Part shown: piece by piece, positions 1 to 64,000 of the stretch | Numbering within the stretch: position 1 is the stretch's first letter | Layout of the letters: the number at the start of each line of letters is the position of its first letter | Source of the DNA: Oculina patagonica | Taxonomy: Eukaryota | NCBI RefSeq assembly: GCF_052425735.1 | Contig: NC_135764.1 | Span: 12,400,001 to 12,464,000, forward strand | Length of the DNA stretch: 64,000 nt | Direction: 5' to 3' | Notes under the pieces: generated by a model | Database searches by the model: none | Seen by the model: the letters and a program-made list of their open reading frames with translations, nothing else | Told to the model about the DNA's origin: nothing | Made by a program: the position numbers and the translations under genes

Positions 1-12347: not shown

Positions 12348-14621
12348 TTACAACACGAGAATCTCTCCTTTCCGGACACTGTCATCATTATTACCACAGT
12401 CATGATTAACTAATATGGCAATACGGCCCTTTGTGGTGACTGTCATTCCTGACAAATATGTTTGAGGGGAATCCAGGCGAATGCTGTATACCAATTCGCC
12501 ATATTTTGTGTATATGAACACAACAAATTCGGATTTCGGTTCAAAAATGCGCAAAACATAAACAACATGTTCGTTTGCCGAGTCAAGATTATGATTGAAC
12601 CTTCTGATCGATTGGCTTCTTTCCGAACCAACTGCGAACTGGTATAAGTGGTCTCCATCGACAGTGAAGACGTGAACGCAGAAGTTAACTAAAATCATAA
12701 CATGGCCATTATTGTCAGCAGTAATACTGTTTAAAAAGCCAGGGTTCAAAATGTCCTCTCCAAAGCTGTCAACAAATGATCCATTAGTCTTGTACACTTC
12801 TACAACTGACACACTTCTTCTATTGCGTAATTCAGGTCTCCAGTAGTAACCTAAGACAAAAATATTTTTGCTGCTTTCCTCTGTTGTAAGTGAGACAGCT
12901 CTAAACCTATCCCCCAGATTAAAAAGATACTGAAAGTTGTTATCCTTGTCAAACACATACACGGCACGACACCAATGCGCTTGTTTGAATTCGTTTTGCA
13001 CAGTGACCAGCAAATACACGTTGTCATCTTGGTCAGCAGCAACATCCTCAATATGAAAATCTTCATTTTCATCTTCATCCGAACAAGAGAAACAATTTAA
13101 AAACTTGCCGTTACAATCGAATACTTGCACCTTGTTACTACTTCTGCATCCTACAATAAACTGCTCTTTTTTATTTGAGCACATGCGGCTCGCTGACTTA
13201 AGTTTGTGCTCCTCTTCTCCCTCCTGACCAAACGACCATGGCACAGGGAAGGGCATGTACTAAAACCCGAAACAACGAAACGAAACCACCGAAACGAAAC
13301 GACCGAAACGAGCGAAACCACCGAAACGACCGAAACGAAACCGCCGAAACAACCGAAACGGCCGAAACGAGCGAAACGAGACGAAATCACCGAAACAAGC
13401 AAAACCCATTACAATTATTGAGAGCTAACCGTAAACAGGCTAACCGGAGTGCATAGTAGGCTAACCTAAGTGAAACGTAGGCTAACCGGAGTGTGTAGTA
13501 GGCTAACAGGAGTGTATAGTAGGCTAACCGGGGTTTATAGTAGGCTAATCAGAGTGTATAGTAGGCTAAACGGGGTGTATAGTACGGTAAGTGGCGAAAA
13601 TCTTGAAGTTTTGCTTGTTTCGGTGATTTCGTTTCGTTTCGCTCGTTTCGGCCGTTTCGGTTGTTTCGGCGGTTTCGTTTCGCTCGTTTCGGTGGTTTCG
13701 GTCGTTTCGTTTCGGTGGTTTCGTTTCGTTGTTTCGGGTTTTAGTATATGCCACAGGGAAGTGGCCCATGTATTGTGTGAACTGTGTCACTCTAGCGTCA
13801 CGCAAAGGATCCAGCTTTTCCGTCCCGATGTCAACACAAGGCCAGATCAAGAGCCCTTTGTTGCTTAAGTCAACCATTTGCATGACATCGTAAATGGCGT
13901 GATTAATGTGGCAGACAATGGCGACAATTTCTTTTTGTTCATCGCTTTTAAACCAAGACTTTAACCAAGACTTAAAGCCTTTCGTCTCCTCAGCTATCTC
14001 AGCCGTAAAACACTTCTGGACCGATGGAAGGGTGTGAAGCTCTTCAAGACACACTCTGCAGGCCGCTAATGCGTTCGCAGGATTGTTTATTTTCTCTAGT
14101 ATTGTCCCCATAACACGTAGGGTCATAGCAAGGATGCGATCAGACTTGTTTAGGGCTTCATTGCCGAACGCTTCTGTTGCTTTCCTTCGGGCATCCTTGA
14201 ATCTCTCTTTCGCGTCCAAAAGTGCTTCTCTTGCTGACTCTTCCAAAACGGTTAGTCTCAAACCGCTCAGTTCTTTGGTAAGGGAAACTGTCTTTACGCT
14301 TCCAGCTGCTGTCGATTGCAAGTTTACCTCTACGTTGTCGCCTTTCGTTAATGCTGTGCTGTTTTCTTCGTGGCTTGAGTTCTCAAACACGTCATACAAA
14401 GTAACAATGCCTTCCTTAAAAAAGCTGATACTCGCAAGAAGATCTTTTCTTGATATTCCATCCAACTTTGACTTGATATCGTCGATTTCACGGACTATCA
14501 AGCTACGAAATTTCTCGTCCGTTAAATCGCCTTCTTTTAGTTTCTTTGCCGCCCAGTCTCGGCCTTTATTAACGAGCAGCCCGACAGTTGCCTCAAAAAC
14601 TGCTTTTACAATCGAAGACAT
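12348..14621 (-). pseudogene. Helical N-terminal domain plus NHL-like beta-propeller protein (587 aa when repaired), interrupted by a MITE
   Basis: ORFs 13566-14621 and 12348-13256 join in frame (..MGHFPVPWSFGQEG..) after removing 13252-13752 and one TSD copy. The C-terminal half has NHL-type blades (VQVFDCNGKFLNCF, VEVYKTNGSFVDSFG, VHVFTVDGDHLYQF). An acceptor ttgcag at ~14662 lies in the 5' UTR. Confidence 0.85.
13252..13752. mobile_element. Mutator-like MITE, 501 bp
   Basis: 9-bp TSD ACAGGGAAG (13243-13251, 13753-13761), ~150-bp TIRs starting ggcat(g/a)tactaaaacccgaaac and built of GAAAC units, and a central 21-bp tandem repeat taggctaaccggagtgtatag. Confidence 0.9.
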
Positions 14622-15014
14622 AGTGCTTTTGATGGACTTCTAATGGCGAGAGAACGTCGATCTGCAATTATAAACTAAAGGGAATTTTGATTGCGCATGA
14701 AGGGTTTTTTAAACTCCTGTCTGGTATGTGAAAACATAGCCATCATGCTGTAATGAGATATAAATAGATCCCATTCAGGGTTTAACAACATGTTATCCAT
14801 GAGATAAGCCTGCGATGAAAGATTTTATGACAAGCCCAAAGATCGTCTGGGAATGTAAATACTCTGACATGGGTTTCAGTGCCCCTTGACTAAAATTACG
14901 CGGGTTTCTCTTACCTTCTTCAACGGACAATATATATTGTTTTTTACATTGGAAAGTTACAAAGATGTAACGTCGGCGTTCTTATATGAATTTCTCCCTT
15001 ATTTGGAAAATTAA

Positions 15015-18000
15015 GAGGGCGTCCGTCTTACAACGGATAAGGCACTTTTCGGACCTTCACCGATTTCCCTGATTTTTTCAGTGAAAGTCGACAATTATAT
15101 CCCAGTAACAAATATCACATTTATTTGGATAAATTCGATATTTTATATTTTTTGCGAGGCGATTTTCAAAGTCACCTCAAAACCATGCAATTCGCCATTG
15201 GAGACTCCGTAAACTTGCTATAAATGACGGTCGCTGCCAAAAATTTATTACTCAATTCAACGAGCTGATTATTTTACATATTGAAGTTTCATCTTCCCTC
15301 GATAGTGTAGAGGTTTAATAATTGAAATCTATTTAAGTCTCGTTAAGTTATGATTTTTTTAATTTGACTCCCAACAAACTCCGGAATGTGCAAAGCGTGA
15401 CATGCCTGTAGTTGAAAGCCATTTTCTCGAATGTGGGACCTGATCTAGAATCGTGTCTATTGTAACTCAAAAGTACTAACACCATTATAGAAAAGTATGA
15501 AATAAAATTTGTGGGCACTCTTTACTGCGCGCCGTACAGAGCTCCACGAATTTCCCAAATATTCGCCATTTTGATCCAAAACAAAGAAAACGCTTGAGCG
15601 ACCGATAAACCAATTCCAGAACCGTGAATGTTTGGAGATGTGTTAAATACTGCTAGAAGTCAGACTGTAAATGTAAAATATTTTTCTTTCGCAGTTCCAA
15701 CCGTTTTAGCCGATTTCTCGGTATTTTCAACGCTCACAGCAATAAATATATCACTTCGATCAATATGCAAATTTCGGCATAAGCCCGTGTTGTCACGGAA
15801 CATCTGTATACCGCAACAATTTGCCTAAATCGTTTTCCAAAGCAAAGATTTCCTTCTTACCTGGCCGGGCGATAAATATATCTTATTAACCACGCGCGAG
15901 GGCCGTACTGGGCGAATATTGGCCCGAGGTCTTGACAGTACGGATCGAGCGCAGCGAGGTCCGTACAAAAAGACCGAGGGCCAATATTCGCCCAGTACGG
16001 TCCCGAGCAAGCTTGGTTAATAAGAGATTTATTACACGACTGGAAACTTTGTGTAGTGAGAATTGCTACCCAGTAGATGTCGTGGAAAACAATATGTGGC
16101 AAAACGTTTACGCACGCTTAAGAAGTTATAATTATTTCTGTGTAAGCCGGGTCATTTTATTTTCAAAGCAATAAAAACTCGAAAAATCTTTTGCAAAAAA
16201 CAAATAAATCTTGCAAAAATCTTGCGTTAAATCGCCCGGGGATTAGCGCGGGATCATCCGGGACAAAACCCGGTCCGATACTTGGAAAATATCGGCCCTC
16301 GCGGGACCGGAAATAAAGTAATCTGATTGGCTGATTTAGTTATTGGCCCTCGGACCGCCTTAGTCGTGTAATAAGATTCTTTAGGCTTCTATGTAGAAGC
16401 TTTCTTTTTGTTTGTGGCTGTAGAGAAGCTGTTTTCATTTCCCACGGTGCGATGAAACAGTGTTTGTTTTGCCGCAAGACTGACTTGTTCATTTCAGTCT
16501 AATTCAATTAAAGCCTTGTTTGTCAAACCCCTGTCGGCCCCTTTTTTTGTTTTTCTCTTTGCAAACCTTTTAAAAAACAGTGTAAGCTTCTGAGTATGTT
16601 TTTTCATTCCTAAAAGGGTTTTTATTTGCTTGGCTTTTTTTCGGAGGGATTTATTCGAAAAAATTACATTCCAGTCTGGTCTTGTGGAAACAAGAGAAAT
16701 CCCTGATTTGCGTCGCACAACTTTGTTTGCATATCAGAACAGTGTTTTGTGAAAACTATCGGACTCCAATGAGGCAAAGCAAGTTCTACAATTATCTTAT
16801 AAACATCAATAGTCTTTGAAGCATTGTATACATAGAATAAAAATAATTGGGATAACTCAATGTTTGTTCTTCCCAACTTAGGGAAATGGTCAAAACTATT
16901 GTACTCAGACAGGACCCACCAGTCTGCAAAAGGACAGGTGGTCTCTTCATGTACCCCTCCCTTACCCACTTTTAAAGATAGTGTCTTGTTTGTATAGCCT
17001 CCACTCTATCAGGAGTAGAAACTAAGAAAAAGATTCAAACATCTCTGTGCCATTTCTCCAGCAATGCAAGCTTCATGCACACCAAATATGAAAATCTCAA
17101 CTTGAATTTTAAGGCCAATAAATTTTGTCCATTTGGCTTATCAGACAGGTGGTGTCTTGCATAGCCCCCCTACCCCTACACAAGGTGGGTCCTCGTCGAG
17201 TACACTTGTTTTGTCCACTTCCCTTACTTGTTTGTTTCAATCTAATTCAATTAAAACCGATTAATTAATGTTCGCGATTTTGTCTAATTTCGAGAAAATC
17301 CTTACGCGTCTTTTCTGCACGAAATGGCAGCTATTGCATCCAATTGCTTTCTTTACGAGATATTACAGACTCCGTGTGGATCTAGTAGGAATGAGGAGAG
17401 TCATGTGTTGCTCTCTGAGTGCAACTCGGATATTTCAGCTCATTTGTCGAGCTGCCACTTATCGAAATGTGGCGATGTTACGGAAGCCGAACTAATCATG
17501 GCGAGAGCGTGACGTTACCAACGGCTGTGAAGTAGACTGAGTGCGGGTTTGACCATTACAAGGTGTGGTCGATGTTTTTTTTGCAAAAAAAGCGTTAAAC
17601 TATCGCGCTAAATTTGAGTGAAATATATCACCCCGGGAGGGGGGGGGGGGGGGTACTTTAAAAAAATTTATACGGGAAGGCTTCGCCCGAGCTCTAACCC
17701 CTGCCCTTTTATAAACGATTTTGACAGAAATCATTCCCCTTTTGTATACCGTTTACTGAAAAAAGGTACCCCTTTCATATACCTGAAAGACATGGTTTAG
17801 ACTTAAGACACGACGTTTTCTTGTATATGGTCTAATTAACGTCCACTCTCAAATAAACGAACAACCTCGTATCTTGTAAACACCTCCCTTGAGGTGTTAA
17901 GTCTATAGATGCCCCCCACCCCCCCCCCCCAAAAAAAAATAAATAAAAAAATAAAAAATATGAATCGCCTCAAAAACCAGGGAAACGCTCCACAGCGTAA

Positions 18001-21000
18001 CATCACGCAATATTTTTTTTTTTGCTTGACTCGGACATCGAAAAGGCAAACAATGCCAACATGGTTAACCCTAATGGCGCTGAAGACATCAGCATCGTAC
18101 TATGAATGCAACTACCAAAAAGGAAAGAGACGAGCAGAACGATCGTTTATTTGGCAGAGAAGAATGGCTGATCATGAGCCAAGTGCAGGGCTTCTTCTCC
18201 CGCCGTGCAGCGGCTAGACGAAGAAAGCAGGAACCAGAAAAATTCGACCTGAGTCCCAGGGAGTTATTGCTAGAGGAAAAAGAAGTTGATAGACAACAAC
18301 TTGTTGAAGAAGTAGTGAACGAACTGAGGCCGCAGCACCCACTGTCGTACGACGCATTCAACCTGTGCGAGTGTGTGAGAGAACATAAACTGGACAAATT
18401 TAACGTGCCAATGCTCAAAGAAATCTTACGCCATTTTGAGGTCCAATTCAAATCGAAAGACAAAAAAAAAAGAAAGACCTGATTGAACAACTAAGGTTGT
18501 TCAAGATTGAAAAAGAATGAATATAAAGGGATAAACAAGTCACTAACCTTGCAAAGAAACATTCATTAGTACATAAGGTTAAACGTAGTAAATGCCGTTA
18601 ATATTACAATCCTCTTTTCACGAAAAACAGTTTTCTGTTATTGACCCCGCAGGGCTTTCGCCCAGAGACGAAAGCCCGAGGAGGCATTCATTGTAGCTTG
18701 CGCGTATATATAGAGAATGCACTTACAGTCCGAATATACGACCGGTATGTATACTAGAAAAAACGATCTCGATTTGCTCGAACAAGGCCGCAAGGAATCT
18801 CTGAGTAATGATAATGTTTTGCCGCAAGGGATTCCTGGGTATTATGATGTCACGATAACAGGGGGTAGCGGTAAATAAAAATCCCTATCTTGGGTTAGAA
18901 CGGTATTAAAAAGACTGACCCGCGTTTTGGTATTTGTCACACGTTGATTACTCCGATGTTTGGCTTACGCGTGTTCACAGATTTGTTCGAGCGGTTTCTC
19001 TGCTTTGGTTGTGTTTAGTGATATTTGATGCAGTTGTGAGTAATACGTCGAAAGATTTTGAGCAATTGGTTTCGTGTTCTTGGCTAGGTGTGTTCCAAGA
19101 GCTGGTTCAAGCGTTAAGGTTTGCTCTCGGGGGTAATTCGTTTAGCTAACAAACTGTCAGATTATTTGATCCAAAAATTGGTTTGAAAAAGGATCAAAAA
19201 TTGTTTTCTCGAATCTTTGAATGTGCCATATTTTGAACTGGAAATCATTGTAAGTTTAATAATTGTGAATGTTATAAGCCCGGGATAATAATGTGTTATG
19301 TGTTATTTCCGCTAGGTGTTATTTCCGCGTGCTAGGTAATATATTCGACTTTAACTTGTGAATATTTTTGGGACGCAATGGTGTCCCACAACAAGAAATT
19401 CCGCAGCAAACAGATCAAACAATGTCTTGACGTACATGGCACAGTAAAAAAGAAGCCTAATTTTAAAGGCGACAAAAAGACTCCACTAATCCAAGATTAT
19501 TGCTGTAAACAAATTATAAAAAGGCGGGGCAGCTTTATAGTGGGAACTAATACTAGTCAAGACTTGATGAGTTAATGGACAAATGTATAAATGCGGGTTC
19601 TTTCATATTTGTTATGTTCATGTTGTCGAAAAAACATATTTCGTAGCAGGGCTCGCGACTCCCTTCAATTACCGATAGTAATAGAATACGAAATGCACAT
19701 TTGTGTTACTGTTTATTTTCTTGTTTTAGAGACACTTTAATGCCCCGCCCACTAATTATGACAGATAAATTAATAACCATTATCTTATTAAAATCAAATC
19801 AATACAATGACTTCCAATTATAAGGCCCCGACTGTTGGTGTTTTTACTTTTATGTCTCGAATACTTCAGAGACTTTTGATGTTCATCAAATAACTGTTTA
19901 TTACTTTTTGTTTATGAGAAAGGGCTAGAAGGGGGTAAAATGAGAAATAGGATTGGGCAAATTGTTGCCTGGAAAATGGAATTTGGGTCACTGGGACTGG
20001 TAATCACAAGTAAAAACCAATAGATAGAACTGGGATTTGGATTTGGAAAATACGGGAAAACAATAGGCTAGGGCTTTACCCTAATCCCCCCCCTCGCCTC
20101 CCTCTATCAGGAACACGATATGAAATTTGCGAGTCTTGACAAGACAAGGAGCATATTCGACACCCTCGACAGCAAAGTTTTAACTCAATACAAGAAGGGC
20201 ATTTTTTGGAACGTTAATTTTCTGGAAAAAGTCCCCTCGAAAAGGCCAAGCGAAAACAAAAACCCGGGTTTTGACAAACTAGGCAGCCTGGCCGGTTTTA
20301 ATTGAATTAGACTGAAACGAACAAGTCAGTCTTGCGGCAAAACAAACACTGTTTCATCGCAGCGTGGGAAATGAAAACAGCTTCTCTACAGCCACAAACA
20401 AAGAGAAAGCTTCTACATAGAAGCCTAAAGAATCTTATCGCCCGGCCAGGTAAGAAGGAAATCTTTGCTTTGGAAAACGATTTAGGCAAATTGTTGCGGT
20501 ATACAGATGTTCCGTGACAACACGGGCTTATGCCGAAATTTGCATATTGATCGAAGTGATATATTTATTGCTGTGAGCGTTGAAAATACCGAGAAATCGG
20601 CTAAAACGGTTGGAACTGCGAAAGAAAAATATTTTACATTTACAGTCTGACTTCTAGCAGTATTTAACACATCTCCAAACATTCACGGTTCTGGAATTGG
20701 TTTATCGGTCGCTCAAGCGTTTTCTTTGTTTTGGATCAAAATGGCGAATATTTGGGAAATTCGTGGAGCTCTGTACTGCGCGCAGTAAAGAGTGCCCACA
20801 AATTTTATTTCATACTTTTCTATAATGGTGTTAGTACTTTTGAGTTACAATAGACACGATTCTAGATCAGGTCCCACATTCGAGAAAATGGCTTTCAACT
20901 ACAGGCATGTCACGCTTTGCACATTCCGGAGTTTGTTGGGAGTCAAATTAAAAAAATCATAACTTAACGAGACTTAAATAGATTTCAATTATTAAACCTC

Positions 21001-21295
21001 TACACTATCGAGGGAAGATGAAACTTCAATATGTAAAATAATCAGCTCGTTGAATTGAGTAATAAATTTTTGGCAGCGACCGTCATTTATAGCAAGTTTA
21101 CGGAGTCTCCAATGGCGAATTGCATGGTTTTGAGGTGACTTTGAAAATCGCCTCGCAAAAAATATAAAATATCGAATTTATCCAAATAAATGTGATATTT
21201 GTTACTGGGATATAATTGTCGACTTTCACTGAAAAAATCAGGGAAATCGGCGAAGGTCCGAAAAGTGCCTTATCCGTTGTAAGACGGACGCCCTC
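15015..21295 (+). mobile_element. Internally deleted Sola3-like DNA transposon with ~1-kb TIRs
   Basis: TTAA|GAGGGCGTCCG ... CGGACGCCCTC|TTAA. TIR arms 15015-~16512 (with insert) and ~20297-21295 are almost identical. Internal ORF remnants at 17324-17512 and 18102-18482 (RLFGREEWL..QVQGFFSR). GAG/CTC ends, TTAA TSD and long TIRs match Sola3. The element is clear; the superfamily is less certain. Confidence 0.75.
15876..16374. mobile_element. 499-bp non-autonomous element (possibly Crypton-type) inserted in the left TIR
   Basis: Absent from the right TIR (gggcgataa|gattct), flanked by ATAA, with an internal inverted repeat cttattaacc..cgtactgggcgaatattggccc / gggccaatattcgcccagtacg..ggttaataag. 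Confidence 0.7.
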
Positions 21296-24200
21296 TTAAA
21301 GATTATAATCTGATGCCCACGAATTACTCAAATAAAACTTGTTCACGCTATATACTTTCCCGTTAGTCCCGCTCACAGAGAGCGAAACTCCGAAACGCGA
21401 GAGCTCGACAAAGACGTCAATTAGTTGCCATAATCAAACGTTCTCTATTCTTGATGACGCGAAATAATGACTTTGGGTAAATTCTCAGCTCCGACTATTG
21501 CATTTCTAGCTCTCTGATTGGCCCAAAACTCCGACTATTTAACAATTAGATGGCAAGTTCGAGGTTTCTACCGACTGATAGTGGGCGAGGGGCAAAGCCC
21601 CGAGCCAACTTTCAAAAACCGGTAGAAACCGAGAGCGAGCCGTCAAATTGTTTTAGCATAACCCAATGGCTAATGTATTTAACACACGGGAAAGTTGATA
21701 TTTGAAGGATTTGTTCAAAAATACAATATAGATAAGATATAATTGTTTTGGCCACTTTGCTTAGGAACATGAGTTAAAACTCAAAGGTTATCCTAAAGTA
21801 GCAGAAAGGTATCTGAAAAGTTGTTAAAACTCTTCTAAGGAGATCTTCCTTAAATTTCCGTAAGCCTTTACAACAGTTTTTCGTTGATCATGAGGGCAAA
21901 AACTACTTTTTAGGACTGAGAATGGGTTAAACTTGCGTCCTTCGCTTCTTGCGACTCAAAAAGAGTCGCTCAAACGAGTCGAAACAAACGCTACCAAACT
22001 TTCTGAGTTTTCTTAAAATTTATCTTGCAATAATTTGATAGGGTTGGATGGTGTGTCAGGAACTTGACATCACCATGGCAACGGCATTTTGACAGGCATG
22101 TTTTCCCAAATTTGTAATTTTGCGTGTTTCTATTAATAAAAACCGACTTTAATACAATTATTTTTACATTTTACGGTTTTAAAGTACATTTTTAAGCGAA
22201 TTTATATGGAATATTAATGCCAATTTATGTGTAATATAAATTTAAGTTAATGCCACAACCATGAACGTGAGATCAGAGAAGTAAAAAGAGCACCCCAGTC
22301 AAATATACAGATCTGTCACGCAATAGGCTGCAAGACTAACACTCTTGCGTTACATTCAAAGGTCAAGTCGCTTCTGTACCAGTATGATGAGCAATTTCGG
22401 GCTGGCCAACCATATTGCCCCTATTCTATCATGTCAATCAAGACCATGCGGTTTCATCTAGACATCATTAATTTTACTTCAAATTCTGTGAGCTCTAAAA
22501 TGGTTCTGACAATAATTATCGCTGTGATATCCTTCGATTATTTTTTGCTTCAACATCGCTCTATCAGTACTTTAAATGATCCTGGTTTCTGCCAACGAAC
22601 TACGTTCCAGTTTTACACATTGTATTCCGTTGTACGATGATAAATATTCCGCTGATGCGTTGTCGAAGGCTTCGTGTTGATGAATGCAGCCGGCGATCCA
22701 GCACTACTCTCAACAGGTATTCGGTCCAGCAACTGAGGAACTTATGCACACACAGAACAGATTGACTCTACCGGAATATGGCCACTCTCTCGACTCGGCT
22801 TCAAGGTCCTGTGGTCTCCAAACCGCGGCTAAAACCGACAGTACAGCAAAAGCATGAACCTAGCTCACAAGAACACAATTTGTATGGTGTTGGGAGACAA
22901 CGTGCCTTCGTTTACCCGAGGCTATGTGATTAATGACTTATCAAAACAAGACAATTCTCTCAACTGGAAAATGCTACTCTCTTGTCAAGCCGGAGAACAG
23001 TCAACAAGAGTCAAGGCCGTCGTGAATGTCTTTCAAGCCTTCTTTCCCGCCGAAAGTGGTCAGTGAAAACTTTGACATGTACAAGCGATCCGGATTTCTC
23101 TAGAGTTAACCTTTGGCCAAGTGCAATCGAGGAGCTTTCTGAAAGCTAAGTGTAAATATTTATTAGCCGATTCTATTTTTCTTACACCGGCGATAAATGA
23201 GTTTTCAATATGGAAACTGAAGAAACTTCGAGCAATTTGCAGGCTGTCGTTTCCACGATTTAGCAATCGTAAAGGGCTGGAAATTACAAGATCTCGGTGG
23301 TCAATTAGCTATTGTTATCTTCTGTAATGTTCGAAGTCATGTCTTAATACCTGAGTAGACGAGACATCTTTGATAATTTGGCTGCTCAAAGTTGAGGAAG
23401 AGTGACCTAAAATTAGCTTTCCTGGAGGCTGGGGTGGTGTTCTTTCGTCCCTTGTCACTGAGGTCAAAATAGGACAAATTTAAGCTTAATTCAAAGCTAA
23501 GGAAGCTTTTCAGCTTAAAGAATATTTAGCCTACTTAATGAGGATTCTGAAAAAGTAAACAGTTTCATTTAATACAAGAATTCGAGGAATTTAAGGGTGC
23601 CGATGTGACTGGCATTTTAACAAAAATCGGTTATAATTGAAAGGGGATTTGAACAATTGTAGCCAGAATTTGATCCTAGACATAAAATACAATAACAAAA
23701 ATTTCTTACGTGAGTACGTCATAGTAAGTAAAAAGTGATAATTTCAGGATCAAAGCTTGATTTGTAGTGAATACATTACTTTGTCACGCAAGGAACATCG
23801 AACATCTCATGACGTACTCGTAATAACACGTATTTGAAGCCTGCCGAGTCTAGTAGCAGAAGGATAAATCATAAGGAGCTATTCTACATGTATCTACAAT
23901 GAATGCATCCTAGAGTCACAAGCATCCAAATTAATCAAATACGCCATATTTTTTCGCAACTTCTTCCCTGATTGATTCTTGCGTGAGTTCTGCCTTACCG
24001 CCATGTTTTTTTTTTCAAGCCAGCAATGTGCAATTCCAGCAGTAAATAACAAAATTTTGCTCTATATAAGGTATTTCTTCCCTTAAAAGAGAGTCCATTT
24101 ACCTGCGAAACCAATCAGAAATGCCAGCATAAACAATGGTACCTTTCCTTGGCAACAGATGTCCTGGAGTGCAAGGTCAATATATTTATATATATAAATA

Positions 24201-25184
24201 ATTTTATTCATGTTGCAAATATATGTTTTTTCTGCAAAATAGATAGGAACCATGGTTTTAAACGATGAAATGAAGCTTCCACATATATTTGTGAACTCTG
24301 AGTGTAATTTGCGATGGACAAGATTAAAATTTCTGCAGCCTGTAAGAAGAAGCCGTATGCGATAACATCAGACAATGGCTGGCATTTTTTGATGTCACAT
24401 GGCCCAGATTGCATTGCTCTGTCTTCGTGCAAACAATATATTTCAGTACACTTGCAATGGTACCGGTATTAAATAAGAGAAAGGTACCTTGTCATCTTCC
24501 TTTTAAACTAGTGCGAGTAAGATGTCTAAAAGGGAAAGTCCACCAATGTAATTAGTTCGCAGTTGAAACTGGAGATCCTGCACTTTCCAAATAGCCTGCT
24601 ATGGGGATTGTTTTAGTAAACTGCAATGCTACAATTTGAGCCATTTGTTGTGGTAAATTCACCTTGAAGACAAAACTCCAGTTGTTTATATTTTGCTAAA
24701 TAGAAATACATCTGAGCAAAAAAAAAAAAACAAAAAAAAAAACAACAACAACAACAATTTTTTTTTTTTTTTTGCAGATCTATTTTGTGGTATAACAATA
24801 TTTCAAGCTGCTTAATATTGAACCGATTTGTTAAGGGTCACTTTAGCCTCCAGGAATACCTTAAATGTTTCTACACTCTGGTCACTCCTAAGCATCTAAA
24901 CTTCTCAATTGGAAATAAGCACTCTTTGAATTCTTGCCAAGTCATTCAAAAGGAATGATGATGATAATTGAATAGTCTTGTATTTACATATCTACTCATA
25001 TACTTGTATAGACGTAAAGATATAAAGCTATTTTATATTGCATGCTGTTCGTCTATGGGGAATACACTTCGTGTATTTGTGGGGTGAAGTGCTCCATACA
25101 ATTCGCCCTTTTGCCCCATAGCCTCACAGGGTCAGCTTTCCCTGTAGAGTGGGCCCCCAGTGTTGCTGTTGTTGGCTGTTGTAT

Positions 25185-25580
25185 TTGTTCCCAAGGGTCC
25201 TGGAGATTAGGACCCCAGTTTCTTGGGAACCAGGGAATGTGGTTGTGTTTGTTCCCAAGAGTCTTAGTACCCCAGTTTCTTGGGAACCAGGGAATGTGGT
25301 TGCGTTTGTTCCCAAGGGTCTTAGGACCCCAGTTTCTTGGGAACTGTTCCCAAGGGTTTTAGGACCCCAGTTGCTTGGGAACCAGGGAATGTGGTTGTGT
25401 TTGTTCCCAAGGGTCTTAGGACCCCAGTTGCTTGGGAACCAGAAATGTGGTTGTGTTTGTTCCCAAGGGTCTTTGGACCCCAGTTGCTTGGGAACCAGGG
25501 AGTGTTGTTGTGTTTGTTCCCAAGGGTCTTAGGACCCCAGTTGCTTGGGAACCAGGGAATGTTGTTGTGTTTGTTCCCAA
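25185..25580. repeat. ~57-bp minisatellite, about 7 units, each with an internal inverted repeat
   Basis: Unit gttcccaagggtcttaggaccccagttgcttgggaaccagggaatgtggttgtgttt; ttcccaag/cttgggaa can pair. Confidence 0.9.
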
Positions 25581-26489
25581 CCTCTCATTGCCAACCAACT
25601 TACCTGTGATACCCTGCATGATTCCTATTGGCAACTCGAGCACTTCACCCCTTACCCCATTTCTTCCATTGAACTTGTTGTCTTGTTTTCATGTCATGGG
25701 TTGGGAGCATTAATTGATTTTCAATACTTTGCAGTAATTTTGGGTGATTTTCTGGCGTTTTGGAAAATTTTTGAAATCCAAGATGGCGGATCCAAGATGG
25801 CGGCTGTTTTGACATCATGATGTTATTGTCACGTGATGTGACGTCACCATCCCACGTGACGTATACCAAAAGAAAGATGTCTGGACATACAATACATCCT
25901 ATACGTTTCATTGTGATCCCCCCGGTCAGAGAAGGTCCAAAAAAGCCTGATCTGAATAGAGTTAATGGGTGAATGTGTCTCAGTTTAAATAAATTCAAAT
26001 TGCCGTGCCATATCTTGTAAAATATTTCTGTAGTTATTTTTGGCTAATAAGCTTTTAAGTGAAATTTCAAGTGCTAGGAGAGAGTATCGACGATAACTGC
26101 TTTGATCACAGACGTGCGCAGTTTCACATATAAATCGTTGTTTTTTTTTTTCTTATAGCTTCCAGCTTTTTCAAAAGATAATTTATTGACACCACAAATA
26201 AAGTTTTCGTAAGCTACTTTGTCTGAATGGCAATTTCGCTACCATGAGTTCAGTGCTCATTTGATCAATTATGCCAAAATGTTCTCAATTTTTCACAATG
26301 TTTACCACCAACTGCTTTTAAGATGCCAAAAGCAAATTTGACTTAATTAAAGAGTTTTTAAACTGGTGTTTGTTTTTATTTGTTATTGCATAAGCAATCA
26401 CAGCTTTTAAAACAATACGGCATGGGTTTCCTTTAAGTTTACATTAAACATCCTGTTTACCACCACTTTCCCACAACAGTCTTGTTATT

Positions 26490-37762: not shown

Positions 37763-40700
37763 CTTGACTGCAGTTATACCCAAAGTACTCATCATTGCAG
37801 AAGCAAGACTGGTTTTCGTAAGTCATCAAGTCATAGTTACAGGTACCATGACCACTGCACAGCATCTCGGGTAAGCAAATACTACAATCCAGTGGTTGTC
37901 TTGTCCAGCCCTGATCACAGAAACAGCTCCCATTGAAGTCGCAGCGCCCGTGCCCTGAGCAGCGAACGTCTGGTCTGCACACCGAACAGTTCTGTCCGCT
38001 GTAGTAGCTGAGACAATCGCACGTGCCATTTCGCAAGCACTGACCATGCCCAGAACAGAACGTGGTCGGGTCACATCTGGAACATCTCCCATAGGGCTCG
38101 AACCACTGACGTTTCCATCCTTTGTAGCAGGAACACGTGTAACTCCCTTGGTTGTCAATGCAGTATGAATTCTCAACACAAGTGTGCAAACCAACGGAAC
38201 ACTCGTCAATGTTAGTGCAGTTTTGTCCATCGCCAGTCCAGCCTGGGTTACACTTGCATTTATAAAAACCAAGAGTGTTGTAGCAAGTGGCGTGTTCCCC
38301 GCACGGAATAGAGTCAACTCTACATTCGTCTATGTCTGAGCATTGAAACCCGTTTCCAGAGTAGCCCGTTATGCAGCTACAGTTATATCCACCAATGTAA
38401 TTATGACAAGACGCTCTTGGATGGCACTGATTGAGATCACTGCTCGAACACTCATCTAAATCTTCGCATAACAGAGTTCTGTTTCGGTGATATCCGTCCA
38501 AACAGGCACAGACAAAACCTCCTACAGTGTTTACACAGAAAGAGTTATGGGTGCAGTTTGCAGTTTTTAAAGAGCACTCATCGACATCGGAGCAGTTTTG
38601 TATGCCATTTCCAGTAAATCCTGATTTGCATTCACAATTGAAGGATCCCACTGTGTTATAACAAGTAGCATTGAGATGGCAAGTGTTATTTGCAAGGCAT
38701 TCATCTGTATCGTGGCAATCCCATTCTCCGTCGTTACGTTCATATCCCTGTAGACATACGCACTCGTACGACCCTGCTGTGTTCTTGCAGGTTGTTCTGT
38801 TTGTACAGTTATGGACATACTTGCTTTGATTACTGACACTAGTTTTCAAGCTTATGTTCACTGCAAGATACCAAGGAATGGAGATGACAGTTGTGACGTT
38901 CTTTCCGGTTTGAACAACGTCTACAATAGCTTGAATACAATCTACTTGCTCATTGTTAGCTTCCTCGCAGGCACAAACCAAAGTAGTGTTGTCAACATTA
39001 CTTCCATTGTTTGAAACGTTACGATAAACACATGTTTCTACATTGGAACAGACACCTGGTTTACATTCTTCCAGTCTACCTTCAACCGTCTGTTTGATAG
39101 TCCCTTCACATTCGTCAATTTCGAAACAAGCATCCGCGCTCTGAAGGAACCCTGATCGGCACTTGCACTCGAATCCTCCAATGAGATTGACACAGTCAGC
39201 ATTAGTATCACAAGAACCATACATCTGTGGACTGATGCACTCATTAATGTCCATGCAAGCCGTGCCGTTTCTATCTTCAGTGTACCCCTCTGGGCACACA
39301 CAGTAATGCTCCATCCCAACCGCAATACAAGTCATGTTTTCATTGCACGTGTCGTTACCGGATTGACAAGGGTTCACAGCGTCACACGATGAGTTGTCAA
39401 CAGCATCACATTTGCATTCATAACCGCCAACCAAATTTTGACATACTGGGGCTGATAGTGGACAGTTGAACATGCCCCACTTGCATTCATCTATATCCTC
39501 ACACTTTCGTCCAGCGTTAGAGAAGCTTCCGATACAAGCGCAAAGACTTCGTGCAGTTACATTTGCATTTGCTTTACTTGCATTGTTCGTGTCATTACTA
39601 CACTGATACTCCGCGCAAACTCTACCTTTGTCTTCAAATCCTTGCAAACATTCGCAAGTAAAGCTCCCGTTGGTATTCGAACAGGTCGCGAAAGTATCAC
39701 AGTCGTCCAAGCCAAGGTTGCATTCGTCGAAGTCTTGGCATTCGTCGTTTTCCTGGCCGCTCAATGTCCAGCCTTCTTTACAGACACATGAATAGTTCCC
39801 AGGAACATTTCTACATATCTGGTTTGCACCGCAAACAGTACCATTAGCACACTCGTCTACATCAGTGCAATAAAACCCATCACCTTGCCATCCCTGTGTA
39901 CAAGTACATTCGAAACCACCAATACTGTTGCTGCAAATCGCATTAGCTTCGCCTTTGTAGGTAGAACAGTTGTGTATCTCTTCTGTGCATTCATCCACAT
40001 CAATACACAATAAGCTGGTGTTTGAGGGAATTTTTTCCACGATTTCTGGAATTGAAGCATTTTCTATTTCTCGCCATCCTTGCTTGCAAACGCAGGTGTA
40101 ATTCCCTTCAGTGTTTAAACAGTCTTCGTTTTCATAGCAAGAATGCGTATTTAGCTCGCATTCATTGACATCTGTACAGTTGTAACCATTTCCGGACCAC
40201 CCGCTCTTGCACACGCATTGATATCCTCCTGGTAGATCGATACATTTTGAATTGACACTGCAGTTATGGCTTCCTTCTTTGCATTCATCTACATTCTCAC
40301 AGAAAATACCATTTCCTGCCCAGCCTGGGTTGCAGTAGCATTCAAATGTTCCGTTGGACTCAATACATCTTGCATGTATTGAACAAATATCGCTCCCATT
40401 GAAACAGTTTCCTCTTTTTACACAAGAGAACCCATCTCCATAAAACCCGCTTTTACACTGACACTGCACAAACGGCAATGACTTGTTTTGGACGATGCAG
40501 AAGGCATTTTCATCACAAATGTTTAAGTGTGACTCCGACTCACAACCTCCACAGTCTAAGCCATCAAAATCACAACGCTTTGTGTCACATGCTTGGTCGC
40601 AGGTTCCGTCATTAACAGATGTTACGGAGCAATCCGCCGAACATATGCAATCACCCCCATCAAAGCCACAAATTCTGTTGTTACATTCAATGTCACACTG

Positions 40701-43700
40701 CCCGTTACCGATAGAACTTTTTGGACAGGTCTTCGAGGAACACAAACAGTCCATGCCATCGTAATCGCAAGATTCCACAAAGCACTCGACATTGCATATT
40801 CCATCTCCTAACGTGGCATTCCTGCAATCCGGAGCACACTGACAATCACTGCCGTCAAATGAACATTCCTCTACGTCACATTGCGATTGACAGGTGCCAT
40901 CGGCAACCATACCCAGACGACACCCTGGACTACACTCTTTAACAACTGGTTTAGGGCAGTCACCGTTATCGAAGTCACAGGCCTGTACATTGCAGGCAGA
41001 ATCGCAAACACCATCACCTCGAAAACTTGGAAGGCAACCTTCAAAGCACAGCTCTGTTGTTAAAGCAGAAGGCTTACAATCTCCGCCATCGAAGTTACAA
41101 GCAGACACGTTACACGATATTTCACAAAACCCGTTAGCAATCATTGGAGGAGAACACGCCTTTGGACAGTTCTCTCCTGTTACTTTTTGGGCACAGTCTC
41201 CATAGTCATACAAGCAGTCGGCAACGTTACACTCTTCATCACACATGCCGTTACCTTGAAGATGTTTACTGCAAGTGCAATTTGAAACTAACGCACAGTC
41301 TCCTTTGTCCAGACCGCATAATACCGTATTGCACTGGTGATCACAAAAACCATCTGCCAACATTTTTGGACGGCATCCAGGACTGCATTCTTCCTCAACG
41401 CAATCACCACCATCAAACTTGCAAACGGTGTTGTTACACATCTGATCACACGACCCGTCTCCAAGCCACGAATTTGGACAAATGCAAACATTCTGGCAGT
41501 CTCCTTTGTCGCTTAAGCACTTAGGTATGTTGCAATCTGGATCGCAAACACCATCACCAATCCAACTTTCCGGACATAACGGAGTGCATAGCTTCACCAT
41601 TGAACAGTCATCTCCATCCCAACCAAGGTCACAAACGCAAACGCCTTCGATGCAAGTACCATGACTAGAACATCGGTTTGGACAGGTGTTGATTTGACAT
41701 TTTTTACCCGTATAGGCCAGATCACATTTGCAGCTTCCGTTAGCGAAGCACACTCCGTGTCCAGAACAGGAGGTTAAGGAATCACATCCAGGTGCTGTCT
41801 GCAGTGTCGGGTCATAGCGACTAAGCCTGCTAAAATCCATGCTTTCACGTGGTATTTGAAGATGAAAATATGGAACTTCGGATACACTCACATTTTCAAC
41901 GAGTTCAAACTCCAATAATCGGGCTTCCGTTAATATTTCAAGGCCAAGTCGAAAGTTGCTGTCGTTTTGCAGTGAAGCAGTATTAATTTCAGCGATATCA
42001 TAGTCCGTACCACCTCTTCCGAACGGAGATACGTTATATACTTCAAGCTCAATTAGTTTTTGTGCTGTTAGATAGGTCATCTTTTCGATTGACGTGTTCT
42101 GAGCTGTTAGAAAACCAACATATTTAACAATTCGGCGCCTGTACTCTCTGTAAACTAGTGTGGAATGAAGATCAGATGAGTTGACTATTTCCAGCACAAC
42201 CAGTTTGGCAAGAGAATACACGCTGAGTGATCCACGCGAGATTACGATGTACTTCTCCCCAGTTATCTTCTGTAAGTGGAATAAGACATTAAGAGAACTA
42301 ACCGAATAAATGTCATGAATACTTTCCGGCTCTAATACGAACGCGGATTGGTTAGAATAGTATGATTTGCATTCTCCATTGTCGTAGTGACATGCTTCTG
42401 TATTACAGGCTTGATCACACATGTCATTGTTGAAATGTACTATTTGCGAACAGCCAGGGCTACATGGAATCAGGTACCACAAGGGATCTTTGTAAACCCC
42501 GTCTTGTGCAACACTTACACTCACAAAATTCGGCAGTATGGGCTTTTCATTTGCCAAAGCTGTTCCGATACTCTGCCCACTCTGAACACTGGTAATGTTG
42601 TGAGGTGTAAAATGAGACACAGTTACAATAAAACCCACCCACTTGCTTTTAGGCCAACCAGTGATCTCGATACTGTCACCCTTTATTTTGACGTTTCCAG
42701 GAATCGGAGAATTGATAACTTGCAATTCATTAACAATCAGATCAAGCCAGTGCGTCAATCTAAAACAGCCCTCTAGCAATGCTCCAGTGCATGGTTCCTT
42801 GATGTTCCAGTTACATCTACCCGATTCAAGACACCTTTCTCTGCTCCCGGTGCCTTTACACGAAGACAACCCAGTGTTTTCAGATGTTATGGATCGAAAA
42901 AGACCACAGAAGCCATCTATTCCAGCCCTGTTTTGTGAAATGCGTAGGATTCTAGGGAACAGTCCATGAAATTTTGCATTTGTGGGACTAACGCACTTTG
43001 GATAATTTGGTGGTTTTGGAATGGTTAAAGGTGTATTGAAGGCTACCTGTAAAGTTCCGATATGTGCAATGTTTGTCAGTCGAATTTCTGCTTCTGTGAC
43101 TTGTAACCATTCCGATAAGGTGCGAAGACTATCATTTTGTTTAGTCACGTAAACGCAGCCCCTTTGTGAACAATCTTTCCCATAAAAGCCTGGAAGACAA
43201 AAACATTGACCAGTTTTGCAAATTCCTTTACCACTACATAGGCGACCTTTGTTCACTGGACATGCCTTTGCACAAGTTTCATGGAACCACTTCGCTGGAC
43301 TGCATAGAGCTGGTGAGCTTGGTCCTAAGGGTGTACCTTCAGTGCATATGGGGCTTTCTTCATAAAACTGGGAACCACACCAACCACAATTTGAGTTGGA
43401 AACACACTGAGAGCATTTCTGATTCAGGTGACACGTTTTCGGGCATGGCGTTCTGTAGAAAACCTCGTCTTGCGCACAGACAGCACCCGTGGTGTTTGAA
43501 AGACATTTCTGAGAGCCTTCGCACCAAAGGCAGCTTCCTGTGGTTCCACCGAAAAGACAAGATTGACAAGACGTGTGGATGTTGCAAACGCTTTCCTTAA
43601 ATGTTTTGTTCTGATACCTCGTTATATTGAGCTCCGACCACAAAACCTTCGTGAAATAGGGTAGACAAAAATCTTTTACTGGGGAAACGAAGCCTTCTAA

Positions 43701-46700
43701 GTTGGATGTCAAGTTTAATAAGGTGGTAATGGTAATCCTTGGGTGCCAGTTTCCATAGCTGATCAGCGGCTTGGAAAGATTGTAGAATGCCGAGTATCTG
43801 CTTTTCCAGCTGTATTGAATCGGATTTAGCTCTGGCGGGCAATAATAATCATGTATAATGTTTGAAAGCTTCTCATTTTCAGAAGAGTTAGTAATCAGCA
43901 CTCCAAGCATGTACCCATCGACAGCACTGTTAATGGTTGACGTTGGAAGCCTCTCTTTACAAAAGGTGGTTGCTTCCTTTGATGTATTCCAATTGCTGAT
44001 AAAGTCATCTGTGCTGAGAAGGACAGCCGTAATCCAGGTGAAAGTTTGCACTGGCTTTTGGATGTGAGGGTTAAATGTGAAGCTTTCATTTCCAACACTT
44101 CGCCCTAAACTCTCCATTTCCGACGAAAGTACTCCTGCCAAAATAAAATCAATTTCGATGTGGGATTCAGCGAAGCTGTAATGCCCTTTAAGCTTTGTTA
44201 ACATTCTGTCGTCTGTGTTGAGTTCTTGTGATACAGAGTAGGGCACAGGATAAAACAACGATAAATACTTCCAAATCTTGTTAAGGTGTAACTTTCTGTT
44301 ACCAGCCTCTGCTGACTGCGAGAGAGACCACGCCAGCGATGCAATTTGAGTTAACGATTTTTCCGGAAAAATCCTCTCTATCGCCCAGATGTCGCAGTAC
44401 AGGTGATCACATGGGGTACTTGAAATGTTGACAACAAATGATTTACTGCTGCTACTGACAAGGTTGCTTGCTGTTACATTCACCACGAACTGACCAGATC
44501 GTGGGAAGTAATGCGATACTGTTTCAGTGACATTGTGAAGCGATGTATTGTCACCAAAGTCAACAGTGAAGGAAACATTTGTCCCAATGGCTGATGTTCG
44601 TAGGATTACAGCACGGCAAGCTCTTTGATCTCCACTGACATTCAGCCTGATATTTGAGACCGGCACTTGAACGATCACTACTTCAGTAGCTGTGCTATTT
44701 CTGACGTTATTCTTAGCGTCTATATCCACGACGTACACACCAGGCGAGGTAAAATTAAGTGACGTGAAACCATATTGACTAAAAGCTCCTAAAAAGCTAT
44801 ACTTGTACTGAACGTTTGTCCCTGAGAGCGCAAACGAAGAGAATGAAACCTCTTCTCCAACTGCTTTTGGGCTGTCGGATATTATTGCCAAACCTTTAAT
44901 GGGTTTTTCGCAGAAAAGACCATCGCCAATCCACCAACGTCTGCACACACATGTAAACGATTGGCCATCAGGTCCATAGCGAAGGCAAGTAGCATTGGGA
45001 TGGCAGTTGTGTTCACCAGTTGCACACTTCCCCTTTTTAATAATTTCGTCAAGGGCAGCTACCTTATCTGCTCTGTCTTTAAGAGCCTTTTCGAGGTTGG
45101 CAGAAGCACGTAGCGCTTCTTGTCGTGCTGCATCCCGCGCGTTTCTCTTCAACTGTTCTTCTTCTTTTGCCCTTCCGAGTTCCCTCTCTTTTGTCCTAAC
45201 ACGAGTTCGCTGGTCGCTAAGATTTCTCTGAAGCTTCATTTTGTCCCTTTCCTTTCGTCTTTTTTCGTCAGTGAGAGCATCCCTGCGGTAGATTGATCGT
45301 TTGCCAAACCATCCACTAACGGTTTTTATAACCTTTCCTGCGAGGTTTCGGAGGCCTCGGGCTATCTCAGATGCTATTTTGTGGGCAATGTTAGCAATTC
45401 TGTTTACCACGTCTCTAAGTGTCCTCGAAACGTTTTTAAAAATTCTCTTCGTTTCTTTCAAGACACTGTCGAGGCGTATGACTTTTGCCACAGCTCCTAT
45501 CCAAGCTTTTCCCGTTTCAGCAGCCTTCCTGCCTGCTTGCTCTGCTGCCTTTGATGCTTGTTCAACGGTTTTCTGTGCTGCTTCTACAGCCTTCTTAGCC
45601 GCCTCTCGTGCCGCTCTCGCTGCCTCAGCCGCAGCTTTAGCAGCACGTTCTGCGGCATTAGCTAAAGCTTTCTCTGCATCGATAAGGTTATTGAGGATTT
45701 TTCCAATATCTTTAACAAGATTTGCGCCAAGTTTGAATCCCTTTTTTAGCAGGTTTTTTATCAGTTCTCCGGCATTACCGGCGAAATTTAAAAGTCCATC
45801 TGCAAGTGCACGCAAAAGCTGAGCAGGAGTCTTAAGGAAAAGCTCTTTAATTAAGGCAGGCGCTTCTTTCTTGACGAGGCTAACAACAAGTGCTGGAATT
45901 CTGTCAGGCCTAGCATCTTTCGTGTTGAATGTTAACAGTGGAAGCTTTATGTTAACTCCCATAAAAGAAAATGAAACTTTCAATGAACTTCTTCCCGGAA
46001 ATGAAATCTTTAAGTCGCAGTTAAAGCCGGTGCTCAAAACAATTCTTCCAACGTCTTGACCGAAAACACTTATTTTGCCAATGTCAATTCGCAGGTGAAT
46101 GTCAATGCTCACCTGTGCTCGAACGTTAAAGGATATGCCACGTCTAATAAGTTCAATGCTTATTTGTGAACCCATAAACAGAGATGTAGCCTGTATAACT
46201 GATCTGGATGGAGAGTCCTTGATGTAGAGTCGGGAATCGAGCAGTCGCACACCTAAAAGACGCAGATCTACTTTTGCATCTAAAACGAACACAAGGCCCG
46301 GACCATAAGCAGCTTTAACCAATCCACCGAACTCAACGACATCTTGAAAATTGAATTTCAACTGTCCAACAACGGTTATTGTGTCTTTGGTTACACGTAC
46401 CTCGCCACTTATAAGGGGCACATTACCAAGTTTGACTTGGCCTTTTGCAGAGATTGTCAGAAGATTTGACGAATCTTCCAACTTGATATTTGCTTTGGCA
46501 TTAAAACTTATTTCCACCAGGTTTGTTATACCAGCGTCCAGTCGTAAGGACAGACCAGCATTACCGAAATTCTTCACTCGAACTGCGACATCTGTAGAAA
46601 GAAGGAGTAAATTCGAGGAGGCTATCAGTAAAGCATCATCTCCAGTTTCCTTTACGGGATATGGCCAGATTTCTTTGTTCTGCTTTAACTCGTTCGGTGT

Positions 46701-49700
46701 AGACGCTGCAAATTTTAGCAAAGGCCATCTGAAAGGACCAATGTTAAAAGCAATGTCCAAAACACGGTACTTGAGAGGAACGATTTGCAACAGCCACTTT
46801 GGTTCAAACGTTTTCATAAAATTCATCCAGCCAACAAGGAACCTTTTACCGTCTATTGGAGGGACGTCCAATTTAAGTCTCCTACCGCCAGTATACTTAG
46901 GTAACTGAAGCATGGTCATGTCATTTTTGTGAGACAGTTTCAAAACGAGTAACGTACTGTTAGCAGCTTTTAAGTCTTCCAGGGATAGCAGGTAGTTTCT
47001 TTCTGTATAATACCTCAAAAGGCCAACGAGAAGGGAGGCAATTGTGCTAAAATCTTTGAATTCAGGTCTTCGATGATATATTGTCGCCTGGGCCTTAACA
47101 TCAATAAGTGTCGCATATTTTATGGAAAAGGGAGCAGCAAATATCGGAATTGGCCAGTAACCCACGATTATGAAGAAACAGTCTTTGCAGACTATGTGTG
47201 TTTGCATTTCCTCCGCGTTTATAAGTAAAGGGTTTGTCTTTGGAAGACGTGACAAGAGTATAACGAACTTCAGATCCCATAGGTATACTTCAGCGTCAAT
47301 GTCTACAAAGGGTACCCCAAATGCTGACCCGATTGTGAATCGCCGTAACGAAATGGCTAACAAATCTCCTGTGGGTGAAACTGGTATGGCGACGTCCACT
47401 GACTCATCATTTTGAACTTGGAGACTGAACGTTAATGGGCCGTTCTCAGCGACTGAAAAGGCTACGGTTATTTCTTTCGGGAATTCTGGGCTCTTGAATC
47501 GTTCCATACCACTTGGTAGGTTGTCAATGTTACACCCAATCCTATTTAAGGCACCGATGATATCGGGAGGAGGCCAAATGGGAATGTTCTGTTTCAGTAG
47601 ATTGGAAACAAAAGGGATATTTTTGAAAAACTGTCGCATGATTGGCAGCGTCAGTGGAATGCACAATTTGTCTAATCCCTGAACATCAATGATAGCTGAA
47701 AAGCCGTCTTTTGTGTAAGCAAGCGAAGGGAGACTAAGTCTCACGTAAGAATCCTTCTGACAGAGCCAAGTAAAATCGCAAACGTACTCTTCTTCTACTT
47801 TGTTGCAGGGTATCAGCTCGTCCAGAATTGGTATAGTCTTGAGCTTGATTGCTAATCCTGTCTTCTCTGTTATAGAGATATCCATCTGTAGAGTGTCCTT
47901 GAAGACTTTGAATGGCAGCAGCTTATTAAGCGTATCGAATCCCGAAACGTCAAGGGATATCTCAAGTTCAGGCTCCTGTGGTGTGCTAAATACGATTTTG
48001 GGATCATAAAACTTTATTGTTAAATGGCAATCTAGTCCAGCGAGTTTGAGGTCAACATCAGCGTCAAGGAGTTTTTCCTTTAATGTAACAATAGCCAAAC
48101 GTGGTCTTACAGTTATCAATCCTTGAAGATCACTGAAGTGCTGTTCCAGCGGGATGCCCGTGAAGGATGCCTTGATGCCAGCTGTGAGCTCCCAGTCCTT
48201 GTTTTGCTTAAAACCGAGTTCCAAGTATTGAACACTAAGACTCGCTTTGAAAACGTTTGACGGGTCAGCCATGGGTAGCGGGAAACTAAAACCAACGTCG
48301 AAATCTTGAAGATCACATCGGATATTTGCACTGAGAACATTAAATCGAGGTTTGCTAAACGTAATGTTTAGGCTATTTAGAGTCACCTTTTTGAAGTTCA
48401 AGAATTCGTCTGGGACACTTTTTAGCAATTGTTCTCCACCAATCAGGCTTGCCAAGTCATACATACTCAACGGCTGGTGTCCGAGGTTCGTTATTTCTAA
48501 ACGTACAAAGTCCTTGAAAACGGACAGAACTGTTGGAACCACGGCTTTGAAAAGCTGTATCTCGACATAAATCGTAGGTGTGACAATTTGTTTGGCAGCA
48601 TGAAAGGGATTTGTAGCGAAGAGGCTGACGCGGATATGTCGAATAGTTATTCCCAAGGGAAGCCAGACGTCGGTAAGATTTGCTTCAAACTCGCACGTTA
48701 TGTTGAATATGTGAAATTGAGGGTTGGGAATGAACGAGGCTGTAAACTTCTTCAGCATGAATTTTTCGGCTTTTGAAAAAATCTTATCTGGAAAAAGCGA
48801 CTTTAGATCAAAACCACCACCAGTCAATCCAACGATGTTTGCTGCTGAGAGTTGATTTTCTTGATGTGAAAGAATGTGAAGTTTCCACGCCTGAGACGGG
48901 AATTGTGGCATTGTAAGGATACCGCGGGCCTGGATGATATTATCTCCTTTTCCAACCGTGATAAGGCATGTCAGTGTTCCAGCTACATTGACTTGGACGG
49001 CTGTCTTAACGCTAAGGTCAGCAGTTATGTTCTCTATCTTCAGCCAATTATCGACAAGAATTACTTGGTTTGGAAGAGAAAACTTCAAAGCAAAGCCTTG
49101 TACCTGCAGCTTTATCAAAGGAGGTTGTAATTCTAAGTTTAAGAACTTCAGTGAGATCTTTAACAAACGAAACGCTGGTGGAAAAAGGTCCGGTAAATCG
49201 AACCCACCAATCAGTAACTGGCCTAACTCTGGCAATGTTAGGTCTGGAAAACTTTGGAATCCAATCTTCATTTCAATTAAGTGTGGTAGAGGTGGTGGAA
49301 AGGGTATTCGGAAAGAAACTGGTAGGGCCTTTAGGACGAATGTACCGGATAGAGCTGCGTGAAAGCTGTCTCGGACGTTGAGATCCAGTGTAATGTTCTG
49401 AAATGTTAGTGGAAAGCCTTTCAGATTCCAGCGCTTTAGCGCAGTTGCTGTTAAATCTAATGAAATCATACGTGCCGAACGAGGCTCGAAATGTGCTTCA
49501 AGTGGCCATACTCGTACGTTTCCAATGAAGTCCGAAATTGGTGTTAGCATGCCAGATGGTATTAATTTCCCAACCATCGGAAGTACAGCGATTTTGGAAA
49601 GATTAAAAGTGACTGCACTCTTCAGTTTTAAAATAATCACAGACCGGGGGGAATCGGGTATGTTGCATTCCAGTGGAAGCACAAGGCGTTGCTCGTTATC

Positions 49701-52475
49701 CGACAGTTCAAGATTGCCAGTTATGACAAGGTTGTAAGAGGGTATATCGTTGAGATCTTTAACGCGCAGGTTCATGGTAGGTGCTATAAGAGAACAGCAG
49801 GACTTGAAAAAAGACCAAGCGTTTGATATCTGTAGTTCAAGGGAAAACGAATGCAACGATTCTAAATTTTTCGAGAGCTCTACTTCCGCCAACTTTACTA
49901 AAGACGCACCAATAGCATTCATGTCAAGAAGACTGGCGTCTGGCACACTCTTCAATTGTGGGACCATCTTTTGCAAAGCATCCTTCACCAGGCGTTCCAG
50001 GTCAAAGGCATTCATGGGCTTTACAAGACGCAAGAGGTGACCAGCAGATGAGTTTGTTAATTCGAGTTCCAAGTTTGTAGTTCCTAATAAAAGAAATCCC
50101 CTTAAGCTAAACAACTGAGGTGTCATAACGGCTGTGACATTCGAAATTTCAAGAGCTCCAATTCCACCAAGGTCCCACGATGTGCTGCATACAGCGATAA
50201 ACTCAGTGATTTCGAATGCTGTCAACCTTTCATCAAAAGTTATCTGTAGCTTTTGAAGAATTAACTCTGGAAGATATGACCCAAGCATCGTTGGAAATTT
50301 GCTTCTCGTCAGAATGCCAATAAGTTGCTTGAATAAAACACGAGGAGTGTCATGTTCAGGGAGGCTAATGGTAAGATTTCGTTGTTTTGATAAAGGAACA
50401 ACCATCTCAAAAGGTATGTGTACACTGCCCTCTACCAAAACGATCATTCCTCTGATCAACATGTCGAAGGACCCTTGAACGTTGACCTCGATCAAAAACG
50501 ACACATTTTCAACGCCGAAAAAGTCATCAAGAAGTTCCCATGAATACTTTGGGAGGGCACCCATAAATGTTACCTTTTCAAGTAAAAGATCACTTGACAA
50601 ATGGAACAAAGTTTTTTCAAGGGTAAAACCAGGTACGATTGCGAGTTTGGTTCTCCGCAGACCAGTTAAAGTTTCGTGAAGTGTTTCGCTAGCACTCCCA
50701 AAGAATGTACGATAAACGACCCTGATAAACGGCAGAACACCAAACATTTCCATTCGTCTCGAAAGCTCTATGACGTGGCCTCCGCTAGATGGTGGCCATT
50801 CAATTTCACAAGGTAAGCTGAAATTTCCAAGCATTATTTCACCGGTAACTCGGGTGCGATTGAATGTGTAAATCACTGTCATATTTCCAAGATAAAAGAA
50901 CGGAAAGTTCCATTTTGTTCTTGACGGTATTTCAACCCGAAAGGCTGTTAATAGGAAAGAACCAGTTAAACTCGAAGGAAACTGGATCTTCAACTTTTTA
51001 ACCAGGAAGTCTGTTAGTAGAGTCTTCAGAAAGGATGGGAAAACATTACTTAGTCCTCCCAGTTTTAAAATGCTGTTCAAATCAGCCTGTATCGTCTTTC
51101 CAGCTTGAAGCGATAAGGATAAGGCTTCGACTTTTGTTGGAATTTCGATCACAAAAGGAAATTCGAGGAATATTGGATTCCCGATCACAACTGTTCCAAA
51201 AACCTCTGCTTTGATTTCTGCGAGACGAGATCCTGGGAGAACAGCTACTTTGAAGCCTAACGTCGAATTCAACAATTTTGTCGGAATTGATGCTCCGTCG
51301 AGAACGTTCCATTCTGTCGGAATTCCAATCAAGATGACCATACTGGCTAGACTTAACTTTGGTCTCAAGCTGTAGCTAATTTTGAACAGGTAAAGCCGAA
51401 ATTCAAATGATGATAGATTCAATCGCATAAAGGCTGTGTCTGGTCGACGCTCTTTTCTTTCTTCAACACATGATAGAAGACTGTCGATAGAAATTGATGT
51501 ATTTCCGTTCTTAGCGTCTTTCATGGCATCTAAGCTCAGGAACCGTTTGGTGTTTTTCAGCATAGTAACCGATAGCTGTTGTCCACAGATGTCGATGGTG
51601 GCTTCGAATGTGTTACGAGGTTCCGTCAGTTCTAATGTGGCATTTCTTATAGTCACTTTGCCTAGAACTAAAAATGGTTTTGTCGAAATAGTCGTGACAT
51701 TGACTATTGAGATATTGGAAAGCCCAGGTGCCACGCGTAGGAAAAACTGCGGTACTTTGATGTTTTGTGAGAAGTTACCGATTGCTTCTAAAGTATTTCT
51801 ATCCATGTGTGAAGAAAACAACGGTACCAGCGAGCTGAAGGTGACAATGGCATTCTTGTCAGCACCGCTTATTTCCAAAACATCGTCTGGGCTTTCGGGA
51901 AAGTCGATTTCAATGGGCAGTCCTGGAATGCTCAAATTGGAGGCAACTTGATTAATCGCCGCGATAAAACCTTTGGCTTTCACTTTAAATGTGTAAGGAA
52001 GAAAACCTAGTTGAACAATCAGTTTAGGCTCAACGACTTTGAACTGAAATTTGTTCAAGGCATCCCATCCAGGGATACTGAACATCATATCAATCGATGA
52101 TAGGTTTCCATCATCAAAAGACAGTGTGAAAACATCAATGGCGAAACCAAAGTTTCCAACCCCAACCAATTGAAAAGAGGGCAATGAACCATTGACGCCT
52201 ACCTGTTTGGTGAATCTGTCAGCAAAGTCATATATATCAGGGACTGGGAAGTTCTGGTTGCTTGGTAACTGTATGCTTCCACTTTTGTTCAAAGGCCATG
52301 GAAACTGCACAGAGATGTTTAGGCTTCCAATTTTGACGTCAGCATGGTGTAGCCCGGAGCTTTCGTTCCAAATGTTGACAAGCTCGATGTTTGCTTTAAG
52401 CAAGACTTGCTCGACTTCCAGCAGAGAGGAAAACTGCCTTTCACCAGTGGAATAACAGCTAATAACGCACCATAG
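37763..52475 (-). CDS. Giant multidomain secreted protein, 14,713-nt exon (beta-repeat region, coiled coil, EGF, PKD, PGLYRP2-N-like, PSI, LysM, M23-like, LNR x11, Ca-EGF array)
   Basis: Uninterrupted ~4,900-codon frame. Acceptor tttacag ends at 52476 and is followed by LWCVISCYS, a plausible end of a signal peptide; donor G|gttag at 37762. Domains were recognised from Cys spacing and motifs. The ATG exon was not found. Confidence 0.92.
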
Positions 52476-53039
52476 CTGTAAATTTGAAACCAATATTCTA
52501 TTAGTCTATCGAGTAGGCTTAATCATATTCGAATAAACAATCATTTAAGAAAAACCACTTCTAATTATAATTTAAAATGTGTTGTGTACAGTTAACAGTG
52601 TGATCTCTGCGATGCAGAGTATGTCGTCTATACTAGCTAGCATTTACGCCAACGTATTGATGAAAACAGGTATTTAATAATTGGGAAACACGGCAATAAT
52701 AATAAGCATGTCAAAGTACTTTGTGACAACTCCGCAGCAGTAACCTAATTAATACCATCGGCGACCTTCCCAGTACCTTTTCCGTTCTCAAGAAATGGGA
52801 CGGATAACTGGACTACTTTATTCCTGAAATGCTATTCATTAGAAAAAAGAGGCCAACCCTCAACACGCAATCGGATTCCATCCTCACGCGAAACTATTTG
52901 TTTAGCCAAATGTAAATTCTTTATCATCTCACACCTTTCACCGCATATATCAGACTGTTCGATTATATCTTTCTATTTTGTAACTTGTCATGGCGACATC
53001 CAAACGTTGCGCAGAACTCTTATCGCTAATTTTTATTCT

Positions 53040-53420
53040 CAATCCTCGGACGTACAAGGGGGAGGGGTGGATGCCCCCCCCCCCCCCATAAGGTTTTTCC
53101 AAATTTTGAAAAAATGATTTACTCTACAATGCTGAAACTTTCAGTAGCTGTTCATTCATCGTTTGCGGAAATTTTAATATGTCAACCATGTGTCCATGAT
53201 ATTTGATGTTGCCATGGCAACGTCACAAATATAAGCAGGTCTTGCCAAAAATCGTCATTTTTAACAATTTTCTTTTTTTTTCTTTTTTTTTGAAACAGAA
53301 GTGCAAGATTTGTTTCTTTTTAGATAAGTAAGGATAAGTTTGGTTGTGACGATGACAATTACCAAAATTTGGTGATTTGTAACGCTTATTTTCCTTTTTT
53401 CTGCGATTTTTCAATAACAC
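53040..53420. repeat. MITE-like dispersed repeat, same family as 1-190
   Basis: Reverse-complement match to the start of the window. Confidence 0.65.
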
Positions 53421-54430
53421 CCGAGCTCTGCTCAATTTAGTGACGACTGCAAATTTGCTGCCTTCTATAATTTATTACTAGCGGACATCTCAAAGAAGAC
53501 AGCCTCACTCCAATGGGTTCAGGCATCACGCCTGTGACTTGCGATCGGCAATTTTCAATCCATTCTGTTTGTTTGCTTCTCTTTTCTTTTTCAAAGTGCG
53601 TTGATCATAGTCCTAATTATGATTAATAACAGCGAAAAAGGTTATCATTAGGTAGGTTTTGAGCTTCATATATGCTTCGCGTGTAATTGCATTTTCTCAA
53701 AATACATTTAAGGTCAGTTGAATCTTATTTTTATATCTCAATTTTTCTAACATTCTTTGTTTTTAAATGTCAAAATTCAGGATGACAGGTTAAAAATGGC
53801 GGACTTTTCAGTAAATTGTATGGCGCCACTTCGCATGATATGAAGTTAACTTGCGAAAGAAAACTTTTGGGGGAAGCAAAGTTTGGTTAGTGCATTTGTC
53901 TTTTCTAAAAAAAGAAATTGTCGTAGAATCCGAGTAACAAACACTAACAGTAAAATTCTAACAGCCAAGGTTTCATTCAGTCACCAAAATAAACACTAGC
54001 TTTAACTCTATTAATGCATGTGCACGTGCCATCGAGCATGTTATACTGCGGTAAAATCTAACTTTTTAATTTGCCGCATTACCGGGGTAACAGCCGAACT
54101 GACAATAAAACGCTAAAAGCCACGGTCGCACTCAAAACACTACCATATGGTATGAGCCCTAATATTGACAATATAACAAAAATCCACCAAATACATTGCG
54201 AAGCTAATAATGTACGCGAAAGTGGTATTATTCGGTAAACACCTAACTGGCTCGTATATTTAATGCGGCTATTAATTTCTCGCGAAGCTTTTCATAGACA
54301 CCCATGCCCAAATTGTTATTAAATATTTTTCACGGAAAAAGAAAACTCAATTGAATCTACTTTTATATTGTACATATTTCTTAACATTTCTGTTCAATAA
54401 GTATAAAAGTGCCAAAAACTTATTTAAAGG

Positions 54431-54463
54431 CCAAACGTTTCGGGCTTAGCTCTTCATCAGTGG
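54431..54463 (-). ncRNA. Minimal hammerhead ribozyme motif (lone Penelope-type pLTR remnant)
   Basis: Minus strand CCA-CTGATGA-AGAGC-taa-GCCC-GAAA-CGTT-TGG: stem I CCA/TGG, palindromic ACGT, one mismatch in stem II. Confidence 0.65.
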
Positions 54464-56246
54464 TAAACGTTGCCATAAACAACACGACAGAACTAATATT
54501 GAAATGAAATGTTCAAAACCCAGTGTGTATAATCCCATAAAGCAGAAATCGTTTCCTTTACTCGGAAAAATTAAAACAAACAAAATAAACCAAGAAGAAA
54601 AATAAAAACAAGGCAAAGTATCCATAAGTTATTCCCAGTTCTAAATATTGCACAGCTTTATACATTGACTTTTATTTTGCTTTAATAGTTTTGCTATCCT
54701 CTCCCACACGGTAACGTTAATAAATGAGACGAAACAATCATTACAAGTTAATTACAACAATAACGGAAAGGTGGGATATAATTCTGATCAAGTCTTACAG
54801 TATATGGATTACTTTAACAAGGCATAGCTTTTGCACACATACCAAACACACCAATGATTGGATCCAAAGCGCCATCTTTAGGCACCAAACACTGGGTGCA
54901 GCTCCCGAAAGATGTCAGACTGGGAACTGGATTTTGTAGAAGCTCTTTAGCCCTCAGTGACAATTAAATACTCCACTCTCGCCCCAATAAAAGCTTACAC
55001 CATCTTTGTAATTTTGAGGCTTTGCTGCTGAGTATAGATATCCGGCATAGTTTGGTAACGTTTTTAAAGGGATGCAGTGCATGCACCTACACACGTTTTG
55101 TCTTTGTTTACCAGTATTTGATTTCCAATACGCGAAAAAATGTTTTGCCGCGCCAAGATATTGTTGCCGATATAACGATGTACTTTGTTTTCATCTGATA
55201 AACTAAAAGCATTTAAGAATCGTTTGTACTCGGTTAAGATTCCTTGACAGATGAAATCAAGTCAATATTACAGCACGCAAGGCTTAATTATATATGGCAG
55301 AATGTTAGAAAGTAAATCAAAGCGATATGCGCTCAAAAGGAAGGTAAACAAATCACGCAGTTTAAAGGTGTTCATGTGTGACTATTCAGTCTTCCAGTAT
55401 TTAAAGTTAAAACGACACCAAGTATCAGCTAATATTAGCGTTTTGAAGAATTTTTTAAAAGGCCATATAACTCTTGAAGAACGTCCTTGAAGATCAAAGG
55501 ATTGCCAATATGTGATACTTTTAGCACTTGGACAAAAATAGACCTTAAGTCACAGAAAGGACGAGATCCATGAAGATATGAAGAATGTTGCCTAAATAAG
55601 TCTTTAAAGTGATACCTCATCTAGAAGACCACATATAATAAAAGGTAAACTGTCTTGTAGCTAGAGAACTGCTGGTATGTCAGATGCTGTTTGCAATGAC
55701 AATCAGTTATCCGATATGACTAAAAAGTGCGCGTAAGCTAGCGAGAAGCTTAACTTATTTATTGCTGACCATACCTGGAGACCATAAGATTTACAGAAAA
55801 AACTGGAATTGCAGATTACATTTTGTTCACCATAAAATCATTTGACAATCGCTTTTAACTTAATTAGAAATGACCCTGAGCCGAGCACGGCAAGATAAAC
55901 AATTTACATTGTTTGCAAAAGTCAGCCTTTAACCTTATTATAGGAAATTAACGATACATGTTCTAAAAGCGAATTTTTAAAAATTCGCGTTAATTTTATT
56001 TATGTAAGCACTTTTACTATAAGCATCTAACCAAAACTTTTCTTAAACTCGCGTTAATTAAATTATGCGTAAATTTTGTTCGCGTTGTTAAAATGCTTCG
56101 TTACATTCCTTCAATAAGGTATTTAAAGTTAAGTTCCCATGCATGAGCACTTGAATGGGCTGCATGTGCACGTGTATTATACATTATGCACTGTACTTTT
56201 CATAAACATTGACATGCTGTCTTTTTATTTTTAGGCGGTTGAAGAA

Positions 56247-56319
56247 ATGAGGCTGATTAGTTTGCAGAAAATCTTGTACTTGGTGCTTGTGGGTATAATG
56301 CTAAGCGGGTTCAATTACG
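56247..56319 (+). CDS. IPT/TIG-domain gene, first coding exon (signal peptide MRLISLQKILYLVLVGIMLSGFNY)
   Basis: Upstream acceptor ttttag, ATG, hydrophobic stretch and a phase-1 donor G|gtatgt that matches the exon at 62132. Confidence 0.7.
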
Positions 56320-57492
56320 GTATGTTTGTGTAATACCAGAATTACATGAGATAGACCGTTTGTCTGTAATAAAACAGGTCAGAAAATGAAAACAAACAGA
56401 CTAAACATGATTTTCTTTCGTGGGGATGGGGAGTAGAGGGGGGAGGTGGACGGCGGAGATTTGATCGATTTTCGCTTTTTTCGCACCATTTATTCTCGAT
56501 TCGCGTCATTTACTTAGTGAAAGCTCCTTTTTTGGTGTTTCGCTTGCAAAAATGGACGAGATGTTGCGGTTTTTTTCGCCTATTTCTCAGGACCTTGGAA
56601 ATCACGCTTGTATTTCTTTTAATTTTTTGCTTCACTGCCCAACCGCATGACCTATTGAATGAACTGTATCAACGCAGTGACTACAGTAAAAAACAAAAAA
56701 AAAAACAAAAAATACAACTCCACCCCCCCCCCCCTTTTTTTTTACAGCACAATACACGTTTCCCAAAAAGGATGGAAACGCTAACCGCCAAAATAATTAG
56801 TGGCTAAAAATGTATATTTTGACTTGTTGATATTGAATACCCTTGAAAAAATGACCTTGTTACCTGAATTTATTTAAAGCCATGTTAGCCCGCCGAATAT
56901 TGACCTTATATTGTGACCTCTGAAATTGGCTTTTAGTAAACTACATTTTTTAAAAAGGTAAAAAAAAAATACAGGGGGATAAACTTGTTGTGGCTAAGAA
57001 AATAGCACTCTACAATAGAACTTTACGTACAATAGAAGCGTTTCTTCCATTCTTGCATAAGCCGGAGCTTGAGGGTCACTTGACTGTTTACAAATGCTAT
57101 GAGCAATATTAGTCGACAGATTTGTGTAATGTCTGTTAGCTCAAGAGTGTAATGTGCACGCATTTGATAACAAGGCTTTGTCACGGATTTCAACAGAGTT
57201 TTAAACTGCCAAAAATTTGTATTTGTGTTGTAGGAAATCTAAAAATATTGCTTCATTTTATTAACAGTTGCTATATTACTGATATTAGAGCACTGAAACT
57301 GTTAGCAAGGGTCTTTGGCCGCGGCTAGGATAAATGGATTACAACTTGAAAAATTAACGTTAATCAGTTCAATTTTCCTTCAGAGCGTTTTCAAAAAATC
57401 GATATTTAAAGCCGTAGTCTGATTTTTATCCGCAAATTAAGGCTACATCTTACTAAAAAAATTTAAATTTTATGATTTTCATTGGTTAAGAT

Positions 57493-60400
57493 TGTAGTGT
57501 ACTAGGAGGAGCAACGCGACGGCTAAAATCAACAACTGCTCGATGGCGGCCATGTGCTCAACTCGCTGTTTTAATCCCATAATGCAACTCAATACAAGTA
57601 TACGTCACGCATACATTACGCACATACATCTTTTCCTCCCTTAGTTCAGAAACAGTCCCTCAAAAAAACCAACAGATTGTTTCATAATTCTCAATAAACA
57701 TCAACTGATTGTTCCATAATTCTCAACGAAACACAACTGATTTTCCATAATCTCAATCTAAAAAAGACTACGCTTAACAATTTCACACAGTCACTAATCC
57801 TTAACTCTGAGCCCCTAGAAGACTTAGACGTGCCAGCGCTGGATTGTGGTTCTGCCTGAGCCCTGGAATATGAACCTCTCCCTCTCTGCAAACTTCCTCA
57901 GTGGATGCACTCTCGTCCCCCACTTTTACTTTGGAAAACACACGGTTTTGCTCCGCAGGCGTGTTGATTCAGGCAAATCATCGTCCTCAATATCAATAGT
58001 GGGCACACCATTCGTTTAAGGAGGTGATCCACATTCGACGAGCCCCACCCCGTCTTCATACTTGACTTATACGATAGTGGGCCGGTTCTACTTTCAATGT
58101 GTGCATTCTTCCACTTCAACCCCGGGTTAAATTTTACTAGTACGCTGTCTCCCTCAGCAAACTGTTTCTTTTTTTGTTTCGTGCTGTCCCTTCTTGAAGT
58201 CTCTAGCGTTACATGTCGAGAGATCAGACAGAAAAGTTACTGTCACTCAGTATTTAGTGTCAAAGGCTAAGATCTATTTCGTACCCCCGACTCCTTTCGC
58301 GGCCGCCTGCCAGAAAGTAATGTAGATGCACAGCCGAATGCCAACATCGGGACCAGGGTCAGGCCACAAGGAGGAGGGTGCAGCAGCAGGTCGGCGCACA
58401 GAATACTTCAATGATTGACCATTCCTCGATTTGTGTCTACCCTGGCCACCATAGGTAGCTGCGTGCCAGGTTCTTCATCTCACCACCGGGGTGAGAGCAG
58501 AGTCCTGCAAAAGCTGTCGCTGACCCTGAGCTGGAACAACCACACGGTTCCCCCACAAGATACATCATTTGTTCTAATTCATCCCTTACAAAGAAGGCTG
58601 CAAACTTCTATCGGGGCATTTATCACCCCAGCCCTGCTGAACTCTTCTAAAAACCTGTTGTAGCACTGGGTCTGAGGCTGTCCACTCTGCAATGTGATCT
58701 GCACACACTGGCATACCTTCCAGCCGCTCCAACAACAGTATAGTTTCACCGGGTATGGGACCTGCACTACTGTGTCGGCCAAAGGTAACGACCAGACCAT
58801 CAGCATTGCCATGTTTAGATCCCTCTCGGTATGTGAGGTCGTAGTCATAGCCTGCCAGAAGTAACGCCCACCTTTATTCTGGTGATGCCATTGAGGGAAC
58901 AGCTTTGTCTGCCTTAAACAGACCCAAAAGTGGTTTGTAGTAAAAATTTGAACTTCTGTCCATACAGATACTATAAACTTCTTGATTCCAAATATCACAG
59001 CAGCTCCCTCCTTATCCAGTTGAGCATGTTTCGTTCTGCTGGTAATAGGGTCCTTGATGCATACAAAATAGGCCTTTCCTCCCCATTGATAATGTTAGAG
59101 AGCACTGCTCCCAGTCCGTATGTAGGCATCACAGGACAACACAAGTTCTTGCTTGGGTCTAGGAAATGAACTTAACATGTTCTTAGCCTGAGTAAAAGCT
59201 TCCACCTGTCTTTTACCCCAAGTCCATTTGCAGTTTTGGCAAGGAGTTCATGCAAGGGGGCCAATCAGTGGCCAGATTGGCAAATAACAGGCATAGTAGT
59301 TTAACATTCCCAGAAAGGCCTGAAGTTCCTTGAATTTGTAGGTGCAGGCGCCTCGTGGATCGCTCTTACTTTGCTGTCTACGGGTTGAATGCCGTCGCTG
59401 TTGATGCGATGCCCCAAATAAACCACCTCGTTCCGTAGAAAGACACACTTCTCACTTTAAGCGCACGCCTGCCTTAGTTAATCGTGCCAGGACTTCCTTT
59501 AAATTTTCAGTGTCTGTTTTCCCACAGAACAAGATGAAGGAGGAATGGTGCGTTGAAAAATCTGGGGCCGAGAAATAAGAGAGACCCTCACTAACTCCAG
59601 CTTGTACCTGCTATCCAGCTGAATTCTTTGCCCCCTCCTAAGGTTGCATACAGATCTTCAATCTTGGGAAGGATTTTCTGTTGATTGATCTTTGCTTGTA
59701 GTCCCCACAAATCTGATGGTACCATCCTCTTTGACAATGGGGACAAGGTGGCCCATCTGAGAATTCACTTTTTATTGTCCCTTCTTTAACAGTCGATCCA
59801 ATTCCAGTTCAATTTTCTCACGCAGAGCATAAGCTACAGGCCTAGCTTTAAGGTATCGTGCTCCAGAAGGACAGTAATTTCGCCTTCACTCCCTCGACTT
59901 TCCCCAGACCCTCTTGGAAAATGGAGGAATGTGTCTCTAAATTAAAGTCTATCCAGGTATTAAATTAAAAATCTCACCCAATCAGAGTGAAAGCCAGTTA
60001 CGCCCCATAAGGCATGGACCCTCTCCACTGATAATCACAGCGGTAAAACACCTAGACCCATTGTACTCGACTTCTAGCTCACATTCCCCCACTACAGGTA
60101 GACTTCCCCTGTATAGGTACGCAGTACTTATTCACAGTGTTAAGTTTCAACACCCTTTCCTGCTGGGACAACTGGCGAAATTTTCTCATGATAACAGTTG
60201 TAGATGCCCCAGTGTCAATTTCCATATTCACTTTCATGCCATTAACTACCACTGTTACTTTGTACGGATTATGGCCACCACTTGAACTAACACAAAACAA
60301 CTGGCCATAAACATCTTCCTCATCCCCAGCATGCTCATCATAAACATTAACAACCTCTTCTAACTGTGCAAGTTACCTGACCTCTGTTGACCCGGGTGCC

Positions 60401-61359
60401 TACTTTGATCACTTCTGTTCGTTGAAATCCTTGTCTCTCACCTCTGGACGGACTTTGGTCGATTTGGACATCTGTCAGCAATATGGCCTCTTTTTTGCAA
60501 TAGTAACAGTTCATTCCTTAAACCTACATTTTGTGCACTATGATTCCCCCCGCACCTAAAACACAGAGTTTGTTTGGTGTGCGTCGATCATCTGCCCATT
60601 TCTTTGCAGCTTTTGTTCCATCGGCTTGCATCGTGACCTGATTTACCACCTCTGACAACTTCGCCTCCTGCAGCACAGCATATTTTGCGTATGATTTCCA
60701 TTGATGCAATTCGAAAGCCTTCTGAAATGTTAATTCCTTTTCCACAAGAAGGCGTCGCTTATTTTCTCATCCTTAATTCCACAAACAATTCTGTCCCGTA
60801 GCATAGTCTCAAGGGTATCACTGTACCCACAATGTTCAGCCAAATTCCTAAGCGCCGCCACAAAATCTGCCACTGATTCTCCTTCGTTGCGAAAACGGTT
60901 TTGAACTTAAACCTTTGTACAATTTCCGACGGTTTCGGAGCCGAATGATCCTGTATCAGCTTAACCAGGTCTTGATACGACTTTTCTTCCGGTTTGACAG
61001 GTGCCAAAAGGTCACACATTAATTTGTACACTTTACTTCCACATACGCTTAGCAGGATCGCTCGCCTTTTCGCCTTGTCGCCTGCGGTCTCATCGCCGAT
61101 ACCGTTCGCCTCAAAATAATGTCCAAGTCGTTCCGTATAATGCTCCCACGTTTCCGCCGTCTCTTCGAATGCCTCCACTCGGCCAAATAAAGTCGCCATC
61201 ACGTTTCCTCGTCGCCAAATGTAGTGTACTAGGAGGAGCAACGCGACGGCTAAAATCAACAACTGCTCGATGGCGGCCATGTGCTCAACTCGCTGGTTTT
61301 AATCCCATAATGCAACTCAATACAAGTATACGTCACGCATACATTACGCATACATTACA
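57493..61359 (-). mobile_element. Decayed Ty3/Gypsy LTR retrotransposon inside an intron of the IPT/TIG gene
   Basis: LTRs 57493-57628 and 61220-61359 (TG..CA), TSD AAGAT, PBS tggcgacgag, PPT aagggaggaaaaga. Remnants of gag (WEHYTERL, LLSVCG), protease (MEIDTGAS), RT (FLGMLNYY) and RNase H, with frameshifts and deletions. Confidence 0.95.
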
Positions 61360-62131
61360 AAGATGCCAACGTAAATTCAGAACAGATTAGACCAAAAATA
61401 TGCATAATCGTCGTGACATAGCTCTCCAAAGGACGAGACAAACAGCACGAATCTGGACTGGCCGCTGTCTTTGATTTGAATACCGAGACTACCCTTGAAA
61501 AAGACTTATAGTGTTCCACATACTTTCTAGCTATCAATGTTCTAACACCAGAATTAAATATATTCTTCTTTCTCTCCATACTCCGTTAGTTTCTCACGAT
61601 AACATAGAGAAAAAAAAACAAATAGACAAAATGAAAAAAATAATAGAAAATTATGAAAAAGGAACTTTTTCGCGTATGTTTCAATGTGTTGTCAAAATTG
61701 AGCTGCCAGTCAACTGACGACACGCTAACCAATTAGCCTTTTCGCCGTCACTATTTCAACGCCGTGGGGAGTTGTTCATTAAAAAAAAAAACTCGATGTC
61801 ACTTATGAGAATTTTCAGAAGGATAGGGAAAAGGTTTATGGTGGGGTTTATTTTTATTAAGTTCAGAGAAATACGTGACTTTTGAGTCCTCACGAGTCGC
61901 TATAAACATTAACAATTCGACACATATTTCATTTAGTCGACCATGTAGTGTCACTTTTTGTTTGTAGCAATGATGTAAGAAAACCTAAGTTGATCTGCCG
62001 CTCTTACTGTGGACTTAACCGTATGGCAAGTGGTTATGAGAAAGCCAAAAGTGATTTTTGCTAAGGAGTTTTACTGATTTTACCGTGACAGAATTATAAC
62101 TCATTTCTAAAGGTTATATTTATTACTTTAG

Positions 62132-62398
62132 CTTCGCAGTTGGAAATACAAGCATTCCAACCAACGGTTGTCCCTATACGAGCAATCACCACTCTGACAC
62201 TCAAAACTAACGGGGAACTGAACGTGACGTCAAACAGCAGTCTTCAATGCCGGTTTAAGGACATCTCAGTGCCGGCCAGGATGGAAGATGGTTTCATCCT
62301 TTGTGATACACCACCGATGAAAAATATCGACAGAGTCTCTGTTCACCTTGATGTCGACGGAAAGCTGTTTAAAACAAAAAAGCCGCTCTACTTCCATG
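62132..62398 (+). CDS. IPT/TIG-domain gene, exon encoding IPT domain 1
   Basis: IQAFQPTVVP..LTLKT..CRF..ILCDTPP; phase 1-1, 267 nt. Confidence 0.8.
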
Positions 62399-63239
62399 GT
62401 TAGTAATAACGACCCTATAAATACAGTTTTAATCCATGGACCATTTATTAAAGGAGTTATGTCAGAAATTTCCAAATCTCTAACCTGTATCGATCGATAA
62501 AGTCCCTGTCCTTATATATTTTATTTTAAACAACTATGTTGAGTTTTTTCATCGATTTGAAGGTAACATTTAAACAAACACTTACACAATGTGGTGCGAG
62601 AAAGCCCCATTTTAAAAATAAAGGAAAGGCAACTTGTTTATATGTCTTTCGGCGTATCAAGATGGAGCTGAGTTTAACTAGCTTCTCGATACTGTTCTTA
62701 CTTGCTGTCACCATCGACTGGTGTGGAGGGGAGTGGTTGGGGAGGTTTTTTTTATATAAAAGTAACGTAGACGTGAACTTTTTAAAACACCCCTTAAAAG
62801 TACCAGGAACCATTTGTGGAATGTCGACTCGTTTTCACTTTTAACTCTACGAGGTAACAATAAAAAGTCATCTCCAAGGACAAATAAAATGTCTTTACAG
62901 CTACAGTTCTTCTTTATATACGGCTTGCAATGAAAATGATCCTTAACCTTTACCAGAATAAGGTTATGCAGCAACTGTTAATATGTAAAAAGGAAGCACT
63001 CTCAAAACACGATGAGCCAACGAATGAAGTTATTCTTCCCACCCGGGGAGGAGGGATGGGCGCGTAGGGGGAATTTGGGGAAGGGGTTGAAAAAATGAAA
63101 GGTTGCCTTTGTGTGATCTTTAAAATCAAACTTAACTCCTTGCTTTCAATTAAAGAGCCAATCTAGACTGGTGTTTCTTCATTCTATGAACATGCTACAG
63201 TTTGCAACTATCTTGTAACATTTCCCTTTTTGTGTGCAG

Positions 63240-63512
63240 AGCCATTCAAAGTATCAAACATCACTCCGTCAGTGGTCTCACCGGCTCAAAACGTTCACTT
63301 AAATGTCAGCGGTATCTCTTGCAAAGACTGGATGCAGTATTTTGTCAGATTTCAGACAGCAAACGGAACGAAGAAGACCCAACAGGGGATCTGTAAGGAT
63401 TCCATTGTCTCATGCTATGTGCCTGAATTTCCTCCAAACACACGACTCCGTGTTGGCTTGACTTTGAGTAACAGACTGGTGCAGTGGGCTGACAAAAAAG
63501 TTCTTATTCAAT
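63240..63512 (+). CDS. IPT/TIG-domain gene, exon encoding IPT domain 2 (gene continues past the window)
   Basis: VSNITPSVV..LNVSG..VRF..VSCYVP; acceptor gtgcag, donor T|gtgagt, phase 1-1, 273 nt. Confidence 0.8.
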
Positions 63513-64000
63513 GTGAGTACAAGGGAACGCCGATATGACTAAACCATGTTTAACAAACATTCTAGTAAAATTAACAATAGCGAAATTGAGATAGCACTAC
63601 AAGTACTTCTAGATCATAGTTAGTAGAGGGAAACAGTTAGGAAGCCCGGCAAACATCAAAGAAGCAAATCATCAAAGATTTCTGTTGGAAGGTCCACGAC
63701 CCTGGACATCTTATGTTTCTCGCTCATACACTAAGCATGACTTACGTAATCACAATGTTTCTATTCGTTAGTTGCATGAACTTACGTAACTACCTGTTGT
63801 ATTTTGTCAGGTTTTTTGCATGGTCAACCACCAAAATAGCGACCAAAACATACAACAAAGCACTTTTTCGGGCTTACTAACCATTTTCTTTTAATAACTA
63901 TGACTAGATCGAGTACGAGTACGACTTTCGAATTTCAGTCCAGTTACGTTCCCAGAGTAGGCCTTTCTCGATTATGCTAGCATTTTTTTCGGCATTTTTT

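Follow-up and report, generated by a model that had tools for sequence, protein, structure and literature searches.

A Met-TelC Lipocone, LysM and Degenerate LytM Cassette in a Giant Secreted Coral Protein

INTRODUCTION

A first-pass annotation of the window (the whole 64,000-nucleotide stretch of Oculina patagonica DNA analyzed here) described three peptidoglycan-associated modules clustered within ~650 residues: (a) a region recalling the N-terminal part of vertebrate PGLYRP2, (b) a LysM pattern, and (c) an M23/LECT2-like domain. Is this cluster real, could its members still act as enzymes, and what might a coral use it for? Family profiles and predicted structures together give specific matches for all three modules, and the cluster is therefore real; the evidence on its likely function is set out below.

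RESULTS

A Giant Coral Exon Encodes the Cassette

The peptides quoted in the first-pass annotation were all found on the minus strand, in one frame of a 4911-codon open reading frame (ORF) that is stop-free over window positions 37758–52493; window 42470–44410 corresponds to residues 2694–3341 of this giant scleractinian coral exon. The first base of residue i lies at window coordinate 52493−3(i−1), and a splice acceptor (tttcaaatttacag) is present immediately upstream of 52475. The features are as follows.

37761..52475, minus strand: giant single exon, ~14.7 kb, 4911 codons (ORF list; tblastn with the 5366-aa O. patagonica homologue P0005; 5′-end sequence)
44412..44906, minus strand: PKD domains, aa ~2530–2694, adjoining the cassette N-terminally (Pfam PF00801, E 2.4e-12)
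43614..44411, minus strand: module (a), Met-TelC-type Lipocone domain, aa 2695–2960 (AF2, Foldseek, VIA-align, HMMER, hhalign, column counts)
43170..43598, minus strand: two PSI-like Cys-rich repeats and one EGF, aa 2966–3108, between the Lipocone domain and LysM (Pfam EGF_2, EGF_Teneurin, E ~1e-6; Pfam PSI for the repeats below significance, E 9.4)
43011..43160, minus strand: module (b), LysM, aa 3112–3161 (PDB profile search, AF2, VIA-align, hhalign)
42768..43010, minus strand: Cys-rich linker, aa 3162–3242 (invariant Cys columns; pLDDT <50 at model residues 63–103)
42459..42767, minus strand: module (c), core of a degenerate M23/LytM β-barrel, aa 3243–3345 (Foldseek, VIA-align, hhalign, column counts)
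42369..42464, minus strand: first LNR (Notch/Lin-12) repeat, aa 3344–3375, abutting the M23-like domain (Pfam PF00066; motif position)
37083–37496 and 36093–36704: EGF-CA exons downstream of the giant exon (tblastn with P0005; Pfam EGF_CA)

Pfam identifies EGF_CA, LNR (PF00066, 11 stretches), PKD, and EGF in the giant ORF. The gene product is a secreted mosaic protein of ~5,000 residues, in which a short 5′ signal exon is followed by a Cys-poor region of ~2,200 residues, a coiled coil, EGF, PKD, the Met-TelC Lipocone domain, PSI-like repeats with EGF, LysM, the degenerate LytM/M23 domain, and arrays of LNR and Ca-EGF. A 190-residue region without domain assignment and the LNR repeats come after the cassette. 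The stretch also occurs in public runs that may be of RNA origin.

Searches with the Pfam LysM and Peptidase_M23 profiles, the check proposed in the first-pass annotation, remained below significance: neither module (b) nor module (c) reaches its family threshold, and Pfam detects none of Met-TelC, LysM, and M23/LytM in the cassette. The assignments below come from structure and from more sensitive profile comparison.

Module (a) Is a Met-TelC Lipocone Domain

Module (a) had been placed at ~43845–44160; the location was right, but the domain is wider. The peptides IDFILAGV (aa 2781–2788, 44130–44153), TSTINSAVDGYMLG (aa 2851–2864, 43902–43943), and KLSNIIHDYYCP (aa 2875–2886, 43836–43871) correspond to its helices H2, H4, and C-terminal extension. 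The AF2 model has a pTM of 0.73 (models across the cassette are of middling confidence, mean pLDDT 66–67). The suspected resemblance to the PGLYRP2 N-terminal region is borne out by Foldseek, in which mouse, pig, and human PGLYRP2 take ranks 1–3 in Swiss-Prot (probability 0.99, 0.99, and 0.82), all subsequent matches having a probability ≤0.10; among AFDB clusters there are 26 matches at probability ≥0.82, six of them PGLYRP2 clusters. The sole solved chain aligned by VIA-align at Z ≥5 is TelC from Streptococcus intermedius (5ukh; Z 6.3, 190 residues). Solved chains searched by sequence with module (a) gave no match, and HMMER found no connection between module (a) and PGLYRP2; HMMER does link it to the bacterial TelC-like family P0031 (E 9e-4), as does hhalign (E 3e-9 in local mode, 8e-10 over 240 columns in greedy mode).

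Burroughs et al. (eLife 2025, PMC12419801) describe a signature unique to the TelC families: an Asp six residues past the canonical H4 acid, together with an Arg conserved within the C-terminal extension. In the coral domain it is invariant as Asp2859 and Arg2899 (26/26 sequences), and it is shared with the Met-TelC/PGLYRP2 domains. The coral H4 motif, N-[GS]-A-x-D-G-x-x-L-G, is as in the vertebrate PGLYRP2 sequences of the published Met-TelC set, where ...FLNGALDG(A/V)(L/I)LG... occurs; the coral-specific motifs FILAG and FTWIT are not in the Met-TelC sequence file of that study (PMC12419801). Module (a) is, with high confidence, a Met-TelC Lipocone domain, which belongs in one family with the N-terminal region of PGLYRP2 and is descended from bacterial lipid II-cleaving TelC-type toxins. 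Kinship with PGLYRP2 stands, but the part of PGLYRP2 concerned is the N-terminal, TelC-toxin-derived Lipocone domain and not the amidase (PMC12419801).

In the hhalign comparison with the TelC-like family, Phe2783 occupies the H2 His position, where that family has the invariant His of its GHVLTG motif, and Thr2853 falls opposite the invariant Glu. At aa 2853, the canonical H4 acid position, the coral sequences have Thr, Ile, or Arg, and both the H2 His and the H4 acid are missing from all 26 sequences. A Lipocone domain lacking these residues should be unable to work as its enzymatic ancestors do, and module (a) is predicted from its sequence to be catalytically inactive. In this it resembles most Met-TelC members, which have likewise lost catalytic residues, and differs from the TelC-like bacterial proteins, which keep an invariant His, Asp, Gln, and Glu active site. 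The latter are toxin-like, wall-directed effectors with fusions to PAAR-like DUF4280, SH3_3, and LysM; where LysM is present it is N-terminal to the Lipocone domain, whereas in the coral protein it is C-terminal.

Modules (b) and (c) Are a LysM Domain and a Degenerate M23/LytM Barrel

The LysM pattern noted at ~43020–43155 was accurately located. The module is bordered by invariant cysteines and has βααβ topology (AF2 secondary structure E9–12, H19–26, H30–36, E51–54). The best three matches in the PDB profile search are LysM proteins (E 0.016–0.32), VIA-align superimposes the model on 4uz2 (Z 8.0, rmsd 1.1 Å, 48 residues) and on >15 further LysM entries, and hhalign against bacterial LysM gives E 2.6e-4; there is little doubt that module (b) is a LysM domain. 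CEBiP, the LYK/NFP ectodomains, and Ecp6 also have extracellular, cysteine-flanked βααβ LysM, and the best PDB profile matches of the coral domain include Ecp6 and a LysM receptor kinase. However, the coral protein has a single LysM and no kinase or GPI context, whereas the eukaryotic LysM receptors and effectors have three packed LysM.

For module (c), assigned to ~42470–42760 as M23/LECT2-like, the fold is upheld, but by structure the domain starts earlier, near aa 3195 (42911), with a Cys-rich insert inside it. The C-terminal part of the Cys-rich linker, from FCGLF at aa 3195, provides the first strands and insert of this domain, at low model confidence; VIA alignments to M23 folds begin at model residues 90–98. 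Foldseek against the PDB returns >50 M23/LytM matches, the best being the EnvC LytM domain (E 8e-6), and VIA-align gives Z 11.0 to 9.0 for M23 enzymes and the EnvC (Z 10.4) and DipM (Z 10.2) LytM domains. Sequence similarity to M23 is at profile level only (hhalign against 13 M23 domains from bacteria and archaea, E 4.5e-5, 90–105 columns). We confidently assign module (c) to the M23/LytM barrels.

The zinc histidine of the HxxxD motif is replaced by Thr3247 (Thr or Ser among 25 sequences), with Asp3251 retained, and the HxH motif by Phe3323 and Ser/Arg3325; in homologues the first of these positions is Phe, Val, Tyr, Ile, or Ser and the second Ser, Arg, Thr, or Lys. Both zinc-binding histidines are thus replaced in 25 of 25 sequences, although His3294, at the middle catalytic position, is kept in 24. 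The residue pattern marks module (c) as a degenerate LytM domain, which, having lost both zinc-binding histidines, is predicted to be unable to cut cross-bridges as its enzymatic ancestors do.

M23 barrels without zinc ligands are also found in LytM factors of the NlpD/DipM/EnvC type. NlpD and DipM have LysM followed by degenerate LytM in one chain, an arrangement shared by the coral protein. Unlike these factors, the coral protein has an ~80-residue Cys-rich insert with invariant disulfide-type cysteines and a eukaryotic host, and no obvious coral target exists for the bacterial role, in which Amidase_3 cell-division amidases are activated.

The Cassette Is Conserved and under Purifying Selection

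Conservation extends over the whole 671-residue cassette stretch in at least 25 full-length coral homologues (36%–88% identity), and a paralogue on the same contig (61% identity) carries the same cassette. Compared with the closest relative, dN/dS is 0.21 overall, indicating purifying selection, and 0.41 in the faster-evolving Met-TelC domain. Conservation in 25 homologues, purifying selection, and an independent structural match for each module place the pattern far beyond chance.

DISCUSSION

Recognition of bacterial wall or chitin, the function proposed in the first-pass annotation, is plausible for the cassette and is strengthened by the domain identities. We lean toward a three-domain, non-enzymatic, multivalent binder of bacterial envelope material or of GlcNAc glycans, a function that we infer, carried within this giant secreted protein. 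Polyprenyl-pyrophosphate-linked precursors, e.g. lipid II, would be the ligands of the Lipocone pocket and GlcNAc-containing glycan strands those of LysM, and the dead LytM groove may accommodate peptide stems or cross-bridges. The EGF/LNR scaffold could present the cassette to bacteria in mucus or extracellular matrix, where they might be captured, agglutinated, or positioned. This would take place in an animal lineage that lacks PGRP amidases: no Amidase_2 (PGRP) domain was found in the 529-Mb genome, and for the anthozoan Nematostella the absence of PGRPs has been reported (PMC7308585).

It is also possible, though unlikely, that the ligands of the cassette are matrix proteins or the coral's own chitin-like GlcNAc polymers and that it contributes to building the extracellular or skeletal organic matrix, in which case the bacterial origin of its domains would be irrelevant to present function. 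The protein is dominated by extracellular matrix-type modules (Ca-EGF, LNR, PKD), its Stylophora homologue XP_022795137 is named “fibrillin-1-like” by NCBI, LysM binds chitin oligomers as well as peptidoglycan (the PDB matches include Ecp6, CEBiP, and a Volvox chitinase LysM), and no catalytic activity on bacteria is predicted. However, wall- or lipid II-directed ancestry is common to all three modules, two of which have no known chitin-binding role; XP_022795137 was not found in the literature searched, skeletal proteomes included and their supplements covered in part; and the elevated dN/dS of the Met-TelC domain fits non-self recognition better than a structural role.

More doubtful is a signaling ligand or protein-protein adaptor, in which the dead domains would be re-used to bind host receptors and LysM would be a spacer. 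LECT2 (5b0h; Z 9.5, rmsd 2.3 Å, 88 residues, 20% identity) is a secreted animal protein with a disulfide-rich, non-proteolytic M23 fold, able to act as a protein ligand in vertebrates. The LECT2 structure keeps the zinc-binding His/Asp/His triad, whereas the coral domain has lost both histidines, and there is no evidence of specific LECT2 kinship, as LECT2 scores no better than bacterial M23 domains. Wnt, an inactive Lipocone, provides a second precedent for a protein-ligand role (PMC12419801), but no Wnt-specific likeness was seen in the coral domain (Wnt8A only at Z 3.2). The LNR repeats and the 190-residue region after the cassette loosely recall regulated Notch-type modules; nevertheless, a signaling role would make the co-occurrence of three wall-related modules a coincidence. 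An active antibacterial effector, still hydrolyzing lipid II or peptidoglycan cross-bridges via a reconfigured active site, is very improbable given the loss of the Lipocone and zinc-ligand residues in all sequences compared, described above, despite the retention of His3294 and Asp3251 and the description of Met-TelC domains as having a “reconfigured active site”, with most, not all, members inactive (PMC12419801).

Among the closest known systems is PGLYRP2, which is likewise secreted and in which the Lipocone domain also adjoins a peptidoglycan-directed module. The PGLYRP2 partner is Amidase_2, whereas the coral partners are LysM and a dead LytM, together with EGF, LNR, and PKD in ~5,000 residues. 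The cassette also differs from the published cnidarian and arthropod architecture, Met-TelC with vWA, Ig, and TM (PMC12419801). The coral architecture is new; the domain families from which it is built are known. For vertebrates, where the Met-TelC domain is fused to a peptidoglycan amidase, a PAMP-receptor role has been proposed (PMC12419801), and the coral cassette lends independent support to such an envelope-sensing role for the PGLYRP2 N-terminal domain.

Gene Structure and Conservation

The cassette (window 42470-44410, minus strand) corresponds to residues 2694–3341 of a single open reading frame, in which residue i begins at window coordinate 52493-3(i-1) on the minus strand. The window itself corresponds to G000:C7:12400001-12464000 in a 529-Mb genome.

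Features of the gene, in window coordinates or residues of the reading frame
37758-52493, minus strand: giant-exon reading frame of 4911 codons
52476-52493, minus strand: apparent TTG start of the reading frame, which is intron sequence
45900-52475 and 45280-45700, minus strand: no Pfam match, except weak ApoLp-III or Senescence-type helical matches in homologues
residues 2695–2960, minus strand: Met-TelC-type Lipocone domain, predicted catalytically dead
43011-43160 (residues 3112–3161), minus strand: LysM domain
residues ~3195–3345, minus strand: M23/LytM barrel, predicted degenerate
41814-42368 (residues 3376–3560), minus strand: ~185 conserved residues between the first LNR and the next EGF block, no Pfam family
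37083-37496 and 36093-36704, downstream of the giant exon: additional Ca-EGF exons, from alignment of the 5366-residue homologue

A good splice acceptor (tttcaaatttacag) is present immediately upstream of 52475, the position at which the alignment with a 5366-residue Oculina patagonica homologue begins, at residue 12 of the latter. The beginning of the signal peptide must therefore be encoded by a short 5′ exon upstream of 52476-52493, which would carry the initiator methionine and the first ~11 signal-peptide residues. The only Pfam domains in the reading frame are EGF-type domains, LNRs (11 stretches), and PKD domains. The LNR followed by the α/β-looking region of residues 3376–3560 is a loose echo of the Notch negative regulatory region.

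Twenty-five proteins are homologous across the full 661-residue query stretch (36%–88% identity), and the named homologues are all from stony corals (O. patagonica LOC144660575 and the Stylophora pistillata “fibrillin-1-like” protein). Comparison of the exon with its closest relative (88% identical, dS 0.20) gives a dN/dS of 0.21. A paralogue is located on the same contig, 16 Mb from the gene (C7:28.45 Mb; G000:C7:28454106-28454900, locus L004), in a stop-free open frame of 4982 residues; it is 61% identical over residues 2195–3468 and has an identical domain order (PKD/Met-TelC/PSI/EGF/LysM/LytM). The long reading frame, the homologues, the paralogue, and the dN/dS of 0.21 establish that the gene is real and under constraint. 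Contigs from four public sequencing runs, none of them recorded as RNA, are colinear over the stretch and contain no joints.

The First Module Is a TelC-Type Lipocone Domain

The first module has no Pfam family, whether searched within the whole reading frame or singly. An AlphaFold2 model built from a 26-sequence alignment (pTM 0.73) is helical with one β-hairpin. When this model was compared with the Swiss-Prot AlphaFold models using Foldseek, PGLYRP2 of mouse, pig, and human occupied ranks 1–3 (probability 0.99, 0.99, and 0.82), in each case through the N-terminal, non-amidase residues (~31–398; TM by query 0.44–0.47); all subsequent matches had probabilities ≤0.10 and TM ≤0.20. The resemblance to the N-terminal region of PGLYRP2 proposed in the first-pass annotation is thus borne out, and the vertebrate motif that it had cited is indeed present in the PGLYRP2 entries of a published data file (PMC12419801), where ...FLNGALDG(A/V)(L/I)LG... 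is to be compared with the coral H4 motif ...INSA(V/I)DGY(M/I)LG.... Against the AlphaFold fold clusters, 26 matches had probabilities ≥0.82, after which values fell to ≤0.15; these include six PGLYRP2 or N-acetylmuramoyl-L-alanine-amidase clusters, together with the C-terminal domains of bacterial entries named lysozyme, LysM-domain protein, and peptidase M14.

Among 48,161 solved chains searched with VIA-align, an exhaustive structural aligner, the sole match with Z ≥5 was TelC (5ukh; Z 6.3 over 190 residues; next match Z 3.9), a lipid II-cleaving toxin of Streptococcus intermedius. By these matches, the predicted structure resembles TelC and the PGLYRP2 N-terminal domain, with a soluble Lipocone core of four helices to which cap inserts are added. 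Foldseek against the PDB returned no match at E ≤0.001, and TelC, absent from its list, was recovered only by VIA-align. These structural matches agree with the definition of the Lipocone superfamily (Burroughs et al., eLife 2025, PMC12419801), in which the N-terminal region of PGLYRP2 belongs to a “Met-TelC” family that descends from bacterial TelC toxins and is mostly inactive.

Sequence searches reached less far. A HMMER profile of the module matched no PDB sequence; against 1.84 billion representatives it retrieved coral proteins and one outsider, the 307-residue TelC-like protein P0031 (E 9e-4), and PGLYRP2 was absent from these results. A word-indexed search with the alignment of PKD plus this module (E up to 10) returned PKD proteins only, with no PGLYRP2, and an ESM Atlas feature search gave no usable match. 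In a profile-profile comparison with the relatives of P0031, hhalign aligned helix H4 and the C-terminal extension with a probability of 96% and an E of 3e-9, and, in greedy mode, the entire domain (240 columns) with an E of 8e-10. Four kinds of residue (His, Asp, Gln, and Glu) are invariant in the P0031 family within the motifs GHVLTG, DNLY..SGDLGQ, and AE..GD.DG, and motifs of this family (GHVLTG, DIDGF, and DNLYA-type) occur in the Prok-TelC and Met-TelC sequence files of PMC12419801. TelC was not found when P0031 and its family were searched against PDB sequences.

The relatives of P0031 are mostly bacterial, one being from a Competibacteraceae MAG, and carry fusions to an N-terminal LysM (three proteins), SH3_3 (two), and a PAAR-like DUF4280 (one). 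The family (P0031 and P0040–P0060) has a predicted intact active site. Its animal members are LOC128241910 of the bivalve Mya arenaria and three proteins whose contigs are 90 kb to 2.1 Mb long; these may be metazoan enzymes of the TelC type that are active.

A feature specific to the TelC families is an Asp located six positions past the canonical H4 acid and paired with an Arg of the C-terminal helix (PMC12419801). In the coral domain these are Asp2859 and Arg2899, which are invariant in 26 of 26 coral sequences and correspond in the alignment to Asp194 and Arg231, likewise invariant in the P0031 family. In place of the H2 catalytic histidine, the coral sequences have Phe2783 (Phe in 23 sequences, Ala in two, Ile in one), and at the canonical H4 acid position (2853, i.e. 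−6) they have Thr, Ile, Arg, Ala, or Ser. Because both catalytic positions are lost and the TelC-type Asp/Arg pair is kept, the module is, as predicted from these residues, a catalytically dead TelC-type Lipocone domain, like most members of Met-TelC. An active TelC enzyme (lipid II phosphatase), which would have an intact H2 His and H4 acid, was considered and rejected. Since most Met-TelC proteins are inactive (PMC12419801), the dead active site is compatible with membership of that family. In the one pair compared, dN/dS is 0.41 for the Lipocone domain versus 0.21 for the rest of the protein, a roughly twofold faster evolution of the domain.

A LysM Domain Followed by a Degenerate LytM Domain

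The second module has the βααβ topology of LysM (E9–12, H19–26, H30–36, and E51–54) in its AlphaFold2 model (pLDDT 73–83). VIA-align placed 4uz2 first among its LysM matches (Z 8.0, rmsd 1.1 Å, 48 residues), followed by 4xcm (Z 7.5), 5k2l (Z 7.1), and others, with more than 15 further LysM entries below 4uz2. A 25-sequence profile searched against the PDB gave LysM proteins as its best three matches (Ecp6, E 0.016; a LysM receptor kinase, 0.045; LytN, 0.32), and hhalign against three bacterial LysM domains gave an E of 2.6e-4. Consensus positions are conserved (Y-x-x-x-x-N-D-T/S-L, an invariant Asn, and T-I-P), and invariant cysteines bracket the module. The LysM pattern initially read from the sequence is hence supported by both structure and profile; the Pfam route suggested for it was unproductive, as the module does not match PF01476 at the gathering score and the nearest family, LysM3_NFP, gives only E 0.2. 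The LysM codons (window 43011-43160) have a dN of 0.074 and a dS of 0.028 relative to the closest relative, a ratio of 2.6 compared with 0.21 for the whole exon; with 50 codons and ~1 synonymous change, this ratio is not significant by itself, and positive selection was not accepted.

For the third module, Foldseek against the PDB gave 53 matches at E ≤0.001, and all of the 50 listed are M23/LytM domains, led by the LytM domain of EnvC (E 8e-6). VIA-align returned 20 M23 entries with Z 11.0–9.0, including the degenerate LytM domains of EnvC and DipM and human LECT2 (Z 9.5), so that the predicted structure has the M23 β-barrel fold. Similarity at the sequence level is faint: hhalign against 13 bacterial and archaeal M23 domains gave an E of 4.5e-5 over 90–105 columns, and a profile of the M23 part matched only a ribosomal protein in the PDB, by chance. 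The search with Pfam Peptidase_M23 (PF01551), likewise suggested at the outset, did not reach the gathering score, with one of 25 members touching the family at E 0.033.

The HxxxD histidine is replaced by Thr3247 (Thr in 23 sequences, Ser in two), and its aspartate is Asp3251 (Asp in 21, Glu in three, Gln in one). The middle catalytic-position histidine, His3294, is kept in 24 of 25 sequences. At the HxH motif, Phe3323 and Ser/Arg3325 are found, with no histidine there in any of the 25 sequences. Because both zinc histidines are gone, the module is predicted to be a degenerate LytM domain that cannot be a canonical M23 peptidase; an active M23 peptidase was rejected on the failure of HxxxD and HxH in all 25 sequences. 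Of the M23/LECT2-like domain proposed in the first-pass annotation, the M23 fold therefore stands (Z 11.0), whereas a specific kinship to LECT2 does not, since LECT2 (5b0h, Z 9.5) scores level with or below many bacterial M23 structures and the zinc histidines are absent.

In bacterial NlpD and DipM, a LysM domain precedes a dead LytM domain. The same order, LysM (residues 3112–3161) and then zinc-less LytM (~3195–3345), is found here on one polypeptide.

Related Domains Elsewhere in the Genome

Neither Pfam analysis of the reading frame nor a six-frame search of the 529-Mb genome found an Amidase_2 (PGRP) domain, in agreement with a report that the anthozoan Nematostella has no PGRPs (PMC7308585). 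The coral protein thus has only the N-terminal domain in common with PGLYRP2, the amidase being missing here.

The six-frame search located only one other canonical LysM (C9:30854454-30854567, locus L018) and a sole canonical Peptidase_M23 match (G000:C671:87112-87444, locus L002; E 1.5e-10), in which the HxxxD, middle His, and H-L-D motifs are all intact. The latter lies in a 1759-residue, Gly/Ala-rich frame that resembles a bacterial protein or a phage tail tape-measure protein, and may represent a scaffold from a contaminant or symbiont, or else a transfer.

Relationship to Published Architectures

In published architectures, cnidarian and arthropod Met-TelC domains are accompanied by vWA, Ig, and a membrane helix, and those of chordates by an amidase (PMC12419801); in contrast, its partners in the coral protein are LysM and a dead LytM domain. 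In the available portion of the network files of that study, LysM is joined to Min-Wnt rather than Met-TelC, and neither M23 nor PKD forms a node; the available portion of the study's Met-TelC sequence file lacks the motifs that are specific to the coral domain. The domains themselves are all from known families, and Met-TelC, including cnidarian members, was already published in 2025. Given the different published partners and the missing coral motifs, the domain architecture itself seems to be new relative to these portions of the files. Our literature searches found no paper besides PMC12419801 that mentions Met-TelC, none that contains the accession of the Stylophora homologue (XP_022795137), and nothing relevant on coral, LysM, and M23.

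Proposed Role of the Cassette

A single secreted protein thus combines, in a stretch of 650 residues, three domains with relatives that act on lipid II, wall glycan, and wall peptides. Both enzyme-derived domains are without catalytic residues in every family member, and the three-domain arrangement is preserved in two paralogous lineages. We infer that the cassette would bind instead of cutting, that its three parts may each recognize separate features of bacterial envelope material, and that it may be displayed in mucus or matrix by the EGF/LNR scaffold.

A bacterial target is supported by several observations: TelC-like bacterial relatives are fused to LysM and SH3_3; the same Lipocone domain is fused to a peptidoglycan amidase in vertebrates (PMC12419801); the LysM plus dead LytM pair has the NlpD/DipM arrangement; the genome search found no Amidase_2, and Nematostella is reported to lack PGRPs; and the Lipocone domain has the higher dN/dS in the single pair compared. 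The alternatives are that the cassette has a role in chitin binding or matrix assembly, or that it engages a protein ligand in a Wnt- or LECT2-like manner. Residual enzymatic activity is unlikely because the catalytic residues are lost.

Met-TelC has been proposed, from context alone, to be a receptor for polyisoprenoid-pyrophosphate-linked wall intermediates (PMC12419801). It is conceivable, if rather doubtful at present, that the giant protein and its paralogue serve as peptidoglycan/lipid II sensors of PGRP-less stony corals by means of the three inactivated domains. As sensors, they would read the undecaprenyl-pyrophosphate lipid anchor through the Met-TelC pocket, the GlcNAc-MurNAc glycan through LysM, and the stem peptide or cross-bridge through the groove of the dead LytM domain. 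Acting jointly, the three domains would capture growing bacteria with high avidity, and without destroying them, on a scaffold in mucus or matrix. Entry into the lineage from bacteria is possible for the LysM-LytM pair and perhaps also for the Lipocone domain; TelC-like domains are already joined to LysM there, among the relatives of P0031.

To our knowledge, what the large N-terminal region of PGLYRP2 does has long gone unexplained. The same domain is found here in a distant animal lineage, beside two other peptidoglycan-directed modules and with no amidase, and this independent association with LysM and a dead LytM domain supports the proposed sensing of lipid-linked wall precursors by the PGLYRP2 N-terminal domain. 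At ~650 residues, the cassette is compact and expressible, making it suitable for testing that proposal. It is also a specific candidate for the recognition of bacterial walls by corals, animals that appear to lack PGRPs and whose dealings with mucus and tissue bacteria bear on reef health.

Follow-up and report, generated by a model that had tools for sequence, protein, structure and literature searches.

Does a giant secreted coral protein carry a region of bacterial ancestry and, if so, what could that region do outside the animal cell? The question is raised by positions 45900–52475 (minus strand) of the window, the 64,000-nucleotide stretch of Oculina patagonica DNA analyzed here. Translation gives one uninterrupted reading frame on the minus strand (52493–37758; 4,911 codons). 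The stretch under study encodes residues 1–2192, numbered from 52475, and is the Cys-poor opening part of one 14.7-kb exon. An N run is present at 32904–33403, outside the stretch.

The gene starts with a short exon 1 (54843–54875, minus strand), which holds the start codon and encodes MALWIQSLVCL, the initial 11 residues of the signal peptide; a GTATGT donor comes next. These residues are similar to the N-terminus of the Orbicella orthologue, MVIWIQALVYL. A 5′ intron of 2,367 nt (52476–54842, minus strand), with an acceptor (...tttacag) ending at 52476, lies within the signal-peptide coding region. Giant exon 2 (37758–52475, minus strand; 4,905 codons) then encodes, in order, the end of the signal peptide, a region that we refer to as bacterial-type, a helical tail, EGF, PKD, 11 LNR modules and an EGF-Ca array. 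An earlier reading made from the sequence alone had described the stretch as lacking introns; this is correct for the stretch itself, but the gene as a whole is interrupted once, by the 5′ intron in the signal-peptide coding region. The predicted signal peptide, MALWIQSLVCLLWCVISCYS, is cleavable, and the bacterial-type region begins directly after it. The stony-coral protein is a secreted mosaic of ~4,900 residues; this region takes up its N-terminal ~2,190 and is followed by ~2,700 more residues of animal modules that include EGF-Ca, PKD, LNR and teneurin-type EGF. Within residues 2561–3600, a Pfam scan (E ≤ 1) returned only PKD, EGF and LNR, apart from a faint match to an internalin domain (E 0.17). 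Contigs of three runs, whose RNA status is a guess, reach the exon up to 52415, with none in 52416–52800, a weak hint of transcription; the only run certain to be RNA (polyA, single-end) contributed no reads and does not bear on expression.

The composition of the region sets it apart from the rest of the protein. Per 200-residue block, Cys accounts for 0–2% of residues 1–2200 versus 9–17.5% of the LNR/EGF half, and the ILVFMW share of residues 1–2200 is 35–43%. Strong two-face hydrophobic alternation was found in 15.3% of 9-residue windows, 2.7 times the level in shuffled sequences (5.7 ± 1.0%, maximum 8.8%), and none of the three parts that follow in the protein showed an excess in the same test. 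Among strands modelled with confidence, the two faces differed by 3.19 on average, versus 1.61 ± 0.24 after shuffling (maximum 2.31 of 500). These values bear out the Cys-poor, amphipathic β-repeat region of ~2,200 residues described in the sequence-only reading. An alternating strand pattern of this kind also fits ordinary β-sandwiches.

Motif spacing, profile self-matches, a low-confidence model and weak matches to the N-terminal parts of bacterial proteins point to an N-terminal array of ~125-residue units (residues ~84–1470; 48066–52226, minus strand). Each unit comprises an amphipathic helix, a Pro and then ~5–6 amphipathic strands, with the strand count taken from the low-confidence model. 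The four motifs quoted in the sequence-only reading map to residues 476, 1088, 1217 and 1344, and further helix-Pro-strand starts are seen at residues 216, 718, 829 and 962. Where adjacent starts were all identified (residues 718–1344), the start-to-start spacing is 111–133 residues, confirming the recurring unit of ~120 residues that had been proposed; the intervals 216–476 and 476–718 each correspond to about two units. The strongest internal repeat pair consists of residues 440–630 and 688–871 (49863–51158, minus strand), offset by ~248 residues (hhalign probability 92–95%, E 2e-8), and a second pair in the profile self-comparison (residues 933–1042 versus 186–294) has a probability of 59%. 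The repeats were detected only with profiles; BLASTP found no self-similarity.

An exhaustive profile search over 1.84 billion representative proteins returned 158 proteins at E ≤ 1e-3, 70 of which reached E ≤ 1e-10. Beyond coral orthologues, every labelled relative is a bacterial protein of 1,500–2,600 residues; most of the ~150 distant clusters carry no taxon label, so "bacterial only" applies to the labelled ones. No animal relatives other than coral orthologues were found. This taxonomic profile, coral orthologues plus labelled bacterial proteins, agrees with the bacterial origin by horizontal transfer that had been raised as a possibility. The bacterial family is present at 53 genomic loci in at least 12 phyla, with named members from Calothrix, Bacteroidales and Spirochaetota. 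Approximately 150 proteins match the family profile at positions ~637–920 and ~1000–1185, and two modules, X then Y, occur in the same order in the bacterial members and the coral protein (E down to 1e-31). In the reverse test, the coral protein reaches 293 bits against the X-module profile.

Similarity to the bacterial members extends beyond these two modules. Coral residues ~1070–1380 match residues ~150–450 of several bacterial members and 1559–1865 of P0042 (domain E 3e-7 to 7e-3), giving weaker support for the N-terminal repeats than for the core. The Lys/Ala/Glu-rich helical tail (residues 2193–2480; 45036–45899, minus strand), which adjoins the stretch outside it, is weakly similar to the C-terminal tails of bacterial members; the best E of 5e-9 comes from a database of ~130 sequences and a low-complexity segment, and should be treated with care. 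A protein of Calothrix sp. NIES-4071 (BAZ08367.1), annotated just as "LamG domain-containing protein", shares the X-Y order, the helical tail and, more weakly, repeat-array matches. The shared part is similar in length in corals and bacteria, while the coral copy adds the signal peptide and the animal modules. A LamG or pentraxin insert, often between X and Y, is present in 11 of the 21 bacterial members scanned, and is absent from both the coral protein and the bacterial subgroup nearest to the coral clade. Pfam gave no family match to residues 1–2198 at E ≤ 10, NCBIfam and PADLOC returned nothing or just coiled-coil noise on the tails, and a sequence search of the PDB found no match. Together, the sequence comparisons indicate that the coral region is almost certainly homologous along its length to this unnamed family of giant bacterial proteins.

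We used AlphaFold to predict the structure of parts of the region. The core was modelled with confidence (pLDDT 88.9, pTM 0.72; a monomer, from 136 aligned sequences), whereas the model of residues 1–1200, built with eight orthologues, was unusable (pLDDT 37); this segment carries most of the repeats. Core module X (residues 1620–1934; 46674–47618, minus strand) was identified from profile matches, is predicted to be mixed α/β (pLDDT ~90) and is the best-conserved part. Pro, Gly and aromatic residues dominate its conserved positions, which include no motif of catalytic appearance. For core module Y (residues 1948–2185; 45921–46634, minus strand), the model, shape matches and strand amphipathicity point to ~18 amphipathic antiparallel strands of 8–23 residues. 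On this model, the core is likely to be an open antiparallel β-meander, an amphipathic sheet with one hydrophobic and one polar face. No Ig-like sandwiches were seen in the core model; neither these nor broad metazoan homologues, the two outcomes that the sequence-only reading had set against itself, appeared.

The best overall shape matches of the core were TamB/AsmA-type models (TM 0.42–0.45), with TamB clusters at 0.43–0.45 over 352–373 residues (6.3–6.5 Å); every TM score of the core model is below 0.5. Among the top 10 solved-structure matches, the ApoB-100 belt (9coo_A) had the lowest rmsd (8.9 Å over 230 residues, Z 11.4). None of TamB, YhdP and VPS13, with which a comparison had been suggested, is among the top 30 Swiss-Prot models. 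That search returned only barrels, with ATG2 and vitellogenin far lower in the ranking, and a viral fold library gave nothing telling. A closed outer-membrane β-barrel was rejected for the core: many barrels matched (Z 9–11.7), yet they superpose poorly (rmsd 14–18 Å; VDAC TM by target 0.28).

Shape matches of this kind raise the possibility, which we consider rather doubtful, that the region is a divergent DUF6603 or AsmA/RBG member by descent, an ancestry that would be compatible with any function. Of the 19 top-ranked AlphaFold-DB clusters, 8 are DUF6603 proteins (Foldseek probability 1.0, E 1e-7 to 2e-5, TM 0.19–0.26; ESM Atlas TM 0.37), and DUF6603 is the sole named family recurring in language-model searches. 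Like the coral/bacterial family, these proteins of actinobacteria and fungi are large and uncharacterized. However, the DUF6603 model PF20248 and all AsmA/TamB models had no match even at E ≤ 10, and all of the TM scores are low. DUF6603 membership by sequence was rejected, as the 27-bit cut-off of PF20248 was not reached and profile-profile comparison by hhalign with eight true actinobacterial DUF6603 domains, done three ways, was negative (probability 4.6%, 20% and 0.1%). PF20248 was also not found in the coral genome, nor in five bacterial genomes bearing the family. The kinship to DUF6603 proposed from the sequence alone is retained only as a likeness of shape and language-model signal, and not as an HMM match.

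AsmA/RBG membership by sequence was likewise rejected, as no AsmA, TamB, DUF748, YhdP or Chorein_N match was found in residues 1–2198 or in the bacterial members scanned. The sequence-only reading had envisaged a β-groove of the AsmA/TamB/VPS13 kind, which is plausible; the core model is an open amphipathic β-meander with the TamB/AsmA-like shape given above, but no AsmA, TamB or chorein HMM supports a groove. In the region and in the RBG bridges (TamB, YhdP, VPS13, ATG2) alike, amphipathic antiparallel strands with helices at intervals make up a long array, and the size of the coral repeat is near that of the RBG unit, which is defined as five-stranded (PMC12066543). The bridges sit between two membranes, whereas the coral protein is extracellular and has no chorein-type N-terminus or membrane anchor.

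What might such a sheet do outside the cell? The long amphipathic sheets could form a groove- or belt-like hydrophobic surface, comparable to TamB/AsmA grooves or the ApoB-100 belt; this is the weakest step of the proposed mechanism. The TamB shape match, the amphipathic strands and the ~5–6 strands per unit of the low-confidence model are the observations that bear on a U-shaped groove with a hydrophobic interior, and a continuous lipid-holding groove or belt is possible but somewhat doubtful. Outside the cell, the hydrophobic surface would bind lipid, membrane or another hydrophobic surface, and the animal modules would anchor or target it. More specifically, stony corals may have converted a bacterial gene into a device that holds lipids outside cells, shaped as a groove or as an ApoB-like belt of amphipathic sheet with amphipathic helices and tethered by EGF, LNR and PKD, although we regard this as fairly unlikely. 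Such a device could carry or extract lipids, for example at the microbe interface, in mucus or between tissue layers. The ApoB-100 β-belt is, as in the coral protein, extracellular, with an open amphipathic β-sheet followed by amphipathic helices. However, the likeness to ApoB-100 and other large lipid transfer proteins concerns the shape of one module, with no sequence relation and no Vitellogenin_N or other lipid-transfer domain in the coral protein. Outside the unrelated vitellogenin/ApoB family, no extracellular lipid transport of this design is known in animals.

The fusion to matrix and adhesion modules (EGF-Ca, PKD, LNR, teneurin-type EGF) would also suit an extracellular scaffold with a purely structural or adhesive role, such as a rigid rod or a component of the matrix whose hydrophobic faces pack together with no role in lipid binding. 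Sequons are frequent over residues 1–1400 (2–6 per 200 residues), the conserved Pro, Gly and aromatic residues point to a structural role, and parts of Y align well with single-layer sheets such as those of OspA and the CPAP TCP domain (rmsd 4.9–7.2 Å). We nevertheless consider a scaffold unlikely: the strands have one strongly hydrophobic face, in contrast to polar single-layer sheets, the overall shape is matched best by sheets that contact lipid, and the same region occurs in bacteria without the matrix modules.

A membrane-inserting or pore-forming toxin-like module is less probable still. The bacterial family would then consist of large, non-classically released toxins, in which LamG would recognize a receptor on the target cell and Y would insert its amphipathic hairpins into a membrane, and which corals would have co-opted as a secreted effector of attack or defence. 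The ~18 Y strands are of sufficient length to span a bilayer, the barrel matches are numerous, and LamG or pentraxin inserts are common. Several large toxins lack a signal peptide, and the bacterial N-termini, read by eye, are not hydrophobic and have neither a signal peptide nor an N-terminal anchor. Some loci have a co-directional upstream gene encoding an eCIS_core (DUF4157) domain, a PLD domain or a metallo-β-lactamase fold. Against this, the barrels superpose poorly, no toxin family was matched in Pfam or NCBIfam, and the bacterial gene neighbourhoods contain no conserved operon; the upstream partners, which also include radical SAM and ABC transporter genes, vary and are often missing. 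The model, being a monomer, is silent on oligomers.

The stretch is real, conserved coding sequence. An intact paralogue on the same chromosome is 69% identical (4,982 open codons), coral orthologues, including Orbicella faveolata XP_020608725.1, are 59–78% identical, and a more distant copy (47% identity) has the same PKD/EGF/LNR tail. In the phylogenetic tree, all eight coral rows group together in a single clade (support 100) with a stem length of 1.58. It adjoins (support 89) a bacterial subgroup containing a Leptospirales genome as well as a Bacteroidales/Spirochaetota cluster, and these nearest neighbours share the uninterrupted X-Y layout. The tree is unrooted, so ancient vertical descent is compatible with the topology alone. 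Taking the sequence evidence as a whole, transfer probably ran from bacteria to corals. We infer that an ancestor of these corals took up a whole family gene from a bacterium, and that the gene later acquired a signal peptide, interrupted by the 5′ intron, and came to share one exon with EGF, PKD, LNR and EGF-Ca. It is very unlikely that there was no such transfer, with an ancient vertical family lost in nearly all eukaryotes or passed from corals to bacteria: while the very long coral stem, the rootless tree, a GC content equal to that of the remainder of the gene and the in-frame fusion to animal modules would fit, no non-coral eukaryote is among the labelled relatives in the search described above, the bacterial members are deeply diverged across their phyla, and the nearest neighbours of the coral clade are bacterial, with X and Y uninterrupted. 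Overall, we consider the chances evenly balanced that a giant region of bacterial derivation, built of amphipathic sheets, functions by binding hydrophobic surfaces.

These data define a large protein family, found in at least 12 bacterial phyla, with no Pfam, NCBIfam or PADLOC model and no solved relative, and place a whole member of it within a conserved, duplicated, secreted coral gene. To our knowledge, bacterium-to-animal transfers of proteins longer than 2,000 residues are few, and fusions of such proteins to animal adhesion modules are fewer. The bacterial family supplies a deep alignment for structural work. Lipid binding by the sheets would give corals an extracellular equivalent of the bridge-type lipid carriers, of relevance to symbiosis, mucus and defence. 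A toxin-like region would instead be a candidate immune or venom effector. On either reading, the coral gene would provide the first functional context for the bacterial family.

The Cys-poor region (window positions 45900-52475, minus strand) forms the first 2,192 residues of a minus-strand open frame of 4,911 codons (52493-37758), the remainder of which encodes EGF, PKD, eleven LNR and many EGF-Ca modules. Residues are counted here from 52475. Exon 1 (54843-54875, minus strand) lies 2.4 kb upstream of this position; it opens with ATG, codes for MALWIQSLVCL and has GTATGT directly after it, while a polypyrimidine tract ending in "tttacag" immediately precedes 52475. The exons join in phase to give MALWIQSLVCLLWCVISCYS|TGERQFSS, an N-terminus near that of the Orbicella faveolata orthologue, MVIWIQALVYLFLSITGCYS. 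The sequence-only reading had described the region as free of introns, which is correct for the region itself but not for the gene, whose intron sits inside the signal peptide. Since the region directly follows the signal peptide, it should be extracellular, and the frequent sequons over residues 1-1400 fit this location.

On the intron side of the acceptor (52483-52508, minus strand), an in-frame stop followed by TNRILVSN aligns with MTNTILVSF, the called start of orthologue P0003, with TAG in the window copy at the position of the P0003 ATG. This may be what is left of an earlier start without an interruption, later superseded by a new 5' exon, or it may be an artefact of how the P0003 start was called. 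Within the 5' intron (~53065-53095, minus strand), a C-rich stretch comes after a G13 run; this is probably a simple repeat. Elsewhere in the window, a 500-N run at 32904-33403 (an assembly gap or masked stretch) accounts for the drop in GC across the 32001-34000 bin.

The sequence of the region bears out its earlier description as Cys-poor and amphipathic with a recurring unit of about 120 residues. Cysteine makes up 0-2% of each 200-aa block to residue 2200, compared to 9-17.5% in the LNR/EGF half, and ILVFMW make up 35-43%. Strong two-face hydrophobic alternation was found in 15.3% of 9-aa windows (5.7 +/- 1.0% in shuffles), and by the same measure this excess was absent from later parts of the protein. 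The four motifs first used to define the unit lie at residues 476, 1088, 1217 and 1344; further helix-Pro-strand starts at residues 216, 718, 829 and 962 give a period of ~125 aa. BLASTP self-comparison detected no repeats within the region. Profile self-comparison matched residues 440-630 to 688-871 (probability 92-95%, E 2e-8) and returned a second, weaker pair with an offset of three times 249 aa. It should also be noted that one contig (depth 2.8) of run X3 skips 996 nt at 50766-51763, exactly 332 codons and in frame. The skipped segment has the ends TC..TG and is not a standard intron; the contig may have been misassembled over the ~125/250-aa repeats, or come from an allele or relative that is shorter.

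In a word-based search, close relatives numbered only twelve (59-78% identity), one cluster of which includes Orbicella faveolata XP_020608725.1. The same chromosome carries another intact paralogue at a distance of 16 Mb (locus L002, G000:C7:28449042-28452617, plus strand); it is 69% identical over residues 1000-2192, and its open frame spans 4,982 codons. In another assembly, a copy at 47% identity continues in the same way with PKD, EGF and LNR modules. In three runs, identified as RNA only by guess, fragments map along the whole exon to 52415 and none on the intron side, which lends weak support for transcription. A confirmed polyA run gave no reads and does not bear on expression. Stronger evidence of gene use than these fragments is that the 14.7-kb frame has stayed intact in two paralogues and in several species.

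When residues 1000-2192 served as the query of an exhaustive profile search, 158 proteins, coral copies included, reached E<=1e-3, and 70 of them reached E<=1e-10. The non-coral matches are ~1,500-2,600 aa long, and all named ones are bacterial (most of the distant matches carry no taxon label). They include Calothrix sp. NIES-4071 BAZ08367.1, annotated just as "LamG domain-containing protein", and proteins from Bacteroidales and Spirochaetota metagenome-assembled genomes. Scanning one genome per species, we found 53 family loci in Myxococcota, Cyanobacteriota, Bacteroidota, Thermodesulfobacteriota, Gemmatimonadota, Bacillota, Chloroflexota, Actinomycetota, Verrucomicrobiota, Elusimicrobiota, Pseudomonadota and Spirochaetota. 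Domain coordinates define two conserved modules, X (coral residues 1620-1934) and Y (1948-2185), which always occur in this order, with LamG or pentraxin domains between them in many members. At the sequence level, homology extends outside this core: the N-terminal parts of some bacterial members match coral residues ~1070-1380, and the coral helical tail past residue 2192 weakly resembles bacterial C-terminal tails, a match to be read with caution because the sequence is of low complexity. The bacterial-derived part probably runs past the end of the region into this tail. The tail itself is Lys/Ala/Glu-rich, amphipathic and helical (45036-45899, residues 2193-2480), and a dibasic site lies at about residue 2400. 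Pfam contains no family matching residues 1-2198, even at E<=10; apart from LamG-type inserts, the family proteins match no model in Pfam, NCBIfam or PADLOC, and no relative has a solved structure in the PDB.

No signal peptide was found in the bacterial members. A co-directional upstream gene is common but variable. Six loci, from Myxococcota, Thermodesulfobacteriota, Pseudomonadota and Gemmatimonadota, have one common upstream family, encoding a 560-715-aa protein 2-70 nt upstream of the giant gene on the same strand. Both of the two scanned by domain search (L006:5001-6938 and L007:1378-3522, each on the strand of the giant gene) carry an N-terminal eCIS_core (DUF4157) domain. The upstream gene is a possible partner or effector. 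Other upstream partners are a PLD, metallo-beta-lactamases, radical SAM enzymes and ABC transporters. This context hints at an effector-like or modular system and does not fix the function.

AlphaFold modelling of residues 1-1200 with eight orthologues gave a pLDDT of 37, unusable as a model, with hints of ~5-6 strands and one helix per unit. Residues 1600-2192, modelled from a 136-row alignment, reached pLDDT 88.9 and pTM 0.72. In this model X is mixed alpha/beta and Y consists of ~18 long antiparallel strands; the face difference of the strands is 3.19, against 1.61 +/- 0.24 when shuffled. Among solved structures, outer-membrane barrels scored Z 9-11.7 and superposed poorly (rmsd 14-18 Å). 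The open sheets fitted better: the ApoB-100 beta-belt (Z 11.4, rmsd 8.9 Å over 230 residues), OspA (Z 8.3, 4.9 Å over 170 residues) and the CPAP TCP sheet (Z 8.9, 7.2 Å over 148 residues). Together, these fits indicate that the predicted Y sheet is open and not closed.

In the ESM Atlas, TamB clusters matched at TM 0.43-0.45 (352-373 residues at 6.3-6.5 Å), AsmA/DUF748/YhdP at 0.42, DUF6603 at 0.37 and LptD at 0.35-0.38. DUF6603 proteins were 8 of the 19 best AlphaFold-DB clusters (E 1e-7 to 2e-5). Among Swiss-Prot models the leading matches were all barrels; ATG2 and vitellogenin ranked far lower. The description that suits the modelled fold best is an open amphipathic beta-meander such as lines lipid grooves and belts, and no single known family stands out clearly.

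Language-model searches returned DUF6603 as the only recurring named family, with weak scores (0.76-0.83). PF20248 had no match in the coral protein, the coral genome or five family-bearing bacterial genomes, and eight true DUF6603 domains from actinobacterial genomes aligned to three region alignments with profile-profile probabilities of 4.6%, 20% and 0.1%; by sequence, the region does not qualify as DUF6603. DUF6603 is itself patchy and expands within lineages: one actinobacterial genome (G011) encodes four separate DUF6603 proteins of 1,130-1,500 aa (L059, L064, L065 and L066), and the family is absent from 196 of the 201 genomes sampled in that phylum. RBG proteins are defined by a unit in which five antiparallel strands make a U and end in a loop, such units following an N-terminal chorein domain (PMC12066543). 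The coral region has neither a chorein or AsmA match nor a membrane anchor. We assign it to neither DUF6603 nor AsmA/RBG, although it may work like these proteins. The groove or DUF6603 relation proposed from sequence survives as likeness in shape; as membership or mechanism it is no more than a proposal.

The bacterial origin suggested at the outset is supported by distribution: the family spans many bacterial phyla and, among labelled eukaryotic matches, occurs in corals only. In the unrooted X-module tree, all eight coral rows group as a single clade (support 100) whose stem is long (1.58). Next to this clade, with 89% support, is a bacterial subgroup that has the same uninterrupted X-Y layout and contains a Leptospirales genome as well as the Bacteroidales/Spirochaetota cluster. 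Because the tree is unrooted, the argument for transfer draws chiefly on distribution, and we consider the direction from bacteria to coral to be likely. The GC content of the region equals that of the rest of the gene, and divergent coral copies have the fusion to animal modules in common; the event is therefore old.

It is unlikely that the region is a plain structural scaffold, and a membrane-inserting toxin-like module would be somewhat less likely still. Our preferred reading is that corals would have captured a whole bacterial giant protein, whose long predicted amphipathic beta-sheets probably attach to lipid or membrane surfaces in the extracellular space.

Follow-up and report, generated by a model that had tools for sequence, protein, structure and literature searches.

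A giant secreted protein of the coral Oculina patagonica is probably cut into two chains, because an almost invariant KR-SIY-RR motif lies in the hinge that joins its bacterial-type and animal-type halves. We consider it about as likely as not that the motif serves as a conserved site of endoproteolytic maturation, a hinge at the fusion joint that a proprotein convertase cuts. The gene was found in a 64,000-nucleotide stretch of contig NC_135764.1 (the window; Table 1), where the minus strand is the coding strand and an Ala-rich stretch, a cationic helix, G-KR, and a second RR, all reported in a first-pass annotation, are present in one open frame (37758-52493 in the ORF list). The full product is a secreted protein of 5,365 aa that is 99.98% identical to Oculina patagonica KAL9966905.1. 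The tblastn alignment of KAL9966905.1 has 99.98% identity across window 52475-37761, and its first eight residues map to the minus strand at window 54875. A splice acceptor (...tttacag/CTATGG) at 52475 opens the giant exon. The N-terminus is a signal peptide (MALWIQSLVCLLWCVISCYS) and the sole hydrophobic 19-mer with KD >1.8 in the 5,365 aa; hydrophobicity across the whole protein indicates no membrane span besides it. Oculina carries two paralogues of this protein, and at least two dozen other coral protein clusters also belong to the family. Literature searches with the Oculina and Acropora accession and locus names found no paper, and these proteins are not mentioned in one coral skeletal-proteome preprint. 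In the sequencing runs located, the stretch occurs only in fragmented contigs of low depth and uncertain type, and two poly-A RNA runs yielded zero reads, a result that is uninformative on expression.

Table 1. Features of the gene and its product, with positions in the window and residues of the ORF.
Feature	Window position	Strand	ORF residues	Remarks
Exon 1	54843..54875	-		First 11 codons of the signal peptide, MALWIQSLVCL
Giant intron-free exon, both protein halves	37758..52475	-		4,905 codons + stop from the acceptor; 4,911 codons by the open frame
Further EGF exons	37496-34520	-		tblastn with KAL9966905.1
N-terminal module	45924..52475	-		~2,190 residues, Cys-poor, beta-rich, Pfam-negative, bacterial-type
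Amphipathic helical tail of N-module	45315..45908	-	2196-2393	AlphaFold2 helices H107-304 of the model, low pLDDT
Ala-rich stretch in tail	45588-45653	-	2281-2302	
Last cationic helix of tail	45315-45473	-	2341-2393	
Cationic 47-mer RIFKN...SGWF		-	2350-2396	
Hinge G-W-F-G-KR-S-I-Y-RR-D-A-L	45273..45314	-	2394-2407	
GKR	45297-45305	-	2397-2399	
RR	45282-45287	-	2403-2404	
Charged single-helix spacer, start of C-terminal half	45033..45281	-	2405-2487	
First EGF-like domain of animal-type half	44904..45029	-		Pfam scan; then PKD, LNR, EGF_CA arrays

The occurrence of GKR as a bare tripeptide is not above chance (0.69 expected, 2 observed in the protein); what exceeds chance is its conservation. 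Within the 290-residue linker no 10-mer is better conserved than KRSIYRRDAL, which takes rank 26 of 4,902 protein-wide. About 98 coral proteins (more than 55 distinct local sequences), including the most divergent at 42-46% identity, all have KR and RR, and the Gly ahead of KR persists in 65 of 70 distinct sequences. The ORF contains 22 [KR]R sites; the hinge KR and RR are two of just three that never vary. Among coral orthologues, indels near the motif are confined to just upstream. A paralogue on the same contig (61% identity) retains all 11 motif residues through synonymous changes in five of the 11 codons, so selection has kept the motif at the level of the protein, not the DNA. Conserved residues run on through SIYRRDAL beyond GKR. 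The outcome named at first pass as refuting, a GKR that orthologues do not conserve, was not observed.

The motif sits at the border between halves that had been proposed, with no Pfam domains before it and EGF, PKD, LNR, and EGF_CA domains after it. AlphaFold2 predicts GWFGKRSIYR (ORF 2394-2403) as the linker's only non-helical break (pLDDT 36-43), separating the last helix of the tail from a helix at 2404-2492. The exposed hinge is a prediction only, since the model is of low confidence (mean pLDDT 53). Predicted strands of the N-terminal module extend to ORF 2190, and the Cys pattern begins at ORF 2490. The spacer is modelled as one helix of 89 residues (pLDDT 71-87). Its sequence is 53% charged, with 31 opposite-charge i/i+3 and i/i+4 pairs in 83 residues (0.37 per residue) and no detected amphipathic 3.5-3.67 periodicity, and it is predicted to form an ER/K-type single alpha-helix.

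Both dibasic pairs fit the convertase rule [KR]-Xn-[KR]↓, where n = 0, 2, 4, or 6 and the arrow marks cleavage (PMC2820236). KR↓S fits with n = 0, and RSIYRR↓D fits with n = 0 and n = 4, the latter through an Arg at P6. P1' is small or acidic and P2' is aliphatic at both candidate cuts, after R2399 and after R2404. The invariant block R-S-I-Y-R-R-D-A coincides with P6-P2', the core recognised by furin-type enzymes (PMC3281273). Sites without a P4 Arg that have basic P5/P6 residues are documented in albumin (RGVFRR↓) and VEGF-C (HSIIRR↓) (PMC2820236), and cnidarian secretory proteins other than neuropeptides, including cnidoin and other nematocyst proteins, are cleaved at plain KR (PMC4321713). 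In the genome, the convertase P-domain has at least 26 matches. The first-pass claim that the protein is cut in two is plausible and draws partial support from the signal peptide, the invariant KR and RR, the predicted hinge, and the P-domain convertase genes.

Conservation of a basic motif may arise from other causes. The hinge could remain uncleaved, with the basic block acting as a structural hinge or as a binding patch between the amphipathic tail and the charged helix; anionic lipids, sulfated glycans, and another domain of the same protein are the proposed partners. We regard this reading as possible, if on the unlikely side. It would account for ten contiguous conserved residues, I, Y, D, A, and L among them, a breadth expected of a docking motif. 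A regex scan found the canonical furin motif R-X-[KR]-R nowhere in the ORF, and high conservation is shared by the neighbouring block EIARGLRNLAGK, which has no dibasic pair. However, the hinge block fits the P7-P3' footprint of convertases, occupies a break predicted to be flexible, not a packed element, and, judged from its sequence, does not match the classical heparin-binding consensus XBBXBX. A secreted protein with two perfect dibasic pairs and favourable P1' and P2' residues would also risk cleavage unless this is tolerated or wanted. Alternatively, a trypsin-like serine protease could make the cut extracellularly as a regulated activation (for example, upon microbial challenge) in place of a convertase of the Golgi or granules. 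The predicted exposure of an Arg/Lys-rich hinge would suit such a protease, and HEK293 cells left the plain KR site of cnidoin uncut (PMC4321713), so an enzyme unlike furin could act in cnidarians. We consider this improbable, as the P6-P2' pattern suits convertases well and nothing points specifically to an extracellular protease. A nuclear-localisation-type basic motif was ruled out because the protein is secreted.

We searched for relatives of the N-terminal half and recovered about 130 distant non-coral matches, several of them named bacterial, and zero matches in a Pfam scan. Stretches over ORF 2120-2389 match a bacterial family (e.g., Anaerolineae HLF26432.1) in phmmer at E 1e-12 to 1e-4. 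With the model of a bacterial homologue as query, Foldseek identified entries among AlphaFold DB clusters that are auto-named AsmA-like C-terminal domain (E 6e-10 and 2e-7, with low TM-scores) and nothing in the PDB at E <=0.001. AlphaFold2 pLDDT for this homologue is 80-93 in the beta region and 28-48 in the tail, too low to decide packing on the beta sheet. The shared order is a beta-end, an ...EIFKDLF anchor, and an amphipathic helical tail of ~190-200 residues, and in alignment the coral and bacterial tails are collinear after the common anchor (...LIKELF / ...IFKDLF). A bacterial-tail profile scores 24-47 bits against coral tails and -5 +/- 3 against shuffles; reversed sequences still reach 17-31 bits, so the likeness of the tails is largely a periodic pattern. 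Bacterial similarity ends 8-18 residues upstream of KR, nothing past the motif matches, and comparison of the spacer with bacterial tails yielded no significant similarity.

Bacterial tails end in a conserved W-x-x-[IV]-[SK]-[KS]-Y at the C-terminus. The coral protein lacks this end and instead has ...VSGWF, after which come the motif and a further 2,500 residues. An equivalence of coral ...VSGWF with the bacterial ...ISKY end was rejected, because profiles of the last 30 and last 60 bacterial residues found no match that was significant or fell consistently in one place. MAFFT placed the motif ~45 residues ahead of the bacterial end. Given the profile failure and the MAFFT placement, we claim only that the coral motif is near the end of the module, and "same end point" is approximate because the coral tail is ~40 residues shorter than the bacterial one.

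In the reading we prefer, a convertase cuts the joint at which a bacterial-type module (a long beta region and an amphipathic helical tail) was fused to an animal-type EGF/PKD/LNR scaffold, and the precursor would enter the secretory pathway through its signal peptide. A subtilisin/kexin-type proprotein convertase would most likely cut RSIYRR↓DA (P6 Arg, not P4) and/or GKR↓SI, with S2400 and D2405 in the hinge stretch ...GKRSIYRRDALTDEK... as the candidate neo-N-termini. This would give an N-chain of ~2,380 residues that ends in the cationic amphipathic helix and a C-chain of ~2,960 residues that begins with the charged single-helix spacer, and the chains may stay together. The cut would leave the bacterial-type module with a free C-terminus close to the natural end of its bacterial relatives.

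The Lys/Arg amphipathic helix at the end of the tail was described correctly at first pass. The 47-residue helix has a net charge of +8 and a hydrophobic moment of 0.64, ranking 10th among 4,865 47-residue windows, with one face almost purely I/V/L/A and the opposite face bearing 10 basic and two acidic residues. Windows that combine a moment >=0.5 with a charge >=+8 start at 2336-2352 only. The Ala-rich part had been called a coiled coil; a heptad repeat was ruled out there, because the tail repeats most strongly every 3.57-3.67 residues and has almost no power at 3.50. In corals and bacteria alike, the highest amphipathicity of any 47-mer falls on the module's last helix, and the equivalent bacterial helix has equal amphipathicity but is not cationic. 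Tail charge is acidic in the bacterial family and basic in corals, with a net charge of +17 here and +7 to +26 among orthologues. Every Pfam match to the tails is sub-threshold, including PF01442 in bacterial tails (20-28 bits against a gathering cut-off of 90) and PF07464 in the coral tail (13 bits against 36). A language-model atlas returned only scores below 0.9 for the tail, and a search of PDB sequences returned only designed helical bundles.

Amidated antimicrobial peptides are made by corals and Hydra. The first-pass annotation proposed that the N-terminal chain ends in, or releases via an upstream KR, an amidated helix of this kind. GKR would be cleaved, a carboxypeptidase would trim the new end, and the Gly would direct amidation to leave ...SGWF-NH2. 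A second cut at KR 2349-2350 would free the 47-residue helix as an antimicrobial peptide; we judge this pathway highly improbable. The charge and moment of the helix suit the proposal, as do the frequent Gly ahead of KR, the hydrophobic F or L before that Gly, and 15 exon-sized genomic matches to Cu2_monoox_C, a domain common to PHM-type and DBH-type enzymes. However, R, W, or V takes the place of Gly in five of the 70 distinct sequences, whereas no replacement of KR or RR occurs, and the residues that would form the C-terminus vary (WF 40, WL 8, RL 6, LF 5, and others including VF). Of 66 sequences, 61 have a dibasic upstream pair (QR, ER, or KM in the other five), which lies inside a predicted continuous 53-residue helix (2341-2393). 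The tail does not stand alone as a peptide: its ~190 residues, of which this helix is the last element, match the bacterial tail in position and periodicity. GKR leaves the invariant SIYRRDAL unexplained, and a 5,365-aa mosaic protein resembles no known peptide precursor. Amidation at GKR is possible but weak, release of the 47-mer is unsupported, and a small amidated antimicrobial peptide is unlikely. A short GWF-amide neuropeptide was ruled out by the variable end. A broader scenario joins a bacterial AsmA-like beta-groove protein, an apolipoprotein-like tail recharged from acidic to strongly basic, fusion to EGF/LNR domains, and a convertase joint. Cleavage would then free a giant cationic, membrane-active defence effector of ~2,380 residues, possibly ending in a Phe-amide, delivered by a putative microbe-binding C-chain. 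We offer this as speculation and think it unlikely.

Should the cut be real, a family of ~5,300-residue proteins matures as two chains, and the bacterial-type half regains a free C-terminus near the end of its bacterial relatives. It would also provide a cheap and concrete handle on an uncharacterised giant protein through neo-termini in proteomics and hinge mutants. The protein may act at the coral-microbe interface, and reversal of charge from acidic to basic in an equivalent amphipathic tail would be a clear adaptive signature. The case also warns that an internal G-K-R behind a cationic helix is not by itself a signal for a peptide hormone or an antimicrobial peptide.

Parts of this protein resemble several known systems. 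At 47 residues, the cationic helix falls towards the upper length range of linear cationic alpha-helical antimicrobial peptides. It shares with them a +8 charge, near-perfect amphipathicity, and a possible Phe-amide end, but it belongs to a 2,380-residue chain from which release is unsupported. Like ApoA1/A4/E, apoLp-III, phasins, and chlorosome CsmC, the coral tail has long, Ala-rich helices that are amphipathic, repeat every 3.6-3.67 residues, and show no confident tertiary packing. Pfam matches of the exchangeable-apolipoprotein kind occur in bacterial and coral tails alike, all below gathering scores, and this likeness may be compositional or periodic only. The proalbumin cleavage site is followed by D-A (RGVFRR↓DA), as is the coral RR. 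Proalbumin and VEGF-C (HSIIRR↓) are secretory substrates like the coral protein, whose site resembles theirs in the pattern R-x-[VI]-[FY]-R-R (PMC2820236, PMC3281273). The coral site differs in being the internal joint of two giant halves, not the end of a short N-terminal propeptide, in having an extra upstream dibasic pair with Gly, and in that its cleavage is predicted. Nematocyst proteins such as cnidoin show that plain KR without a P4 Arg matures non-neuropeptide secretory proteins in cnidarians (PMC4321713), but their sites bound N-terminal propeptides, and no evidence links the coral protein to nematocysts. The giant EGF protein that bears TCAP has a GKR amidation motif, convertase-like sites, and prokaryotic gene ancestry (PMC9108700); its GKR abuts the stop codon and bounds a conserved 40-41-residue peptide, whereas the coral GKR is internal, follows a variable peptide end, and is non-homologous. 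The apolipophorin-II/I and apolipocrustacein precursors are very large secreted lipid-binding proteins that a single dibasic (furin-type) cut converts into two chains (PMC1783640). Their site is a canonical RX(R/K)R within the lipid-transfer module, and lipid binding by the coral module is inferred only; the sequences are unrelated, and the mode of working would be similar.

Minus-strand codon numbering is used throughout for a single long frame that begins at a splice acceptor (window position 52475). The Oculina patagonica GenBank model KAL9966905.1 (5,365 aa), the giant secreted stony-coral protein under study, maps to the window at 99.98–100% identity. The N-terminal signal peptide is the sole strongly hydrophobic stretch of the protein, and the product is therefore taken to be secreted. 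No Pfam domain was found in ORF 1–2240 by Pfam scan, and EGF, PKD, 11 LNR, and many EGF_CA domains occur from residue 2489 onward. Downstream of the last exons is a run of 500 Ns (window 32904–33403; assembly gap or mask). A 173-base contig from sequencing run X2 runs straight from 46269 to 46501 and lacks 231 bases of the beta region (77 codons, in frame); possible explanations for this skip (window 46270–46500) are allelic variation, loss of a repeat unit, or a chimeric assembly.

Positions of the gene, the linker elements, and the paralogue
Feature	Position	Strand	Remark
Open frame	window 37758-52493	minus	4,911 codons; holds the whole finding
KAL9966905.1 exons	window, short first exon at 54875, giant exon, four EGF exons down to 34520	minus	
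Ala-rich stretch	ORF 2281-2302	minus	
Cationic helix	ORF 2350-2396	minus	
GKR	ORF 2397-2399	minus	
RR	ORF 2403-2404	minus	
Paralogue	G000 (searched genome), contig C7:28452291-28453523 (locus L007)		~16 Mb away; open frame of 4,982 aa

The first-pass annotation had described an Ala-rich stretch, a cationic helix, GKR, and RR in succession, and all four are present in the one frame. The Ala-rich part, which it described as a coiled coil, is not of the heptad type, with a periodicity of 3.57–3.67 and almost no power at 3.50. The cationic helix is amphipathic as described (hydrophobic moment 0.64 over 47 residues, charge +8), with one face nearly all aliphatic and 10 basic and two acidic residues on the opposite face. 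It is exceptional within the protein, ranking 10th among 4,865 windows, and all windows with a moment of at least 0.5 plus a charge of at least +8 begin at ORF 2336–2352. The count of GKR in the protein is not above chance (two observed, 0.69 expected).

A word-indexed search identified 25 coral proteins with 92–46% identity in the motif region, and cluster look-ups added further coral relatives assigned by name to Oculina, Porites, Montipora, and Acropora. K-R-[SA]-I-[YH]-R-R-D-[AIV]-L is almost invariant in the coral alignment, where indels near the motif fall only just upstream of it. Across 20 full-length sequences, KRSIYRRDAL is the most conserved 10-mer of the 290-residue linker and comes 26th of 4,902 across the entire protein, Cys-rich domains included. 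KR and RR are retained in all ~98 coral proteins bearing the upstream anchor, and these pairs are two of only three invariant [KR]R pairs among the 22 in the ORF. The other lies in the beta region (ORF 1808–1809, ...YHRRPEF..., window 47065–47070) and may represent another processing site or simply a structural feature. The linker has a second conservation peak in the last amphipathic helix, EIARGLRNLAGK (ORF 2376–2387, window 45350–45385), in which Gly2380, Arg2382, and Lys2387 are invariant. A second paralogue, also intron-free and on the same contig, matches Oculina patagonica LOC144660575 and has 61% identity in the linker. It keeps 11 of 11 motif residues with five of the 11 codons synonymously different, indicating selection on the motif at the protein rather than the DNA level.

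The linker was modeled with AlphaFold2 (ORF 2090–2500, 43 aligned sequences; mean pLDDT 53). The model has strands as far as residue 2190, six low-confidence helices (2196–2393), a single 10-residue break at 2394–2403 (GWFGKRSIYR, pLDDT 36–43), and one 89-residue helix (2404–2492, pLDDT 71–87). Charged residues make up 53% of the segment that follows the motif; oppositely charged pairs at i/i+3 and i/i+4 are numerous, amphipathic periodicity is absent, and the segment resembles an ER/K-type single-helix spacer.

ORF 1400–2490, searched exhaustively with phmmer, returned ~130 distant non-coral matches beyond the coral proteins. In one group of ~1,450–1,550-aa proteins, several of them named bacterial (Anaerolineae MAG HLF26432.1, Bacteroidia MAGs, Vicingaceae), the match spans ORF 2120–2389 and ends near their own C-terminus. 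These ends are arranged like the coral linker, with the last strands followed by an ...EIFKDLF anchor (...LIKELF in corals) and then ~215 residues of Ala-rich amphipathic helix with periodicity 3.63. A bacterial-tail profile aligns collinearly with coral tails up to 8–18 residues before KR and matched nothing after the motif. Coral tails score 24–47 bits and shuffled tails −5 ± 3 bits; reversed tails still score 17–31 bits, and much of the tail signal is therefore periodic pattern. Putative homology of the tails rests mainly on collinear architecture. The last helix of the module is the most amphipathic 47-mer in corals and bacteria alike, but charge is reversed (−11 to −47 per 250 residues in bacteria versus +7 to +26 per 157 in corals). 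The bacterial proteins terminate in a conserved W-x-x-[IV]-[SK]-[KS]-Y, the coral tail is ~40 residues shorter, and the profile comparison found no residue-level correspondence of the tail ends. When a bacterial homologue was modeled with AlphaFold2, the beta part came out confident and the helical tail unpacked and of low confidence. The beta part matches AlphaFold DB clusters auto-named AsmA-like (E values of 6e-10 and 2e-7, low TM-scores), and the model had no structural match in the PDB.

Contigs carrying the bacterial relatives show operon-like packing. An MBL-fold (Lactamase_B) protein is directly upstream of the family member in both loci, L008:111–16749 (Anaerolineae contig DATDPU010000061.1) and L001:447–8163. 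A 758-aa beta/gamma-crystallin-domain protein follows the family member in L008, where a 2,751-aa RHS/YD-shell protein precedes the gene group, and a 678-aa product lies downstream in L001. The repeated gene order is a hint that the system is secreted or linked to toxins.

The motif is likely a conserved processing-type hinge. The secreted protein carries two invariant dibasic pairs in a predicted flexible hinge, at the joint of a bacterial-type module with an animal-type scaffold, where a proprotein convertase would make a maturation cut. This is the most economical reading of the motif, to which we give an even chance; we infer both the enzyme and the exact bond. Furin-type enzymes read a P6–P2' core, which R-S-I-Y-R-R-D-A equals in length and position (PMC3281273). 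The RSIYRR site resembles documented sites without P4 Arg but with a basic P5 or P6, notably albumin RGVFRR↓ (PMC2820236). GKR↓SI is a second well-formed candidate, of the plain KR type used by cnidarians on nematocyst proteins (PMC4321713), and the genome is rich in convertase P-domains. One cut at RR↓ would account for the whole conserved run, K (P7) to L (P3'); a GKR amidation signal accounts for just three residues of the block. If KR↓ were also cut, trimming and amidation to ...WF-NH2 would be chemically possible, and monooxygenase-type exons occur in the genome. Exon-sized segments matching the PHM/DBH-type copper monooxygenase C-domain cluster at C4:7.53–7.61 Mb and C10:11.06–11.21 Mb, which suggests tandem arrays of such genes. 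The motif Gly, however, is present in only 65 of 70 distinct sequences and the two residues before it vary, which argues against amidation as the selected function. The interpretation in the first-pass annotation is partly supported: a cut into two chains here is plausible, but its amidated antimicrobial peptide is improbable. Nothing favors a free 47-mer released through the upstream KR (ORF 2349–2350) beyond that mostly conserved basic pair (dibasic in 61 of 66 sequences), which lies inside a predicted helix.

The coral tail can be likened to exchangeable apolipoproteins or phasins, on periodicity and sub-threshold matches only. The candidate site is comparable to proalbumin-type convertase sites and to that of apolipophorin-II/I, which is split by a single furin cut (PMC1783640). 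For a GKR signal within a giant EGF protein whose ancestry is partly prokaryotic, the nearest precedent is TCAP in teneurins (PMC9108700); unlike the coral case, TCAP lies at the terminus and is a conserved peptide.
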